Shown: positions 1-64,000 of the stretch, one piece after another
Layout of the letters: each line of letters opens with the position of its first letter
Position numbering within the stretch: the stretch's first letter is position 1
Source of the DNA: Candidatus Avispirillum faecium
Lineage (GTDB): Bacteria; Bacillota; Clostridia; Oscillospirales; CAG-272
Assembly: GCA_904396155.1 (NCBI GenBank)
Contig: CAJFOI010000034.1
Span: forward strand, 16,959-80,958
Reading direction: 5' to 3'
DNA length: 64,000 bases
Position numbers and translations under genes: made by a program
Notes under the pieces: model-generated
Told to the model about the DNA's origin: nothing
Database searches by the model: none
Seen by the model: the letters and a program-made list of their open reading frames with translations, nothing else

Positions 1-46
1 TCGGGAAATTTTTCAGATAAAATTCACAAAAAAATTCTTCTGGGGG

Positions 47-75
47 TGGAAAATGGACAGACAGTATGGTATAAT
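47..75 (+). promoter_or_regulatory. candidate sigma-70-type promoter for the 167..1882 gene
   Basis: Extended -10 TGGTATAAT (67-75), weak -35 TGGAAA (47-52), 17-nt spacer. Lies about 90 nt upstream of the start codon. Confidence 0.4.
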
Positions 76-166
76 CTAAAAATTAGAAGGGTGTTCCTGA
101 GTTACATGCCCTTGGAATGCTCCATGGTCGGGTAACTGGACACAAAAAAGAAAGGCGGACAAATCA

Positions 167-1882
167 ATGGGCAAGGAAAAGCGCAGCGGCGGTGCCGAAG
201 ATATCCTGGCGACCGGCTCAAAAAAGAGTTTTACCAAAAAGAAAGAAGGAAAGGCCAAAAAGGTCGTGACTATCGTCGCCGTTGTACTGGCGATTGTGAT
301 TGTCTTTGGTGTTCTTGCCGCATATGGGATTTACAGCAGCGGCATCATTCAGCGGAACATTGTCGCCGCACAGAGCGAGCACTACGAAGTCACTGCGGCA
401 ATGATGACATATTTCTTTAATTCTACCTATCAGACTTATGCAAATGGGTATGCTTCCTATTTGGATTCCATCGGGCTGGATACGTCCAAGCCTCTCAGCG
501 AGCAGCAGTATACAGAGGAGCAGACCTGGTTTGACCAGATGATGCAGACGACAAAGCAGCAGGTGCAGGAGACACTGGTGTTGGCAGAGGGCGCTTATGA
601 TCAGGGCCTGGAGCTCACCGATGCGGACCGGGAGGAGATCCAGGAGCTGCTGTCCAATTTCGATACCTATGCTGCAAATTATAATGTGACGACCGAGTAT
701 TATATCAAGAACGTATATGGCGCCAGTGTGACCAAGAAAGATATCGAAAAATGTCTGGAGCTTTCCTATCTTGCGGAGGCGTATCACGACTATTTGATGG
801 ATCAGTATACGTACAGCGAGGAAGATTGGAACACCTATTTTGATGAGAACAACGACACTTTTTTGAAGGTGGATTACCTCTCTTACACCTTTGAACCGCT
901 GGAAGAGGAAGAGACGGAGACAACAGACACAACGGCTGCGGATACAACGGCTGCCGAAACAACGGGAGCAGATACAACACAGGCGAGTGAGACCACCGGG
1001 ACCGAGGACACGACGGGAGCGGAGGAGACCACTGGAACAGAGGAAGAGACTGTGGATCCGGCAGTAGATGCGGAACTGAAAGCCCATGCGGACGCGCTGG
1101 CTGCGACAAAAACGCCGGATGAATTTTACGCATATGTGCGCTCTTATCTCACCGACGTCGTTTATGCGGGAATGGACGAAGAAGCGCTGGAAGAAGAATC
1201 CATTGATATCGACAGCCTGGTAGAAGACTGCCTTGTCGAGGGACGGACAAAGTCCGGCGAGTCTGATTTTAACACGTGGGCATTTGATGCTGCCCGGGCT
1301 CCGTATGAGGTGTTTACCGATTCTCATGAGCACGACGACCATCAGGATTATACGGTGTACATGATCCTGCCGGCTGCAGAAGATTCCGATTTGGATTACG
1401 CATGTATGTACAGGGATACCTATCATTTGAAAAACTATCGCTATATCCCTGTGAAGCTCAGCGACAATAACGACGATCAGGAAACAGCTCGTACAACAGC
1501 AGAGGCAATCCTTGCCGAATATGAGGACAAGGGAACGGAAGAGGCATTTGCAGAGCTTGCTTCCATTGAAAAATACGGAGATGGCCGGTATGATGGCGGC
1601 CTGCTGGAAAATGCAGATTACAATGCCCTTTCAGAGACGGTGGACACATGGGTATTTGATTCTGCCCGCCAGCCGGGTGATACGGAAATGATTTTTGTAG
1701 AGGATGACGGCTACTACATTCTGTATTTCTCCGGAGAGGGCGCGATCAAGTGGCAGAGTCTTGCAGACAATGCGCTGAAAAACCAGCAGTATCAGGAAGA
1801 TTATGAGGCCCTTGCGACTGAAACGGCAGTGACCTTCAAATCCAAGGGAATCTCTCTGGTGCAGGAAGTCAGACTTGCGTAA
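167..1882 (+). CDS. membrane-anchored extracytoplasmic protein, possibly a PrsA/SurA-like foldase-domain protein (function uncertain)
   Basis: 571-aa ORF. Basic N-terminus followed by a single hydrophobic helix (VVTIVAVVLAIVIVFGVLAAYGIY), then an acidic Thr/Glu-rich linker. The C-terminal part resembles degenerate parvulin-type chaperones by eye only. Confidence 0.6.
   Translation: MGKEKRSGGAEDILATGSKKSFTKKKEGKAKKVVTIVAVVLAIVIVFGVLAAYGIYSSGIIQRNIVAAQSEHYEVTAAMMTYFFNSTYQTYANGYASYLDSIGLDTSKPLSEQQYTEEQTWFDQMMQTTKQQVQETLVLAEGAYDQGLELTDADREEIQELLSNFDTYAANYNVTTEYYIKNVYGASVTKKDIEKCLELSYLAEAYHDYLMDQYTYSEEDWNTYFDENNDTFLKVDYLSYTFEPLEEEETETTDTTAADTTAAETTGADTTQASETTGTEDTTGAEETTGTEEETVDPAVDAELKAHADALAATKTPDEFYAYVRSYLTDVVYAGMDEEALEEESIDIDSLVEDCLVEGRTKSGESDFNTWAFDAARAPYEVFTDSHEHDDHQDYTVYMILPAAEDSDLDYACMYRDTYHLKNYRYIPVKLSDNNDDQETARTTAEAILAEYEDKGTEEAFAELASIEKYGDGRYDGGLLENADYNALSETVDTWVFDSARQPGDTEMIFVEDDGYYILYFSGEGAIKWQSLADNALKNQQYQEDYEALATETAVTFKSKGISLVQEVRLA
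901..1050 (+). repeat. low-complexity Thr/Glu/Ala/Gly-rich coding repeat (TTDTTAADTTAAETTGADTT...TTGTEEET)
   Basis: Imperfect reiteration of ACN-ACN-G(C/A)N codons, visible directly in the DNA and in the translation of the 167..1882 ORF. Confidence 0.8.
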
Positions 1883-1904
1883 GGCACGTAGGTCTGAAGG
1901 ATAA

Positions 1905-1938
1905 GGGGATCGGGTGAGCGCCCGGTCCCCTTTGCTTT
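1905..1938 (+). terminator. intrinsic terminator after the 167..1882 gene
   Basis: GGGGATCGGG-TGAGCG-CCCGGTCCCC stem followed by TTTGCTTT. Confidence 0.6.
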
Positions 1939-1979
1939 AGAAGGAGGTCTGAAAAAATATCCAAATTTATAAAAAAGGC

Positions 1980-2008
1980 TTGCAAACTGTGCCGTGGCAA
2001 GATATAAT
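1980..2008 (+). promoter_or_regulatory. sigma-70-type promoter for the GH20 gene
   Basis: TTGCAA (1980-1985), 17-nt spacer, TATAAT (2003-2008). Confidence 0.6.
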
Positions 2009-2061
2009 AGGTTGACTTGGAAAGACTGTGAATCCATTATCATAAGAAAGGCTTGTATCCT

Positions 2062-3846
2062 ATGAAAATCATACCCACACCAGTAAGTATTGAAGAAAAG
2101 CAGGGGACGCTGACGTTGTCCTCTCTGCGGGATTTGCGGATCGCAGACGGAAGTGACCGGCGAATCACAAAAATTGCGAATACCCTGAAAGGCGAGATCG
2201 AGGAGCTCACCGGCACCCATATCAGAATGAAGATCAGCAGCTGTGGCTGCACCGACGGCGGCATTTATATTTCTCATGGAGAGAGTGGGGAAGGATACAC
2301 TCTGTCTGTGATGAAAAACGGCATCGAAATCCAGGGGCAGGGCGCGCAGGGTGCCTATTACGGCGTGCAGACGCTGCGGCAGATCATTCACGAATACGGG
2401 GACACGATCCCCTGCTGCACCATTGAGGACGCTCCTGACTTTCCGGAGCGCGGCCTGTATCACGATGTAACCCGGGGCCGTGTACCCACACTGAAGCAGC
2501 TTTGCCATATTGCGGATATGCTGGCGTATTATAAGATCAATCACCTCCAGCTGTATGTGGAAGATGCCTACGAATTTGTGGAATACGACGGGATCATGTC
2601 TGCAAAGGACGTGCTGACAGCGGAGGAGATTCTTGCCCTGGACGACTACTGCTATGACAATTTTATCGAATTGGTACCGTCTCTGGCCACTTTTGGACAT
2701 CTGTACAACCTTCTGCAGAGTGAAAAATATCGCCATCTGTGCGAACTTCCGGATTACAAGCCCACCCAGGTATATTGGATCGAGAAAATGGCCCATCACA
2801 CCATTGACGTTTCCAATCCGGAAAGCATTGAGCTGATCAAAAGTATGATTGATCAGTTTATTCCCTTGTGCCGGTCCAATCGGTTCAATATCTGCTGCGA
2901 TGAAACCATGGATTTGTGCCGCGGACGCAATGCCGGCAAGGACCCTGGGGAAGAGTATTTTAAGTTTTTGTCCAAGATTATCGCCCATGTAAAGTCCAGA
3001 GGCAAGACGGTAATGATGTGGGGCGACATCGCTCTGGAGCATTCAGATAAGCTCAGCCAGATTCCCGCAGATACCATCATGCTCAACTGGACCTATGAAA
3101 AAGACCCTGATGAGGGAAAGGTGAAGGCCTTTGCCGATGCAAATCTCAAGCAGATCGTGTGCCCCGGTACTTCCAGCTGGAACCGCTTTGTCGAGGAGAT
3201 CGACCGTTCTGAGGGAAATATCACAAAGCTTGTAGAGTACGGTGCAAAGTACGGTGCTCTGGGCGTTTTGAATACCAACTGGGGAGACTTTGGAAATATC
3301 TGTTCCTTCAACTGTTCTCTATACGGTATTGTGATCGGCGCAGAGAAGGGATGGAACGCAGACGGCAAGCTGACACCTGCCTTTGAGGAGGCGGCCAGTT
3401 CGCTCTTGTACGATTCCGATGAAGTCAATATGATCGAGATCATCCGCACCATGGGCCGGTGTGAGCGTACCTGCGACTGGATGGAATTTATGTACTGGTA
3501 CAGTGCGAACACCGTGGAGGGCAGAAAGACGGAGTTTTCCCTGGATGTGGAAAAGGCCATTGCAAACATTAAGACGCTGGACGGAGTGATGGACACCATT
3601 CGCTCCGTATCCGAGACAGACGAGCGGTTTGTAGATTTGCTGCTGGCCTGCCGGGCGATTCAGCTGATGAATCAGGTGTGCCTGCGGATCAACAAGGTAG
3701 AGGGATACCTGGACGGAGAAAAGCTTCGGGAACAGTTTGAACAGTGGCTTGTGGGATACCGAGCCGCATGGCTCCGGGACAACAAGGAGTCTCAGCTGGA
3801 GCTGATTGCGGACTTTGTGCGGGAGATCTCCTGCATGGAGGTTTGA
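2062..3846 (+). CDS. glycoside hydrolase family 20-like beta-N-acetylhexosaminidase, cytoplasmic (no signal peptide)
   Basis: N-terminus MKIIPTPVSIEEKQG, EDAPDFPERGLYHDVTRG, INHLQLYVED and the CCDET acid pair are typical of GH20 enzymes. The ATG at 2062 is preferred over the TTG at 2053 because of the AGAAAGG ribosome-binding site about 10 nt upstream. Confidence 0.8.
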   Translation: MKIIPTPVSIEEKQGTLTLSSLRDLRIADGSDRRITKIANTLKGEIEELTGTHIRMKISSCGCTDGGIYISHGESGEGYTLSVMKNGIEIQGQGAQGAYYGVQTLRQIIHEYGDTIPCCTIEDAPDFPERGLYHDVTRGRVPTLKQLCHIADMLAYYKINHLQLYVEDAYEFVEYDGIMSAKDVLTAEEILALDDYCYDNFIELVPSLATFGHLYNLLQSEKYRHLCELPDYKPTQVYWIEKMAHHTIDVSNPESIELIKSMIDQFIPLCRSNRFNICCDETMDLCRGRNAGKDPGEEYFKFLSKIIAHVKSRGKTVMMWGDIALEHSDKLSQIPADTIMLNWTYEKDPDEGKVKAFADANLKQIVCPGTSSWNRFVEEIDRSEGNITKLVEYGAKYGALGVLNTNWGDFGNICSFNCSLYGIVIGAEKGWNADGKLTPAFEEAASSLLYDSDEVNMIEIIRTMGRCERTCDWMEFMYWYSANTVEGRKTEFSLDVEKAIANIKTLDGVMDTIRSVSETDERFVDLLLACRAIQLMNQVCLRINKVEGYLDGEKLREQFEQWLVGYRAAWLRDNKESQLELIADFVREISCMEV

Positions 3847-3854
3847 CTTGGAAA

Positions 3855-3885
3855 AAGAGGAGGGATTTTCCCTCCTCTTTTGTTT
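3855..3885. terminator. bidirectional intrinsic terminator (GH20 gene on +, V-ATPase operon on -)
   Basis: AGAGGAGGGA-TTTT-CCCTCCTCT stem with an A-run on the 5' side and a T-run on the 3' side. Confidence 0.75.
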
Positions 3886-3944
3886 CATATTCCCAGTAAT
3901 AAGGTGCCGTAATGTAAGATATCCCCTTTGGAGTTTTTTCGTAC

Positions 3945-4141
3945 AAACTTAAGCTGCCTTCCCTCCGTCTTCACATATGCGAAGACATGCCCCCGGAGAT
4001 GCTGCGCATCTCCCCTCAAAGGAGCCTGCACTTATTAAGCTTTCCCTGGGAAGGGGGAGGTATCAGCGTAGCTGACGGAGGGGTTGTTCAGAGGACAATC
4101 CCTCACCCGCTTCGCGGGAGCTCCCTTTACACAAGGGAGCC
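3945..4141 (-). repeat. mosaic hairpin-module repeat cluster A (same family as clusters at 24490 and 30120, here in minus orientation)
   Basis: Contains the reverse complement of modules found at 24720-24810. These include GGCTCCCTTGTGTAAAGGGAG, the 24-mer CCCGCGAAGCGGGTGAGGGATTGT (4095-4118), ACAACCCCTCCGTCAGCTACGCTGA (4053-4087) and the GGAGATGC-GCA-GCATCTCC hairpin (3995-4013). Confidence 0.85.
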
Positions 4142-4813
4142 TTTGTCCTCTTCCGTTACGGCGCGCCTTGCTTCTATTTGTGCCCGGATCATCATATCCT
4201 TCACTTTCATAAGTCTGGTCTGCGCACCCCGCTCATTTTCGTCCAGCTTCATGGAAATCGTCCTGACTCCCGCTTCATACTGGGGGATCATGATGTGTTC
4301 CAGTGCATTGACTCTGCGGCGTGTTTTCTCTATTTCATCGCACAGCAATGTGGCGGTTTTTTCCAGCTGCGCCAGACGGATGAGCTGCGGGGATGTCTGA
4401 CAGATTTGTTTTACGGCATCGTCCAGTGCCGCAGAGGTGAAGGCGTATCCGTAACCCGCACCGCCGGCATCCGAAGCTTGTATTGCTTCGTATTGAAATA
4501 CCGGCACATTCACGCTCATGATGTTTTTCTGTTTTACCGTCAGTTTTCCCTGTATTCCCGGCAGCATCAGTGCCTCTGTCATCATTCGCGGCTCCATCTG
4601 GGCGGCTGCTGTGGAAAAACTGGAGTATACACCGCCCAACTGTATACTGAGCGTCTCCCGCAGGGCTTTTGCCTGGCGCACGGTGTCCAAAAACTGCCGC
4701 ATCAGCTCATCGCGTTTGTCTTTTAGAAGCTTGTGCCCCCGCCGTGCCGTGATCAGGCGGCTTTTCAACTTTTTCAGTTCCATTCTGGTGGGGTTGACTT
4801 TGATCTCGGCCAT
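4127..4813 (-). CDS. ntpD: V-type ATP synthase subunit D
   Basis: MAEIKVNPTRMELKKLKSRLITARRGHKLLKDKRDEL is a canonical V/A-ATPase D N-terminus. Last gene of the operon. The final codons and the TAA stop lie inside repeat cluster A. Confidence 0.95.
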   Translation of the reverse strand: MAEIKVNPTRMELKKLKSRLITARRGHKLLKDKRDELMRQFLDTVRQAKALRETLSIQLGGVYSSFSTAAAQMEPRMMTEALMLPGIQGKLTVKQKNIMSVNVPVFQYEAIQASDAGGAGYGYAFTSAALDDAVKQICQTSPQLIRLAQLEKTATLLCDEIEKTRRRVNALEHIMIPQYEAGVRTISMKLDENERGAQTRLMKVKDMMIRAQIEARRAVTEEDKGSLV

Positions 4814-4829
4814 ATTTGCAGCCCGCCTT

Positions 4830-6230
4830 TCATTGGCCGGATGCTTCCTCCACCGGCCAGTATTTGTCCAGGATTTGCGGTTTGATTCGCTTCATTTCGC
4901 TTCGAGGCAGGATCCGCAGCAGGGACCAGCCCAAATCCAGTGTCTCTTCGATGGTGCGGTTTTCATAAAACCCTTGATGGATATATTTTTTTTCGAATGC
5001 ATCGGAAAACGCCGCGTACAGACGTTCCAGCGGTGTCAAAGCCGCTTCGCCCAAAACGACCATCAGCTCTTTTGCATCCCGGCCGCGGGCATAGCTGAAA
5101 AACAATTGATTCATGGTGTCTGCATGATCTTCACGGGTTTTTCCTTCCCCGATTCCTTTGTCTTTCAGGCGGGAGAGTGAAGGAAGCACATCGACGGGAG
5201 GAAGGTATCCCTTGTGGTACATCTCCCGGGACAAGATGATCTGCCCTTCTGTGATATATCCCGTGAGGTCCGGAATTGGGTGGGTTTTGTCATCTTCGGG
5301 CATGGTCAGAATGGGAATCATGGTGATGGATCCCTCGCTGCCCATTTTACGGCCTGCACGTTCGTACATGGTGGCAAGGTCCGTGTACAGGTAGCCCGGG
5401 TATCCCCGTCGTCCGGGGACCTCTTTGCGAGCGGCCGATACCTCCCGCAGCGCTTCCGCATAGTTGGTGATATCGGTGAGGATCACCAGCACATGCATGT
5501 TGCAGGTGAACGCCAGATACTCTGCGGCAGTAAGTGCCATTCTGGGTGTTGTGATCCGCTCGATGGCCGGGTCAGATGCCAGGTTGATAAACAGGACCGT
5601 GCGGTCCAGCGCGCCGGTTTTTCTGAAATCGGAGATGAAAAAATCTGCTTCTTCAAAAGTGATGCCCACTGCGGCGAAGACTACGGCAAATTTGGAGTCA
5701 TCTGTTACGCCGCCGGTACGCACCTTTGCCTGGCGGGCAATTTGTGCTGCAAGATCTGCGTGGGGCAGGCCGGAACCGGAAAAGATGGGAAGCTTCTGGC
5801 CGCGGACCAGTGTGTTTAGGCCGTCGATGGTGGAAATACCTGTTTGAATGAATTCGGAGGGGTAAAGCCTTGCTGCCGGATTGATAGGTGTGCCGTTTAC
5901 GTTCAGCGTTGCTTCCGGCAGGATTTTCGGACCGCCGTCGATAGGCTCTCCCATACCGGAGAACACTCGTCCCAGCATATCCCGGGATACAGGCAACTGT
6001 ACGCCGTGACCGGAGAAGCGCACCTTGGAGTTTGCCACATTGATTCCCGCTGCGCTTTCAAACAGTTGTACCAGTACGTTGGAACCGTCAATTTCCAATA
6101 CCCGGCACCGGCGAATTTCGCCGCCGGGCAGTTCGATTTCTCCCAGCTCGTCGTATTTTACACCATCTACCTTTTTCACCAGCATCAGCGGACCGGCAAC
6201 TTCTTCGATGGTTCTGTATTCACGGATCAT
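4830..6230 (-). CDS. ntpB: V-type ATP synthase subunit B
   Basis: 466 aa. Has typical non-catalytic B-subunit sequence ([37 protein letters not shown]). Confidence 0.97.
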
Positions 6231-8005
6231 TCCCCGTCGCTCCCTTCTGCAGCCTGCACAAGCATTTCCAACTGCCGGTCGATTTCTTTTCGAATCTTTG
6301 TGTACTGCTCTTCAAACTGATCGGCCGCTGCGGCTTTTGCGCGCCCGATTTGCTCCCGCACCGGCAGTTCGGAAATTTTTTGTATATCTGCGCCTTTGTC
6401 GATGGCTTCTTCGGCTTTTTCTCCGAAATACAGGATCAGAGATGCCAGTGCATACTGCTGCTGCAGGGGCGTGTAAGCATCCGTGTCGGAGAAGGCATTT
6501 TGCTGGAGGTAATCTTCCCGCAGGCTCTGGGCCTGTTCCAATGTCAGCCGATCTCGGGGAGACAAGGCATCCATGCCCACCAGCTTTACGATCTCGTCCA
6601 GTTCCGCCTCCGCCTGCAAAAGACGGGCGATTTCTCCGGACTGCCGGGTCCAGTTCGGATGTACATTTTCCGAAAACCACCTGTCCAGGCGGTCCTTATA
6701 CAGGGAATAGGACCGCAGCCAGTTGATCGCCGGAAAATGGCGCCGATAGGCGAGACTTGCATCCAGTCCCCAAAATACTTTTACGATTCGCAGTGTTGCC
6801 TGAGACACGGGTTCGGAGATATCTCCTCCCTGGGGAGAGACAGCTCCGATGGCGGAAAGGGACCCCCTGCGGCCGCCGCTGCCCAGGCACACGACATTTC
6901 CCGCCCGCTCGTAAAATTGGGACAGGCGGGAGGTGAGGTATGCAGGGTATCCCTCGTCGCCGGGCATCTCCTCCAGCCGCCCGGACATTTCCCGCAGCGC
7001 CTCTGCCCAGCGGGAGGTGGAGTCGGCAATGACCGCTACGGAATACCCCATATCCCGAAAGTATTCCGCGATGGTAATTCCTGTATATATGGAAGCTTCT
7101 CTGGCGGCTACAGGCATGTCGGAGGTGTTGGCGATGAGGACTGTGCGTTTCATGAGAGACTCTCCGCTTCTGGGATCGATGATGCCCGGGAATTCTCCCA
7201 GCACGTCTGTCATCTCGTTGCCCCGTTCTCCGCAGCCGATATATACCACCAGATCTACGTTGCTCCATTTTGCCAGCTGGTGCTGCACCACCGTTTTGCC
7301 GCTGCCGAAAGGTCCCGGCACACAGGCGGTTCCCCCTTTGGCGATGGGGAACAGGGTGTCGATGATCCGCTGCCCTGTAACCATCGGCTCGTAGGGGGAT
7401 AGCTTTTCCAAATAAGGCCGCGCACGGCGTACCGGCCATTTCTGCATCAGCGTGAGGGGGACTTCTCCCTCGTCCGTTTCCAATATGCCAATGCGGTCCG
7501 TGACGGTATATTCTCCGGAAAACAGCTCCCGGACCGTACCGCGCATCCCAAAGGGGACCATGATTTTATGGCGGATAACCGCTGTCTCCTCTACATATCC
7601 GAGGATATCACCGGGCTCCACTGGGGTGCCTGCTTTTACTGTGGCGTTGAATTTCCATTTCTTCTCTCGGTCCAGAGAGGGCACGGAAACACCCCGTGTG
7701 ATGTTGGATCCGTACAGCTCCCGCATTTTCTCCAGGGGACGCTGAATGCCGTCATAGATGTTCGTGACCAGGCCAGGTCCAAGTTCCGCAGACAGGGGCG
7801 CACCGGTAGACACCACCCGCTCGCCCCGGCCCAGTCCCGCTGTTTCCTCATATACCTGGATGGAGGCCCGGTCTCCGTGCATTTCAATGATCTCGCCGAT
7901 GAGCTGGTGCTCTCCCACGTGGACCACGTCAAACATATTGGCTTCTCGCATACCTTCTGCGATCACCAGAGGTCCCGATATTTTTACGATTTTTCCCTCT
8001 ATCAT
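6227..8005 (-). CDS. ntpA: V-type ATP synthase catalytic subunit A
   Basis: 592 aa with Walker [13 protein letters not shown] overlap with ntpB. Confidence 0.97.
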
Positions 8006-8023
8006 AGCTTTGCCTTTCCCGTG

Positions 8024-8338
8024 TTATGCATCCCGAAATATGATGTCCGCTCCCACAGCCCGCTCCACGGCACGCTTCAGCTGTGCCGTTCCATATCCGC
8101 TTTCCATTTCAGGCAGCGTAACGATGGCTGGCAGTGTGTCGGCGGACAGCTGAGCGATCTCCTCCTCTAATTCTCCTGCAAGGGCAGCGGTGATATAAAG
8201 AATTGCACAGCCTTCCGATTTCCCTTTCTTCAGCGCTGTCAGCGCCGCGCGGCTGTCCCCTGCGTCGTATACGGTAAAGCCGGCTGCCATGAAAGCCAGC
8301 ACCTGGTCCTTTGGACCGACGACTCCAATTTTATACAT
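8024..8338 (-). CDS. V-type ATP synthase subunit F
   Basis: MYKIGVVGPKDQVLAFMAAGF is a typical F-subunit start. I chose the internal ATG at 8338, which gives an 8-nt overlap with the subunit C stop, rather than the 8401 ORF start. Confidence 0.85.
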   Translation of the reverse strand: MYKIGVVGPKDQVLAFMAAGFTVYDAGDSRAALTALKKGKSEGCAILYITAALAGELEEEIAQLSADTLPAIVTLPEMESGYGTAQLKRAVERAVGADIIFRDA

Positions 8339-9320
8339 GTACCTCACGCAGCCTTTCCCGAATTTTGTCATCGTCTTTGCTGGAGGTAAAACGGGCAGCA
8401 AGAAGTCGTCCGTTCATCAGTTCCGCCTCCCGGATCAGCAGGTAGCGGATGACGACCTCCGGCCCGAAAGCCTTGAACCGATAGGGCAGACACGCCAGCA
8501 GGAGCGCATCGTCAAAAATTTTTTCGACTCTCCCTGGCTCTTTCCCAAGGGCGCGGCGCACGGCTTTTTTTACATCGCCATCTTCCAGGCTCTCATAAAT
8601 CTGCGCTATATCCTTGCAGCCGGTTTCTTCGCTGTACAGCGCGGCACGGTCTACCTGTCCGCCGGGGACGAAGGCACGCAGCAAAAGCGTCCATGCGGCT
8701 TCCGGAGGCATGCCGCTTTGTCGGATCCGCAGACATGCCGATATATTGACAAAGTCTGCCCGCATGGAGACGATTTGCATCATCAGCGGGATACCGCCGG
8801 CTTTTGCACTTTCCTCCATGTCTGCAAAGCAGGCCCGATCCAGCGACAGATCGATGCAGCGTGCCTCCCCAGTTTTTGCATATTCCAGGCGCACCGCCGC
8901 TGCAGCCTCTCCCATTGCGCGGGGAAGGCCGTGGAACACATCTTTTTGCAGGCATTCCTGTATCTGTGCAGGAGGGATCGTACCGCAGGTGTAAAATCTG
9001 TCATAGGACCGGTACCCCATAGCAGCACATTTGACGGCGGTTTTTATATTTGTACAGTCGTATTTGTAGAGAAGGGGATAAAATACGGGAAAGTCGGGGA
9101 CGGCCGTGCGTACTCTTTCTACCGCATCGTGAAATGCCCTGTCGAAGACTGCTTCCCCCGGGGTGGGTAGAGGGGTTTGAAATATATCTGCCACAGTTTG
9201 ATACAACTGCTGCGGGGATGGCGCTTCCAGCATTCGTGTCAGCCGCTCAGCGGACGTCCCCAGCCCTTCGCCGGCCCGCAAAAAGGAAGAGGAAAACAGA
9301 TAATCCGTATCGGACAGCAT
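8331..9320 (-). CDS. ntpC: V-type ATP synthase subunit C (d-type)
   Basis: Position in the operon and length (329 aa). The ATG at 9320 has a strong ribosome-binding site (GGAAAGGAG, 9-nt spacing). The GTG at 9362 is an alternative start. Confidence 0.85.
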   Translation of the reverse strand: MLSDTDYLFSSSFLRAGEGLGTSAERLTRMLEAPSPQQLYQTVADIFQTPLPTPGEAVFDRAFHDAVERVRTAVPDFPVFYPLLYKYDCTNIKTAVKCAAMGYRSYDRFYTCGTIPPAQIQECLQKDVFHGLPRAMGEAAAAVRLEYAKTGEARCIDLSLDRACFADMEESAKAGGIPLMMQIVSMRADFVNISACLRIRQSGMPPEAAWTLLLRAFVPGGQVDRAALYSEETGCKDIAQIYESLEDGDVKKAVRRALGKEPGRVEKIFDDALLLACLPYRFKAFGPEVVIRYLLIREAELMNGRLLAARFTSSKDDDKIRERLREVHV

Positions 9321-9358
9321 GGCTGCGGGCTCCTTTCCTTTGCTTTTTCTTATAAAAA

Positions 9359-10048
9359 TCACTTGCTTTCTTTAGAATCCTGAGGCACAAACAGGATATT
9401 TATAACGGTTTCTTCCATACATTCCCGCATGCCGCGCACCACCGTCTCTACAGAGCAGTTGGATTCTATATCTCCATAGCGCAGGATCAGCCCGCCGCGG
9501 ATGGACACGGTTTCCTGGGCGAGGGTGATTTTTGTTTTTTCCAGTTGAGGAGACATTCGTCTCAAAAAGGTTTTTGCAGCCTTGATTATTAATGGTCCAA
9601 GCTCCTGATCCTTTTCATTCAACAAAAGCTGAAAATCCGTGTCGGCGGCTTCTTTTTCGCCGTACATTTCCCCAAGACGCTGTGCAGTCTGTACCTGTTT
9701 CGCCGCTGCGTCTGCGAGCAAATGCGCTAAAAATACGCAGTAGTCCTCCTTGGACAATGCATATAAGTAATTTTCTGCCTCTACAAATGCGCGGGACAGC
9801 ATGCCGACTTTTGCGGCAAGCAAAATTTCCCGCTGCTTCATATCGGCAGTGGAGGCCGCCCGCTGGGCGGCGACTTCCTTTTCTCTCTCTGCTCTGGCGC
9901 GGGCGGCCTCCAGAATCGACTGCTCTCGTGCTTCCGATTCCCGCTGGATTGCGTCGCATTCCTGCCTTGCCGATTCCAGGATTCTGTCTGCGTCCATCTG
10001 GGCCTGGGAGAGGATCTTCTCTAAAATTTTATCTAAATTGTGCATCAT
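9359..10048 (-). CDS. ntpE: V-type ATP synthase subunit E
   Basis: 229 aa. Long charged coiled-coil N-terminus (Ala/Glu/Arg-rich) with a globular C-terminus. Position between K and C. Confidence 0.85.
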   Translation of the reverse strand: MMHNLDKILEKILSQAQMDADRILESARQECDAIQRESEAREQSILEAARARAEREKEVAAQRAASTADMKQREILLAAKVGMLSRAFVEAENYLYALSKEDYCVFLAHLLADAAAKQVQTAQRLGEMYGEKEAADTDFQLLLNEKDQELGPLIIKAAKTFLRRMSPQLEKTKITLAQETVSIRGGLILRYGDIESNCSVETVVRGMRECMEETVINILFVPQDSKESK

Positions 10049-10063
10049 GTGCTTGCCTTGCCG

Positions 10064-12517
<2,454 letters not shown>

Positions 12518-12527
<10 letters not shown>

Positions 12528-12847
12528 TTTTCAAAAATCCCCCGTATGATCTCGTTGACGGCAGTGTGCATGTTTTCCTCTGCCGCCGCAACAATCTTCT
12601 TTGCCTGTCCCCGGGCCTTTTTTTGTGCGGCATCGATGTGCGCGTCTGTTTTTCTTTTGCTTTCCTCTTCTCCAATGGCGGCGATCTGCCGTGCCTCTTT
12701 TTGCGCTTCTTCTATTTTATCAGCCGACGCCGCACGGGCGGCAGCGATCGACTGCGCCGCCTTTTGTTTTGCGGCCGCTGTGATCTCTGCGGCTTCTGCT
12801 TCCGCCGCGTGTATTTTTTCCATGACTTCCTTTGTATTGCCAGCCAC
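12518..12847 (-). CDS. V-type ATP synthase peripheral-stalk subunit (G/H-like, NtpF-like)
   Basis: 109-aa Ala/Glu/Lys-rich helical protein, first gene of the operon, as in ntpFIKECGABD. GTG start; an ATG 8 codons downstream is an alternative. Confidence 0.7.
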
Positions 12848-12923
12848 AGCGTTTCATCCTTTCCGTACTGTTCGGTCTGCGGTACAAGGAATTCACACAG
12901 ACCATGCATTTATACTTTGGATT

Positions 12924-12952
12924 ATTATACCATGTTTTTTTAGCATTTACAA
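12924..12952 (-). promoter_or_regulatory. sigma-70-type promoter of the V-ATPase operon
   Basis: On the minus strand: TTGTAA, 17-nt spacer, TATAAT, preceded by TGG (extended -10). Confidence 0.65.
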
Positions 12953-12997
12953 CAAATAAAAGGAATTTTTGGGAAACTTTCTTGTGATGTTTGGCAT

Positions 12998-13396
12998 TTA
13001 TTTTGTATGCACAGGGACTTGCAACTTTTTGCGTTTTCGAATGTGCGGGTGGGGATCTTTTTGCAAATCCAGCACGCCGTCGCGCCATTTGTGCTCGATG
13101 CGGGCGCTGCCCACCGAACGTCCCCGAATTCGCAGACGCAAGAAAATCTCCACATCGAAGCCATTTACAGCTTCTGTTACACGATAGTCCACATAGTACT
13201 TTCCCCCTCTGGGAAATGTATCACAGTGACAGTATTGCAGGACGCATTCTTTCATATATTCATAAAAATCCGTCATTCGTTTGGCGTCAGCCAGCGCCCG
13301 CTTGCCAACGCGCTTGTCTGTGTTTTCCTCTGCAACAAAGGCAGGATACCGCATCATGGCGCCTGCCTCTACACATTGCTTTGGTTGTGTCCGCAT
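12998..13396 (-). CDS. hypothetical protein (132 aa)
   Basis: ORF with a strong ribosome-binding site (GGAGGT, 6 nt, ATG). I do not recognise any family. Confidence 0.6.
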   Translation of the reverse strand: MRTQPKQCVEAGAMMRYPAFVAEENTDKRVGKRALADAKRMTDFYEYMKECVLQYCHCDTFPRGGKYYVDYRVTEAVNGFDVEIFLRLRIRGRSVGSARIEHKWRDGVLDLQKDPHPHIRKRKKLQVPVHTK

Positions 13397-13635
13397 ATTT
13401 TTACCTCCGGAAGATGTCTAAAACTGTTTCTGTTTTCTGCCGCTTTTGGGCCGTCGGTTGTTTGCGGCAAGTATACTCCTTTTTATTTTATGCGGTTTTG
13501 TCCCGAAGGATGCCCGTATGTGGCAAATATGCCATGGTGGATATTGGCATGAACGGTGTTGGATGTTTCCATAGGAAAAGGCCCGTGATGCTTTCCATGC
13601 ATACAGGCCTTTGCTTGTTTTGTGTTTTGTAATTT

Positions 13636-14184
13636 TTATGTTTCCTCCAGTGGATTTTGCATGTATTCCGGCTGCAGCAGATCTTTGCGTGCCTGCCAGT
13701 CGGGAAGATAGCACGCGATTACGTTGTAAAAATTTTTGGAATGGTTGGGTTCTATCAAATGCGCCAGCTCATGCACTACTACGTAATCTATGGCGGCATC
13801 CGGGTACAAAAGCAGGTACAGGGAGTAACAGATGTTTCCATTTGTACTGCAGGAGCCCAGACGCCGCTTTGCACTGGTGATGGTGATTTTTTGACAGGTC
13901 AGCCCCATGCGTGCGGCAAAATATGCCGTTTTCTCTGTGAGCCGTTCTTTTGCAAGCAGGCGAAGCTGCATTGTTTGCGTTTTGTCCAAACTGGAAAACC
14001 ACGCCTGCCGCCGCTGTGCTTTTTTCTGATTTTTCTCGATCCAATCCATATGCCGCTGGAGCACGGCTTCAATTTCCTGCGCGGGCATACGTTTTGGTGC
14101 ACGCACGATGATTTCTCCCGTGTCGCTGACTCGGATGCCGATGGATTTTCGCTTTGCCCGTATTAGTGTATATTGTACATTCAT
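13636..14184 (-). CDS. YgjP/DUF45-type (M48-like, SprT-like) zinc metallopeptidase
   Basis: HELAHLIEPNHSKNF (HExxH...H) and an N-terminus of the form YTLIRAKRKSIGIRV, both typical of this family. Start set at MNVQYTLIR. Confidence 0.8.
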   Translation of the reverse strand: MNVQYTLIRAKRKSIGIRVSDTGEIIVRAPKRMPAQEIEAVLQRHMDWIEKNQKKAQRRQAWFSSLDKTQTMQLRLLAKERLTEKTAYFAARMGLTCQKITITSAKRRLGSCSTNGNICYSLYLLLYPDAAIDYVVVHELAHLIEPNHSKNFYNVIACYLPDWQARKDLLQPEYMQNPLEET

Positions 14185-14190
14185 AAAGAT

Positions 14191-14219
14191 ATGATACTGC
14201 AAAAATTTTCTCTTTGCAA
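14191..14219 (-). promoter_or_regulatory. sigma-70-type promoter abutting the YgjP-like start codon (possible leaderless mRNA)
   Basis: On the minus strand: TTGCAA (14219-14214), 17-nt spacer, TATCAT (14196-14191). Only 6 nt separate the -10 from the ATG at 14184, and there is no Shine-Dalgarno sequence. Confidence 0.45.
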
Positions 14220-14231
14220 GGGGCACTGACA

Positions 14232-14260
14232 TTGACTTATAAAAACAGAATGTTTATAAT
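14232..14260 (+). promoter_or_regulatory. sigma-70-type promoter for the ABC exporter pair
   Basis: TTGACT (14232-14237), 17-nt spacer, TATAAT (14255-14260). Confidence 0.65.
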
Positions 14261-14308
14261 GAAATAAATAAAAAAAGAAATAAAATGGGTGGTTGTTTAG
14301 GGCGGCGT

Positions 14309-16033
14309 ATGAGAAAATTGCTGAAATACCTCAAGGGATATGAGAAGGAAACGGTGCTGGGGCCGGTGTTCAAGCTGATCGAAGCAGTGTTTGAACTGGC
14401 GGTGCCGCTGGTGGTGGCGGATATCATCGACGACGGCATCCGGCAGGGAGATTGGAACGCGGTTTTGGTGCGCTGCCTGCTGCTTGTGGGGCTTGCTGTA
14501 GCGGGGCTTGTCTTTTCCGTAATCGCCCAGTATTTTTCTGCTGTGGCAGCCGTGGGTTTTGCTACAAAGCTGCGCCACGCGCTTTTTGAAAGAGTGCAGC
14601 GGTTTTCCTATTCCCAGTTGGACACTCTTGGAACATCTGCGCTGATCACCCGTATGACCAGTGACATCAACACCGTGCAAAACGGGGTAAACATGCTGCT
14701 GCGTCTGTTCCTGCGCTCTCCTTTCATTGTATTTGGCGCTGCGGTGCTGGCTTTTGTTGTGGATCCCCATTCGGCCCTCACCTTTGTCGTCGTGATTCCA
14801 GCGCTGTTTTTGGTGGTCTTTGCCATCATGCTGGTGAGTATTCCTTTGTACGAAAAGGTGCAGCAGCGTCTGGAGGGGGTGCTGGGGGCTACCCGGGAAA
14901 ACCTCAGCGGCGCCAGAGTCATTCGTGCGTTTTGTGCGGAGGAGCGGGAAGAAAGAAGCTTTGTAGAAAAAAACAAGGCGCTGCTTTTTATGCAAAAGGC
15001 GGTGGGCAGGATCTCCGCGCTGATGAATCCCCTCACTTACGTGGTGATCAATTTGGGGATCATTGCCCTTCTTTGGGTGGGCGCCGGACAGGTGAACGGG
15101 GGGATCATCACCACGGGCGCCGTGATTGCTCTGTATAACTATATGTCTCAGATATTGGTAGAACTGATTAAAATGGCCAACCTGGTTATTTTGATTACAA
15201 AGTCTTTTGCAAGTGCGGCAAGGGTGGAGGAAACCCTCGCGGTGGAGCCGGATACGCCGACCCTCTCCGGTGGCGCCGCCGGCGCAGATGCAAGTGGTGT
15301 TCGCTTTGAAAATGTGGCGCTGCGGTACAGCGGCGCGGGAGAGGACAGCCTGTCCGAAATTTCCTTCTCTGCCGGTCCGGGAGACATGGTGGGCGTGATT
15401 GGCGGGACCGGCAGCGGAAAAACCAGTCTTATGAATTTGATTCCCGGTTTCTATCTTCCTACCGGCGGCAGAGTGCTTGTAGACGGCATCGGCACAGATG
15501 CGTGGGATTCGGTGCAGCTGCGCCGCCACATAGGAGTAGTTCCTCAAAAGGCAGTACTTTTTTCCGGTACCATCCGGGAGAATATGCTGTGGGGAGATCC
15601 CGATGCGGATGATACAGCCATATGGAAGGCACTGGAAGTGGCGCAGGCTGCCCAGGTGGTGCGGGACAAAGGCGGACTGGACGCTCAGGTCGAGCAGGGC
15701 GGCCGGAATTTTTCCGGTGGTCAGCGGCAGCGTCTGACCATTGCCCGCGCCTTGGTGCGCGCCCCCAAAATTTTAATTTTGGACGACAGTGCATCGGCTT
15801 TGGACCACGCTACGGAAGCGGCTCTGCGCAGCGCGATCGCCGGCCTTTCCCCCAGACCTCTTCTGTTTGTTGTTTCCCAGCGGGCTTCTTCTGTGATGTA
15901 TGCAGATCAGATCCTTGTGCTGGAGGACGGTGTCCTTGCGGGGAAGGGCACCCACAAGGAGCTCCTTGCCACCTGTCAGGTATATCGTGAGATCTACGAG
16001 TCCCAGTTCGGAAGCGAGGAGGTGACGGCATGA
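14309..16033 (+). CDS. ABC transporter permease/ATP-binding protein (type I exporter half-transporter)
   Basis: Six-TM N-terminal domain plus a nucleotide-binding domain (GGTGSGKTS, FSGGQRQRLTIAR, ILILDD). Start set at MRKLLKYLKGY; the ATG at 14285 is an alternative. Confidence 0.92.
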   Translation: MRKLLKYLKGYEKETVLGPVFKLIEAVFELAVPLVVADIIDDGIRQGDWNAVLVRCLLLVGLAVAGLVFSVIAQYFSAVAAVGFATKLRHALFERVQRFSYSQLDTLGTSALITRMTSDINTVQNGVNMLLRLFLRSPFIVFGAAVLAFVVDPHSALTFVVVIPALFLVVFAIMLVSIPLYEKVQQRLEGVLGATRENLSGARVIRAFCAEEREERSFVEKNKALLFMQKAVGRISALMNPLTYVVINLGIIALLWVGAGQVNGGIITTGAVIALYNYMSQILVELIKMANLVILITKSFASAARVEETLAVEPDTPTLSGGAAGADASGVRFENVALRYSGAGEDSLSEISFSAGPGDMVGVIGGTGSGKTSLMNLIPGFYLPTGGRVLVDGIGTDAWDSVQLRRHIGVVPQKAVLFSGTIRENMLWGDPDADDTAIWKALEVAQAAQVVRDKGGLDAQVEQGGRNFSGGQRQRLTIARALVRAPKILILDDSASALDHATEAALRSAIAGLSPRPLLFVVSQRASSVMYADQILVLEDGVLAGKGTHKELLATCQVYREIYESQFGSEEVTA

Positions 16034-17781
16034 AAGGGGAAAAGAACAAAGGGACGATTTTCAGAGTCCTGCAATATATCGGAGGATACAAATGGTTGTT
16101 TGTCTGCAGCATCCTGTTTGCAGCCGTTACTGTGGCGCTGACCCTGTACCTTCCGGTGCTGTTCGGAGATGCAATTGACACCATTACCGAAGCGGGCGCA
16201 GTGGAATTTGACGCGCTTTTTTCCATATTAATTTATGCGGGTGTCGTTGCGGCGGCAACGGCTCTGATCCAGTGGCTGATGAACGTGGTAAACAACCGAA
16301 TCACTTACAGTGTTGCGCTGGATATTCGAAACGCGGCGATTGCCAAAATTCAGAGACTTCCATTTTCTTATCTGGATGCCCATCCGGAGGGAGATACGGT
16401 GAGCCGGATTATTACAGATGTGGATCAGTTTTGCGACGGTTTGCTGATGGGTTTCACCCAACTGTTTACCGGCGTACTCACCATTTTGGGGACGGTGGGA
16501 TTTATGATCAGCATCCACTGGCAGACCGCTGTGGCAGTGATTTTACTTACGCCGCTGTCTCTTTTTGTGGCTCGGTTTATCGCCACAAGAACCTACAGCA
16601 TGTTTCGGCTTCAGTCGGAGGTGCGCGGCAGGCAGACCGGCTTTGTGGGAGAGATGATTGAAAATCAGAAGGTGGTCAAGGCGTATAACCGGGAAGGTAT
16701 CAATCAGGAGCAATTTGATGAGATCAACGAAGAATTGCAGGTGTGTTCTGTACGGGCACTGTTCTTTTCCGCACTGGTAAATCCTACGACGCGTGTGATC
16801 AGCAATATCGTGTATGCGGTGGTGGTGCTTTTGGGCGCTCTGTCTGCCATGTCCGGCACGATGACAGTGGGTGCTCTGTCTTGCCTGCTTTCCTATGCGG
16901 TTCAGTATGCAAAGCCCTTCAATGAGATTTCCGGTGTGGTGACGGAGCTGCAGAATGCGACTGCCTGTGCCGGCAGAGTATTTGAACTGCTGGATGAGGA
17001 GGAGCAGCCGCCGGAGGCGGATGCTTCTCTGGAACATGTCCGCGGAGATGTGACGCTGGAGCAGGTGGACTTTTCCTATGACAGGGAGAGACCGCTGATC
17101 GAAAATTTGAATCTGCAGGCTGCGGCGGGACAGCGGATCGCGATTGTAGGTCCTACAGGATGCGGAAAGACTACGCTTATCAATTTGCTCATGCGCTTTT
17201 ACGATGTGAACAGCGGCCGGATATGCGTAGACGGAGCCGATGTTCGAGATGTGCGGCGACACAGCCTGCGCAGAAATTTTGGCATGGTGCTCCAGGACAC
17301 CTGGCTGTACAGCGGAACCGTGCGGGAGAACATTGCCTTCGGACGTCCAGACGCTACGGAGGAAGAGATCATCGCTGCGGCAAAGGCCAGCCATGCCCAC
17401 AGCTTCATCCGGCGGCTGCCGGAGGGGTACGACACAATCATCGGAGAGGGGAGCAGTCTGTCTCAGGGGCAGCGGCAGCTTCTTTGTATCTCCAGAATCA
17501 TGCTCAGTCTGCCTCCCATGCTGATTTTGGACGAGGCCACCAGCTCCATAGACACACGTACGGAAATGAAGATTCAGGATGCGTTTGCGAAAATGATGGA
17601 GGGGCGGACTTCCTTCATTGTGGCCCATCGGCTGTCTACGATCCGAGATGCGGATATGATTCTGGTGATGCGGGATGGAAAGATCATAGAGCAGGGTACG
17701 CACGGGACACTGCTTCGGCAAAAAGGATTTTACCACCATTTGTATTACAGCCAGTTTTCACATGGGACTGCTGCATATTGA
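16030..17781 (+). CDS. ABC transporter permease/ATP-binding protein, partner of the upstream gene
   Basis: ATGA overlap with the previous gene. Motifs GPTGCGKTT, LSQGQRQLLCISR, MLILDEATSSID. Confidence 0.92.
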   Translation: MKGEKNKGTIFRVLQYIGGYKWLFVCSILFAAVTVALTLYLPVLFGDAIDTITEAGAVEFDALFSILIYAGVVAAATALIQWLMNVVNNRITYSVALDIRNAAIAKIQRLPFSYLDAHPEGDTVSRIITDVDQFCDGLLMGFTQLFTGVLTILGTVGFMISIHWQTAVAVILLTPLSLFVARFIATRTYSMFRLQSEVRGRQTGFVGEMIENQKVVKAYNREGINQEQFDEINEELQVCSVRALFFSALVNPTTRVISNIVYAVVVLLGALSAMSGTMTVGALSCLLSYAVQYAKPFNEISGVVTELQNATACAGRVFELLDEEEQPPEADASLEHVRGDVTLEQVDFSYDRERPLIENLNLQAAAGQRIAIVGPTGCGKTTLINLLMRFYDVNSGRICVDGADVRDVRRHSLRRNFGMVLQDTWLYSGTVRENIAFGRPDATEEEIIAAAKASHAHSFIRRLPEGYDTIIGEGSSLSQGQRQLLCISRIMLSLPPMLILDEATSSIDTRTEMKIQDAFAKMMEGRTSFIVAHRLSTIRDADMILVMRDGKIIEQGTHGTLLRQKGFYHHLYYSQFSHGTAAY

Positions 17782-17817
17782 TACGCGCTTTGATGCAAGC
17801 TATAAAAAATTGCTTGG

Positions 17818-18228
17818 ATGGAGTGTGGAATGGTCATTTTGGATTTTGTTGCGGCCGTGCTGCTGGGGGCTCTTTCCGGAATGGGGATCGGTGGAGGCGG
17901 ACTTTTGGTAATTTATCTTACACTGGTGCGCAGCGTGGATCAGATCAGCGCCCAGGGGCTGAATTTGTTTTTCTTTATTTTTGCTTCCGCCGCGGCGCTG
18001 TTTGTCCATTTGACAAAGCGGCATATCCCCTTTGGAATTCTCTTTTTCTGTTCTGCTTTCGGAATGGTGGCGGCCTACTTCGGCGCGGCTGCCGCAAATG
18101 CGGTAGATCCGGCTCTGGTGCGCAAACTGTTTGGCGGAATGCTGATGATTGCCGGCGGGATCGCTCTGCTGCGCAATGTTTCCGCATGGAGGCGGACAAA
18201 AGCGGAAAGAAACGGAAAAAAATCATAA
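17818..18228 (+). CDS. half-size TSUP (TauE/SafE) family membrane protein
   Basis: 136 aa with about four predicted TM helices. The GALSGMGIGGGGLLV motif is typical of TSUP proteins. The ATG at 17830 is an alternative start. Confidence 0.6.
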   Translation: MECGMVILDFVAAVLLGALSGMGIGGGGLLVIYLTLVRSVDQISAQGLNLFFFIFASAAALFVHLTKRHIPFGILFFCSAFGMVAAYFGAAAANAVDPALVRKLFGGMLMIAGGIALLRNVSAWRRTKAERNGKKS

Positions 18229-18234
18229 AATGCC

Positions 18235-18263
18235 TTTACAAGGCTGTAAAAGTATGTTATACT
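18235..18263 (+). promoter_or_regulatory. sigma-70-type promoter for rpsO
   Basis: TTTACA (18235-18240), 17-nt spacer, TATACT (18258-18263). Confidence 0.6.
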
Positions 18264-18269
18264 GCTCTG

Positions 18270-18366
18270 TAGCGATGTCGGTTTCCCGGACGGCGGATGC
18301 AAAGCCTTCGAGAGGTTCTTTCACCTGCCGCCGCCTGAGGAATGCGACTCCAAATTTTTACAAGAG
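18270..18366 (+). promoter_or_regulatory. structured rpsO 5' leader (candidate S15 autoregulatory element)
   Basis: GGCGG...CCGCC long-range pairing (GGACGGCGGATGC...CACCTGCCGCCGCC) immediately upstream of the rpsO ribosome-binding site. S15 leaders are known in Firmicutes, but the class was not verified here. Confidence 0.3.
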
Positions 18367-18375
18367 GTGAAACAA

Positions 18376-18642
18376 ATGATCACAAAGGAAGAAAAGAACA
18401 AAATCATCGAGGAGTACAAAATGCACGACGGAGATACAGGATCTCCGGAAGTGCAGATTGCGATTCTGACCCACAGGATCAAAACGCTCACGGAGCATTT
18501 GAAGGCCAATCAGAAGGATTTCCACTCTCGCAGAGGTATGCTGAAGATGGTAGGGCATCGTCGCAACCTGCTGGGATACCTGCAGAAAAAGGACATCAAC
18601 CGCTATCGTGCGATTGTAGAAAAGCTCGGTTTGAGAAAGTAA
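18376..18642 (+). CDS. rpsO: 30S ribosomal protein S15
   Basis: [32 protein letters not shown]...[20 protein letters not shown]...RYR is unmistakable. The ATG at 18376 sits 6 nt after AGAGGTG. Confidence 0.97.
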
Positions 18643-18850
18643 GCTTTCCGGCTGCAGCTTTCCCGTGATGTGCTATGGCCGCAGCAATACCGCTGCGGCC
18701 TTCACGAAAGCCCCGCAGATGCAAAGCATTTGTGGGGCATATTCAAATATATGTTTCTTCGAGTGGATTAGCAGTTAAATATGTGCTGTGGCTCTGCAGC
18801 CCGTATTTAAGTGCTAAACCTCCGGAGAAGCAAAAACATGGAGGGTAAAA

Positions 18851-20956
18851 ATGTTTGAAAACTACAAAACTTTCGAATTTGAACTGGCCGGCAGACCTCT
18901 GGTGGTAGAGACCGGCAAAGTGGCGGGCCTTGCCAACGGCTCCTGCATTGTGCGCTATGGCGAGACGGCGATCCTGGCCTGTGCCACAGCCTCTGCCCGT
19001 CCCCGCGAGGGAATCGACTTCTTGCCTTTGTCGGTGGATTTTGAAGAGCGGATGTACTCTGTAGGAAAGATTCCCGGCGGATTTCTGAAGCGGGAGGGAA
19101 GACCGGGGGAAAAGGCAATCCTCACCTCCCGTGTAATCGACCGTTCCATCCGACCTCTGTTTCCCAAGGATCTGCGCAACGATGTGAATGTCACACTTAC
19201 CACGCTCTCTGTGGATCATGATGCAGCGCCGGAGATCGCCGCCATGATCGGCGCTTCCATTGCGCTGTCCATATCCGATATTCCCTGGAACGGCCCCATT
19301 GGCGCGGTGTTTGTGGGAATGACTCCCGACGGGAAAATGATGATCAATCCCACCCAGAAGCAAAATGAAACCAGCATTTTGGACCTCACCGTATCTGCCT
19401 CCCAGGAGAAAGTGGTGATGATCGAGGCCGGCGCAAAGGAAGTGTCGGACGACGACATGTTCAACGCTATCATGCTGGCGCATGCGGTGATCAAGCAGCT
19501 GCTGGTATTTATCCGCAATATTGTCTCCGAGGTGGGCAAGGAGAAATTTACCTATCCTTCCGGCGAACTGGATCACGACATGTTTGACGAGATCTTCGCT
19601 TTTGTAGAAGAGGATGTGATGCAGGCGCTGGATACGGATGACAAAAATGTCCGCGATGCGCGCATGGAGCCCATCCAGGATAAGATTATGGAAGCGTTTC
19701 TGGAAAAGTATCCGGACTTGCCTGTCATTTATCCGGAACTCATTTATAAGATTCAAAAGAAAATCGTCCGCCGCTGGCTGCTCGTTGACAAAAAGCGTGT
19801 AGACGGCAGACGGATGGATGAAATCCGTCCTCTGAGCGCAGAGGTTGGCCTGTTCCCACGGGTACACGGTTCCGGGCTGTTTACAAGAGGACAGACACAG
19901 GTGATGACCATTGCCACGCTGGGTCCGATCAGCGATGCGCAGGTGTTGGACGGCATCTGGCCGGAAGACAGCAAGCGGTACATGCACCATTACAACTTCC
20001 CGGGATATTCCGTAGGTGAGGCAAAGTCTGCCAGAAGCCCCGGACGCCGGGAGATCGGCCACGGCGCGCTGGCGGAACGCTCTCTCGTTCCGGTTCTTCC
20101 TTCTGTGGAAGATTTTCCCTACGCGATCCGTCTGGTGTCTGAAGTCGTATCCTCCAACGGTTCTACCTCTCAGGGATCCGTGTGCGGTTCCACCCTGGCG
20201 CTGATGGATGCAGGCGTGCCGATCACCGCACCTGTGGCGGGTATTTCCTGCGGCCTGATCACTGCAGAGGACAGCGACGACTTCATGACTATGATCGATA
20301 TTCAGGGCTTGGAGGATTTCTACGGGGATATGGACTTCAAAGTCGCCGGCACCCACAAGGGAATTACCTCTATTCAGATGGACATCAAAATAGACGGCCT
20401 TACGCCGGAGATCATCCGGGAGGCGTTTGCGGTGACGCACAAGGGGCGGGATTACATCATCGATGAAATTCTCCTGAAGGCCATTCCCGAACCCAGAAAA
20501 GAAGTGTCCAAGTATGCCCCGAAAATGCTGTCCATGAAGATCAGTGTGGATAAGATCCGTGAAGTGATCGGCACAGGCGGCAAAGTGATCCAGAAGATCG
20601 TTGCCGATACAGGCGCAAAGATCGACATTGAGGAAGACGGCACAATGTTTATTTCCTCGGTGGATCAGTCCAGTATCGACGAGGCAAAGCGGATCATCGA
20701 CGGCATTGTCTTTGAGCCGGAGGTAGGCCAGATTTACGAGGGCGTTGTCACGCGGATCATACCCATTGGCGCGTTTGTGGAATTTGCTCCTGGAAAAGAA
20801 GGACTGGTACACATTTCCAAGCTGGACAACAAGCGTACGGAAAAGGTGGAGGATATCTGCAATGTAGGCGACCGGATGCGTGTTAAGTTCTTGGGTACGG
20901 ACGAGCGCGGCAGACTGAATCTGTCCAGAAGGGACGCGCTGGAAACAGAAGAATAA
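18851..20956 (+). CDS. pnp: polyribonucleotide nucleotidyltransferase (PNPase)
   Basis: 701 aa with two RNase PH domains plus KH and S1 domains (GGKVIQKI, GQIYEGVVTRIIPIGAFVEF). Classic rpsO-pnp synteny. Confidence 0.97.
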   Translation: MFENYKTFEFELAGRPLVVETGKVAGLANGSCIVRYGETAILACATASARPREGIDFLPLSVDFEERMYSVGKIPGGFLKREGRPGEKAILTSRVIDRSIRPLFPKDLRNDVNVTLTTLSVDHDAAPEIAAMIGASIALSISDIPWNGPIGAVFVGMTPDGKMMINPTQKQNETSILDLTVSASQEKVVMIEAGAKEVSDDDMFNAIMLAHAVIKQLLVFIRNIVSEVGKEKFTYPSGELDHDMFDEIFAFVEEDVMQALDTDDKNVRDARMEPIQDKIMEAFLEKYPDLPVIYPELIYKIQKKIVRRWLLVDKKRVDGRRMDEIRPLSAEVGLFPRVHGSGLFTRGQTQVMTIATLGPISDAQVLDGIWPEDSKRYMHHYNFPGYSVGEAKSARSPGRREIGHGALAERSLVPVLPSVEDFPYAIRLVSEVVSSNGSTSQGSVCGSTLALMDAGVPITAPVAGISCGLITAEDSDDFMTMIDIQGLEDFYGDMDFKVAGTHKGITSIQMDIKIDGLTPEIIREAFAVTHKGRDYIIDEILLKAIPEPRKEVSKYAPKMLSMKISVDKIREVIGTGGKVIQKIVADTGAKIDIEEDGTMFISSVDQSSIDEAKRIIDGIVFEPEVGQIYEGVVTRIIPIGAFVEFAPGKEGLVHISKLDNKRTEKVEDICNVGDRMRVKFLGTDERGRLNLSRRDALETEE

Positions 20957-21029
20957 GTTTTTGCAAATGTCCTTCTGCCTCAAGGCAGGGGGACATATGT
21001 ACTTATGTACTACTTGGAGACCATATGCG

Positions 21030-22178
21030 ATGAGCGAGAGAAACAACTGGAATGATCATGCCTCTGCGAATGGGTTTTATCCCCAGCAGGAAATCAAGCG
21101 AACCTATACGCCGGAGGAAGCGGGACATGGACGGCGCAGACGGCCTGTCAGCCGGTACCGCAGGCGCAGACGCAGACCGCCCAATCCGGGTGTTATCCTG
21201 ATTGTGCTGATTTTCGTAGCGGTGTTTGGCGTGTGCATCTATTTCCTTGCAAGCGGGCGCAGTGCACCTGCTGCCGGTACAGATTTGCTTTCCACAGCAG
21301 AGAGTACCGGTGCGGGCACGGGGGAAGAAAACGGCCTGGCAGGCAAAGAGCGAGTGCTTGTCTTGTCTGAGGAAGCGGTCCACACGGGAGATCTGATTCT
21401 GGTAAACTATGCCTATCCGTACACGTTCCCGGCGGATGCGGAAGAAGAAATCACAGCTGTATCTGCTTACAAGAACGACAAGTATTATGTGCGGGACAAC
21501 AACTCCAAGCTGCGCAGGAGCACGATTGAAAAATTCAACATTCTCACAGAGGCGTATTTTGCTGCGACGGGCTTTTCCAGCCTGCAGGTGAACAGCGGAT
21601 ACCGCAGCTATCAGGAGCAGGTGGATCTGTATGCGGAGTACGTGGCCACAAACGGGGAGGAGTATGCAAAGGCGTATGTGGCAGATCCCGGCTACAGCGA
21701 GCACCATACCGGGCTCGCAATGGATCTGAACGTATATGTTCCAGGGGAAGGAATTTACTACGTGGAAAGCTATGAGCCGTGCGCGTGGTTCCGGGAAAAC
21801 TGTGAGGACTATGGATTTATTCTGCGCTATCCTTCAGAAAAGGTGGACATTACCGGTATCAATTATGAGTCCTGGCATTATCGGTATGTGGGCACTCCCC
21901 ACGCCCGGATCATGGAAGAGAAGGATCTCTGTCTGGAGGAGTATATCGATTTTCTTCGCTCCTATACATATGACGGCACGCGGCTTTTGTACGACGCAGA
22001 TATGGGTGTGACGGAAACGCTTGCGCCGGAGGAGCCCTTTACGGAGGGCACCCTCATTTATTTTGTCCCTGCCGAGGAGGGAGAGACCCGGTGCAGAATC
22101 CCTGCGGACTGCACATATGCGGTATCCGGGAACAATGTAGATGGGTTTATTGTGACAGCGGAGAAGGCAGCTTCATAG
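21030..22178 (+). CDS. VanY/M15B-family D-alanyl-D-alanine carboxypeptidase, membrane-anchored
   Basis: SGYRSYQEQ and SEHHTGLAMDL motifs. Arg-rich N-terminus followed by a TM helix. Start set at MSERNN with GGAGA 9 nt upstream. Confidence 0.85.
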   Translation: MSERNNWNDHASANGFYPQQEIKRTYTPEEAGHGRRRRPVSRYRRRRRRPPNPGVILIVLIFVAVFGVCIYFLASGRSAPAAGTDLLSTAESTGAGTGEENGLAGKERVLVLSEEAVHTGDLILVNYAYPYTFPADAEEEITAVSAYKNDKYYVRDNNSKLRRSTIEKFNILTEAYFAATGFSSLQVNSGYRSYQEQVDLYAEYVATNGEEYAKAYVADPGYSEHHTGLAMDLNVYVPGEGIYYVESYEPCAWFRENCEDYGFILRYPSEKVDITGINYESWHYRYVGTPHARIMEEKDLCLEEYIDFLRSYTYDGTRLLYDADMGVTETLAPEEPFTEGTLIYFVPAEEGETRCRIPADCTYAVSGNNVDGFIVTAEKAAS

Positions 22179-22306
22179 GAAAATTTTTCGGACTTTTTTC
22201 CTCTTTTTCAAGTATTTTTCCTTTTGCCTTCAAAAAACCATCACATTCGGGAAATATAATAACACCATCAAAGGGAAATCCTGATACAAAGATTTACCGG
22301 AAGGGT

Positions 22307-23884
22307 ATGGTGATAAAAATGGAAGAATACAGAAACGACAAAGAAAATTCCTTGGAGAACTCCGAAAAAGAGATGCAGAACGTGCGCCCGGATGAAAACG
22401 GGGACGCGGGAATGCACACTGCGCCTTTTGCTCCGGAAGAACCGGTTGCGCAAAGCCAGCAGGATCATACGCAGGAGCCACAGGCGGAACAGGATGCAAG
22501 CCCCCGGCGCCCGGCAGAAGAAGGCGCGGGAACGTATCATCCCGGTTATACGCCGTATATGCCTCTGGGGGATATGACAAAGCATACCTTCATCGGCCAG
22601 GATGACAAATCTGTAGATCCCGCGTTTGTGCAAAAGGATGCTTCCGGCGAATACAGATATCATCCGCCGTATGCTCCTGGCCCGGCTGAATCAAAGACTG
22701 CATCTTCAAAGAAGAAAAAAAAGGAACGGAAAAAGAAGTCCGGCGGGGCGATCGCTTTGATTGTGGCGGCATGTCTTTTGTTTTCTTTTGGAACAGGTCT
22801 TGGAGGCGCTTATTTTGGACTGCTGCTGTCGAGAAACTCCGGCGGAGCAGGCCAGAACGGGGACGATCCCCTTGTGATTTACAAGACGGCGGTGATTGCC
22901 GACGCAGAGGGAGAGGAGATTACAGAACCCCTGTCCCAGTCTCAGGTGTATGAGATGGTGAAAAACAGCGTGGTGGAAATCACCACAGATTTTCTCAGCT
23001 CCTATGGAAACTTCCAGTATGTGAGCAGCGGTGCGGGCAGCGGCGTCATTGTCAGTGAGGATGGCTATATTGTCACCAACAACCACGTTATCGTTTCGGA
23101 AAACAAAGTGGCGGATACGATCAAAATCCGGCTCACAGACGGTACAGAATATGAAGCGTCGCTGGTGGGCCGGGACGAGGATTCCGATATTGCCCTTTTG
23201 AAGATTGATGCCACGGGCTTGGATCATGCGATTTTCGGAGACAGTTCCACGCTGGAAGTGGGCGATCAGGTCATGGCGGTAGGCAACCCTCTGGGTGAGC
23301 TGGGGGGAACGGCTACCAGCGGGATCGTATCTGCCACGGACCGAGAGATCACCGTTGACGATACGCAAATGACATTGATTCAGATCGATGCTGCGATCAA
23401 CCCCGGCAATTCCGGCGGCGGGCTCTTTAATATGAAGGGAGAGCTGGTGGGGATTGTCAACGCCAAATCCACCGGGACGGAAATTGAGGGGCTTGGCTTT
23501 GCAATTCCTGTGAACGATGCAGAGCATGTGATCGAGGAACTGCAGACCAACGGCTATGTGACGGGAAAGATCTATATCGGCGTCAGTCTGTATGAAGCGC
23601 AGGATGCGTATACGGCATACTATTATTTCCGTTCCCAGGCGCCTGGTGTATATGTGATGCAGTTGGTGGATGGTTACAATGACGATGCGCTGCAGGTAGG
23701 AGACCGGATCATCGCGGTAGACGGCGCGGAAATTACATCCGTCGGCGATGTGGAAGAAGCCATTTCCGACCATGTGGTGGGTGATGTGCTCACTTTCACG
23801 GTGTATCGAGACGGGCAGATGATGGATGTGGAAGTCACCTGCTATGAATACAAGCCGGACAGCAACATCAATTTTTCAGAGTGA
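22307..23884 (+). CDS. htrA: HtrA/DegP-family S1C serine protease with a PDZ domain, membrane-anchored
   Basis: TNNHV, DIALLKI and GNSGGGLFN form the catalytic triad context. C-terminal PDZ domain. Long disordered N-terminal region followed by a TM helix. The start is ambiguous (22307, 22310 or 22319). Confidence 0.9.
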   Translation: MVIKMEEYRNDKENSLENSEKEMQNVRPDENGDAGMHTAPFAPEEPVAQSQQDHTQEPQAEQDASPRRPAEEGAGTYHPGYTPYMPLGDMTKHTFIGQDDKSVDPAFVQKDASGEYRYHPPYAPGPAESKTASSKKKKKERKKKSGGAIALIVAACLLFSFGTGLGGAYFGLLLSRNSGGAGQNGDDPLVIYKTAVIADAEGEEITEPLSQSQVYEMVKNSVVEITTDFLSSYGNFQYVSSGAGSGVIVSEDGYIVTNNHVIVSENKVADTIKIRLTDGTEYEASLVGRDEDSDIALLKIDATGLDHAIFGDSSTLEVGDQVMAVGNPLGELGGTATSGIVSATDREITVDDTQMTLIQIDAAINPGNSGGGLFNMKGELVGIVNAKSTGTEIEGLGFAIPVNDAEHVIEELQTNGYVTGKIYIGVSLYEAQDAYTAYYYFRSQAPGVYVMQLVDGYNDDALQVGDRIIAVDGAEITSVGDVEEAISDHVVGDVLTFTVYRDGQMMDVEVTCYEYKPDSNINFSE

Positions 23885-23892
23885 ACAAAGAA

Positions 23893-23929
23893 ACACCGCC
23901 TGTCACAAATTTGACAGGCGGTGTTTTTG
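23893..23929 (+). terminator. intrinsic terminator after htrA
   Basis: ACACCGCCTGTCA-loop-TGACAGGCGGTGT stem followed by TTTTT. Confidence 0.85.
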
Positions 23930-24031
23930 GGAGTTTTGTTTTCGCTCTTCTCTCATAACCAGCATTCCGCCGTTTTCTGATATTTTAACAAATCCGGTCT
24001 TTTCATACAGGGGAAAGGGACCATTAAAATC
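23906..24031 (-). pseudogene. possible remnant of the C-terminus of a GNAT acetyltransferase gene
   Basis: A 42-codon open frame bounded by stops on both sides reads DFNGPFPLYEKTGFVKISENGGMLVMREER... The LYEKxGF segment is the typical GNAT C-terminal motif. No N-terminal part is present. Confidence 0.25.
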
Positions 24032-24153
24032 TCAATTATATCGTTTGATTTGTTTACAGAGATTATAGCCTTCTGCTGGCGTGCCGTTTGCAGATTGAGA
24101 TGACCGTAGAGGAAGAAAAGTGAGGGAGAGACAGCAAGGAAAAAGATTTCCTA

Positions 24154-24182
24154 TTGACAAATAACGAACAGCATGTTACACT
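24154..24182 (+). promoter_or_regulatory. sigma-70-type promoter of the T-box leader
   Basis: TTGACA (24154-24159), 17-nt spacer, TACACT (24177-24182), preceded by TGT (extended -10). Confidence 0.7.
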
Positions 24183-24188
24183 AAATTA

Positions 24189-24462
24189 TAATTGGAAAAT
24201 GAAAAGGCTGTGAAGAGACGAGTAGCCGGAGTTTGAAGACAAAGCGAGCCGCGGATGGTGAGAGCGCGGTGCGGATGCTGCGGTGAAGAACAGCTTGGAG
24301 CCTCTGTCTGAAAGCGTAAGCAAGTAGGTGCAGACGCGGGCGGCGCGTTACAGCCGCAGGATATACAAGTATCTTTGAGAGGATTTTTTGAATCTATATG
24401 GGTGGCACCGCGGAGGATTTTGCCCTTCGTCCCTGTTTTGCAGGGGCGAAGGGCTTTTTTGT
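24189..24462 (+). promoter_or_regulatory. T-box riboswitch leader with terminator; probable specifier AAC (Asn) at 24289-24291
   Basis: Stem I elements are present: GA/K-turn (TGAAGAGACGAGTA), AG bulge (AGCGAG) and distal loop (GGTGAGAG). The specifier loop reads GAAG-AAC-A-GCTTGGA. The T-box sequence TGGGTGGCACCGCGG lies at 24399-24413. The terminator is GCCCTTCGTCCCTG-TTTT-CAGGGGCGAAGGGC followed by TTTTTT (24422-24461). Confidence 0.85.
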
Positions 24463-24489
24463 GAATTTTTTGAGGGTTTAGGAGATATT

Positions 24490-24975
24490 TGTATAAAGGG
24501 TGAACAACCCCTCCGCCGCAGTACAACTGCGGCACCTCCCCTTACACAGGGGAGGCTCGAGTTAGATAGGCCCTCCTCTTGCGGGAGGTTGCGTAGCAGA
24601 CCCATGTTTTAAGCTCTCCTTGTGTAAAGGAGGGTGTCGACGCAGTCGACGGGAGGATTGCCTGTTACAACAACCCCTCCGTCAGCTACGCTGCCCCCTC
24701 CCAGGGGAGGTCCGAATTAGGCTCCCTTGTGTAAAGGGAGCTCCCGCGAAGCGGGTGAGGGATTGTCCTCTGCACAACCTCTCCATCAGTTACGCTGACA
24801 CCCCCTCCCAGGGGAGGATAGAAAAAAGTCCCCCTTACGCAGGCCCCCATGTGGGCGTCTCTTGCAGAGCCGCTAAGGGGGCTGTCAGCGTGAGCTGACT
24901 GGGGGATTGTTTAAGCTCACTACCCCTCTGTCGCAACTCAGTTGTACTGTCTTCCTTTGGGAAAGCTTAGAAATC
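24490..24975 (+). repeat. mosaic hairpin-module repeat cluster B (between the T-box terminator and the aspS start)
   Basis: Three ACAACC..TCC-hairpin-CCYCCC modules start at 24504, 24670 and 24774. Also contains GGCTCCCTTGTGTAAAGGGAG (24720), the 24-mer CCCGCGAAGCGGGTGAGGGATTGT (24743-24766) and the terminal module AAGGGGGCTGTCAGCGTGAGCTGACTGGGGGATTGTTT (24875-24912). Confidence 0.9.
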
Positions 24976-25107
24976 CTTGCAGATGGTATTTGTTAAAAAA
25001 ATTGTATTTTTTCCACCATACAGCAAATTCTATTCGATAAAGTACGGGCTGTTTTTTCATACAATTGCAAGTCAAAGAACAACAGGAAAGAAGGACAAAA
25101 TCAAAAA

Positions 25108-27192
25108 ATGAAAAGAACGATCTATTGCGGGCTGGTGCGGGAAGCGCAGATGGGAACGCGGCAGACCTGCTGCGGATGGGTCCAGACAAAGCGGGACATG
25201 GGCGGCGTCGTTTTTGTGGACCTGAAGGACAGAGAAGGAATTTTGCAGGTTGTGTTTGACGCGTCCAATTTGCCGGCGGACGCTTTCAAGGAGGCGGACG
25301 GACTGCGCAGCCAGTCCGTCATCGCAGTGTCCGGTGTGATCCGCCGACGCAGTGAGGATACCTACAACCCCCGTTTGGAGACCGGGACAGTGGAGCTGTA
25401 CGCAGATTCCCTGGAACTGCTTTCTCAGGCGCAGCAGCTGCCCTTTTCCATGGATGACAATATCAGCGTGCGGGAGGATCTGCGCCTGCGGTATCGGTAC
25501 TTGGATCTGCGCAGTCCCACCATGCTGAGAAATCTGCGGGCACGTCACCTGGTACAAAAGGCCAGCCAGGATTATCTGGACAGTCAGGGGTTTATATGCG
25601 TGGAGACCCCCATGCTGTGCAAGTCTACGCCGGAGGGGGCAAGGGATTATTTGGTTCCCAGCCGGGTCCATCAGGGGTGTTTTTACGCATTGCCCCAGTC
25701 TCCCCAGATTTACAAGCAGTTGCTCATGGTAGGGGGGATTGACAAATATTATCAGGTGGCCCGATGCTTTCGCGACGAGGATTTGCGTGCGGACCGCCAG
25801 CCGGAGTTTACGCAGGTGGATATGGAGATGTCTTTTGTGGATCAGGAAGACATCCTTATCCATCTGGAAAAAATGTTCCGGCATATTTTCCATACGTTTA
25901 CCGGCCAGGAGATCGAAGGAGCTTTCCCCCGACTTACCTGGCAGGAGGCCATGGACCGGTACGGCAGCGACAAACCGGATCTGCGGTTCGACCTTCCCAT
26001 CGTAGATGTCACAGATCTTGCTGCCGGCTGTTCTTTCAGCGTATTTCGTTCTGTTTGCGACAAAGGCGGCGTTGTGCGGGCCATTAACGCCAAGGGGTGT
26101 GCTGACTTCACCAGAACCCAAATTGAAATGCTCACAGAAAACGCGCTTTCCTATGGCGCAAAAGGGATGGCTTGGATTGCTGTTCGCCCCGACGGGGAAA
26201 TCTACTCGATTTTGACAAAGTACTTCACCGAAGCGGAGATGCGTGCGCTTCTGGACCGCATGGGGGCTGTTCCCGGGGACTTTGTATTGTTTTCTGCGGA
26301 TACACTCTCTACCGTGCGCCGTGTTTTGGGCAGCCTGCGCCTGGATGTAGCGGAAATTTTGGGACTGCGGGACAAGAAAAAGTTTTCCTTTTTGTTTGTC
26401 ACGGATTTTCCCCAGTTTGAATATTCCGAAGAAGAAAAACGGTACGTTTCTACCCATCACCCTTTCACCATGCCTTATCCGGAGGATTTGCAGTATCTCT
26501 TTACCGATCCGGCAAAGGTGCGTGCACAGGCATATGACGTAGTGCTCAATGGGATTGAGCTGGGCAGCGGGTCTATCCGTATCCACCGGCAGGATATTCA
26601 GGAAAAAATGTTTGAGGCATTGGGCTTCGACAAGGAGCAGATCGAAAAGCGGTTTGGCTTTATGGTAAATGCATTCCGGTACGGTACGCCGCCCCACGGA
26701 GGCTTTGCCTTTGGGTTGGACCGGTTGGTCATGCTTCTGCTGGGCGCCGATTCCCTTCGGGATGTGATCGCGTTTCCCAAAATCAAAGATGCTTCCTGTC
26801 CGATGACGGACGCGCCTACGCCTGTAGATCCGGAGCAGCTTGCCGTACTGGGCTTGGATAAGCTTTGGGAAGCCGGTACAGACGGTACAGGGGAGAAAAA
26901 AGAAAAGGTGCCGCAGATCGATGTGGCTGCGGTAGCGGGGCTTGCACGTCTGTCTTTTTCGGCAGAGGAGATGCAGAGCCTGCAGGCCGATATGAAAAAC
27001 ATCATCGCCTTTGCAAATCAGCTGTCGCAGGCGGATACCACCGGTGCGGCCGCGGCAGAGCACATCGTTCCCATGGAAAATGTATTCCGGCCGGATGAGG
27101 CAGAGCATCTCTTTGACAGAGAAGAACTGCTGGCAGCTGCAAAAACCAAGGAAGACGGATATATCACCGTTCCCCGTGTTGTGGAAGGATAG
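25108..27192 (+). CDS. aspS: aspartate--tRNA ligase fused to a C-terminal GatC domain (probably a non-discriminating AspRS)
   Basis: 694-aa uninterrupted ORF. Residues 1 to about 590 are a complete bacterial AspRS (MKRTIYCG...QSPQIYKQLLM...FRDEDLRADRQPEFTQVDMEMSF...GLDRLVMLL...AFPK). This is followed by a linker and a GatC-like sequence. Confidence 0.9.
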   Translation: MKRTIYCGLVREAQMGTRQTCCGWVQTKRDMGGVVFVDLKDREGILQVVFDASNLPADAFKEADGLRSQSVIAVSGVIRRRSEDTYNPRLETGTVELYADSLELLSQAQQLPFSMDDNISVREDLRLRYRYLDLRSPTMLRNLRARHLVQKASQDYLDSQGFICVETPMLCKSTPEGARDYLVPSRVHQGCFYALPQSPQIYKQLLMVGGIDKYYQVARCFRDEDLRADRQPEFTQVDMEMSFVDQEDILIHLEKMFRHIFHTFTGQEIEGAFPRLTWQEAMDRYGSDKPDLRFDLPIVDVTDLAAGCSFSVFRSVCDKGGVVRAINAKGCADFTRTQIEMLTENALSYGAKGMAWIAVRPDGEIYSILTKYFTEAEMRALLDRMGAVPGDFVLFSADTLSTVRRVLGSLRLDVAEILGLRDKKKFSFLFVTDFPQFEYSEEEKRYVSTHHPFTMPYPEDLQYLFTDPAKVRAQAYDVVLNGIELGSGSIRIHRQDIQEKMFEALGFDKEQIEKRFGFMVNAFRYGTPPHGGFAFGLDRLVMLLLGADSLRDVIAFPKIKDASCPMTDAPTPVDPEQLAVLGLDKLWEAGTDGTGEKKEKVPQIDVAAVAGLARLSFSAEEMQSLQADMKNIIAFANQLSQADTTGAAAAEHIVPMENVFRPDEAEHLFDREELLAAAKTKEDGYITVPRVVEG
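26908..27189 (+). other. gatC: GatC-like domain encoded in frame at the 3' end of the aspS ORF
   Basis: VPQIDVAAVAGLARLSFSAEEMQSLQADMKNIIAFANQLSQADT...HIVPMENVFRPDEAE...KEDGYITVPRVVEG aligns by eye along the full length of Bacillus GatC (ISIEEVKHVAHLARLAI...FAEELNEVDT...MREDEA...KDGYIRVPSILD). Confidence 0.8.
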
Positions 27193-27197
27193 AGCAT

Positions 27198-28640
27198 ATG
27201 AAGGAACTTACAAGCAGAAGCGTGTACGAACATGCAAGGGCACTAAAGAAAAAAGAATACTCTGCTGTGGAGCTGACCCAGGCATATCTGGAGGAGATCT
27301 CCCGGCGGGAAGCGGAGATCCATGCCTATATTTCTACAAATGCAGAATATGCGCTGGAGCAGGCAAAGGCGGCAGACAAACGAATCGCAGCCGGTGAGGG
27401 AACGGCACTTACCGGGATCCCAGCCGGCATCAAGGACAACATGTGTACCAAAGGGATTGCCACTACCTGCGCATCCAAGATGCTGGCAGATTATGTGCCC
27501 CCTTATGACGCCCATGTGATCCAGCGGCTGCAGGAGGCGGGATATGTACTGCTGGGCAAGCTGAACATGGATGAATTTGCCATGGGTTCCACCACGGAAA
27601 ATTCGGCGATGGGGGTCACGAGAAATCCTCGGGATCCTTCCCGGGTGCCGGGGGGATCCTCGGGTGGCTCTGCTGCGGCAGTGGCTGCCGGAGAGGCTGC
27701 GTATACCCTGGGCAGTGACACGGGAGGATCCATCCGCCAGCCCGCCGCGTTCTGCGGCGTGGTGGGCATGAAGCCGACATACGGCCGTGTTTCCCGGTAT
27801 GGGTTGGTCGCCTTTGCTTCTTCTTTGGATCAAATCGGCCCCCTCACCCGGGATGTGCGGGACAATGCGCTGGTACTTTCTGCAATTGCAGGTCACGACC
27901 GGCGGGATGCGACTTGTGTGGACCGACCCGCGGAGGATTACCTTGCCAGTCTGGATGGCGGTGTTGCCGGTATGCGCATTGGGCTGCCGGAGGAATTTTT
28001 CGGGGACGGAATTTCTGCAGATGTCAAAGAAGCGGTACTGGCCGCCGCAGATACCCTGGCTGGCATGGGCGCCCAGTTGGTGCAGGTGAAAATGCCGTCG
28101 CTGGATTATGCGCTGTCTGCCTATTATGTGATTTCTTCCGCAGAAGCATCTTCCAACCTGGCGCGGTTTGACGGGGTGCGGTACGGATACCGTGCGGCAG
28201 ATTTTGCCGACATGGAACAGTTGTATCAGAAGAGCCGCAGCGAGGGCTTCGGCGCAGAAGTCAAGCGGCGGATCATGCTGGGGACCTTTGCGCTTTCTTC
28301 CGGATACTACGATGCCTATTATAAAAAGGCGCTCCAGGTGCGCAGCCTGGTGCGGGCAGACTTTGACAGCGCCTTTGCGAAGTGCGACTGCATTCTTTCC
28401 CCTGTGGCGCCTACGGTGGCATACAAAATTGGGGAAAAAACCAGCGACCCGTTGGAGATGTATTTGGGAGACGCCTACAGCGTCCCGGTGAATATTGCCG
28501 GTGTGCCGGCACTGTCCATGCCTTGCGGAAGCGGGGAGGGCGGTATGCCGGTGGGTATGCAGCTCATCGGACCTGCATTTTCCGAGGCGATGCTGTACCG
28601 TGCAGGATATGCGTTTGAAATGGAAAGAAAGGGGGAATGA
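27198..28640 (+). CDS. gatA: Asp-tRNA(Asn)/Glu-tRNA(Gln) amidotransferase subunit A
   Basis: 480 aa with the amidase signature GGSSGGSAAAVAAG. Starts 5 nt after the aspS-gatC stop. Confidence 0.96.
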   Translation: MKELTSRSVYEHARALKKKEYSAVELTQAYLEEISRREAEIHAYISTNAEYALEQAKAADKRIAAGEGTALTGIPAGIKDNMCTKGIATTCASKMLADYVPPYDAHVIQRLQEAGYVLLGKLNMDEFAMGSTTENSAMGVTRNPRDPSRVPGGSSGGSAAAVAAGEAAYTLGSDTGGSIRQPAAFCGVVGMKPTYGRVSRYGLVAFASSLDQIGPLTRDVRDNALVLSAIAGHDRRDATCVDRPAEDYLASLDGGVAGMRIGLPEEFFGDGISADVKEAVLAAADTLAGMGAQLVQVKMPSLDYALSAYYVISSAEASSNLARFDGVRYGYRAADFADMEQLYQKSRSEGFGAEVKRRIMLGTFALSSGYYDAYYKKALQVRSLVRADFDSAFAKCDCILSPVAPTVAYKIGEKTSDPLEMYLGDAYSVPVNIAGVPALSMPCGSGEGGMPVGMQLIGPAFSEAMLYRAGYAFEMERKGE

Positions 28641-28643
28641 GAT

Positions 28644-30074
28644 ATGCAGATGCTCAAGGACTATGAAATGGTGATCGGGCTGGAGGTCCATGTGGAACTG
28701 AAAACCAGGACAAAGATCTTTTGCTCCTGCCCCACAGATTTTGGCGCGCCGCCCAATACCCAGGTCTGTCCGGTTTGTCTGGGGCTGCCGGGGACGCTAC
28801 CGGTACTCAACGGCAAGGTGGTGGAGTATGCGGTGAAGGCGGGTCTTGCCACCAACTGCACCATTGCCCGCTTTTCCAAGCAGGACCGGAAAAACTATTT
28901 CTATCCGGACCTGCCCAAAGCATATCAGATTTCCCAGTATGATCTGCCTTTGTGCGAGCACGGCTGGCTGGATATTGAAACGGCAGATGGGACAAAGCGC
29001 ATCGGGATCACCCGGATTCACATCGAGGAAGACGCCGGAAAGCTGATGCATGACGATGAAAAGGGGACAATGATCGACTGCAACCGCTGCGGTGTTCCTC
29101 TGATCGAGATCGTCAGCGAGCCGGATATCCGCAGCGCCGAGGAGGCAAAGGCATACTTGCAGAAGCTGCGGGCCATTATCTTGTACACAGGTGTGTCGGA
29201 TTGCAAGATGAACGAGGGATCTCTGCGGTGCGATGTCAATCTGTCGGTGCGAAAAAAGGGCACGGAGACGTTCGGCACCCGCACGGAAATGAAAAATCTG
29301 AATTCTTTTCAGTTTATTGTGAAAGCGATCGAATATGAATACAAGCGGCAGGTGGAGGCCATAGAGGCTGGAGAAAAGATCGTTCAGGAGACCCGGCGGT
29401 TCGATGCGAATACAGGGAAAACCTATTCCATGCGCACCAAGGAAAATGCCAACGACTACCGGTATTTTCCCGATCCGGATCTGCCGCCCATCAAATTGAC
29501 GGAAGAAAAGATTGCCTCCCTCCAGGCTGAGATTCCTCGGCTGCCGGATGCTCGCAAGCAGGAGTATATGGAAAGATATGGCCTGTCTGCCTATGACGGA
29601 GAAGTGCTGACCACCAATATGGCGATGGCGGATTATTTTGAGGCGGCTGCGGCGCAGACCCGGTATCCCAAGCTGGTGGCCAATATGCTCTTGTCCGAGG
29701 TGATGCGCCTTGCAGGCGGCGAGGAGGATGTCTGCAGAATTCAACCCTCCCGCATGGCTGCGCTTGCGGATTTGTCCGGGGACGGGATCATCAATTCCGC
29801 CACCGTGAAGAAGCTGATCAAGGAGCTGTGGGAGACGGACTTTGACGTGGCCGATAAGGTAGAGCGGGAAGGGCTTGCCCAGGTGAGCGATGAGATGATC
29901 CTCCTGGAGTGGGTGCAGGAAGCCATCCGGCAAAATCCAAAATCTGTTGCAGATTATAAGAAGGGAAAAAAGGCCGCCGCGAAGGCGATCGTGGGCAAAG
30001 TGATGGCAGTGTCTGGCGGACGGGCCAATCCTACCGTAGTGGATCGCTTGGTGGAACTGGAGCTGAATCAGTGA
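28644..30074 (+). CDS. gatB: Asp-tRNA(Asn)/Glu-tRNA(Gln) amidotransferase subunit B
   Basis: 476 aa with VIGLEVHVELKT, CPVCLGLPGTLPVLN and a C-terminal YqeY-like tail. Confidence 0.96.
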   Translation: MQMLKDYEMVIGLEVHVELKTRTKIFCSCPTDFGAPPNTQVCPVCLGLPGTLPVLNGKVVEYAVKAGLATNCTIARFSKQDRKNYFYPDLPKAYQISQYDLPLCEHGWLDIETADGTKRIGITRIHIEEDAGKLMHDDEKGTMIDCNRCGVPLIEIVSEPDIRSAEEAKAYLQKLRAIILYTGVSDCKMNEGSLRCDVNLSVRKKGTETFGTRTEMKNLNSFQFIVKAIEYEYKRQVEAIEAGEKIVQETRRFDANTGKTYSMRTKENANDYRYFPDPDLPPIKLTEEKIASLQAEIPRLPDARKQEYMERYGLSAYDGEVLTTNMAMADYFEAAAAQTRYPKLVANMLLSEVMRLAGGEEDVCRIQPSRMAALADLSGDGIINSATVKKLIKELWETDFDVADKVEREGLAQVSDEMILLEWVQEAIRQNPKSVADYKKGKKAAAKAIVGKVMAVSGGRANPTVVDRLVELELNQ

Positions 30075-30090
30075 GCAGTTGATAGAGAAA

Positions 30091-30116
30091 AGAGGGGGCT
30101 CCCTCTTTTCTTTTTT
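30091..30116 (+). terminator. intrinsic terminator after gatB
   Basis: AGAGGG-GGCT-CCCTCT stem followed by TTTCTTTTTT. Confidence 0.75.
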
Positions 30117-30119
30117 GGG

Positions 30120-30628
30120 ATGTGTAAGTGGATATGTTGTTTACAACCCCTCCGCCGCAACTATGTTGCGGCACCTCCCCTTGCACAGGGGAGGCTCGAA
30201 TTAGAAGGCTCCCTTGTGGGGAGGTGCGCAGCACCTCCGGGGGCATCCCGCGAAGCGGGTGAGGGATTGTCTTCTGTACAACCCTTCCATCACGGCTGCG
30301 CCGTGCCACCTCCCCAGCAACTCCTGTGGAGCTGCGACACAGGGGAGGCTCGAATTAGAAGGCTCCCTTGTGGGGAGATGCGCAGCACCTCCAGGGGCAT
30401 CCCGCGAAGCGGGTGAGGGATTGTTCTCTGTACAACCCTTCCGTCACGGCTGCGCCGTGCCACCTCCCCAGCAACTCCTGTGGAGCTGCGACACAGGGGA
30501 GGCTCGAATTAAATAGGTCCCTTGTGGGGAATTGTAAAGCAACTCTCGCACAAGGGAGACTAGAAAAAAGAAGGCCCCCTTGTGTAAAGGGGGCTGTCAG
30601 CGTGAGCTGACTGGGGGATTGTTTTTTC
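30120..30628 (+). repeat. mosaic hairpin-module repeat cluster C
   Basis: Begins with the same module as cluster B (30143 ACAACCCCTCCGCCGCA...CACAGGGGAGGCTCGAATTAGAA). Ends with the identical 38-mer AAGGGGGCTGTCAGCGTGAGCTGACTGGGGGATTGTTT (30587-30624). The 24-mer CCCGCGAAGCGGGTGAGGGATTGT occurs at 30247 and 30401. Confidence 0.9.
30207..30514 (+). repeat. two tandem 154-bp units inside cluster C
   Basis: Units 30207-30360 and 30361-30514 align base for base with about 7 differences. Confidence 0.9.
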
Positions 30629-30681
30629 ATTGGAACAAACTACATACCGTGAAAGGAAGAATTTGAAAAAAACATCCGGTG

Positions 30682-30710
30682 TTGACATGGACATTTCATT
30701 GATATATAAT
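30682..30710 (+). promoter_or_regulatory. consensus sigma-70-type promoter
   Basis: TTGACA (30682-30687), 17-nt spacer, TATAAT (30705-30710). Confidence 0.75.
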
Positions 30711-30714
30711 ATTC

Positions 30715-30880
30715 TTGCCACGCAAGTGAATATGCTACACGGTATACGTATGCCTTTTGCCTTTGGTAAAAACGCATGCTCTCTTTTCGCATACCTATAC
30801 CGTATGTAGAAAAACTTGTGTGGCAGCAACGGAGCTGTGCGTTTTTCGGTGCGCGGCTTCGGCTGCGCACTTTTTTATTT
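30715..30880 (+). ncRNA. candidate structured leader RNA / small RNA ending in an intrinsic terminator (unknown class)
   Basis: Starts at the predicted transcription start. A 12-bp closing helix pairs TTGCCACGCAAG (30715-30726) with CTTGTGTGGCAG (30825-30836). It encloses an imperfect hairpin of about 18 bp (30735-30753 with 30789-30809). This is followed by the terminator GTGCGCGGC-TTCG-GCTGCGCAC plus TTTTTT (30849-30876). Confidence 0.4.
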
Positions 30881-30948
30881 ATTGGGAGGAGTGAGAGGGC
30901 AGCTGAGAACATAGACCCCGGCGGGATTTACAGAAAGGAGGAGAAAAC

Positions 30949-31296
30949 ATGGTGGAAGGCAAACTCAAACATAAGAAAAACAAATTTGGGAATCTTGGAA
31001 AAACAGTTCAAAAGTTTGCACACGTTGCATTTATAGTTGCCGTGGCTTTTATCATCATCTGGATGATAATTTCTGTTTATCTGGTTGTGATTGCGCAGCA
31101 GTGGTTTAGCATTCCTTTCATTCTTGGGATCGGACTTTTATCGATTTGTGCAATCTGGCTGGCATGGGCGCTGATTTCCTGTTTTGCAGAGATTTCCATA
31201 CAGCTGACCAGAATCGCCGATCGAGGACAAGCCGGGTGGAAGGTGCAGTTGGAGGGGGACAGAAAGGGGGAAGAAGAGAAAAAGAAGGAGAGGTAA
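30949..31296 (+). CDS. small membrane protein (115 aa, 2-3 TM helices, Lys/Glu-rich tail), hypothetical
   Basis: Ribosome-binding site AAAGGAGGAG 7 nt upstream. Hydrophobic helices VAFIVAVAFIIIWMIISVYLVVI and FILGIGLLSICAIWLAWALISCF. The TAA stop is followed by 27 further in-frame sense codons. Confidence 0.65.
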   Translation: MVEGKLKHKKNKFGNLGKTVQKFAHVAFIVAVAFIIIWMIISVYLVVIAQQWFSIPFILGIGLLSICAIWLAWALISCFAEISIQLTRIADRGQAGWKVQLEGDRKGEEEKKKER

Positions 31297-31380
31297 AAAG
31301 AAGAACAGGAGAGCGCGGAAAAAAAGAAAGCAGACAAAGAATACAAAGATTTCGTAGACAACATGATGACAAAACGGTAA

Positions 31381-31410
31381 AAAAGAAGCTTCTATGAAGC
31401 TTCTTTTTTT
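31381..31410 (+). terminator. intrinsic terminator
   Basis: AAAAGAAGCTTC-TAT-GAAGCTTC stem followed by TTTTTTTAT. Confidence 0.75.
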
Positions 31411-31560
31411 ATTTCCCAACAAAATCCAGCCCCGCCTAATTTGTGCAAAACATGTATATTCTCTGCTGTCTTGGCAATGCTAACGGATGAAATCAATTGA
31501 AGGCCGGACAGGTACTGTGTGCCTGTGTATTTCATCGGCTGTATGGAAAGGAAAATAGAG

Positions 31561-32886
31561 ATGAAACGATTTGTAGCGCTGTTTTGTACCCTGGTATTGG
31601 CAGCTTCCCTTTTTACCTCCTGCGGTACACGGGAGAGCGGAACGGAAGGGGACGAGGACAAAACTGTGTTAAAGGTAGCAGTTTTGGAATCTGCCTACGG
31701 CAAGACGATGTGGGAGGATGTAGCTGCCGCTTATGAGGCGGATCATCCGGATGTTAGAATCGAGCTGACTGCAGAGAAAAATCTGGAGGATGTGATCGGC
31801 TCCAAAATGAAGTCTGGAGACTACCCGGATGTGGTTCATCTTGCCACGGGAAGGGAAGCGGGACTTACGGAAACCATGATTCGGGAAAACTCGCTGGCGG
31901 ACATTTCTGACATTCTGGACAAAAAGGTTTTTGGAGAAGATGTGTCCGTGGGAGAAAAACTGATCGACGGGTTTACCGACACTGCGGCGACAAATCCGTA
32001 TGATGACGACAAAATGTATATGGCCCCCATGTTTTATGGCCCCTGCGGTCTGTTTTACAACGCGGGTCTGTTTGCGGAGAAAAACTGGACGGTGCCTACA
32101 ACGTGGGATGAGATGTGGGAACTGGGTCAAAAGGCGGAGGAGGAAGGCATCGCCCTGTTTACCTACCCCACTACGGGATATTTTGATTCGCTTATGTATG
32201 CGCTGCTCTGTGAGACTGGCGGGGTGGACTTTTACAACGACTGTATGCGTTATGAAGAAGGCATCTGGGACAAGGAGGAGGCCAGAGAAGCGCTGGATAT
32301 TGTGGCGCGGCTCGCTTCTTATACGGAACCTACCACGGTTGCAAATGCAAACAATGACAACTATTTGAAAAACCAGCAGCTGATTTTGGACAACAAGGCG
32401 CTGTTTATGCCCAACGGCACCTGGGTCGTTGGAGAAATGGTAGATGCTCCAAAGGCAGACGGTTTTGAATGGGGGTTCATGTCTCTGCCGGCCATGGAAA
32501 GCGGCAAAGATCGGTATTCCTTCACCTATTTTGAACAGATTTGGGTGCCGGAAAATGCGAAGCATAAAGAGGAAGCAAAAGACTTTATCGCGTACCTGTA
32601 TTCCGACAAGGCTGTGCAGATTTTCGCCGAGTCGGGCGCCATCCAGCCGGTCCAGGGTGTCAGCGAGATCCTGGAAGGAGACAACAAGCTGTTTTACAGC
32701 ATATATGATACCGGCGCAAAGGCTGTGCTGGGCGGATTTGCCGCCACAGATCCCGTAGAGGGCGTCAGCATGACAGATACGCTGTTTGGGACCATCAACA
32801 GCATAGTATCGGGGGATAAAACGGTAGACGAATGGCAAGCGGCCATCAAAAGCGCCAGTGACAGTCTGCGGGGAGCGCTGAAGTAA
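31561..32886 (+). CDS. ABC transporter extracellular sugar-binding lipoprotein (GNB/LNB-type locus)
   Basis: Lipobox in MKRFVALFCTLVLAASLFTSCG. Family-1 solute-binding protein features. Followed by two permeases and a GH112 gene. Confidence 0.9.
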   Translation: MKRFVALFCTLVLAASLFTSCGTRESGTEGDEDKTVLKVAVLESAYGKTMWEDVAAAYEADHPDVRIELTAEKNLEDVIGSKMKSGDYPDVVHLATGREAGLTETMIRENSLADISDILDKKVFGEDVSVGEKLIDGFTDTAATNPYDDDKMYMAPMFYGPCGLFYNAGLFAEKNWTVPTTWDEMWELGQKAEEEGIALFTYPTTGYFDSLMYALLCETGGVDFYNDCMRYEEGIWDKEEAREALDIVARLASYTEPTTVANANNDNYLKNQQLILDNKALFMPNGTWVVGEMVDAPKADGFEWGFMSLPAMESGKDRYSFTYFEQIWVPENAKHKEEAKDFIAYLYSDKAVQIFAESGAIQPVQGVSEILEGDNKLFYSIYDTGAKAVLGGFAATDPVEGVSMTDTLFGTINSIVSGDKTVDEWQAAIKSASDSLRGALK

Positions 32887-32899
32887 AATTTTCAAGGTA

Positions 32900-32925
32900 C
32901 GGCAGGACGGAATACCGTCCTGCCG
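32900..32925 (+). other. intercistronic stem-loop between the binding-protein and permease genes
   Basis: Perfect 11-bp stem CGGCAGGACGG-AATA-CCGTCCTGCCG with no T-run. This is the typical position of an mRNA-stabilising hairpin in ABC operons. Confidence 0.5.
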
Positions 32926-32952
32926 ATCCCTCTGGGAAAGGATCACGGATTT

Positions 32953-33846
32953 ATGCGAAAACAAAAGGGACGGCGGGGATTTCTCGCCGTATGTACCATT
33001 CCTGCACTGGTTTTGTTCGGCATTTTTATGATTTACCCGACCCTGAATATTTTTATCATTTCCATGTACAAGTGGGGTGGCTATTCCCAGAACAGGGAAT
33101 TCGTAGGGCTGGACAACTTTGTCAAGCTGTTTTCCGACGCAAAGTTCTGGCAATCCTTTCAAAATACTGTGCTGCTCATTGTGGTGGTGACAATCGTCAC
33201 CATGGCGATGGCACTGATAACGGCGGCTGTACTCACCAGAGAAAAGCTGCGTTTCAAGGGATTTTTCCGGGTGATTTTTTATATTCCCAATATATTGTCT
33301 GCTGTGGTCATCGCTGCGATCTTTTCCGCCATATATGATCCCAGCAGAGGACTGCTGAATACATTACTTTCCCTGTTTACCGGAGGAAGGGCGGGACAGG
33401 TACTCTGGCTGGGAGATCAGAAAATTGTCATTTACAGCATTGCCATTGCCATGATCTGGCAGGCGGTAGGATATTATATGGTGATGTACACCGCGTCCAT
33501 GTCTTCCGTTCCGGAGAGTATGTACGAAGCGGCTTCACTGGAAGGGGCGGGCAGAGTGCGGCAGTTTTTCTCTATTACCATTCCTCTGATCTGGACCAAC
33601 ATCCGCACGACCCTCACCTTTTTCATCATCAGCTCCATCAATATCAGCTTTTTGCTGGTACGGGCCATGACCAGCGGCGGACCGGACGGATCGACGGAGG
33701 TGTTTCTCAGTTATATGTACAAGCAGGCGTACACCAATTCTTCCTACGGATACGGTATGGCCATCGGTGTGCTTGTCTTCCTCTTTTCCTTTGCCCTGTC
33801 CGGGCTCATCAATCTGGTGACCCGCCGGGAGAGTATTGATTTGTAG
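32953..33846 (+). CDS. carbohydrate ABC transporter permease (MalF-like)
   Basis: 297 aa, six TM helices, EAA-type loop (YEAASLEGAGRVRQFFSITIPL). Confidence 0.92.
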   Translation: MRKQKGRRGFLAVCTIPALVLFGIFMIYPTLNIFIISMYKWGGYSQNREFVGLDNFVKLFSDAKFWQSFQNTVLLIVVVTIVTMAMALITAAVLTREKLRFKGFFRVIFYIPNILSAVVIAAIFSAIYDPSRGLLNTLLSLFTGGRAGQVLWLGDQKIVIYSIAIAMIWQAVGYYMVMYTASMSSVPESMYEAASLEGAGRVRQFFSITIPLIWTNIRTTLTFFIISSINISFLLVRAMTSGGPDGSTEVFLSYMYKQAYTNSSYGYGMAIGVLVFLFSFALSGLINLVTRRESIDL

Positions 33847-33867
33847 GGACTGCGTCCGGAGGTGTTT

Positions 33868-34725
33868 ATGAACAAAGGAGATAAATTGTACCGGGCGTTT
33901 ATTTACCTGGTGCTGATCATTTTTGCGCTGACCATCATCATCCCTGTAGGGTGGGTGTTTCTCGCTTCTCTCAAGGAAAATTCTGAGTTTTATCAAAACC
34001 CATGGTCACTGCCCGCCGGATTTTATTTTGAAAATTTTGTACGGGCCTGGAGAGAGGCCCACATGGGGGATTATTTTCTCAATTCTGTCATTGTAACGGC
34101 GACTGCGCTGGCCATTCTTTTGGTAGTGGCGCTTCCGGCAGCTTATGTGTTGGCCAGGTACAAATTCGGCGGACGCCGTCTGATGCGCACGCTTTTTATG
34201 GGCGGCTTATTTGTCAACGTCAGCTATATCGTGGTGCCCATCTTTTTGATGCTGGTAGATGCGGGAAATCTGGTGGGATCTCCGATTTTTCTCAACAACC
34301 GGTTTGTGCTGGCACTGGTGTATGCTTCTACTGCACTGCCGTTTACCATCTACCTCTTGTCCGGCTACTTCCAAACGCTGCCCCGGGAATACGAGGAGGC
34401 AGCTTACGTAGATGGCAGCGGATATATGCAGACCATGATCCGCGTGATGATTCCCATGGCCCGGCCTTCTGTTATTACAGTAATTTTATTTAATTTCCTT
34501 TCCTTTTGGAACGAATATATCATTGCGATCACACTCATGACCCAGGACTGGGCAAAGACGCTTCCGGTGGGGCTCATGAATCTGATGAAGGCGCAGAACG
34601 CCGCAGCCCAGTACGGGCAGATGTATGCAGGCCTTGTGATCGTCATGCTGCCTACTCTGATTTTGTATATCCTGGTACAGAAGAAGCTCACTCAAGGTAT
34701 GAATGTGGGCGGGTTGAAAGACTAA
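33868..34725 (+). CDS. carbohydrate ABC transporter permease (MalG-like)
   Basis: EAAYVDGSGYMQTMIRVMIPMARP loop. The ATG at 33868 sits 5 nt after GGAGG. Confidence 0.92.
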   Translation: MNKGDKLYRAFIYLVLIIFALTIIIPVGWVFLASLKENSEFYQNPWSLPAGFYFENFVRAWREAHMGDYFLNSVIVTATALAILLVVALPAAYVLARYKFGGRRLMRTLFMGGLFVNVSYIVVPIFLMLVDAGNLVGSPIFLNNRFVLALVYASTALPFTIYLLSGYFQTLPREYEEAAYVDGSGYMQTMIRVMIPMARPSVITVILFNFLSFWNEYIIAITLMTQDWAKTLPVGLMNLMKAQNAAAQYGQMYAGLVIVMLPTLILYILVQKKLTQGMNVGGLKD

Positions 34726-34748
34726 AAGGGGAAAGGAACCTTTTGCAG

Positions 34749-36923
34749 ATGAAAAAACACGGACGTTTCACCATTCCCACCCAGGCAGGTTTTCTGGAAG
34801 AAACAAAGGACCTCATCCGCCGCTGGGGTGCGGATGCGATCCGCAACAGCGACGGGACAGAGCTCACCGGGGAGATGGAGGCCTTTCGGCCGGCAAAGAT
34901 CTATTCCACCTACTTTGTGGCCAGAGGCTACAACGAATTTGCCCGCGCCCATCTGGAGGAGCGGCAGCGGATTTTTTTGATGAGCTGCCGGCACACGGCT
35001 GTGGAGACGAGACTGTCCTTTCCAATTATGGAGGGATATTTTGATCTCCAGCTGGAGCCGGACTACGACTGGGATCCGGAGCACAACTGGGAAGTGCGGG
35101 ACCGGACCCAGGGCACGGTGGTCGCCGGGGAACTGGTGACGATAGACCGAGAATCGGGAGTCGCAGTGATCGAAAAGACAGTGCCCGGACATGTGTACAC
35201 CCTGTCGTTTCCGGCATTTATCAATTGGGATCCCACCCAGATGTACAATTATATCACCAACAACTGGCAGGACCGGGAGCGGGACATTCCCTTTGATGCA
35301 CACGGGCAGCTTTCCTGGGCCTATATGAAGACGGCCCTGTCCCACTGGCTGTCCCAGAATCCCCAGGTGGATGTGGTGCGGTTTACCACTTTCTTCTATC
35401 ATTTTACTTTAGTATACAACGACTCCGGAAAAGAAAAATATGTGGACTGGCTGGGATATGGAGGCACTGTTTCGCCGGAAGCGCTGATCGGGTTTGAAAA
35501 GGAATACGGATATAAGCTGTGTCCAGAGGACTTTGTAGACGAGGGATACTATAACAATTCCTTCCGTCCGCCTCGCCAGGCATACCTGGACTATATGGAA
35601 TATATCCAGCGCTTTGTCAGCGAGCGGGCGGCACAGCTGGTGGAAATAGTCCACGATGCTGGCAAGGAAGCCATGATGTTTTTGGGGGACAACTGGATCG
35701 GTGCCGAGCCGTATGGGAAGTTTTTTCAAAACATCGGCCTGGACGCAGTAGTCGGTAGCGTAAACAGCGGCGTCACCCTGCGCATGATTGCCGACATCCC
35801 CCATGTTAAATATACAGAGGCGCGTTTTTTGCCCTATTTTTTTCCGGACACTTTTTATCCGGGGGGCCATCCGGAGCGGGAGGCTATGGAAAACTGGCTG
35901 GCCGCCCGGCGGGCAATTTTGCGCAGTCCGGTGTCCCGGATTGGGTACGGGGGATATTTGCACCTTGCCGCAGAATTTCCGGCATTTGTAGAATGTGTGG
36001 AAAATATTGCGGAAGAATTCCGCACAATTTTAGATACCATTGAGGGATACGCGCCTTATGCACCCATAACCGTTGCGGTGCTGAACTGCTGGGGAGAGCT
36101 GCGTTCCTGGCAGAGCTATATCGCAGCCCACGGGATGGTGTATAAGCAGACGTATTCCTATCTGGGGGTCCTGGAGGCGCTCAGCGGCATGGCGGTCCAG
36201 GTGCGGTTTATCCGATTTTCAGATATTGCCGAAAATGGAGTTCCAGAGGATGTTGATGTAATCATCAATGCCGGGGACGCAGGCACTGCCTTTTCCGGCG
36301 GCGCTTCCTGGAACGACGCGGCGCTTTTGGAAAAGCTGCGCATGTGGATCTGGCAGGGCGGCGGATGGATTGGAATCGGAGATCCCTCGGCGTCTCCCCG
36401 CCAGGGAAGGTATTTTCAATTGAGTGACGTGCTCGGCGTGGACCGGGAACAGGGCTTTACCATTCCGGAAGACAAGTATTTTACAAAGCAGGTAGAGGCG
36501 CACTTTATCACAGAAGATATGGTAGGTCCAATCGATTTCGGCGAATGTAAAAAGAACGTGTATGCCTGCACGCCCGATTGTGAAATCTTGGAATATTTCG
36601 ATGGAGAAGTGCATCTCAGCGCAAATACCTATGGCAAAGGCAGGGCGGTATATATAGCCGGGCTTCCATACAGCAGTCAGAATACGCGCCTTTTGCTGCG
36701 CAGCTTGTATTATGCGGCAGGCATGGAGGAGCGGCTGCATGTATTTTATGCGGAAAGTCCCTGCTGCGAGGTGCATGGATACCCCGACTGCGGCAAATAC
36801 GCCCTTGTAAACAATACCATGGAAAGCCGCACTACCCGATTTTGGGACGGCGCCGGCAGGGAGCATACGGTGCAGCTGGCGCCCGGAGAAATTCGGTGGA
36901 TGGATATGGAGGCGGCAGAATGA
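34749..36923 (+). CDS. lnpA: 1,3-beta-galactosyl-N-acetylhexosamine phosphorylase (GH112, lacto-N-biose/galacto-N-biose phosphorylase)
   Basis: Collinear by eye with Bifidobacterium LnpA. Shared segments: GRFTIPTQ, WGADAIRNSDGTEL, DVVRFTTFFYHFTL, MMFLGDNWIGAEPY, RMIADIPHVKYTEARFLPYFFPDTFY, RRAILRSPVSRIGYGGYL, GLPYS. Start set at MKKHGRF. Confidence 0.93.
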   Translation: MKKHGRFTIPTQAGFLEETKDLIRRWGADAIRNSDGTELTGEMEAFRPAKIYSTYFVARGYNEFARAHLEERQRIFLMSCRHTAVETRLSFPIMEGYFDLQLEPDYDWDPEHNWEVRDRTQGTVVAGELVTIDRESGVAVIEKTVPGHVYTLSFPAFINWDPTQMYNYITNNWQDRERDIPFDAHGQLSWAYMKTALSHWLSQNPQVDVVRFTTFFYHFTLVYNDSGKEKYVDWLGYGGTVSPEALIGFEKEYGYKLCPEDFVDEGYYNNSFRPPRQAYLDYMEYIQRFVSERAAQLVEIVHDAGKEAMMFLGDNWIGAEPYGKFFQNIGLDAVVGSVNSGVTLRMIADIPHVKYTEARFLPYFFPDTFYPGGHPEREAMENWLAARRAILRSPVSRIGYGGYLHLAAEFPAFVECVENIAEEFRTILDTIEGYAPYAPITVAVLNCWGELRSWQSYIAAHGMVYKQTYSYLGVLEALSGMAVQVRFIRFSDIAENGVPEDVDVIINAGDAGTAFSGGASWNDAALLEKLRMWIWQGGGWIGIGDPSASPRQGRYFQLSDVLGVDREQGFTIPEDKYFTKQVEAHFITEDMVGPIDFGECKKNVYACTPDCEILEYFDGEVHLSANTYGKGRAVYIAGLPYSSQNTRLLLRSLYYAAGMEERLHVFYAESPCCEVHGYPDCGKYALVNNTMESRTTRFWDGAGREHTVQLAPGEIRWMDMEAAE

Positions 36924-37084
36924 AAGCGATACGCTATATTCTCATGACGGGGCTTTTTGCGGTGAGCATCGCGCTGATCGTAGTGTTTCAGCGGCATATC
37001 GGTGCCGTATACGCCGGGATCATGCTGCTGGGCACCTGTGGGCTGCTGTTTTTGCTTTGGGTGTACAACCGAAAATACAGATAG
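36920..37084 (+). CDS. small two-TM membrane protein (54 aa), hypothetical
   Basis: ATGA overlap with the lnpA stop. Two hydrophobic helices. Ends directly before the terminator. Confidence 0.45.
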   Translation: MKAIRYILMTGLFAVSIALIVVFQRHIGAVYAGIMLLGTCGLLFLLWVYNRKYR

Positions 37085-37119
37085 AAAAACACCTGGGATG
37101 TGTTTCCCAGGTGTTTTTC
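37085..37119. terminator. bidirectional intrinsic terminator (lnpA operon on +, ilvBN on -)
   Basis: AAAAACACCTGGGA-loop-TCCCAGGTGTTTTT. Confidence 0.85.
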
Positions 37120-37121
37120 TG

Positions 37122-37376
37122 TCATTTTGCAAAATTTACGGTAGACATCAAGGTAACTTCCTTTACGTCGTACAGCTTGGAAAGCTGCCGCACCATCTGC
37201 GTCTGTATTGCCGCGTCCCCTCTGGATACGATCAGCATTCTGGAAAATTTGGGATCGGAAGTTTCGTTTACATTCAGGCTGTCGATGTTGTATCCCCGCC
37301 GGGCATACAGCCCAGTGATCCGGTTGAGGACGCCGTACCGGTTGGCCACAATCAATTCTATTGTAAATTTTTCCAT
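37122..37376 (-). CDS. ilvN: acetolactate synthase small (regulatory, ACT-domain) subunit
   Basis: MEKFTIELIVANRYGVLNRITGLYARRGYNIDSLNV is the typical start. 84 aa. Begins 14 nt after the ilvB stop. Confidence 0.88.
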   Translation of the reverse strand: MEKFTIELIVANRYGVLNRITGLYARRGYNIDSLNVNETSDPKFSRMLIVSRGDAAIQTQMVRQLSKLYDVKEVTLMSTVNFAK

Positions 37377-37389
37377 CAAAGCGTCCTTT

Positions 37390-39042
37390 CTACGAGGTAA
37401 TGATGTCCCTGGCAGATCCACCGGGAGGGATCATGGGGAGCACTTTTTCGTCTATATCGATGGGGCACACGATCACTGTGGGCCCATTGTCCAAAGTATT
37501 TTGCAGGGCGCTTTCCAGTTCCTGTATATTTGTAGCATAGCAACCCACTCCACCGAAGGCACTGGCCAGAGCGGCAAAATCCGTTTTGCGGTCCAGCGTC
37601 GTCTGGGAATAGCGTCCTCCGTAAAACATGGTCTGCCACTGGCGCACCATGCCCAGGGTCCCGTTTTGGAGAACGATGATGGTGATGGGAAGCTGCTGCG
37701 TCACGGCGGTGGCCAGCTCGATCAGATTCATGCCGAAGCTGCCGTCGCTGGTAAAGAGAACCGTTTTTCTGCCGCCTGCCGCGATACATCCGCCGATGGC
37801 GGCGCCCAGCCCGTAGCCCATCGTGCCCAGCCCGCCGGAGGTGAGCTGGGTACGGGGACGGGTGAAGGGATAATACTGCATGGTCCACATCTGGTGCTGT
37901 CCTACATCTGTAGCGATCAATGTATCGTCGCTGCAGAAGCGACTGACCGTTTCGATGATATTTTTTGGGGTGAACCCGTCTGGAGCCTGCACAGTCTGCT
38001 GTTTCTTCAACTGGTCTACGTACTGGAGCCAGGCGGCGTTTTCTCTCTGGGGCAGAATTTCCAGCAACTTTTGCAGCACGGCCTTAATATCTCCGCAGAT
38101 GCCGATGTTTGCGGAGATGTTCTTATCGATTTCCGACAGGTCGATATCTATGTGAAGGATGGTTCTGTTTTTCGTATAGGCTTCGGGATCCCCGGTGGCC
38201 CGTTCAGAAAAACGAACGCCCAGCGCAATGATCAAATCGCTTTTTGCTTCGGTCATTGCTGCTGCATATGTGCCGTGCATGCCGCACATCCCAAGATTCA
38301 GCGGATCGTCGGCGGGCAGTGCCGTAATTCCCATCATGCTCAGGCCCACCGGAGCACAGATGCGACGGGAAAGCTTTAGAAGCTCCGTTTCTGCGCCGGA
38401 AGCAACGACGCCGCCCCCGGCGTAGATATAGGGCCGCTCAGAGCGAGCGATGGCCTCTGCTGCCTTTTCTATATCTTTGGATATCTGCACCACCGGCACC
38501 TCTGCATCTGCCGGTGTCAGACCCTGGTAATCACAGATTTCTGTCTGGATGTTTCTCGGTATGTCTACCAAAACCGGTCCCTTTCGGCCGCTTCCGGCAA
38601 TGCGAAAGGCTTCATGGAGCGTAAACTCCAACTCCCGGATATCCCGCACCACAAAGTTGTGCTTTACAACGGGTTGGGTAATTCCCACAATGTCTACTTC
38701 CTGGAAGCTGTCTTTTCCCAGGAGGGGGACGTCTACGTTTCCGGTAATAGCTACCAATGGTATACTGTCCAAATAAGCGTTGGCGATCCCGGTGACGATG
38801 TTTGTGGCTCCAGGTCCGCTTGTGGTGATGACTACGCCGATTTTTCCCGATGCGCGCGCATATCCGTCTGCGGCGTGGGCGGCACCCTGTTCGTGGGCGG
38901 TAATGACGTGGCTTATGCGGTGTGCGTTTTGGTATAACGCATCATACAGGGGCAGCACGGCGCTGCCCGGATATCCAAACACAGTGGTCACTCCGTGGGC
39001 GCATAGCTGTTCTATGATGATTTGTGCTCCGCTTTTTTTCAC
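37390..39042 (-). CDS. ilvB: acetolactate synthase large (catalytic) subunit
   Basis: ThDP/FAD enzyme motifs (GYPGSAVLPLYDAL, GGLGTMGYGLGAAIG, GDGSFGMN). GTG start at 39042 sits 7 nt after GGGAGG. The longer ORF starting at 39126 overlaps the leader and terminator. Confidence 0.93.
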   Translation of the reverse strand: MKKSGAQIIIEQLCAHGVTTVFGYPGSAVLPLYDALYQNAHRISHVITAHEQGAAHAADGYARASGKIGVVITTSGPGATNIVTGIANAYLDSIPLVAITGNVDVPLLGKDSFQEVDIVGITQPVVKHNFVVRDIRELEFTLHEAFRIAGSGRKGPVLVDIPRNIQTEICDYQGLTPADAEVPVVQISKDIEKAAEAIARSERPYIYAGGGVVASGAETELLKLSRRICAPVGLSMMGITALPADDPLNLGMCGMHGTYAAAMTEAKSDLIIALGVRFSERATGDPEAYTKNRTILHIDIDLSEIDKNISANIGICGDIKAVLQKLLEILPQRENAAWLQYVDQLKKQQTVQAPDGFTPKNIIETVSRFCSDDTLIATDVGQHQMWTMQYYPFTRPRTQLTSGGLGTMGYGLGAAIGGCIAAGGRKTVLFTSDGSFGMNLIELATAVTQQLPITIIVLQNGTLGMVRQWQTMFYGGRYSQTTLDRKTDFAALASAFGGVGCYATNIQELESALQNTLDNGPTVIVCPIDIDEKVLPMIPPGGSARDIITS

Positions 39043-39057
39043 GTAAAATCCTCCCGT

Positions 39058-39090
39058 AAGAAAACCCCCTGCAGCAATTGCTGCAGGGGG
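39058..39090 (-). terminator. intrinsic terminator in the ilvB leader (candidate attenuator)
   Basis: On the minus strand: CCCCCTGCAGC-AATT-GCTGCAGGGGG followed by TTTTCTT. It ends about 20 nt before the ilvB ribosome-binding site. Confidence 0.75.
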
Positions 39091-39112
39091 CGGATTTTCT
39101 TTCTGCCCGCAG

Positions 39113-39187
39113 TCAGCACAATACAAGGCAACCTTGTGATACGCAGAGCATCATGCTGACGGCCACGATTGCGCTGCATTTTGTCAT
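39113..39187 (-). CDS. candidate 24-aa ilv leader peptide MTKCSAIVAVSMMLCVSQGCLVLC
   Basis: ATG preceded by AAAGGA at 7 nt. Located between the promoter and the terminator. 8 of 24 codons are Ile/Val/Leu. Confidence 0.35.
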   Translation of the reverse strand: MTKCSAIVAVSMMLCVSQGCLVLC

Positions 39188-39214
39188 GGCGGCGTCCTTT
39201 TGACGATTTTCTTC

Positions 39215-39243
39215 ATCATAGCACAGGCATTCCAGCTTGTCAA
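39215..39243 (-). promoter_or_regulatory. sigma-70-type promoter of the ilvB leader
   Basis: On the minus strand: TTGACA (39243-39238), 17-nt spacer, TATGAT (39220-39215), preceded by TGC (extended -10). Confidence 0.7.
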
Positions 39244-39329
39244 TCGGCATTTTCCACATATCTTGCTTTTATGCGCGCGTATGGATACAATACATGGAGA
39301 GGATCCAATAAGAAAAGAGGTACTGCAAA

Positions 39330-39809
39330 ATGAGAAGAGAAGACAGGCAAGTGACCGATCTTGGAGAAATATGTGCTGTTTTGGACACCTGTAAGGTCTG
39401 CCATGTGGCCATGCGGGATGATACAGAAGAATATGTCGTTCCCCTAAACTATGGATATACCATGGAGAACGGTACTCTTACTTTCTATTTTCACAGCGCT
39501 CTGGAGGGACGAAAAATCGATATTTTGCAAAAAAGGAGCGATGTTTGCCTTGCGATCACCAAAGAGGGTACACTTCTTCCGGGGGCTTCTCCCTGCGCAT
39601 ATGGATGCGCTTTTTTCAGTGTGATCGGCTGGGGAAGGGTAGAGTTTATCGAAGCGGAAGAGGAGAAGTGCCATGCTTTGTCGGTGCTGTTCCGACATCA
39701 AACGGGACAGCAGGTTCCATTTACAAAGGAGCAGACAAAATCTGTGTGCATATATAAAATTGTTTGTACCAGGTATACGGCAAAGCAAAGGACTGCGCCT
39801 GGGATATGA
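39330..39809 (+). CDS. pyridoxamine 5'-phosphate oxidase-family FMN-binding protein
   Basis: MRREDRQVTD...CHVAM...PLNYGY...FHSA is the typical pattern of the PNPOx-like / nitroimidazole-reductase-like family. Confidence 0.75.
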   Translation: MRREDRQVTDLGEICAVLDTCKVCHVAMRDDTEEYVVPLNYGYTMENGTLTFYFHSALEGRKIDILQKRSDVCLAITKEGTLLPGASPCAYGCAFFSVIGWGRVEFIEAEEEKCHALSVLFRHQTGQQVPFTKEQTKSVCIYKIVCTRYTAKQRTAPGI

Positions 39810-39827
39810 ATTTTTGCAGCTTTGTTT

Positions 39828-40619
39828 TTATTTCAGCAGTGTTTCATAAGTGAAATGTCTATAAGATCTGCGCATCATCCAAACTGCCACAGCAGCACAG
39901 AGAATGCCGAATATCAGGAGAATCCATATGCTGAGCAGCAGCAGCCCGGAAAATTGAGCCGCTGCCAGAATAATTACGGGAAGCACGAGAAAGGCACCCC
40001 GTTGCTGGGCTTCCTCTACGGTCTGTGCTTTGGCCGAACCCTGTACGATCAAGGTGATTGCAAGCAGGGAAACGGCCGGAGACACCAACAGGAGCAGCAC
40101 GATCCAGTTGACACTGGGAAGGATGAAGTGCTCCATGAGAAAGAAACTTTCCGCCTCTGCCACAAAAAGCATGGCGGCGAAAGAAAGGAGGGAAACGGCC
40201 ATGGACAGCAGAAATGCGGCCAGAATTTTTGCATAGAAAATCTGCCGCAGGGACATGGGAGAGAGCAACAGTGTTTCCAGAGTTCGCTTTTCCTTTTCTC
40301 CTACAAAGGAGCTTGCCGCCATCACGGAAGCGGCCATGATGGGGATCATCAAAAAGAAGAGGGGAAGCATACTGTTGAAGATCAGGTCTGCGACAGTTCC
40401 TCTTAATTCTGCTGCCGACAGGTTTGCGGGCAGCAGCGTGGCAAGAGACTGGAGCTCATCTGACTCTAAAGGAGCAAAGGCGATGACGCAGATAAGTATG
40501 GTAGGCAACAGTATTGTCATTACAAGGGGAACGATCCATAAAGCAGCCAAAAGACGCCGGTTGGCGGTAATAGCGCGAATATCCTTTCGGATCAGCGCTT
40601 TTTCCATAGACCGTTTCAT
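39828..40619 (-). CDS. ABC-2 type transporter permease
   Basis: 263 aa, polytopic. ATGA overlap with the upstream ATPase stop. Ribosome-binding site GGAGG. The ORF-track extension to 40964 is rejected. Confidence 0.8.
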   Translation of the reverse strand: MKRSMEKALIRKDIRAITANRRLLAALWIVPLVMTILLPTILICVIAFAPLESDELQSLATLLPANLSAAELRGTVADLIFNSMLPLFFLMIPIMAASVMAASSFVGEKEKRTLETLLLSPMSLRQIFYAKILAAFLLSMAVSLLSFAAMLFVAEAESFFLMEHFILPSVNWIVLLLLVSPAVSLLAITLIVQGSAKAQTVEEAQQRGAFLVLPVIILAAAQFSGLLLLSIWILLIFGILCAAVAVWMMRRSYRHFTYETLLK

Positions 40620-41536
40620 TGTGAGACCTCCTGCTTTGAGGCATTTTCTAAAAAGTGAAAGTATATCTCTTCCAGGGTAAGTTCCCTGGCGGACACGTGA
40701 TACACATTCCCGCCTGCTGCAACGATCGCCCTGACGATCTCTGGGATCTCCTTTTCCTCTGATACGGAAATTGTGTAGACGTCTCCCTCCTTGCTTTGCA
40801 GGCCCAGATCTGCCGGGACCCGATCTGCCTGAATGGTGACGGGGATCGTTGAAGTGGTGCGGGAGCGCAGCTCCTGGAGTGTTCCGACTGTCAAGAGACG
40901 TCCCCTGTCTACCAGGCCGTAGCAGGTGCATATTTCCTGGGCATAGCGCAGCTGGTGCGTACACAGAAATACGGTAGTGCCCGCTTCCTTTGCCAGTCGG
41001 CGGATCAGCTCGTTTACGCTTCTTGCACTTTCCGGGTCCAGTCCTGAAGTGGGTTCATCCAAAAACAAAATTTTTGGGCTGTGGAGCATCGCTCTGGCCA
41101 GAGAAAGCCGCTGACGCATACCGGTGGAATAGGTGGAAAGCTTTTGATCTGCCGCATTTGTCAGATCGAGCTGCTCCAGCAGTTCCTGCGCCCGTCGTTT
41201 TCCTTCTCTTTCCGGCATGGCAAATACAGCGGCGTAAAACAGCAGATTGTCCATCCCGGTCATGTTGTCGTACATCTGCGCGTGCTCTGTGACAAATCCC
41301 GATATGCTGTGGACTGCTGCGGGATCTTTTGCCGGATCCAGATCCAATACGCGGCAAGTACCGCCGGTGGGTGTGAGCATCCCGCCCAAAAGTTTTACCG
41401 TTGTCGTTTTTCCGGCTCCGTTTGGCCCCAGAAAACCAAAGATTTCCCCTGGATTCAGAGAAAAGGACACCCCGTCCAGGGCTGTTTTTTCGGGAGTGTA
41501 TTTTTTTGTCAGGCGTTCTGCTGTGACTGCCTTCAT
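40616..41536 (-). CDS. ABC transporter ATP-binding protein
   Basis: GPNGAGKTT, STGMRQRLSLARA, ILFLDEPTSGLD. Start at MKAVTAERL with AAAGGAG 6 nt upstream. Confidence 0.92.
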   Translation of the reverse strand: MKAVTAERLTKKYTPEKTALDGVSFSLNPGEIFGFLGPNGAGKTTTVKLLGGMLTPTGGTCRVLDLDPAKDPAAVHSISGFVTEHAQMYDNMTGMDNLLFYAAVFAMPEREGKRRAQELLEQLDLTNAADQKLSTYSTGMRQRLSLARAMLHSPKILFLDEPTSGLDPESARSVNELIRRLAKEAGTTVFLCTHQLRYAQEICTCYGLVDRGRLLTVGTLQELRSRTTSTIPVTIQADRVPADLGLQSKEGDVYTISVSEEKEIPEIVRAIVAAGGNVYHVSARELTLEEIYFHFLENASKQEVSQ

Positions 41537-41591
41537 ACCATGCTCCTTTGAGAATTTTATACATTGTAGCACAGATTCTGCGTGGGTGCAA

Positions 41592-41620
41592 TTGTTTTTT
41601 TTCGCTGCTTATGGTACAAT
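41592..41620 (+). promoter_or_regulatory. candidate promoter for the 41652 gene
   Basis: Extended -10 TGGTACAAT (41612-41620) with weak -35 TTGTTT (41592-41597), 17-nt spacer. Confidence 0.4.
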
Positions 41621-41651
41621 AAACAAAAGGAAAATTCCGGAGGCGAGGGAG

Positions 41652-42971
41652 ATGAAAAAGAGTCGGCTTTTGCCCATCGCATTTTGTTTGTGCATGTTCC
41701 TGGGCCTCGGGGCCTTCTGCCTTCTGGCGCATATGGAAGTTTTGACGCGGCAGGAGGAAGAGACAGAGCTGGATCGGCGCATCGCGGAAGGTACTCCTGA
41801 GGTGTTTGTCAATGCTGCAGCCCAGCGGGACTTTGATATATACTTGAACTGGGGCCCGACCAGCGAGTGGGACGACGCCTTGTATTCCGTTGTTGCTCCG
41901 GAAGGATTTTTGCTGAGCAGTTATTCAAAATACTGGGATGAGGCAAAATTGCAAAGTTTGTACGAGGAACTGCTGCGCAACAAGCACGGAGAGGAAATCA
42001 ACTATTTGGAAGAAGTGACGGTGTATCCGGAAGAAAATGAGAATGCCCTGGCATCTCACACCACTTCCACGGATACGCTGCTGCTTACCCCCCATTTCCC
42101 GGCACTGCAGGGATTTTCCGTTTCCCTCTCCCGGGACACAGGAATCATCAGCCTCTATGGCGGAGATACTGTCCGCACCGTGGAGGGGATGGCAAGAACG
42201 CTCTCGCACGAGTATGGGCACCACTTTGTCTCCTACTATATGTTTGATGATTTTTCGGATGCGGATGCGGAAGATGTGAAGGCATACATCCGCCTGCGGG
42301 GATTGCCGGAGGACAAAGTTCTGCGGCGCAGCGAGGATGGCAAACAGTATCTGGATATGCACTACTGGTATGTGGGAGAGATCGCCGCGGAGGATTATGT
42401 GCTTCTCATGGGTTCTCCCGCCACCCGGCAGGTGGTGGATTTCTACGATGTGCGGGATGTGTTGTACGGCGCCGTACAGCCGGATTCTTCCGAGATGAAC
42501 GGTGCAATGAACCTGTATCCTCAGGAAAATTTGATGATTTCCTTCGCGCCGGACGTGGCTGGGCTAAAGGAGTATTTTTACAGCTTTATCGATGAAACGC
42601 CCGCTCCTACGCCGCAAACGCCATCTTTTGATCTGCGTATAGAGCAGGACAGCGTAGGGTATCAGCTGGAGGATGGGTATGAAGTATTTGTGCACTATAA
42701 AATCCGGTGGAACAAGCCTTACACCGAACCGGGCACAGTATACACGCTGCTGTGCTATGACACGGAGGAATACGGAATCATCCCCATAAAGACAGTGCGC
42801 GACGACCAGCAGGCGCTGGCTTATATCGGAACGGTGACGGCGGATTACGGCAACAGCATATCTTATGCGGCGGATCTTTTGGATACCGGCACCAAGGTTT
42901 TTCATGTTTGCGCCGTGCTGCCGGACGGAACGGTGACGCTGTCCCAGCCGCTGACCTATACCTTTGACTGA
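41652..42971 (+). CDS. membrane-anchored/secreted protein with an HExxH zinc-metalloprotease motif, hypothetical
   Basis: Signal/anchor sequence MKKSRLLPIAFCLCMFLGLGAFCLLA. HEYGHH motif in TLSHEYGHHFVSYYMF. I do not recognise any family. Confidence 0.65.
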   Translation: MKKSRLLPIAFCLCMFLGLGAFCLLAHMEVLTRQEEETELDRRIAEGTPEVFVNAAAQRDFDIYLNWGPTSEWDDALYSVVAPEGFLLSSYSKYWDEAKLQSLYEELLRNKHGEEINYLEEVTVYPEENENALASHTTSTDTLLLTPHFPALQGFSVSLSRDTGIISLYGGDTVRTVEGMARTLSHEYGHHFVSYYMFDDFSDADAEDVKAYIRLRGLPEDKVLRRSEDGKQYLDMHYWYVGEIAAEDYVLLMGSPATRQVVDFYDVRDVLYGAVQPDSSEMNGAMNLYPQENLMISFAPDVAGLKEYFYSFIDETPAPTPQTPSFDLRIEQDSVGYQLEDGYEVFVHYKIRWNKPYTEPGTVYTLLCYDTEEYGIIPIKTVRDDQQALAYIGTVTADYGNSISYAADLLDTGTKVFHVCAVLPDGTVTLSQPLTYTFD

Positions 42972-42981
42972 CGGGGGCCAT

Positions 42982-43797
42982 ATGAAAAAGAGATTTTGTT
43001 TGTTCTTGGCGCTGCTTGCCGTCTTTCTCCTTTCCGGGTGTGTGCGGGGTACGGTCTCCTGCGGTATAGATAAAGACAGACAGGCGTTTTTGCGCTACGA
43101 GGCCCAGGTGGACCTTTCCGAGATGCCGCAGGCGTACAGGGAAGCGGTGACGCAGGCGGTGGACGACCTGGCGGAGGAGTACGCTGCGCTGGATTTTACC
43201 GTTGCGCGGGAGGATGCAGAGGACCGCATCCTGCTGGAGATGGAGCGAAGGGTGCAGGGAGACTCTTATGCGGACGCTTTCGAGGCACTCCGGGAGCTGT
43301 TGACAAATGAAGAGATCACTCCTTTTGTCCAGGTGGAAATGAGGGAGGAGCATACAGATCGGGAACAGTATTTTTCCATTGCTGCACAGGCGGACGGGGA
43401 GAGCATTGTAAAAACGGTCCGTGCCGAAGAATTGCCGGCGGACCTGCGAAAGACCGTTGCCGCATGGGTGGAGGATTCCGCTGTCACCTTTTCCGTGGAA
43501 CTGCCGGGACATACATACACCTCAACAGGAGAGGTGACGGTAGAATCGGACGATATCTGCCGGGTAACAGTTCCCATGGAGCTGGACGGACAGACAGGCA
43601 TAGATCTCACTACCCGATTTACTTTGGAGGATGGGAAAATTTCCGATACAACTTTGGATGCACAGATACAAAAATTTGCTCTGATCGGGAAAGTCCTTAT
43701 GGGGGTCATGGGCGTTTTCCTGGCGGCTGTGCTCATATTGGCGGTTTCTGGAATGGCAAAAGCCAGGCGGGCTGGGAGACACGGTGGCGCAAAATAG
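42982..43797 (+). CDS. lipoprotein with a C-terminal TM anchor, hypothetical
   Basis: Lipobox in MKKRFCLFLALLAVFLLSGC. C-terminal helix VLMGVMGVFLAAVLILAVSGM followed by a basic tail. Confidence 0.65.
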   Translation: MKKRFCLFLALLAVFLLSGCVRGTVSCGIDKDRQAFLRYEAQVDLSEMPQAYREAVTQAVDDLAEEYAALDFTVAREDAEDRILLEMERRVQGDSYADAFEALRELLTNEEITPFVQVEMREEHTDREQYFSIAAQADGESIVKTVRAEELPADLRKTVAAWVEDSAVTFSVELPGHTYTSTGEVTVESDDICRVTVPMELDGQTGIDLTTRFTLEDGKISDTTLDAQIQKFALIGKVLMGVMGVFLAAVLILAVSGMAKARRAGRHGGAK

Positions 43798-43807
43798 GTG
43801 CGTTTCC

Positions 43808-43836
43808 TTGATTTTTCCTCTTTTTTGCGATAGAAT
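43808..43836 (+). promoter_or_regulatory. sigma-70-type promoter for metF-metH
   Basis: TTGATT (43808-43813), 17-nt spacer, TAGAAT (43831-43836). Confidence 0.55.
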
Positions 43837-43865
43837 ACCTGTTAGATTTGAAAAGGAACATACAT

Positions 43866-44744
43866 ATGAAAATTGTAGACATTATTACAAAAAATACGCC
43901 TTCCCTTTCCTTTGAGGTTTTTCCTCCGAAAACGGAGACAACTTTTGACAATGTGAAGGCGGCGACGGAGGAGATCGCAAAGCTTTGTCCCTCCTTTATC
44001 AGCGTTACGTACGGCGCCGGCGGCGGAACAAGCAAGTATACGCTGGATATTGTCAAAAACATCAAACAGTCCTATGGAGTGCCCACGCTGGCCCATCTTA
44101 CCTGTGTCTCTTCCACCCGGGAGACAGTACGGCAGAAGATCGAAGAAATCAAGGCGGCGGGCGTGACCAACGTCATGGCTCTCAGAGGAGACATCCCGGA
44201 AGCGCTTGCAGACGCCGACCGCAGCGGCTGGGCATACCAGCATGCGGTGGACCTGATCCTGGAGCTGAAAGCGTCCGGGGCAGATTTTTGTATCGGCGGA
44301 GCATGTTATCCGGAGATACATCCGGAAAGTGCAAATCAAAAGGAAGATATCAAACGGCTGAAGGAAAAGGTGGACGCCGGATGCGATTTTTTGACAACGC
44401 AGATGTTTTTCGATAACAACCTGCTTTATAATTTTCTCTATAAGATTCGCGAGGCGGGGATCACTGTGCCGGTAATTCCCGGGATTATGCCCATCACAAA
44501 TGCAAACCAGGTAGAGCGGGCCATAAAGCTCTCCGGCTCCTATATGCCGCAGCGATTCAAAAGCTTGGTAGATAAGTTTGGTGCCGATCCGGCGGCCATG
44601 AAGCAGGCGGGAATTGCCTATGCCACTGATCAGATCATCGATCTGTATGCGAACGGGATTGCCGATGTCCACGTGTATTCCATGAACAAGCCCGATGTGG
44701 CCGCGAAGATTCAGGGCAATCTGTCGGATATTTTGGGAAAATGA
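43866..44744 (+). CDS. metF: methylenetetrahydrofolate reductase
   Basis: SFEVFPPKT, SVTYGAGG, HLTCV, MALRGD and FCIGGACYPE are typical MetF motifs. Confidence 0.93.
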   Translation: MKIVDIITKNTPSLSFEVFPPKTETTFDNVKAATEEIAKLCPSFISVTYGAGGGTSKYTLDIVKNIKQSYGVPTLAHLTCVSSTRETVRQKIEEIKAAGVTNVMALRGDIPEALADADRSGWAYQHAVDLILELKASGADFCIGGACYPEIHPESANQKEDIKRLKEKVDAGCDFLTTQMFFDNNLLYNFLYKIREAGITVPVIPGIMPITNANQVERAIKLSGSYMPQRFKSLVDKFGADPAAMKQAGIAYATDQIIDLYANGIADVHVYSMNKPDVAAKIQGNLSDILGK

Positions 44745-45406
44745 GCGTGATTGTTTCTACATGGACATGTTCCTCCCCGCCTTTTTCCGAGGAGGAGGCG
44801 CTGCGCTATGCCGGATGCAGGGGAGCGGATGAGGGAATGCGGCGCCTGCTGCTGGATTGTGCGGCGCAGGCGGAGGAGCAGATGGCATACCGGGTTTGCT
44901 ATGGAGTGCTTTCTGTGTGCATCCAGGGAGACTGCTGTGATTTTGCAAACTTTTCCGTGTGCTCCCGTCAGCTGGCGAAAAATCTTGACGGGTGTACGTC
45001 TGTGCTTCTTTTTGGGGCAACCGTGGGAGTGGGAATCGACCGCCTGATCGCAAAATACGGAAGGATCTCTCCTGCAAGGGCGGTGATGCTCCAGGGGATC
45101 GGCGCTGAGCGGATTGAAGCGCTGTGCGACGCTTTTTGCAGGAATTACGCAGAGGGAAACGACGTGGGCCTTCGGCCCCGTTTCAGCCCAGGCTACGGAG
45201 ATCTGCCGCTGGAGGTGCAAAAGTCTGTTTTTGCCGTTTTGGACTGTCCGAGAAAGATCGGGCTCAGTCTAAGCGAAAGCCTTTTGATGTCTCCGTCCAA
45301 ATCGGTAACAGCTTTCGCGGGGATCACCCATAATAAAAGAAAAAGTGAAAATAACGGCTGTAGTTCTTGTGAAAATACAGGCTGCAGCTACAGGAGCGAG
45401 CAATGA
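44741..45406 (+). CDS. stand-alone vitamin B12-dependent methionine synthase activation (AdoMet-binding) domain protein
   Basis: RPRFSPGYGDLPLEVQKSVFAVLDCPRKIGLSLSESLLMSPSKSVTAFAGI matches the MetH reactivation domain. ATGA overlaps on both sides. Confidence 0.8.
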   Translation: MSVIVSTWTCSSPPFSEEEALRYAGCRGADEGMRRLLLDCAAQAEEQMAYRVCYGVLSVCIQGDCCDFANFSVCSRQLAKNLDGCTSVLLFGATVGVGIDRLIAKYGRISPARAVMLQGIGAERIEALCDAFCRNYAEGNDVGLRPRFSPGYGDLPLEVQKSVFAVLDCPRKIGLSLSESLLMSPSKSVTAFAGITHNKRKSENNGCSSCENTGCSYRSEQ

Positions 45407-47808
45407 ATTTTCGAAAATATTTGAGAGATCATATTGTTTTTCTGGACGGGGGGATGGGCACTCTTTTGCAGAAGCGCGGACTACAGGCCGGAGAAGCCCC
45501 GGAGAGATGGAACCTCACCCACAGGGAAGCGGTTATAGACATCCAGCGCCAGTATTTTGATGCGGGGAGCAATGTGGTTTGCACCAATACCTTTGGGGCA
45601 AACACTTTGCATTTTGCAGAAGATGTGCTGGAGGAGATCGTAAAGGCGGCTCTCGACAATGCGCGGGCGGCACGGGATAAAAGTGTGGGTGCGCAGGAAA
45701 AATTCATCGCTCTGGACATCGGTCCTTCCGGAAAACTCCTCAAGCCCCTGGGAGATCTGGACTTCGAGGATGCGGTCGCGATGTTTGCCCGGACCGTTCG
45801 CCTGGGTGTACAGTATGGCGCAGATCTCATTTTGATCGAGACGATGAGCGATGCCTATGAAACCAAAGCGGCGCTCCTTGCCGCAAAGGAAAACAGCTCG
45901 CTGCCGGTTCTGGTTTCCAACGCATACGGAGAGGACGGCAAGCTGATGACCGGCGCCACTCCCGCTGCCATGACGGCACTTTTGGAGGGAATGGGTGTCG
46001 ATGCCCTGGGTGCGAATTGTTCTCTGGGTCCAAAGCAGCTGTGCGGTGTGGTAGAAGAACTTCTCCGGTGCGCTTCTGTCCCGGTGCTGTTTAAGCCCAA
46101 CGCGGGGCTTCCCAAAGGGGTGGGGGGAGAAACGGTATATGACGTGACGGACCGGGAATTTGCTGAGGATGTAGCAAAGCTGATCCAAAAGGGTGTACGT
46201 GTGGCAGGCGGGTGCTGCGGCACCACCCCCGCCCATATCCGGATGCTTGCGGATCTGACCGGCGGATATACGCCTGTCCCTCTTGCAGACAAGGGGTGTA
46301 CCGTTGTTTCTTCCTATACCCATGCAGTGACGTTTGGACAGGCGCCTGTGCTGATTGGAGAGCGGATCAACCCCACCGGGAAGAAGCGGTTCAAGCAGGC
46401 GCTCATGGAGAGGGATATGGACTATATTCTCTCAGAGGGTGTCCGGCAGCAGGAGCAGGGTGCGGACATTCTGGACGTCAATGTGGGACTTCCCGATATC
46501 GATGAGGCCGCAATGCTGCTGGACAGCGTGTGTGCACTGCAGTCGGTCGTGGATCTGCCGCTTCAGATCGACACGTCCGACCCGGAGGCCATGGAGGCAG
46601 CGCTGCGCCGCTACAACGGCAAGGCGATGATCAATTCGGTAAACGGGAAGCGGGACAGCATGGAGGCGGTATTTCCCCTGGCCCACAAGTACGGGGGCGT
46701 GATCGTGGCGCTGACCCTTGATGAGAACGGGATCCCGGATACCGCCGAGGGCAGGGTGAAGATTGCAGAGAAGATTCTGCACACGGCTGCCCAGTACGGC
46801 ATCGCAAAAAAGGATATTATTTTTGACACGCTTGCCATGACGATCAGCGCCGACACCTCTGCCGCAAAAGTTACCCTTGCGGCGCTGCGCCGTATCCGGG
46901 AGGAGCTTGGATGTCATACGCTGCTGGGTGTTTCCAACATCTCTTTTGGCCTTCCCAATCGGGACGCAGTCAACGGTACATTTTTTGCACTGGCCCTGGC
47001 ATACGGACTTTCAGGAGCGATCATGAACCCCTATTCCGCCGACATGATGCGCACCTATTATACTTTTAAGGCGCTGTGGAATCTGGATCCGAACTGCGCA
47101 GAGTATATCGGGGCAGCAGACAGTTTTTCCATTTCTGTGTCTCAAAAGGCGGAGCATCCTTCCGAAAAGGTGGAGGGACAGGCAGGTTCCCAGCTGCAAA
47201 GTGCAATTATAAAGGGTTTCAGGGAAAGGGTCGGGATCCTTACGGCGGAGCTTTTGCAGACAGTACCGCCGCTGGAGATTGTAAACCGGGAGATCATTCC
47301 CGCACTCAACACGGTCGGGGAAGGATTTGAAAACAAAACGGTGTATTTGCCGCAGCTTTTGACAAGTGCGGAAGCGGCAAAGTGTGCTTTTGAAAGCATT
47401 AAGACCTTCGTTGCGGCAGGTGGGAAGAAATCTGCCGGGAAGGGGGTTGTCGTCATAGCGACGGTGCGGGGAGACATCCACGACATAGGAAAAAATATTG
47501 TAAAACTTCTTTTGGAAAACTATGGATTTGATGTGGTGGATCTGGGAAAGGATGTGCCCGCCGGGAAAATTGTAGAGACGGTTGCAGATCTTCATGCGCC
47601 TCTGGCCGGCTTGAGTGCGCTCATGACCACTACGGTCCCGGCAATGGAAGAGACGATTCGTCTGCTGCGGGAAAAGGCGCCCTGGTGCAAGGTTGTTGTA
47701 GGGGGCGCGGTGCTTACCCAGGAATATGCGGACAGGATCGGTGCGGACAAATATGCAAAAGACGCCATGGAGACGGTCCGCTATGCACAGAGTGTGATAG
47801 AGAAATGA
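45403..47808 (+). CDS. metH: methionine synthase (Hcy-binding, pterin-binding and B12-binding modules, no activation domain)
   Basis: 801 aa. Has an N-terminal homocysteine S-methyltransferase domain, a pterin-binding domain (LGVSNISFGLPNR) and a cobalamin-binding domain (VIATVRGDIHDIGKNIV). Confidence 0.95.
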   Translation: MNFRKYLRDHIVFLDGGMGTLLQKRGLQAGEAPERWNLTHREAVIDIQRQYFDAGSNVVCTNTFGANTLHFAEDVLEEIVKAALDNARAARDKSVGAQEKFIALDIGPSGKLLKPLGDLDFEDAVAMFARTVRLGVQYGADLILIETMSDAYETKAALLAAKENSSLPVLVSNAYGEDGKLMTGATPAAMTALLEGMGVDALGANCSLGPKQLCGVVEELLRCASVPVLFKPNAGLPKGVGGETVYDVTDREFAEDVAKLIQKGVRVAGGCCGTTPAHIRMLADLTGGYTPVPLADKGCTVVSSYTHAVTFGQAPVLIGERINPTGKKRFKQALMERDMDYILSEGVRQQEQGADILDVNVGLPDIDEAAMLLDSVCALQSVVDLPLQIDTSDPEAMEAALRRYNGKAMINSVNGKRDSMEAVFPLAHKYGGVIVALTLDENGIPDTAEGRVKIAEKILHTAAQYGIAKKDIIFDTLAMTISADTSAAKVTLAALRRIREELGCHTLLGVSNISFGLPNRDAVNGTFFALALAYGLSGAIMNPYSADMMRTYYTFKALWNLDPNCAEYIGAADSFSISVSQKAEHPSEKVEGQAGSQLQSAIIKGFRERVGILTAELLQTVPPLEIVNREIIPALNTVGEGFENKTVYLPQLLTSAEAAKCAFESIKTFVAAGGKKSAGKGVVVIATVRGDIHDIGKNIVKLLLENYGFDVVDLGKDVPAGKIVETVADLHAPLAGLSALMTTTVPAMEETIRLLREKAPWCKVVVGGAVLTQEYADRIGADKYAKDAMETVRYAQSVIEK

Positions 47809-47816
47809 AAAGAAAA

Positions 47817-47856
47817 TTCCCCGGGGGAAAATCTACCCCCGGGGAAATTTTTTTAT
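47817..47856 (+). terminator. intrinsic terminator after metH
   Basis: TTCCCCGGGGG-loop-CCCCCGGGGAA stem followed by ATTTTTTTATTTT. Confidence 0.85.
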
Positions 47857-47994
47857 TTTAATTTTTCATTGGAAGAATTTTCACCGGTACCGGCGTTTTT
47901 GCAAACCAGACGCAGATTTGTTTTTCCAACCAGAATTTGTTGCAGATAATCGGACGCGCGCTGCAGAAACTATTCTAAGAAGGGAGGCGTGAAT

Positions 47995-48816
47995 TTGAAA
48001 AGAATTCTGTTGTTTTTGCTCCTTGCAGCTTTGCTGGTCACGCCTGTATCTGCTGCATCGGATACGAAGACAGATCTTCGGCTGCCTATCGTGATGTACC
48101 ATCACCTGTCCCCCAAGAAAAAACTGCAGGGGGACTACGTGCTTTCTCCCGACGAGTTGGAAGCAGATTTACAGTATCTGCGGGAGCATGGATATGAAAG
48201 CATTACGACAAAGCAGCTTATCGGCTGGAGCAGAGGAGAAGTGCAGCTCCCCGAAAAACCCGTGATGATTACCTTTGATGACGGCTATGAATCCACGATT
48301 GTGTACGCCGGTCCGCTACTGGAAAAATACGGATTTCAGGCCGTGGTGGCTGTAATCGGCAGCGCGGCGGATCTGTTCAGCGAGAAGCGGGATCACATGC
48401 TGGACTACTCCTACCTTGCATGGGACGCAATACGGGATATCTCCCGTGGAGATACCTTTGAAGTACAGTGCCACACGTATACGATGCACAAGCTGAATAC
48501 CCGAAAAGGGTGTGGGAAGATCATGGGAGAGGGATATACGGATTATCGAAAGAAACTCACAGAGGACCTCACCCGGTTTCGGGACAAGTGTGCGGCAGAA
48601 GATGTACAGCTGACGGACACCATCGCTTTTCCCTACGGCGTATACAGCGACGAGACCATTTCCATTATCAAGGAACTGGGCTTTGCGGCTGCATTTACCT
48701 GCACGGAACGGGTGAATCATTTGACCGGAGACCCGGATGAATTGTATGAGCTGCGCCGGTTCAACCGCCCCCACGGTATTTCCAGTGAAAAGTTTTTCAG
48801 CAAGTGGGAGGACTGA
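47995..48816 (+). CDS. secreted polysaccharide deacetylase (NodB/CE4 family)
   Basis: Signal peptide KRILLFLLLAALLVTPVSA. ITFDDGYES motif. The TTG at 47995 (7 nt after GGGAGG) is preferred; the GTG at 47989 is an alternative. Confidence 0.85.
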   Translation: MKRILLFLLLAALLVTPVSAASDTKTDLRLPIVMYHHLSPKKKLQGDYVLSPDELEADLQYLREHGYESITTKQLIGWSRGEVQLPEKPVMITFDDGYESTIVYAGPLLEKYGFQAVVAVIGSAADLFSEKRDHMLDYSYLAWDAIRDISRGDTFEVQCHTYTMHKLNTRKGCGKIMGEGYTDYRKKLTEDLTRFRDKCAAEDVQLTDTIAFPYGVYSDETISIIKELGFAAAFTCTERVNHLTGDPDELYELRRFNRPHGISSEKFFSKWED

Positions 48817-48819
48817 GTC

Positions 48820-49794
48820 TCACAGAAGATTTTGACGCTGCCAGGCGGGATCTTCCGGTGTCAGGTAAGACATCGGCACGTCCAGTACTGTCATGGCGCC
48901 CCGTTTTCCCTCTCTGTGCAGGCGAACGGCCGCCCGGGCGTATGCCGTGAGGACGCTTGCGGTAAACTCCGGATTGGATTCCAATTTGAGGGAAAACTCC
49001 ATCACATGCTTGTTTTCTCCGGTGCTTCCGCTGCGGATGACCATGCCGCCGTGGGGCATTTTGCTGTGGTTTTTTTGAAGCTCTTCTTCAGATATAAAAG
49101 TAACTGTTGTATCGTAATCCGCAAAATAATTGGGCATTTCCTTGATTTCCCGCTCGATGCGGGCCTTGTCTGCCCCCTCCTTCGCTACTACGTAGCATTC
49201 CCGCAGGTGCTTCTCACGGGTGGACAGAGTGGGATTTTTTCCCTCGCGCACTGCCTGTACCGCTTCTTCTATGGGAACGGTATACTGAATGGCATTGGCG
49301 ACGCCTTCGATCCGGCGAATGGCGTCGGAGTGGCCCTGGGAAACGCCCCGGCCCCAGAAGGTGTAGACACTGCCACAGGGAAGTGCGGCCAGGGAAAGCT
49401 GACGCATGATGGAAAACAGTCCCGGATCCCAGCCCACGGAAATAATGGACAGCGTGTCTTTTGCTGCGGCGTTCATTGCTGCGTAATAGTCGGGAATTTT
49501 TGCGTGGGTGTCAAAGCTGTCAATGGTGTTAAAGAGCTTTGCAAAGGCGGGTCCCTGTATGGGCAGGTCGGTCGCGGAGCCCCCACAGAGGATGACCACA
49601 TCCAATTCTCCCTGCATAGACGCAGCGTCGTCTGCACGGAGGATTTTTGCGCTGGGCGTGTTTGTCTGCAGCGCAGACGGGTCGCGTCGTGTAAAGAATG
49701 CGGAAAGCTCCATATCCGGAGCCGCATTTACTGCTTTTTCCACGCCACGGCCTACATTTCCGTAGCCTGCGATTCCAACTTTGATGTTTTCCAT
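48820..49794 (-). CDS. ddh: meso-diaminopimelate D-dehydrogenase
   Basis: MENIKVGIAGYGNVGRG, DTHAKIPDY, WDPGLFS and GVSQGHSDAIRRIEGV are typical Ddh sequences. Confidence 0.92.
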   Translation of the reverse strand: MENIKVGIAGYGNVGRGVEKAVNAAPDMELSAFFTRRDPSALQTNTPSAKILRADDAASMQGELDVVILCGGSATDLPIQGPAFAKLFNTIDSFDTHAKIPDYYAAMNAAAKDTLSIISVGWDPGLFSIMRQLSLAALPCGSVYTFWGRGVSQGHSDAIRRIEGVANAIQYTVPIEEAVQAVREGKNPTLSTREKHLRECYVVAKEGADKARIEREIKEMPNYFADYDTTVTFISEEELQKNHSKMPHGGMVIRSGSTGENKHVMEFSLKLESNPEFTASVLTAYARAAVRLHREGKRGAMTVLDVPMSYLTPEDPAWQRQNLL

Positions 49795-49920
49795 AATTCT
49801 ATTTTCTCCTTGTTTAAGTATTTATATTTGTGATGCGTGCAATTTGTGTCATTGCTTTACCAGTCCACAATTGCAGTTTGCATTGCATCCTCTCACAAAT
49901 AGATTGATACGTATACGCAA

Positions 49921-49951
49921 AAGGTCTCGCACACAGTGCGAGACCTTTTGG
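49921..49951. terminator. stem-loop terminator downstream of tRNA-Arg (bidirectional shape)
   Basis: AAAAGGTCTCGCAC-ACAG-TGCGAGACCTTTTG. Confidence 0.75.
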
Positions 49952-49966
49952 GCAGCGTACTGCCGC

Positions 49967-50043
49967 TGGCCTGTCTGGCAGGATTTGAACCCGCGACACC
50001 TGGAATCGGAATCCAGTGCTCTATCCAGCTGAGCTACAGACAG
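49967..50043 (-). tRNA. tRNA-Arg (anticodon CCG)
   Basis: Manual cloverleaf: CTGTCTG-TA-GCTC-AGCTGGATA-GAGC-A-CTGGA-TTCCGAT-TCCAG-GTGTC-GCGGG-TTCAAAT-CCTGC-CAGACAG-G-CCA. 77 nt with an encoded CCA end. Confidence 0.9.
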
Positions 50044-50129
50044 ATATTTTATACAGATTTTTACTGCCCGATTATTATAGCACAAACTTTTTGTTTTGTA
50101 AACCCATATTTTTGCGAAAAGAAAAATAT

Positions 50130-50158
50130 TTGCTATTGCGGCCGGACTGTGGTATACT
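50130..50158 (+). promoter_or_regulatory. sigma-70-type promoter for fhs
   Basis: TTGCTA (50130-50135), 17-nt spacer, TATACT (50153-50158), preceded by TGG. Confidence 0.6.
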
Positions 50159-50193
50159 GATACCAGTTTGAATGGGTGAAACGGGGGATGTAT

Positions 50194-51867
50194 ATGCTGA
50201 CGGATATTGAAATTGCCAGAAACACAAAAATGCTGCCGATCGGGGAAATTGCGGACAGGCTTGGAATTTTGCCGGAGGAACTGGAACCCTACGGGCGATA
50301 TAAAGCGAAAATCAGTGATGCTTTTATCCGCCGCGCCGCTTCCCGTCCGGACGGAAAGCTGATTTTGGTGACGGCCATCAACCCTACTCCGGCCGGAGAG
50401 GGAAAGACCACTACCACCGTGGGGCTGGGCATGGCGATGGAAAAAATCGGGAAAAAAGCGGTGATTGCCCTGCGGGAGCCCTCACTGGGACCTGTGTTTG
50501 GGCTCAAAGGAGGGGCTGCCGGAGGCGGGCATGCCCAGGTGCTTCCCATGGAGGACATCAATCTGCATTTTACCGGGGATTTTCATGCGATCACCGCGGC
50601 CAATAATCTGCTTTGCGCCATGATCGACAATCACATCCAGCAGGGAAACGCACTGGACATCGATCCGCGGCGGATTTTGTTCGGCAGAGTGACAGATACC
50701 AACGACCGGGCACTGCGCAATACTGTGGTGGGCTTGGGCAAGCCTACGGACGGCGTGCCCCGGGAAGAGCATTTTATGATCACCGTCGCCAGTGAGGTCA
50801 TGGCGATTCTGTGTCTGGCGGAGGATCTGAGCGATCTCAAGCGCAGGCTGGGCAGCATCCTTGTGGCGTATACCCGCGCCGGTGCGCCTGTATATGCCAG
50901 AGATCTGCAGGCAGACGGCGCCATGACAGTGCTTTTGAAGGATGCCCTTTTGCCCAATCTGGTCCAGACTACAGAAAATACCCCCGCAATCATCCACGGC
51001 GGCCCGTTTGCCAACATCGCGCACGGATGCAATTCCATCCGAGCCACAAGACTGGCACGGAAGCTTGCCGACTACGCCATCACGGAGGCAGGATTCGGAG
51101 CCGATCTGGGCGCGGAGAAGTTTTTTGATATCAAGTGCCGCATGGCCGGCCTGGATCCCGCGGCAGTCGTTTTGGTGGCTACCGTGCGGGCGCTGAAATA
51201 CAACGGAGGAATTTCAAAGGATGCACTGGCTGGTGAAGACGTTGCGGCGGTGGAACGGGGCGGCGCCAATCTGGAGGCGCATATCGAAAATCTCAAAAAA
51301 TTCGGTGTGCCCGTCGTGGTGGCGGTAAACCGCTTCCATACGGATACAAAAGCAGAGCTGGAGGCGGTGCGGCAGATCTGTACCCGCAGCGGTGCCCGGT
51401 GCGCCATGTCTGAGGTCTTCGCCCGCGGTGGGGCCGGGGGTACGGAACTGGCCCATGCTGTAGTAGAGGCATGTGAAGAACCATCGCATTTTGCGCCTAT
51501 TTATGGAGATGACCTGTCGATCCGGGAGAAAATAGAGCGGATTGCAACGGAGATTTACGGCGCCAGAGGTGTCCAGTTTGAGAGCGGTGCACTGAAATCC
51601 ATGCAGCAGATCGCAGATCTGGATCCGGCATATGAAAGATTCCCGGTATGTATGGCGAAAACCCAGTACTCTCTGTCGGATGATCCCACAAAACTGGGGC
51701 GCCCCCGGGATTTTGACATCACCGTGCGGGAAGTGCGTCTGTCCGCAGGTGCCGGCTTTATTGTGGCACTTACCGGCGCAATTTTGACGATGCCCGGCCT
51801 GCCGCGGGATCCGGCAGCCTGCAGGATAGACATAGATCCGGCGGGAAACATTACAGGGTTGTTCTGA
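50194..51867 (+). CDS. fhs: formate--tetrahydrofolate ligase
   Basis: [10 protein letters not shown]..., [27 protein letters not shown]. 557 aa. Confidence 0.96.
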
Positions 51868-52298
51868 TGCGGGAATTTATAGAAACCCACTCCCCAGAGG
51901 AGACGGAGGCGGCGGGCGCACATCTGGCGCAGGCGCTTTTGTCCCGGCGTCCCGGCGCGTTGTGTTTCGTTTGCCTGTATGGGGATCTTGGAGCGGGAAA
52001 GACCGCTTTTGTCCGGGGATTTGCGTCGGTGCTTTCGCCGGGCAGCCGGGTAAGCAGTCCCACGTACACCATTGTCCGCGAATACCGGTGCGGTCCGGTG
52101 CCTCTGTTTCATTTTGACTTGTATCGTTTGGAGGAATCGGAGGACGGTCTCGCGGAGATCGGTTTTGACGAGTATGTGTCCGGCGGCCACTGCATCGTGG
52201 AATGGAGCGAATATCTTCCCCAGTGTCCTCGGGACAATATCAAGGTCACTATCCGCAGGACCGGTGCGGGCGACAGACAGATCGAAATGGAGTACTGA
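51867..52298 (+). CDS. tsaE: tRNA t6A37 biosynthesis ATPase TsaE
   Basis: GDLGAGKTAFVRG P-loop, SPTYTIV, HFDLYRL. Overlaps the fhs stop (TGATG). Confidence 0.9.
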   Translation: MREFIETHSPEETEAAGAHLAQALLSRRPGALCFVCLYGDLGAGKTAFVRGFASVLSPGSRVSSPTYTIVREYRCGPVPLFHFDLYRLEESEDGLAEIGFDEYVSGGHCIVEWSEYLPQCPRDNIKVTIRRTGAGDRQIEMEY

Positions 52299-52301
52299 AA
52301 T

Positions 52302-53024
52302 ATGCTGACACTTGGATTGGATACGACGGCGGGGACTGCCTGTGCCGCCATTTTGTCGGACGACAAGCTGCTTTGCGAATATACGATGCATTCCGGAAAT
52401 ACCCACAGCACCACGTTGCTTCCCATGATCGAAAATATGCTGGCGCTTCTTGGGAAAAAAGCTTCCGATATCGATTTGTATGCCTGTGCCGCAGGGCCGG
52501 GATCTTTCACCGGCGTGCGCATCGGTGCGGCTACGGTGAAGGGGATGGCATATCCCTACAACACCCCTTGTGTGCCGGTGTCCACCCTGGAGGCACTTGC
52601 CTATAACTTAGTGGGATACGGGGGACTGCTCTGCCCTGTGATGAACGCACGGCGGCAGCAGGTGTATACGGCATTGTTTTCGTCGGACGGTATGCACCTG
52701 CGGCGCCTTTGTGCGGATTGTGCCATGGCTGTGGAGGACCTGGCGTCCTTGCTGAAGGATACAGGGGAGCCGGTTTATTTTGTGGGAGACGGATACGATC
52801 TGGTGACACATCTCACAGATCGGGTGACGCCGGAGCGACTGCGGTACCCAAGCGCAGTTTCTGTGGCGCTGTGCGGATATTGGATTTATGCAAACGCAGA
52901 AAACAAAGCGGTCTACGCTCCCGAGGCGCTTTTGCCTGTGTATCTGCGAAAGCCCCAGGCTCAACGGGAGCGGGAAGCGCGGCTGGAACAGGAAAAAAGA
53001 GAAAATGAAAGGAACATACTATGA
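52302..53024 (+). CDS. tsaB: tRNA t6A37 biosynthesis protein TsaB
   Basis: MLTLGLDTT..., GPGSFTGVRIG. Has a charged C-terminal tail. Confidence 0.88.
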   Translation: MLTLGLDTTAGTACAAILSDDKLLCEYTMHSGNTHSTTLLPMIENMLALLGKKASDIDLYACAAGPGSFTGVRIGAATVKGMAYPYNTPCVPVSTLEALAYNLVGYGGLLCPVMNARRQQVYTALFSSDGMHLRRLCADCAMAVEDLASLLKDTGEPVYFVGDGYDLVTHLTDRVTPERLRYPSAVSVALCGYWIYANAENKAVYAPEALLPVYLRKPQAQREREARLEQEKRENERNIL

Positions 53025-53461
53025 AAAAAATTGCGATCGCTTGTGATCATGGAGGGTATCCGCTGAAACTTGCCGTGCTGCGGCATTTGGAGAAGCAGGG
53101 ATATGAATATGAAGATTTCGGTTGCGACAGCACGGACAGTGTGGATTATCCCGATTACGGGGTGCCTGCATGTGAGGCAGTAGTGTCCGGAAGATGTGAG
53201 CGAGCCATTTTAATCTGCGGCACCGGCGTCGGCATGAGCATGTGCGCAAACAAAGTTCACGGGATTCGCGCTGCTTGCTGTTCCGACACTTTCAGTGCGC
53301 GGATGACCCGGCTGCACAACGATGCGAATGTACTTTGCTTTGGAGCGCGCGTGGTGGGTGAGGGCCTGGCGCTGGATATGGTGGATCTGTTTTTGCAAAC
53401 CGAGTTTTTGGGAGGATATCACTGCGGGCGCATTGAAAAAATGATGAAAATCGAAAAATAA
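53021..53461 (+). CDS. rpiB: ribose-5-phosphate isomerase B
   Basis: MKKIAIACDHGG, ILICGTGVGMSMCANK, HNDANVLCFGARV. Confidence 0.93.
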   Translation: MKKIAIACDHGGYPLKLAVLRHLEKQGYEYEDFGCDSTDSVDYPDYGVPACEAVVSGRCERAILICGTGVGMSMCANKVHGIRAACCSDTFSARMTRLHNDANVLCFGARVVGEGLALDMVDLFLQTEFLGGYHCGRIEKMMKIEK

Positions 53462-53475
53462 TCGCAGCTTTTTGT

Positions 53476-53511
53476 ATAACAGCCGCCCCAGGTAGGGCGG
53501 CTGTTATTTTT
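53476..53511 (+). terminator. intrinsic terminator after rpiB
   Basis: ATAACAGCCGCCC-loop-GGGCGGCTGTTAT stem followed by TTTT. Confidence 0.85.
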
Positions 53512-53601
53512 CCCATTTTTTTGCATATATTCTTACAGTTCTTTCTTTGCTCTGAGGGCAAATTTGCAGGTACGTTTAATTAAAATGGGACGGTGAGGGA
53601 T

Positions 53602-53916
53602 ATGCAGGAGATCAGAAGCGGAAGGCATACAGACGGCGAACATCTGTTGGAAAAGAAGAAAAAAGCTTCTGCAAAGTCGGACCACAGAAGCCGTGCGGCG
53701 GATATCACTGCTGTTGTGTGTGCAATGCTATGCGCTGCCGTACTTTGTCTGTTTGGCGCAAGGGAGGATACGACTTCTAAGGATGCGGTATATCAAACGG
53801 TGGGCGGCAGTACGTTCGGTGCGATCACCTACACGCCGCCGCAGCAGCCCGAGGAGTGGAGTTTTTGGGATTATTTTGCCGATGTGATGGCCGGTGTGTT
53901 CGGATATACGGACTGA
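53602..53916 (+). CDS. small single-pass membrane protein, hypothetical
   Basis: 104 aa with one helix (ITAVVCAMLCAAVLCLFG). Ends 3 nt before the M50 protease gene. Confidence 0.55.
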   Translation: MQEIRSGRHTDGEHLLEKKKKASAKSDHRSRAADITAVVCAMLCAAVLCLFGAREDTTSKDAVYQTVGGSTFGAITYTPPQQPEEWSFWDYFADVMAGVFGYTD

Positions 53917-53918
53917 GT

Positions 53919-54482
53919 ATGGCGGGAATTTTATTTTTTACCGCCGCGCTTCTTTTGTGTCCCGCGCCCGGGCTTTTGCTGCTGGCAGTATTGCTGCATG
54001 AGGGTGGACATCTGCTGTGTGCGCTGCTGCTGGGGTGGTGGCGGCCATCGATTCATCTCGGCCCGGCCGGTATCGCCCTGCGATACGAAGGGATTCATCC
54101 GCCATGGCAGGAGGTACTTGTATGTCTGTCCGGACCGATGGCCAATTTTGTCACTGTGGTGCTTTGTTGCTGGCTTCTGTATTCTGCAAATGCGGAGGGC
54201 AGGGTCCTTTTGTGCCGGACCTTGCTTTTCTATTGTGCGGGACTGGGGGTTGTGAATCTTTTGCCCATTCACGGGATGGACGGGGGAGGCATTTTGGAGG
54301 GCATTTGTGAACAACTGTTTCTGCCGGATCGTGCATATCGGATTTGCAGGGCAGGATCGATTTTGTCCGTTTTGCTTTTGTGGGGGGTAAACTTGTATAT
54401 ACAAATGAAAATCGGATTTAATTTGTCGCTTTTTGCTGTTTCTCTATATCTAACTGTGACCGTTTTGCCTGACCGCGCATAA
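53919..54482 (+). CDS. minimal M50-family site-2 metalloprotease (SpoIVFB-like, no CBS/PDZ domain)
   Basis: HEGGH in a TM helix (LLHEGGHLLCALLLG) and NLLPIHGMDGG, the second metal-ligand motif. 187 aa. Confidence 0.8.
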   Translation: MAGILFFTAALLLCPAPGLLLLAVLLHEGGHLLCALLLGWWRPSIHLGPAGIALRYEGIHPPWQEVLVCLSGPMANFVTVVLCCWLLYSANAEGRVLLCRTLLFYCAGLGVVNLLPIHGMDGGGILEGICEQLFLPDRAYRICRAGSILSVLLLWGVNLYIQMKIGFNLSLFAVSLYLTVTVLPDRA

Positions 54483-54530
54483 ACTTTATCATAGCCGCAC
54501 ACCGCACAGGCTATGAAAGGGGATGAGAAT

Positions 54531-54956
54531 ATGAACAACGATAGCGGCACCGGTTATCTGCAGGTAAAGGTGGTTTCAGGTAACGGAGCTTTTGGGATCG
54601 AGGATGCTCTGGTGCAGATTTTTGGAGTTGATGAGGGCGGACAGAACACGGGCATCATTTATTCTTTGCGCACAGACGCTTCCGGCCTGGCACCGAAGGT
54701 GGCGCTGCCGGCACCGCCGAAGGCGAATTCTTTGACGCCGCAGGAGGACGGTGCCCCTTCTGCATCCTATCATGTGAAGGTGTCGAAGGACAATTACAAC
54801 AGCGTGGAAATTACCGATGTTCCTGTTTTTGATGGGGTTACATCTTTGCAACGAGTCAATCTTTTACCTGAAAACGAGTTTGCGGACTTGTCTCCTGGCT
54901 ATCCGAGAGAATTTACACAAATTTATGATGTACCACCATCGGAGTTATCATTATGA
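54531..54956 (+). CDS. SleC N-terminal (pre-pro) region homologue, encoded as a separate ORF
   Basis: GYLQVKVVSGNGAFGIEDALVQIFG...LAPKVALPAP...YHVKVSKDNYNSVEI resembles the N-terminal roughly 140 aa of clostridial SleC as I recall it (GFLTVSIID...VVNIYS...LVLPAPD...YIVEAIADGYETVVI). The ATG at 54531 sits 7 nt after AAAGGGGA. Confidence 0.6.
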   Translation: MNNDSGTGYLQVKVVSGNGAFGIEDALVQIFGVDEGGQNTGIIYSLRTDASGLAPKVALPAPPKANSLTPQEDGAPSASYHVKVSKDNYNSVEITDVPVFDGVTSLQRVNLLPENEFADLSPGYPREFTQIYDVPPSELSL

Positions 54957-56365
54957 CTACGCCAATTTTACCATTCATCCCAAATGAGATTACAGTGCAT
55001 TTGGGAGCACCGGACGCAGATGCACCTAATGTGACGGTCCCCTTTATTGATTACATAAAAAATGTCGCATCCAGCGAGCTGTACCCTACCTGGCCGGAAA
55101 ATGCGCTGCGCGCGAATATCATCGCGCAGGTTACTTTTGCATTAAACCGCATTTTTACAGGATATTATCGTTCCAGAGGCTATGATTTCGACATCACCAA
55201 TTCCACAACAATGGATCAGGCATATGTAGAAAACCGGGATATTTTTGAAAATATCAGCAATCTGGTCGATCAATTGTTTAATGTATACATTAAACGGGAT
55301 GGAAGTGTAGAACCAATATATGCTTTGTACTGCGACGGAATTCGGGTTCAGTGTGAGGGAATGAGTCAGTGGGGTTCTGTAGATCTTGCCGAGCAGGGGT
55401 ATACCCCTTATGAGATTCTTCAGTACTACTACGGGGACGATATTATCTTAAACTATAACACACCGATTCAGGATTTGCGGGATAGTTACCCCGGCCGTGT
55501 TCTTCGCGTGGGTTCTGTGGGAAACGCGGTGAATGTGGCGCAAACATGGTTGAACCGCATTTCGAAAAATTACCCCGCTATCCCTAAAATAACGGAATTG
55601 GGAGGAGTTTTTACAGAGCAGACGGCGGAAGCGGTACGTGCGTTTCAACGGATCTTTTCTCTCCCGCAGACAGGAGAAATCGATGAGGCGACTTGGTATG
55701 CGATGCAGCGGATCAACGCTGCAGTGAAGCGTCTGTCCGATCTGGATTCGGAGGGGGTTTCCATCGAAGAGGTGACCGGTCCGTTTCCTCCGCAACTGGG
55801 ACTGGGCGCCACAGGAGATCCTGTGCGGTTTGTTCAATACTATTTGAATTTTGTGGCGTATTATAACAACCGAGTCCCACCGGTGGACTTTAACGGGGTC
55901 TTTGACGAGAAGACGGAAAATTCCGTCCGAGCGTTTCAAGCAGAATACGGGTTGCCTGTCACCGGGATTGTGGATGTGTATACACTAAACATGCTGTATG
56001 ACATGTACCGCACCTTTCGTGACAGTATTCCAGAGGGATACTTTTTGGACAGTCCCGCTCCATATCCGGGATTTCCTATCGGTATCGGAGAAACAGGAGA
56101 CGAGGTTCGGTATCTGCAGGAATACTTAAACTATATTTCCAACACCTATACGCAGATCCCGAAGCTGAATGTGGATGGGATTTTCGGACCGGCAACGGAG
56201 GCTGCGGTGCTGGCCTATCAAAATATATTCGGCTTGGATCCCACGGGTGTTGCAGACATTGTAACTTATACGTCCATCGCAGGTACATTTCGCGCGCTGC
56301 GGGAGGGGACACAATCCAGCGCTGGCCAATACGGCGGAGACTTGTCGTCTGGCGGCGAGGCATAA
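54953..56365 (+). CDS. sleC: SleC-type spore cortex-lytic enzyme core with three peptidoglycan-binding repeats
   Basis: VPFIDYIKNVASSELYPTWPENALRANIIAQVTFALNRIFTGYYRSRGYDFDITNSTTMDQ and YCDG...QWGS match the SleC catalytic region (IPFKEYIKNIASSEIYSTWPEQ...). Three PG_binding_1-like repeats follow (e.g. TAEAVRAFQRIFSLPQTGEIDEATW). ATGA overlap with the previous ORF. Confidence 0.8.
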   Translation: MTTPILPFIPNEITVHLGAPDADAPNVTVPFIDYIKNVASSELYPTWPENALRANIIAQVTFALNRIFTGYYRSRGYDFDITNSTTMDQAYVENRDIFENISNLVDQLFNVYIKRDGSVEPIYALYCDGIRVQCEGMSQWGSVDLAEQGYTPYEILQYYYGDDIILNYNTPIQDLRDSYPGRVLRVGSVGNAVNVAQTWLNRISKNYPAIPKITELGGVFTEQTAEAVRAFQRIFSLPQTGEIDEATWYAMQRINAAVKRLSDLDSEGVSIEEVTGPFPPQLGLGATGDPVRFVQYYLNFVAYYNNRVPPVDFNGVFDEKTENSVRAFQAEYGLPVTGIVDVYTLNMLYDMYRTFRDSIPEGYFLDSPAPYPGFPIGIGETGDEVRYLQEYLNYISNTYTQIPKLNVDGIFGPATEAAVLAYQNIFGLDPTGVADIVTYTSIAGTFRALREGTQSSAGQYGGDLSSGGEA

Positions 56366-56386
56366 CGGGAAAGGAAGGCCCAGAGA

Positions 56387-56926
56387 ATGGCTTATATCGA
56401 TGTAAACAACGACAAGGAACGAATTCGGCAAATGCAGGATTATCTACGGCGACTGTCGCGGTGGACAGATGATTCCGCATTGTATGTGAGAGGAGACGGA
56501 ATTTACGGGGAGAATACAAAAAATGCTGTGCGGCATTTTCAGCAAAGCCGGGGGATCCTGCCTACCGGAGAGGCGGATCGAAATACCTGGGATGCAATCT
56601 ATCATGCCTATACTGCGTATAAGGAATATTTCGAAAACAGTAAACCCATCCACCCCTTTCCAAATACGCCGGGGTACCATGTGGAATTGGGTGAACGCAG
56701 CAGCTTGGTCTGTATATTAAAAATTATGCTCAACGAAATTAAACTGTTTTATGACTGCTATGCATACCTACCGCTCAATTATAAATATGATCAGGCGATG
56801 GCCGGTGCTGTGATGGAATTCCAGCGGGTAGTAGGACTGGAACCCACCGGAATTGTAGACAAATATACCTGGAATCGGCTGGCGGAGGAATATGATCTGG
56901 CCGTTAAAGAAGGAGGTGCACAATAA
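56387..56926 (+). CDS. peptidoglycan-binding domain protein (two PG_binding_1-like repeats)
   Basis: GENTKNAVRHFQQSRGILPTGEADRNTW and MAGAVMEFQRVVGLEPTGIVDKYTW. Confidence 0.75.
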   Translation: MAYIDVNNDKERIRQMQDYLRRLSRWTDDSALYVRGDGIYGENTKNAVRHFQQSRGILPTGEADRNTWDAIYHAYTAYKEYFENSKPIHPFPNTPGYHVELGERSSLVCILKIMLNEIKLFYDCYAYLPLNYKYDQAMAGAVMEFQRVVGLEPTGIVDKYTWNRLAEEYDLAVKEGGAQ

Positions 56927-56927
56927 A

Positions 56928-56950
56928 GGGGCGCGTGAGCGCCCGCTTTT
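56928..56950 (+). terminator. intrinsic terminator
   Basis: GGGCGC-GTGA-GCGCCC stem followed by GCTTTTTAT. Confidence 0.7.
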
Positions 56951-57057
56951 TATGCCCCTTTTTCCAAGCTTGCTTTTTCCTATACGGTTTGCTATAATAA
57001 AATCATATTATAAGCCATGGACGTATAAATTGCTGGAAGGGGAACAGGATTCTAAAG

Positions 57058-58866
57058 ATGGAACTTTTTGAAAAAAACGACAAACGCACCCATTACTGCG
57101 GTACACTTTCCGCCGCGGACACAGGGAAACGCGTGTGTGTACTGGGTTGGTGTCAGCGGCAGCGGGACCTTGGAGGGTTGATCTTCATTGATTTGCGGGA
57201 TCGCACCGGGATTGTGCAGCTTGCTTTTGACGAGAATACGGAAAAATCTGTTTTTGAAAAAGCGTTTGCAGTGCGCGCAGAATTTGTGCTGTGTGCAAAG
57301 GGGACAGTCCGTCCCCGGGGGGATGGCGCGGTAAATGATCAGCTTGCCACCGGCGAGATTGAGGTCGCTGTGGACGAACTGAAGATATTGTCTCAGGCTC
57401 AGACCCCGCCGTTTCCCATTGTAGAAAACAGCACGACCAACAGCGAGACCCGTATGCTTTACCGATTCTTGGATCTGCGCCGGCCGGATATGCAGAGGAA
57501 TTTGATGGCACGCAGCAAGATCAGCGGAATCGCGCGGCAATATTTTGCGGAAAACGGGTTTATAGATATTGAAACGCCCACGCTAATCAAGCCCACGCCG
57601 GAAGGAGCCAGAGACTATTTGGTGCCCTCCAGGGTACATCCCGGGTGCTTTTACGCACTGCCTCAGTCTCCCCAGCTGTATAAGCAGATGCTGATGTATG
57701 CGGGCTTTGACCGGTATTTTCAGATCGCCCGCTGTTATCGGGACGAGGATCTGCGTGCGGACCGGCAGCCGGAATTTACCCAGATCGATTTGGAGATGTC
57801 CTTTGGAGATGAAGAGGACATGATCCGTATCAACGAAGGCTTTTTGGAGCGGGTGTTTCGGGACTTTCTGCATCTTCCTCTGAAAACGCCTTTTCCCCGG
57901 ATCACCTATGCCGAGGCGATGCGCCGCTTCGGCAGCGACAAGCCGGATACCCGGTTTGGAATGGAACTTTGCGATCTCTCTTCTGTAGTGAAGGAATGTG
58001 GGTTTTCCGTATTTGCCCGCTGTGTTGCGGACGGCGGCAGCGTGCGGGGTATCCTCGTGCCGGGGGGGGCTTCCATGTCCAGAAAGGAAATCGATTCCCT
58101 GGGGGATTTCGTGAAAACCTATGGAGCGGGAGGGCTTGCCTGGTATAAAAATACGCAGACGCCGTCCTCTTCCTTTGCAAAATTTCTCAGCGGGGGGGAG
58201 ATGCAGGCGATCCTCGATGCCGTTGGCGCTGCACAGGGAGATCTTGTGTTGATTGTGGCCGCCAAGGATAAGGTGGTGTTCGATTCCTTGGGCGCGCTTC
58301 GATGCGAGGTGGCCAAGCGGCTGGAAATGATCGAGGCGGGTCGGTTTGACTTTCTCTGGGTGACGGAATTCCCGCTTCTGGAGTACGATGAGGAAGACGG
58401 AAGATATTATGCAAAACATCATCCTTTTACCATGCCCATGGAGGAGGATATGGGAAAACTTTCCTCTGATCCGGGTTCCGTTCGCTCTCGAGCGTACGAC
58501 ATTGTGCTCAACGGTACGGAGATCGGCGGCGGTTCGGTCCGCGTCCATACGGTGGAACGTCAGAAGCAGATGTTCGCAGCACTGGGCATTTCCGAAGAAG
58601 AGGCGGAGAAAAAGTTTGGTTTTTTGCTCCGCGCTCTGCACTACGGCGTCCCGCCCCATCTGGGTCTGGCGTATGGGTTGGATCGCCTGGTGGCGCTTCT
58701 CCTGGGAACGGAGGATATCCGCGACGTGATCGCTTTTCCCAAGGTGCAGAATGCTTCGGAGCCCATGTCCGGCTGCCCCTGTTTCCCAGATGATGCAGCA
58801 TTGCAGGAACTGCATCTCGCTGTGTGCCGGAATGCGGAGACTGCGCAGGGGCAGGCAAACGCATAA
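57058..58866 (+). CDS. aspS: aspartate--tRNA ligase (second, stand-alone copy)
   Basis: 602 aa with the same class II motifs as the 25108 copy (QSPQLYKQMLM, YRDEDLRADRQPEFTQIDLEMSF, GLDRLVALLLG). No T-box fits in the 130-nt upstream region. Confidence 0.95.
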   Translation: MELFEKNDKRTHYCGTLSAADTGKRVCVLGWCQRQRDLGGLIFIDLRDRTGIVQLAFDENTEKSVFEKAFAVRAEFVLCAKGTVRPRGDGAVNDQLATGEIEVAVDELKILSQAQTPPFPIVENSTTNSETRMLYRFLDLRRPDMQRNLMARSKISGIARQYFAENGFIDIETPTLIKPTPEGARDYLVPSRVHPGCFYALPQSPQLYKQMLMYAGFDRYFQIARCYRDEDLRADRQPEFTQIDLEMSFGDEEDMIRINEGFLERVFRDFLHLPLKTPFPRITYAEAMRRFGSDKPDTRFGMELCDLSSVVKECGFSVFARCVADGGSVRGILVPGGASMSRKEIDSLGDFVKTYGAGGLAWYKNTQTPSSSFAKFLSGGEMQAILDAVGAAQGDLVLIVAAKDKVVFDSLGALRCEVAKRLEMIEAGRFDFLWVTEFPLLEYDEEDGRYYAKHHPFTMPMEEDMGKLSSDPGSVRSRAYDIVLNGTEIGGGSVRVHTVERQKQMFAALGISEEEAEKKFGFLLRALHYGVPPHLGLAYGLDRLVALLLGTEDIRDVIAFPKVQNASEPMSGCPCFPDDAALQELHLAVCRNAETAQGQANA

Positions 58867-58942
58867 AATTTTCCTTTTATTGCCATAGGTTTGCGGCTTT
58901 GTGAATGAAATAAAAAAACTTCAAAAAAAGTAACAAAATATA

Positions 58943-58971
58943 TTGAATTTTTCGGCCGACCGTGGTATAAT
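58943..58971 (+). promoter_or_regulatory. sigma-70-type promoter for the dockerin-protein gene
   Basis: TTGAAT (58943-58948), 17-nt spacer, TATAAT (58966-58971), preceded by TGG. Confidence 0.65.
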
Positions 58972-59038
58972 TCTACCATACAGGGATAGCTATAGAAACA
59001 TGCTGTTCCGATTAATAATTTTAGGAGGATTATAAAAA

Positions 59039-61735
59039 ATGAGAAGATCCTTATCTCTCGTTTTGGTAGCTGCGATGCTTCTTTCGATGATGATTTTCAC
59101 CGTTCCCAGCGCATCTGCAGCTGCGACAGAGCCTTCACTGGACTGGGGCAACGCCTCTGCTACGGCGTATTATTTCCCCGGTGTAGTGGATTTCTATGAG
59201 GTCAGCGGCGCGAGCATCGACAGCGCGGCGCCTGCAGGTTCACCATCCAGAATTAAATTCAGAGGTGATCAAGACAGCGTTTTGAAATTGGACGGCACCA
59301 TCGATGAAGGCGAGTGGGGTGCGCCTGCGCTGACAATCAGTTCTGAGTATGCATCGGAGTTCAGCGGTACGGCCGGAAAAAAGAATCCGGAGTATTCGGA
59401 GCCTTCCAAGGAAAATACATATTATTATATAAGTCCCAATGCTGCGACTACGCCTGTGTACGATTACGGGATGGAGTATACCGCTTACTTTATGTGGGAT
59501 GAAGAGTTCTTTTACATGGCAGTAGACACCATGGACTACGACGGCCACACCAATTCGAAGACCAGCGCCACGGAAGGCGCCTGGAACGGAGACGCGGTGC
59601 AGTTCCGAATCGACCCGGACGGCCCCAACTCGGTTGCAGACGGGGAAGGCTATGATGGAAAACTGAATCCCTATCCCTGGAAGCGCCAGGAGTTAAACGG
59701 CTGGAGCGAGTCCTATTCTGAATTTCCCAACTTTATCGTTTCTCTTACAAAGCCCACTAATGCTGGTGTAATTGGCAGTACAGATGCATATGTAGAACGC
59801 TGGGATGCAGCGAAGCGGTACAATGTTGAAGAAAGTGCAGGGGCGGAAGGCGAAGATCCCATTCGTGTGGGTTCTGAGTCGGATGTGGCGTACGGCGCCG
59901 AGATCAACGGCGTAAGTTTGGGACCTGTTTACGCTTCTGCCACCACAAAGAGAAATCCCTTGACGGGTGCGGGCGTAACGACTCCGGCGCCTCTGCGGAC
60001 ACACACGCAGTATGAGATTGCGGTTCCGTGGGAATACATAGACAGTGCAGAGGATGTTCTGACTGCTGCTGGCGGCTTTGTTCCGGAGGCAGGCATGGAG
60101 CTTGGTATGGCACTGTGTCTGATGGACGGCGCGATGGGTGGCAGCGGATATACCCGTTACCTGGAATGGGGTAACGGCGTTACCAGAGATGCTACTTACA
60201 GCCACTGGGATGTGGCCGGCGGTTCCAACTGCCTGGTATTGGACGGAACTTCCTACAAGGAAGCAGATGTCTGCACACATGAGACCTTTGCCGATCCCAC
60301 CTGCGAGAGCGGGTACAAGTGTACCAACTGTGGTTATGAAAAAGGCCACGATTTAGGTCATCAGTTTAAATACTCTGAGGTTGCAATGCCTACGGAGACA
60401 TCTACCGGTAGAATTGTGGGTACTTGTACAAGAGAAGGCTGCGGATGCTGGGTGGAAAAGACCATTCCCGCAACGAAGTTTGAGACAGTCGGTTCCTTTA
60501 CGGCAGATCAGACCGGTCTGACCATGCTGCCCGATTATTTTGACACCGGAGAGGATGAGGCTTCGAAAGTGGGCTGGACCAAGACCTGGGTTGAAGCGGA
60601 CGGCACGCCCTATAAAGATGAGGAAGGAAATACCCGAAACGCCTACGAGATTTTGGACGGGGAAGCGGTGGCCAATCTGACCATGCTCAAGTATACGGGT
60701 ACGACTTTCTATGGGACGGAGGTATCTGATTTCTTCTCCTTTGCCCAGTCCATGGATATCTATATGACAGGTTACAGCTTTGCGTCCGAGGATGATCCGG
60801 AGGACGCCAACACCAATAATATGGCCGGAGAAGATGGATATACTTCCGGTGTGTATATGCAATTCGGCGGCGACGGCTATATGGCCAAAGACTATGAAGG
60901 TGGACTTTTCTATATCCCGGAAACGGATCAGTATTATTTTGCTGTGATAGATTTGACTAAGGGTGCCGCTGCTGCAAAGTTGCATACAGAAGAAGATTTG
61001 GAGACCTATGCGCTGGCTTACAATAAAGTAGATAAGGCAGAAGCAGAAGAACTCTTGTCATTTAACACATGGCATAATCTGAAAATTGCATATGACGATA
61101 CCACTCAAACCGCATTTGTGTTCTGGGACGGCGAGCTGATGACAGCAGCTTTTGCTTCCGTACATAAGTTTGTGAGAGGCAGCCAGGCTGATATGGCGGA
61201 TGGTACTTATAAGGACCAAGACGGCGTTGCGATTATGCGGACCTTTGACTTGCAGATGTATGCAAAGAATGTGGTCGTTGAGCGGATGGTTCCCGGTGAA
61301 GCGATCGAAGACGTCTGGCACAGACCCAGCAGCGGTGACACCTACACAGCAACCATCAACGGGGTTGCACAGGAGTATGCTGCAGGAGATACGGTCACAC
61401 TTACAGCGGAAGCGTTCTATATGGAAGGTGACTATGGGTATCGCTTTGCCGCTTGGACCGGCGATGTAGACGCTGTTGCAGATGTATCTGCCAGCCAGAC
61501 TACCTTTACCATGCCTGAAGGCAATGTGACCATTGATGCGGAATATCTGCTGATCGGGGATGCCAATTTGGACGGCAATTTGACATTGGAAGACTCGCTG
61601 TATATTGCGCAGATGGCTGTTGATTCACGCACATCAGTACCCGGTGGAGACATGGATAATGATGGTGTTATTGGTACACAAGATGTGATTTATATTGATT
61701 GGTATCTTGTCGGAACTTGGAAACCTACCAAATAA
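59039..61735 (+). CDS. large secreted protein with a CBM9/DOMON-like N-terminal module, a Cys-rich module and a C-terminal type I dockerin
   Basis: Signal peptide MRRSLSLVLVAAMLLSMMIFTVPSASA. Dockerin duplicated F-hand GDANLDGNLTLEDSLYIAQ...GDMDNDGVIGTQDVIYIDWYLVG. LDGTIDEGEWG...YFMWDEEFFYMAV resembles CBM9-like folds by eye. Confidence 0.8.
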   Translation: MRRSLSLVLVAAMLLSMMIFTVPSASAAATEPSLDWGNASATAYYFPGVVDFYEVSGASIDSAAPAGSPSRIKFRGDQDSVLKLDGTIDEGEWGAPALTISSEYASEFSGTAGKKNPEYSEPSKENTYYYISPNAATTPVYDYGMEYTAYFMWDEEFFYMAVDTMDYDGHTNSKTSATEGAWNGDAVQFRIDPDGPNSVADGEGYDGKLNPYPWKRQELNGWSESYSEFPNFIVSLTKPTNAGVIGSTDAYVERWDAAKRYNVEESAGAEGEDPIRVGSESDVAYGAEINGVSLGPVYASATTKRNPLTGAGVTTPAPLRTHTQYEIAVPWEYIDSAEDVLTAAGGFVPEAGMELGMALCLMDGAMGGSGYTRYLEWGNGVTRDATYSHWDVAGGSNCLVLDGTSYKEADVCTHETFADPTCESGYKCTNCGYEKGHDLGHQFKYSEVAMPTETSTGRIVGTCTREGCGCWVEKTIPATKFETVGSFTADQTGLTMLPDYFDTGEDEASKVGWTKTWVEADGTPYKDEEGNTRNAYEILDGEAVANLTMLKYTGTTFYGTEVSDFFSFAQSMDIYMTGYSFASEDDPEDANTNNMAGEDGYTSGVYMQFGGDGYMAKDYEGGLFYIPETDQYYFAVIDLTKGAAAAKLHTEEDLETYALAYNKVDKAEAEELLSFNTWHNLKIAYDDTTQTAFVFWDGELMTAAFASVHKFVRGSQADMADGTYKDQDGVAIMRTFDLQMYAKNVVVERMVPGEAIEDVWHRPSSGDTYTATINGVAQEYAAGDTVTLTAEAFYMEGDYGYRFAAWTGDVDAVADVSASQTTFTMPEGNVTIDAEYLLIGDANLDGNLTLEDSLYIAQMAVDSRTSVPGGDMDNDGVIGTQDVIYIDWYLVGTWKPTK

Positions 61736-61750
61736 AGACACCATATTACA

Positions 61751-61787
61751 AAAAGACCTCACAGGTTTTCTGTGAGGTCTTTTTTTC
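61751..61787. terminator. bidirectional intrinsic terminator (dockerin gene on +, spoVA operon on -)
   Basis: AAAAAGACCTCACAG-GTTTT-CTGTGAGGTCTTTTTTT. Confidence 0.88.
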
Positions 61788-61796
61788 ATAGATAGA

Positions 61797-62165
61797 TCAT
61801 TGTTTTCTTTTATCCCGAAAACAAAGAGCTACAAGTAGTCCGAAAATCAGCGCGGCGGCGATGCCGGCGGCTGCCGCGCCAATGCCGCCGGTGAGCGCAC
61901 CCAGAAGTCCGATTTTGTCTACTTCCTCCCGTACGCCCTGGGCGATCAGATATCCAAATCCGGTAAGCGGAGTAGAAGCACCGGCTCCGGCGAAATCTAT
62001 GAGGTGTTTGTAGATTCCGCAGCCGCCTAAGATCACCCCTGCTACCACATATGTGACCAGGATACGTGCAGGTGTCAGCTTTGTTTTGTCAATTAGAATT
62101 TGTGCAATTACGCAGAACAGGCCTCCTACAACAAAAGCCCAAATGTATGGCAAAATAACATCCAT
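61797..62165 (-). CDS. spoVAE: stage V sporulation protein AE (SpoVAEB-type)
   Basis: MDVILPYIWAFVVGGLFCVIAQILID is the typical start. 122 aa membrane protein located after spoVAD. Confidence 0.9.
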   Translation of the reverse strand: MDVILPYIWAFVVGGLFCVIAQILIDKTKLTPARILVTYVVAGVILGGCGIYKHLIDFAGAGASTPLTGFGYLIAQGVREEVDKIGLLGALTGGIGAAAAGIAAALIFGLLVALCFRDKRKQ

Positions 62166-62190
62166 TTTTTTTCCTTTCTATTCCGCTGTA

Positions 62191-63228
62191 TTATGAAGTC
62201 GGGTCTGACGTGATCCGGACAAGGTGTGCGATCCCTGGAATCGTTCCCCCTTGCTGGATCACAGTGGGATTCATCAGTGCGCCGGTGCCCACAAACAGCA
62301 TGTTGGTGATCTGCCCGGTACGAATGGCGCGCAGTACCTGGGCGGCCAGAACCACCGCGCTGCATCCGCATCCGCTGCCTCCTGCGTGTTTGTCCTGCCC
62401 TGTGCGGTCGTATATAATCAGGCCGCCGTCGCAGTGTACGGAAGATATATCCAGTCCTTTTGCCGCGGTCAGGTCGCACAAAATATTGCTGCCTTCAAAC
62501 CCCAGGTCGCCAGTTAGGATCATGTCGAAATCAGAAGGCAGAAGGCTGCTCTCCTTGAAATAGCGCAGAAGGGTATCGGCTGCTGCGGGAGCCATTGCAG
62601 CGCCCATATTGTTCGCGTCTTTGATACCTGCATCCAGAGACTTTCCGATGAGTACTTCTGAAATGGTGGGAACGGCTCCTTTGGAATAAGAAGATTTTAT
62701 AAGATCATCTTGGATACTTGTGAGGATAAAGGCGCCGGCCCCGGTGACGGTCCACTGCGCAGTGGGTGCACGCTGTCCGCCGTATTCCAGGGGATATCGA
62801 AACTGGCGTTCTGCAGAGGCATTGTGAGACGACGACACGGCGGCGCAGCGGTTTATGTGTGCGGAACAGAGAAGTGCAGATAAAAGCAGTGCTTCGGCTG
62901 CTGTGGAACATGCGCCGAAAAGTCCCAAAAAGGGTGCGTCAAAGCTGACCAGACCATAACAGGAGCCAGCACATTGGTTCAGCAGATCTCCGGCTAAAAT
63001 TGCCTCCAGGTCGGTATCCCGCAAAGCAGCGTAGTTGAGCGCGCGGGACAGCGCCAGACGCTGCATTTCACTTTCCGTTTTTTCCCAGGTGTCGCATCCA
63101 AAGGTGTCGTCCTTGTCTCCGATTATATCAAAGTATTCTCCCAAGGGGCCGTTTTTTTCGTGCTGCCCTGCAACGGTTGCAGCAGACAAAATATACACCG
63201 GCTTGGGTATTCGTATAATGCTTCCCAT
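62191..63228 (-). CDS. spoVAD: stage V sporulation protein AD
   Basis: 345 aa with a thiolase-like fold. N-terminus ...VYILSAATVAGQHEKNGPLGEYFD is typical of SpoVAD. Confidence 0.92.
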   Translation of the reverse strand: MGSIIRIPKPVYILSAATVAGQHEKNGPLGEYFDIIGDKDDTFGCDTWEKTESEMQRLALSRALNYAALRDTDLEAILAGDLLNQCAGSCYGLVSFDAPFLGLFGACSTAAEALLLSALLCSAHINRCAAVSSSHNASAERQFRYPLEYGGQRAPTAQWTVTGAGAFILTSIQDDLIKSSYSKGAVPTISEVLIGKSLDAGIKDANNMGAAMAPAAADTLLRYFKESSLLPSDFDMILTGDLGFEGSNILCDLTAAKGLDISSVHCDGGLIIYDRTGQDKHAGGSGCGCSAVVLAAQVLRAIRTGQITNMLFVGTGALMNPTVIQQGGTIPGIAHLVRITSDPTS

Positions 63229-63267
63229 TTTCCCTCCTACAGTTTTGTATTTTCTGCTATTGCCCGG

Positions 63268-63711
63268 TTACAGCACCAGCTGGATGATATAGTAAACTAC
63301 GCCATATACAGCACCGGCAGTGACACCGTACAGGATCACCGGCCCGGCGATGGTAAAAATTTTTGCGCCCACGCCCAAAATAAATCCTTCCCCTTTTGCA
63401 TCCAAGGCGGAGGAGGTGACGGCATTGGAAAAACCGGTGATGGGTACCAGTGTTCCGGCACCAGCGTGCTTGGCGATTCGGTCGAAAATGCCAATTCCTG
63501 TGAGCAGTGCGGCGATAAAGATCAATGTGACGGAAACCAGCGCACCGGCTTCTTTTTCTTTTAAGAAGGTAAGGTACAGATCTTTCAATCCTTGTGCAAT
63601 GGTGCAGATAAGACCGCCGTACAGGAATGCGCAGACGCAGTTTTTGGCGCAGGGGGATTTTTTTGCACGGGCGTCGGCATATTTTTGATAGGCTTTTTTG
63701 TCGATTTGCAT
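63268..63711 (-). CDS. spoVAC: stage V sporulation protein AC
   Basis: KKAYQKYADARAKKSP...FLYGGLICTIAQGL is typical of SpoVAC. The ATG at 63711 sits 7 nt after GGAAAGGAAG. Confidence 0.9.
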   Translation of the reverse strand: MQIDKKAYQKYADARAKKSPCAKNCVCAFLYGGLICTIAQGLKDLYLTFLKEKEAGALVSVTLIFIAALLTGIGIFDRIAKHAGAGTLVPITGFSNAVTSSALDAKGEGFILGVGAKIFTIAGPVILYGVTAGAVYGVVYYIIQLVL

Positions 63712-63794
63712 GGATGTGCTTCCTTTCCCGGATTCTGTCATGAGATAGTTTTTCCGATTTCAGGATTTTTAACCGTCTGCGGCGGAATAATTCA

Positions 63795-63823
63795 TTGACT
63801 TTTCTTCGTTTTCTGTATATAAT
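63795..63823 (+). promoter_or_regulatory. sigma-70-type promoter for the partial gene at the window end
   Basis: TTGACT (63795-63800), 17-nt spacer, TATAAT (63818-63823). Confidence 0.6.
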
Positions 63824-63893
63824 ACAGGTAAGGAAGGTGCAGGCTGCTGCCTGCGGTATTTTTCCGTTTGTAAACGAAAGGATGGATGGGATT

Positions 63894-64000
63894 ATGGCAC
63901 TTTGGGACGATATTGCAAAGAGTGCAAAGGACGCGGCTGCATACACTGTCAAGAAAACGGAAGAGCTCACGTCTATTGCGAAGATCAAAATGTCCATTCG
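63894..64000 (+). CDS. 5' end of an unidentified gene (runs off the window)
   Basis: ATG at 63894. The open frame reads MALWDDIAKSAKDAAAYTVKKTEELTSIAKIKMSI... to the end of the window. Confidence 0.4.
   Translation, partial: MALWDDIAKSAKDAAAYTVKKTEELTSIAKIKMSI

Follow-up and report, generated by a model that had tools for sequence, protein, structure and literature searches.

An alternating array of a dispersed DNA repeat, with units that may fold as purine-motif triplexes, behind the aspS T-box terminator of Candidatus Avispirillum faecium

The window analysed here, a 64,000-nt stretch of the Candidatus Avispirillum faecium genome, contains an aspS-gatC/gatA/gatB operon preceded by a T-box leader (24201..24437, + strand; RF00230, 90.7 bits, E=3.6e-20). 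This score lies just below the gathering score of 93 for RF00230 and the orthologous leaders reach 98.6-102.8 bits, so that the T-box recognised in the preliminary description is real. Its terminator (24422..24461, +), found in the terminator scan as a 15-bp stem (24422-24454) followed by the T-run TTTTTTG, is conserved in the leaders of two relatives (L107, L108). The operon, as identified by its Pfam families, comprises an aspS-gatC fusion gene of 694 aa (25108..27192, +), gatA (27198-28640) and gatB (28644-30074). The gap of about 645 nt reported between the terminator and the aspS start codon was confirmed, and a simple scan of it retrieved no sigma-70-like match, in agreement with the earlier view that no convincing promoter lies there. 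In Rfam searches of the window, in both gathering and E-value modes, the T-box was the only family recovered, and the repeat that fills most of the gap was unmatched.

This repeat forms an array, cluster B, which starts 42 nt downstream of the T-box terminator: positions 24490-24975 correspond to six alternating copies of a dispersed DNA repeat of about 50 bases. The copies were scored with a covariance model (R1) trained on 140 units, all from other genomes. Unit B1 (24504..24556, -; 73.1 bits), of the Z subtype, reads GCCTCCCCT-GTGTA-AGGGGAGG-T-(GCCGCAGT-TGT-ACTGCGGC)-G-GAGGGGTTGT, with its mini-hairpin in parentheses; its predicted DNA fold consists of two hairpins and a free tail (z = -6.3), and 8/8 of its triplets are concordant with the three-way rule presented below. 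B2 (24613..24661, +; 42.4 bits, predicted fold and sequence reading) is divergent, with a head CTCTCCTT/AAGGAGGG and a tail that has co-changed to GGGAGGATT, its tail G matching pair 4-20 and its tail A matching pair 5-19. B3 (24670..24711, -; 32.2 bits, E=2.7e-8) has a shortened head of the CCTCCC-AGG-GGAGG type. B4 (24720..24766, +; 62.1 bits; predicted DNA fold z = -5.8) is a canonical Y unit, GGCTCCCTT-GTGTA-AAGGGAGC-T-(CCCGC-GAA-GCGGG)-T-GAGGGATTGT, and includes the 24-mer CCCGCGAAGCGGGTGAGGGATTGT, for which the four copies counted earlier were verified against 0 expected. The head of B5 (24774..24818, -; 19.7 bits, E=3e-4) is shortened or degenerate. Finally, B6 (24842..24910, +; 40.6 bits, predicted fold) is of a Y' subtype (GGCCCCC/GGGGGC, tail GGGGGATTGT) whose head loop holds an extra inserted hairpin, and shares a 38-mer at 100% identity with the end of cluster C (repeat D9). 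The stretch 24919-24966 contains at most a very degenerate unit (weak covariance-model match, E=0.9).

Comparison with relatives shows that the array lies in a DNA segment inserted into this leader. The AT-rich remainder of the segment (24911..25075) is absent from the L107 and L108 leaders and shows no similarity to any fetched locus. No units were found across 8-14 kb of synteny in the relatives (L107, L108-111 and L234-236), and in three related species the T-box ends about 78 nt before the aspS ATG. In a second representative of the same species (L237, 99.84% identical) the same array is present. Cluster B and about 165 nt of unique DNA form a lineage-specific insertion of about 570 nt, located between the T-box terminator and aspS as the preliminary description had placed it.

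A single unit of 47-57 nt underlies cluster B and the two other clusters of the window, with 14 copies in strictly alternating orientation; the covariance model detected no further units outside the three clusters in the 64 kb (E<1e-3). Cluster C (30143..30622; covariance model and repeat D2) begins 25 nt past the gatB terminator and has six units (30143-30195 (-), 30207-30270 (+), 30278-30349 (-), 30361-30424 (+), 30432-30503 (-) and 30573-30622 (+)), including a 154-nt tandem duplication (repeat D2, 97% identity). Its orthologue in JAGZAC01 (L012) has the same outer boundaries and a different internal content. Cluster A (3945..4141; covariance model) lies where the GH20 and V-ATPase D genes converge, with units at 4039-4087 (+) and 4095-4141 (-) and a degenerate (-) unit at about 3945-4026, an arrangement shared by the L067 orthologue. 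The ATPase D gene takes its final codons, together with its TAA stop, from the head of the last unit of this cluster. The order of orientations is - + - + - + in clusters B and C and - + - in cluster A, and all 14 units are intergenic, save for a 15-nt overlap with the 3' end of one gene.

The anatomy of the unit was established from 116 junction matches that led to one consensus and from an unambiguous alignment of 140 distinct units. From 5' to 3', it consists of a pyrimidine arm (SCYCCCYT), a 5-nt loop (GTGYA), a purine arm (ARGGGRGS), a T, a mini-hairpin and a purine tail, (K)GRGGGRT-TGT-3' (GRGGGRTTGT). The mini-hairpin is GC-rich, hypervariable and mostly closed by a GNA triloop; together with the flanking T and T/G, its 5-11 bp form a second loop of 15-27 nt in total. 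There are two subtypes, Y and Z, paired as in E. coli BIMEs. The foot of the variable hairpin is GTGG in 44/78 Z units (56%) and GTGN in 67/78 (86%), and CTG[GT] or CTCC in Y units. The earlier idea of a dispersed, mosaic, BIME-like family is retained, whereas that of freely shuffled modules is not, as the modules belong to one unit with two subtypes. The motif ACAACCYYTCC was recovered in all seven copies listed previously (24504, 24670, 24774, 30143, 30278 and 30432 on +; 4077-4087 on -), against 0.11 expected. The pairing of GGAGG with CCTCC also stands, as the stem of the pyrimidine/purine hairpin; the purine arm of this stem is mirrored by the tail in a triple covariation, and the pairing need not represent a Shine-Dalgarno/anti-Shine-Dalgarno device. 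The family is non-coding, as proposed: the ORFs of the clusters have no Pfam match at E<=1 and one similar database protein. The expectation that their translations would recur as spurious hypothetical proteins was not borne out, since a search with the PLRGSSLYTREP ORF gave one match only.

Both hairpins of the unit are maintained by compensatory change, as the preliminary description argued from two examples that are indeed present, GCCGCAGT-ACA-ACTGCGGC at 24514 and GCCGCAAC-TAT-GTTGCGGC at 30153. Across the alignment, 94.1% of the cells are paired versus 69.9% in shuffles, double-sided changes number 560 versus 185+-12, and the covariation score is 0.531 versus 0.136 for shuffled alignments (slid controls <=0.14). 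In addition, the variable hairpins, 156 of them distinct, exceed their own shuffles in stability in 98.7% of cases. Mismatch types distinguish the two strands: on the G-rich strand, G.T exceeds A.C by 47 to 13 and 18 to 5, and the loops of the mini-hairpin are mostly of the G..A form (GAA 37, GTA 13, GCA 10, and others). The G.T excess and the G..A loops indicate that the structured strand of the unit is the G-rich one.

In mirror register, the tail further covaries with the stem of the head, A accompanying a T-A pair, G a C-G pair and T a G-C pair. This covariation involves three to four independently varying sites and is found in two separate data sets. Among 291 distinct units, pair 8-16 and tail position 6 combine as TA/A in 157 and CG/G in 133 (discordant or other, 1), and pair 2-22 and the pre-tail position as CG/G in 149 and GC/T in 125 (discordant or other, 16). 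The less variable sites behave similarly: pair 4-20 and tail position 2 are TA/A in 237 and CG/G in 32 (discordant or other, 22, including 10 CG/A), and pair 5-19 and tail position 3 are CG/G in 259 and TA/A in 8 (discordant or other, 24, including 18 CG/A). Pairs 2-22 and 8-16 are found in every one of the four possible combinations, with the tail following each pair, and so vary independently. Over the 8 positions of the parallel register, concordance was 94.5% in set A1 versus 75.2% in shuffles (score 0.55 versus 0.23) and 99.3% in the independent viral set A2 versus 80.9% (0.53 versus 0.22), values reached by 0/500 shuffles and with slid controls at <=0.20, in Fisher and shuffle statistics that ignore the kinship among unit copies. 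In about 10% of the units a triplet is mismatched, the tail being GAAGGG and the head pair C5-G19. Beside the two hairpins, the tail stays single-stranded in the predicted DNA folds. The tail could conceivably pair with the 5' arm in an antiparallel Watson-Crick alternative hairpin, an arrangement that, by reasoning, is contradicted by the haplotypes of Z units.

Read from sequence alone, this three-way covariation is the pattern that marks a class II purine-motif intrastrand DNA triplex, with the architecture of the BoxC/PIT/TM-ECO elements of E. coli. The class II motif is defined by a pyrimidine domain, its Watson-Crick-complementary purine domain and a mirror 3' purine domain (Y-R-RH; PMC4666352), giving G.G-C, A.A-T and T.A-T triplets over a stem of at least 6-8, an order that the unit displays at 8 positions. 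In the fold that we propose, the pyrimidine and purine arms of a single-stranded G-rich strand would form a hairpin, and the tail would fold back, with the mini-hairpin as a compact linker, to become a third strand antiparallel to the purine arm. This would give 7-8 triplets of the types G.G-C, A.A-T, T.A-T and T.C-G. We infer that the three-way rule reflects an actual DNA triplex, and cluster B is probably a BIME-like alternating array of a dispersed DNA repeat whose units fold in this manner.

The BoxC/PIT/TM-ECO elements are intrastrand triplex repeats of E. coli and other Proteobacteria (Hoyne et al. 2000, as cited by Holder et al. 2015 = PMC4666352). They and the present family share the class II order (pyrimidine, loop, purine, loop, mirror reverse-Hoogsteen purine), a G/C-rich composition with 8-9 triplets, a multi-copy intergenic occurrence that is patchy in close relatives and rearranges at individual loci, and inverted pairs of two subtypes, type A and type B there (PMC4666352) and Y and Z here. 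The sequences are unrelated, as the TM-ECO consensus (CCCTCNCCC-N3-6-GGGNGAGGG-N3-GGGNGAGGG) has 0 matches in the window. The second loop, which is 3 nt in TM-ECO, is here the T-flanked hypervariable mini-hairpin, and its 15-27 nt exceed the published limits of 1-6 nt (ITxF) and 0-10 nt (Hoyne et al.) for intrastrand triplex motifs (PMC4666352), so that searches of the ITxF type would miss this family. Further differences are the conserved TTGT after the third strand, the long alternating arrays, the host (Bacillota, Oscillospiraceae) and the support for the triplets, which here comes from co-variation and not from conservation alone. The E. coli BoxC/TM-ECO elements offer little covariation because of their high conservation. 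The TM-ECO triplex formed in vitro on a single strand but was seen neither in duplex DNA nor by DMS footprinting in vivo, and TM-ECO was reported without phage or plasmid association (PMC4666352), in contrast to the abundance and strong strand bias of the present family in phage contigs.

The family is widely dispersed. Among the matches listed, more than 105 stretches of the genome scan and more than 120 of the viral-contig scan contained the repeat, and the family is therefore not confined to this locus; many Oscillospiraceae MAGs and phage contigs carry it. With the covariance model, JAGZAC01 loci totalling 193 kb yielded 190 units, a further 75 loci yielded 176, and viral loci 177 (the last at E<=1e-8). 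Cluster B itself had no match in GenBank phages and PLSDB plasmids, and the consensus doublet matched 23 faecal records that lack annotation and are titled 'Bacteriophage sp.'. Among phage contigs of 93-98% identity, some have units at places where others have none, which shows that units are gained and lost between near-identical contigs. Our literature searches, on these sequences and on REP or MITE elements in Oscillospiraceae and Clostridia, returned no description of this family; the earlier remark that no formal description was known thus stands for this particular family, although not for its kind, represented by BoxC/PIT/TM-ECO (PMC4666352) and REP/BIME. Indeed, REP/BIME organisation and the BoxC/PIT fold are both known, and what is new is this family with a mini-hairpin as second loop.

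The position of the units is also non-uniform: 77 lie in convergent and 11 in divergent contexts, and a terminator is found within 100 nt of 32% of the clusters versus 14% of control points (p=3e-6), in statistics that undercount units as they were computed from hits of nhmmer, whose sensitivity is only about half that of the covariance model. The family is gained, lost and locally duplicated and favours intrinsic terminators and gene 3' ends, and this preference would explain an array just after the T-box terminator, in the aspS-gatCAB leader and in this species only. In that leader, cluster B would be a tolerated passenger that possibly dampens read-through, and not an evolved regulator of aspS. 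The family would spread either via single-stranded intermediates and a trans-acting enzyme or by replication slippage and recombination. As to orientation relative to genes, which the preliminary description considered might prove random, it is so in chromosomal doublets and strongly biased in phage contigs, whose units are for the most part single and run antisense to genes (153 antisense-type versus 22, from our own crude gene calls). This bias was confirmed independently, since a Shine-Dalgarno sequence and a start codon lie within 45 nt downstream of 38/154 phage units versus 1/154 in the opposite orientation. A bolder and more tentative interpretation is that the covariation is evolutionary evidence for a purine-motif DNA triplex selected in living cells, and that the family may be a distinct class of DNA elements structured as a single strand (hairpin, mini-hairpin and third strand), shared and exchanged by Oscillospiraceae chromosomes and their phages and constrained in orientation. 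The constraint in operons could then reflect harm done by the folded G-rich strand when it is the non-template or the lagging one.

The same orientation data could suggest that the element acts as RNA, through its hairpins or a pyrimidine-motif triple helix (U.A-U, C+.G-C) of the C-rich strand, protecting, processing or insulating mRNA like REP or ENE-like stabilisers, with cluster B stabilising or modulating the T-box read-through transcript. Phage units are located within operons, co-oriented so that the mRNA carries the C-rich strand, and in part shortly before a start codon, as above, and one such locus (L189) is a genuine late structural operon. Moreover, either strand of cluster B folds far better than shuffles (z = -7.4 and -6.5, one per strand), and 6/8 triple positions fit the pyrimidine motif (C+.G-C, T.A-T) on the C-rich complement, which is compatible with RNA, whereas purine-motif triplexes do not form in RNA (PMC4666352). 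We nevertheless regard a role as RNA as unlikely. The G.T pairs of the G-rich strand would be A.C mismatches in that mRNA and its G..A loops would be U..C, two triple positions (T.A-T and T.C-G) are compatible with the purine motif only, and chromosomal doublets have no orientation preference and mostly follow terminators. Five or six adjacent C+.G-C triplets are also unfavourable at neutral pH.

It is similarly doubtful that the units are ordinary REP or REPIN hairpins moved by a RAYT (Y1 HUH transposase), the mirror symmetry of head and tail being incidental to recognition by the protein. The organisation is that of BIMEs: short extragenic palindromes of high copy number (14 units in 64 kb here, with a similarly high density in JAGZAC01), two alternating subtypes with characteristic linkers, and clusters, in which assemblies break, located behind genes and where two genes converge. 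The GTGG/GTGN foot of Z units resembles the GT[AG]G of the canonical REP definition (PMC6006769), and insertions without clear target duplication are expected of HUH enzymes. In contrast to REPs, the unit consists of two hairpins and a tail, and the sequence of its variable hairpin is not conserved even within one genome. In contrast to REPINs, the doublets do not form long hairpins, because their two arms do not pair with each other: the variable hairpins are unrelated (identity 0.55 versus 0.54 in re-paired controls, >=0.8 in 1/62 doublets) and any pairing of the tails includes an A.C mismatch. No mobilising enzyme, and in particular no unit-flanked RAYT gene (REPtron) or Y1 transposase beside units, was found in the window and about 1.9 Mb of fetched loci. 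In tblastn searches of the window, 105 genome loci and 120 viral loci with IS200 TnpA and E. coli RAYT sequences as probes, no more than two matches were obtained, an IS200-like gene 11 kb from a unit and a RAYT-like ORF (L079) without a Pfam match at 1e-5, which has its own, different REP. Furthermore, a protein reading polarity-dependent single strands leaves a mirror repeat that co-varies at four sites unexplained. An attC-like nature was dismissed on inspection, as the core sites RYYYAAC/GTTRRRY misfit ACAAC/GTTGT.

A function as intrinsic, possibly bidirectional or back-up, transcription terminators multiplied at gene ends is very unlikely. In 83% of units an A immediately precedes the head, and in 29% A accounts for at least 5 of the 8 bases before it; owing to this A-rich flank the GC-rich head hairpin is often followed by T's on the other strand. 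The doublets also face outward at convergent gene ends, and copies in SVKI01 are embedded in hairpins whose two stem strands (stem and stem') are preceded by an A-run and followed by a T-run. The GC-rich hairpin with an immediate U-run typical of intrinsic terminators is nevertheless not what the units display: a T-run follows only 6/122 phage units, which lie inside operons upstream of the next ribosome-binding site, the terminator scan found no terminator-like site on the + strand of cluster B beyond the T-box terminator, each of the three window clusters adjoins a separate conventional terminator, and the PIT elements had no terminator activity in E. coli (PMC4666352).

An origin as MITEs of a DDE-type insertion sequence or as decayed gene fragments is the least credible of all, for although doublets are bounded by inverted repeats (heads or tails) and in SVKI01 a doublet is carried at >=10 loci (88-100% identity) by a MITE-like element of 230 bp that has inverted ends of its own, filled and empty sites show no consistent target-site duplication, neither a related IS nor a transposase ORF with matching ends was found, the ORFs flanked by units and 115 unit-adjacent ORFs searched with Pfam are ordinary housekeeping genes with no enriched family, the repeat matches no Rfam family or annotated phage or plasmid feature, and the cluster ORFs have the near absence of protein matches described above. 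Direct repeats of 6-7 nt were observed at two sites, where slippage deletions are equally possible. The BOX, Correia and other MITE-like repeats of Firmicutes and Neisseria are likewise modular, hairpin-rich and intergenic, with a variable number of modules, and also occur inside transcription units. They differ from the present family in sequence and in the target duplication that is absent here, and no three-way covariation is known in families of this type.

The preferred reading, a purine-motif DNA triplex, makes intrastrand triplex formation in bacteria testable with oligonucleotides and compensatory mutants. Hundreds of diverged copies are available in which the third-strand base tracks a Watson-Crick pair at several independent positions, the same type of evidence that once established RNA secondary structures. 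If true, such support for a triplex inside cells would be what the E. coli TM-ECO could not give. In addition, the leader studied here, whose T-box now controls aspS-gatCAB across some 570 nt of inserted structured DNA, offers a natural experiment on the tolerance of riboswitch leaders. The family, which abounds in uncultured Oscillospiraceae of the gut and in the phages of these bacteria, can occupy regulated leaders and phage late operons. It breaks short-read assemblies, with three independent contigs ending within these clusters, and MAG and virome pipelines should mask or annotate it.

The shared modules that the preliminary description listed in clusters A, B and C are real and recurrent, but once the copies are aligned they are not separate modules: they form one unit of 47-57 nt, belonging to a repeat family that is real and widespread. 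In the alignment of genome-scan matches, the unit reads on its G-rich strand as a head hairpin, G[GC]C[TC]CCC[TC]T-GTGYA-A[AG]GGG[AG]G[CG], followed on its 3' side by T, a 5-11 bp hairpin of copy-specific sequence and T or G, and ends with the tail G[AG]GGG[AG]TTGT. Two subtypes dominate, Y (head GGCTCCCTT...AAGGGAGC, tail GAGGGATTGT) and Z (head GCCTCCCCT...AGGGGAGG, tail GAGGGGTTGT). The motif ACAACCYYTCC, whose seven reported copies are all in place (0.11 expected), is the Z tail in reverse complement, and the reported 24-mer, with four copies (0 expected), is the variable hairpin plus tail of a Y unit. Run unfiltered across the entire window, a covariance model of 140 distinct units recovered 14 units at E<1e-3, none of them outside the three clusters. 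Their orientation strictly alternates, as - + - in cluster A (4039-4087 on +, 4095-4141 on -, plus a degenerate - copy) and as - + - + - + in both cluster B (24504-24910) and cluster C (30143-30622), so the BIME-like organisation first proposed holds. The last four codons and TAA stop (4127-4141) of the V-type ATPase subunit D gene (4127-4813, -) come from the head hairpin loop of a unit, GTGTAA, and its orthologue in the related MAG JAGZAC01 likewise ends in a unit head loop.

Compensatory maintenance of the hairpins had also been proposed, and the examples cited for it are present in the sequence. Indeed, over both hairpins of the 140-unit alignment, paired cells reach 94.1% (69.9% in shuffles), double-sided changes 560 (185±12 in shuffles) and the covariation score 0.531 (0.136 in shuffles, at most 0.14 in slid controls), while wobble pairs occupy only some 2% of cells. 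The variable region presents 156 distinct sequences in 241 units, 98.7% of which are more stable than their own shuffles, and its loops are mainly G..A triloops or tetraloops (GAA 37, GTA 13, AAA 11, GCA 10). Within an inverted pair, the variable hairpins of the two arms are unrelated (identity 0.55, against 0.54 for re-paired controls), and therefore the inverted pair does not form a REPIN-style long hairpin.

The unusual strength of this family is a three-way covariation, in which the tail mirrors the head's purine (3') arm and changes its bases along with the head pairs. We counted it in 291 distinct units collected by pattern without any imposed head-tail link. Pair 8-16 agrees with tail position 6 as T-A/A in 157 units and C-G/G in 133, with a single discordant or other case; pair 2-22 agrees with the base preceding the tail as C-G/G in 149 and G-C/T in 125 (16 discordant or other); pair 4-20 with tail position 2 as T-A/A in 237 and C-G/G in 32 (22 discordant or other, including 10 C-G/A); and pair 5-19 with tail position 3 as C-G/G in 259 and T-A/A in 8 (24 discordant or other, including 18 C-G/A). 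The covarying sites are independent, as all four combinations of 2-22 and 8-16 are common, above all in phage copies, and in each of these haplotypes the tail tracks both sites. When scored instead as complementarity of the tail to the 5' arm in parallel register, the relation holds at 94.5% in the genome set (75.2±1.2 in shuffles; score 0.55 vs 0.23) and at 99.3% in the independently collected viral set (80.9; 0.53 vs 0.22), values reached by 0 of 500 shuffles, with slid controls at or below 0.20 in both sets. In unit B2 of cluster B, the diverged head CTCTCCTT/AAGGAGGG is accompanied by a tail changed to GGGAGGATT, matching at 8/8 positions.

If the tail paired with the 5' arm in a normal antiparallel helix, tail position 6 would have to follow position 4, and tail position 2 position 8; the 86 units of the T4/C8 haplotype contradict this. 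Four crossovers would be needed for recombination between the subtypes to generate the hybrid haplotypes, and for this reason the head-tail concordance would have to be maintained by selection. In the putative third strand, A accompanies T-A and G accompanies C-G; an invariant T also goes with T-A, and T with the inverted G-C pair. With that strand antiparallel to the purine arm, the rule is that of purine-motif triplexes. The order pyrimidine, purine, mirror-purine on a single strand corresponds to the "class II intrastrand triplex" of Hoyne/Maher and Holder et al. (PMC4666352). The three-way covariation supports a DNA triplex, predicted here from sequence.

Regarding the strand that folds, a real rival is that the complementary C-rich strand forms the structure instead by the pyrimidine motif (C+.G-C, T.A-T), which it satisfies at six positions and which is able to form in RNA; the C-rich strand is also the mRNA strand in phages. 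Nevertheless, two triplet positions (T.A-T and T.C-G) are compatible with the purine motif only, G.T exceeds A.C among the non-Watson-Crick cells of the G-rich strand (47 vs 13 in genomes, 18 vs 5 in phage copies), and the G..A loops stand on this strand, all of which point to the G-rich strand as the structured one. GNA triloops of the d(GCGAAGC) type are classic stable DNA mini-hairpins. Given these loops and the other signals on the G-rich strand, and since purine-motif triplexes do not form in RNA (PMC4666352), we favour a single-stranded DNA fold of the unit.

This predicted fold is shared with BoxC/PIT/TM-ECO, and the genomic organisation with REP/BIME, the BIMEs of E. coli being Y/Z palindromic units in alternating orientation (PMC6006769). 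TM-ECO likewise occurs as inverted pairs, of type A and type B, with a patchy distribution among relatives (PMC4666352), as here, but our family is not a member of its sequence family, and published triplex search definitions miss it because its second loop is a hairpin of 15-27 nt. We found no description of these repeats in the literature searched, in Rfam, or in annotated phage or plasmid records; the family combines a predicted fold and an organisation of known kinds.

As a repeat family it extends beyond this locus: the junction pattern GAGGGATTGT-N5-9-ACAACCYYTCC, scanned over one genome per species, retrieved at least 105 stretches, and a scan of IMG/VR for the unit head at least 120. 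Nearly all junction-pattern matches listed are MAGs labelled Oscillospiraceae, Acutalibacteraceae, Faecousia, Ructibacterium, Eubacteriales or Clostridia. Matches in Saprospiraceae (L076) and Chlorobiaceae (L077) are due to chance, with no unit at either, and a perfect Y+Z doublet (L003, 1397-1506; 73.6 and 66.7 bits) on a contig binned as Alloprevotella (Bacteroidota) reflects either mis-binning or transfer. With the covariance model, 30 loci of JAGZAC01 hold 190 units in 193 kb, and 75 loci of other taxa hold 176, mainly as single tail-to-tail Y+Z pairs, which the scan pattern favoured. In the Oscillospiraceae MAG SVKI01, a Y+Z doublet lies inside a MITE-like element of about 230 bp (L007, 2027-2256, and nine further loci: L019, L039, L042, L048, L051, L058, L072, L085 and L102), with its own inverted ends (TATGCNGAGTGTCTTTAAGGA...), an internal terminator-like hairpin and copies 88-100% identical. 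Each copy sits between the halves of a hairpin (A-run, stem, stem', T-run), a site resembling a bidirectional terminator loop.

The position of the chromosomal units is not random. Their contexts are convergent in 77 cases and divergent in 11. Clusters have a separate terminator no more than 100 nt away in 32% of cases, compared with 14% for control points (p=3e-6), and clusters A, B and C each start 25-100 nt past a terminator. The orientation relative to genes expected in the preliminary description is strongly biased on phage contigs, but the Y-Z order of chromosomal pairs is random with respect to flanking genes. Among the matches listed, phage units are mostly single and co-oriented (one strand throughout in 17/25 contigs with at least three units) and antisense to genes: 106 are flanked on both sides by opposite-strand genes and another 47 fall within ORFs called on the opposite strand, compared with 22 flanked on both sides by genes of their own strand. 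A Shine-Dalgarno sequence and start codon follow within 45 nt in 38/154 units in the antisense-type orientation and 1/154 in the other. In one of these contigs, L189, the genes for portal, major head, adaptor and tape-measure proteins belong to a genuine late operon. This bias could result from selection against copies whose G-rich strand is displaced as the non-template strand, purine-rich non-template strands being known to block transcription.

Single units are present in one and absent in the other of phage contigs 93-98% identical, with no consistent target duplication between filled and empty sites. In the window and across roughly 1.9 Mb of fetched sequence, no Y1/RAYT or other recurrent gene adjoins the units. 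In Z units, the variable hairpin has GTGG/GTGN at its foot, where canonical REPs have GT[AG]G (PMC6006769); because of this resemblance and the lack of target duplications, our best guess is that a single-copy HUH enzyme encoded elsewhere in the genome may move the units. Alternatively, a structure that stalls polymerases may spread them through slippage and recombination, the mechanism proposed for TM-ECO (PMC4666352). A Faecousia sp. MAG (L079, 7102-7590) contains a 162-aa ORF with an HLH motif, a candidate RAYT-like protein weakly matching E. coli RAYT by tblastn (E=1e-5, approximate query sequence) and without a Pfam match at 1e-5; a different REP of classical appearance, GTAGGGCGGGGTCTTGACCCCGCC, borders this ORF and also interrupts it in frame.

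Rearrangements accompany the clusters. Cluster C contains a 154-nt tandem duplication; compared with the orthologous cluster of JAGZAC01, its outer boundaries are the same but its internal content differs. At the cluster A site (L067 396-2303 vs window 3846-4010), JAGZAC01 has about 1.9 kb of extra DNA with minus-strand ORFs, directly abutting repeat units, which is a rearrangement at a repeat cluster. Past cluster C, a near-consensus promoter (TTGACA ... TATAAT, ~30683-30711), also found in JAGZAC01, precedes a 115-aa ORF (30949-31296) with no Pfam match; the entire segment 30680-31296 is absent from the L108 species.

The T-box reported upstream of cluster B is real (Rfam RF00230 at 24201-24437, 90.7 bits, E=3.6e-20), with its terminator at 24422-24454, and the operon of the aspS-gatC fusion (AspRS-GatC, 694 aa; 25108-27192), gatA and gatB spans 25108-30074. 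Three related species with the same synteny (L107, L108-111, L234-236), whose AspRS is 90-91% identical to that of the window (nucleotide identity about 80% for L234), have no unit in 8-14 kb, and only about 78 nt separate the end of the T-box model from the start codon in L107 and L108, against 670 nt in the window. The flanks are alignable just past the terminator and just before the ATG, bracketing an inserted block at ~24504-25075, the last 165 nt of which match no other fetched sequence. Two other samples of the same species (L237, 99.84% identical; L238, 99.77%) carry the same array, and three independent short-read contigs of this species break inside clusters B or C (L001 start, L237 end, L238 start), as expected from a multi-copy repeat; the repeat fragments MAG assemblies. 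On the most parsimonious reading, an element favouring terminator-proximal DNA would have taken the T-box terminator for a gene-end terminator. A simple scan found no promoter-like site between the T-box terminator and aspS, in agreement with the preliminary description, and the terminator scan found no further terminator-like site in cluster B, so that T-box read-through could in principle reach aspS. At 57058-58866, 32 kb downstream, there is an unfused second aspS paralogue (602 aa), with segments 72-77% identical to the first at the DNA level; together with the fused AspRS-GatC, GatA and GatB, it suggests a non-discriminating AspRS/amidotransferase route beside a second AspRS. The T-box specifier loop region (24285-24300) reads GAA-GAAC-A after the S-turn GAA, and the putative specifier codon could be AAC (Asn), possibly overlapping GAA (Glu), resembling the Asn/Glu T-box reportedly described for the Clostridium acetobutylicum transamidation operon.
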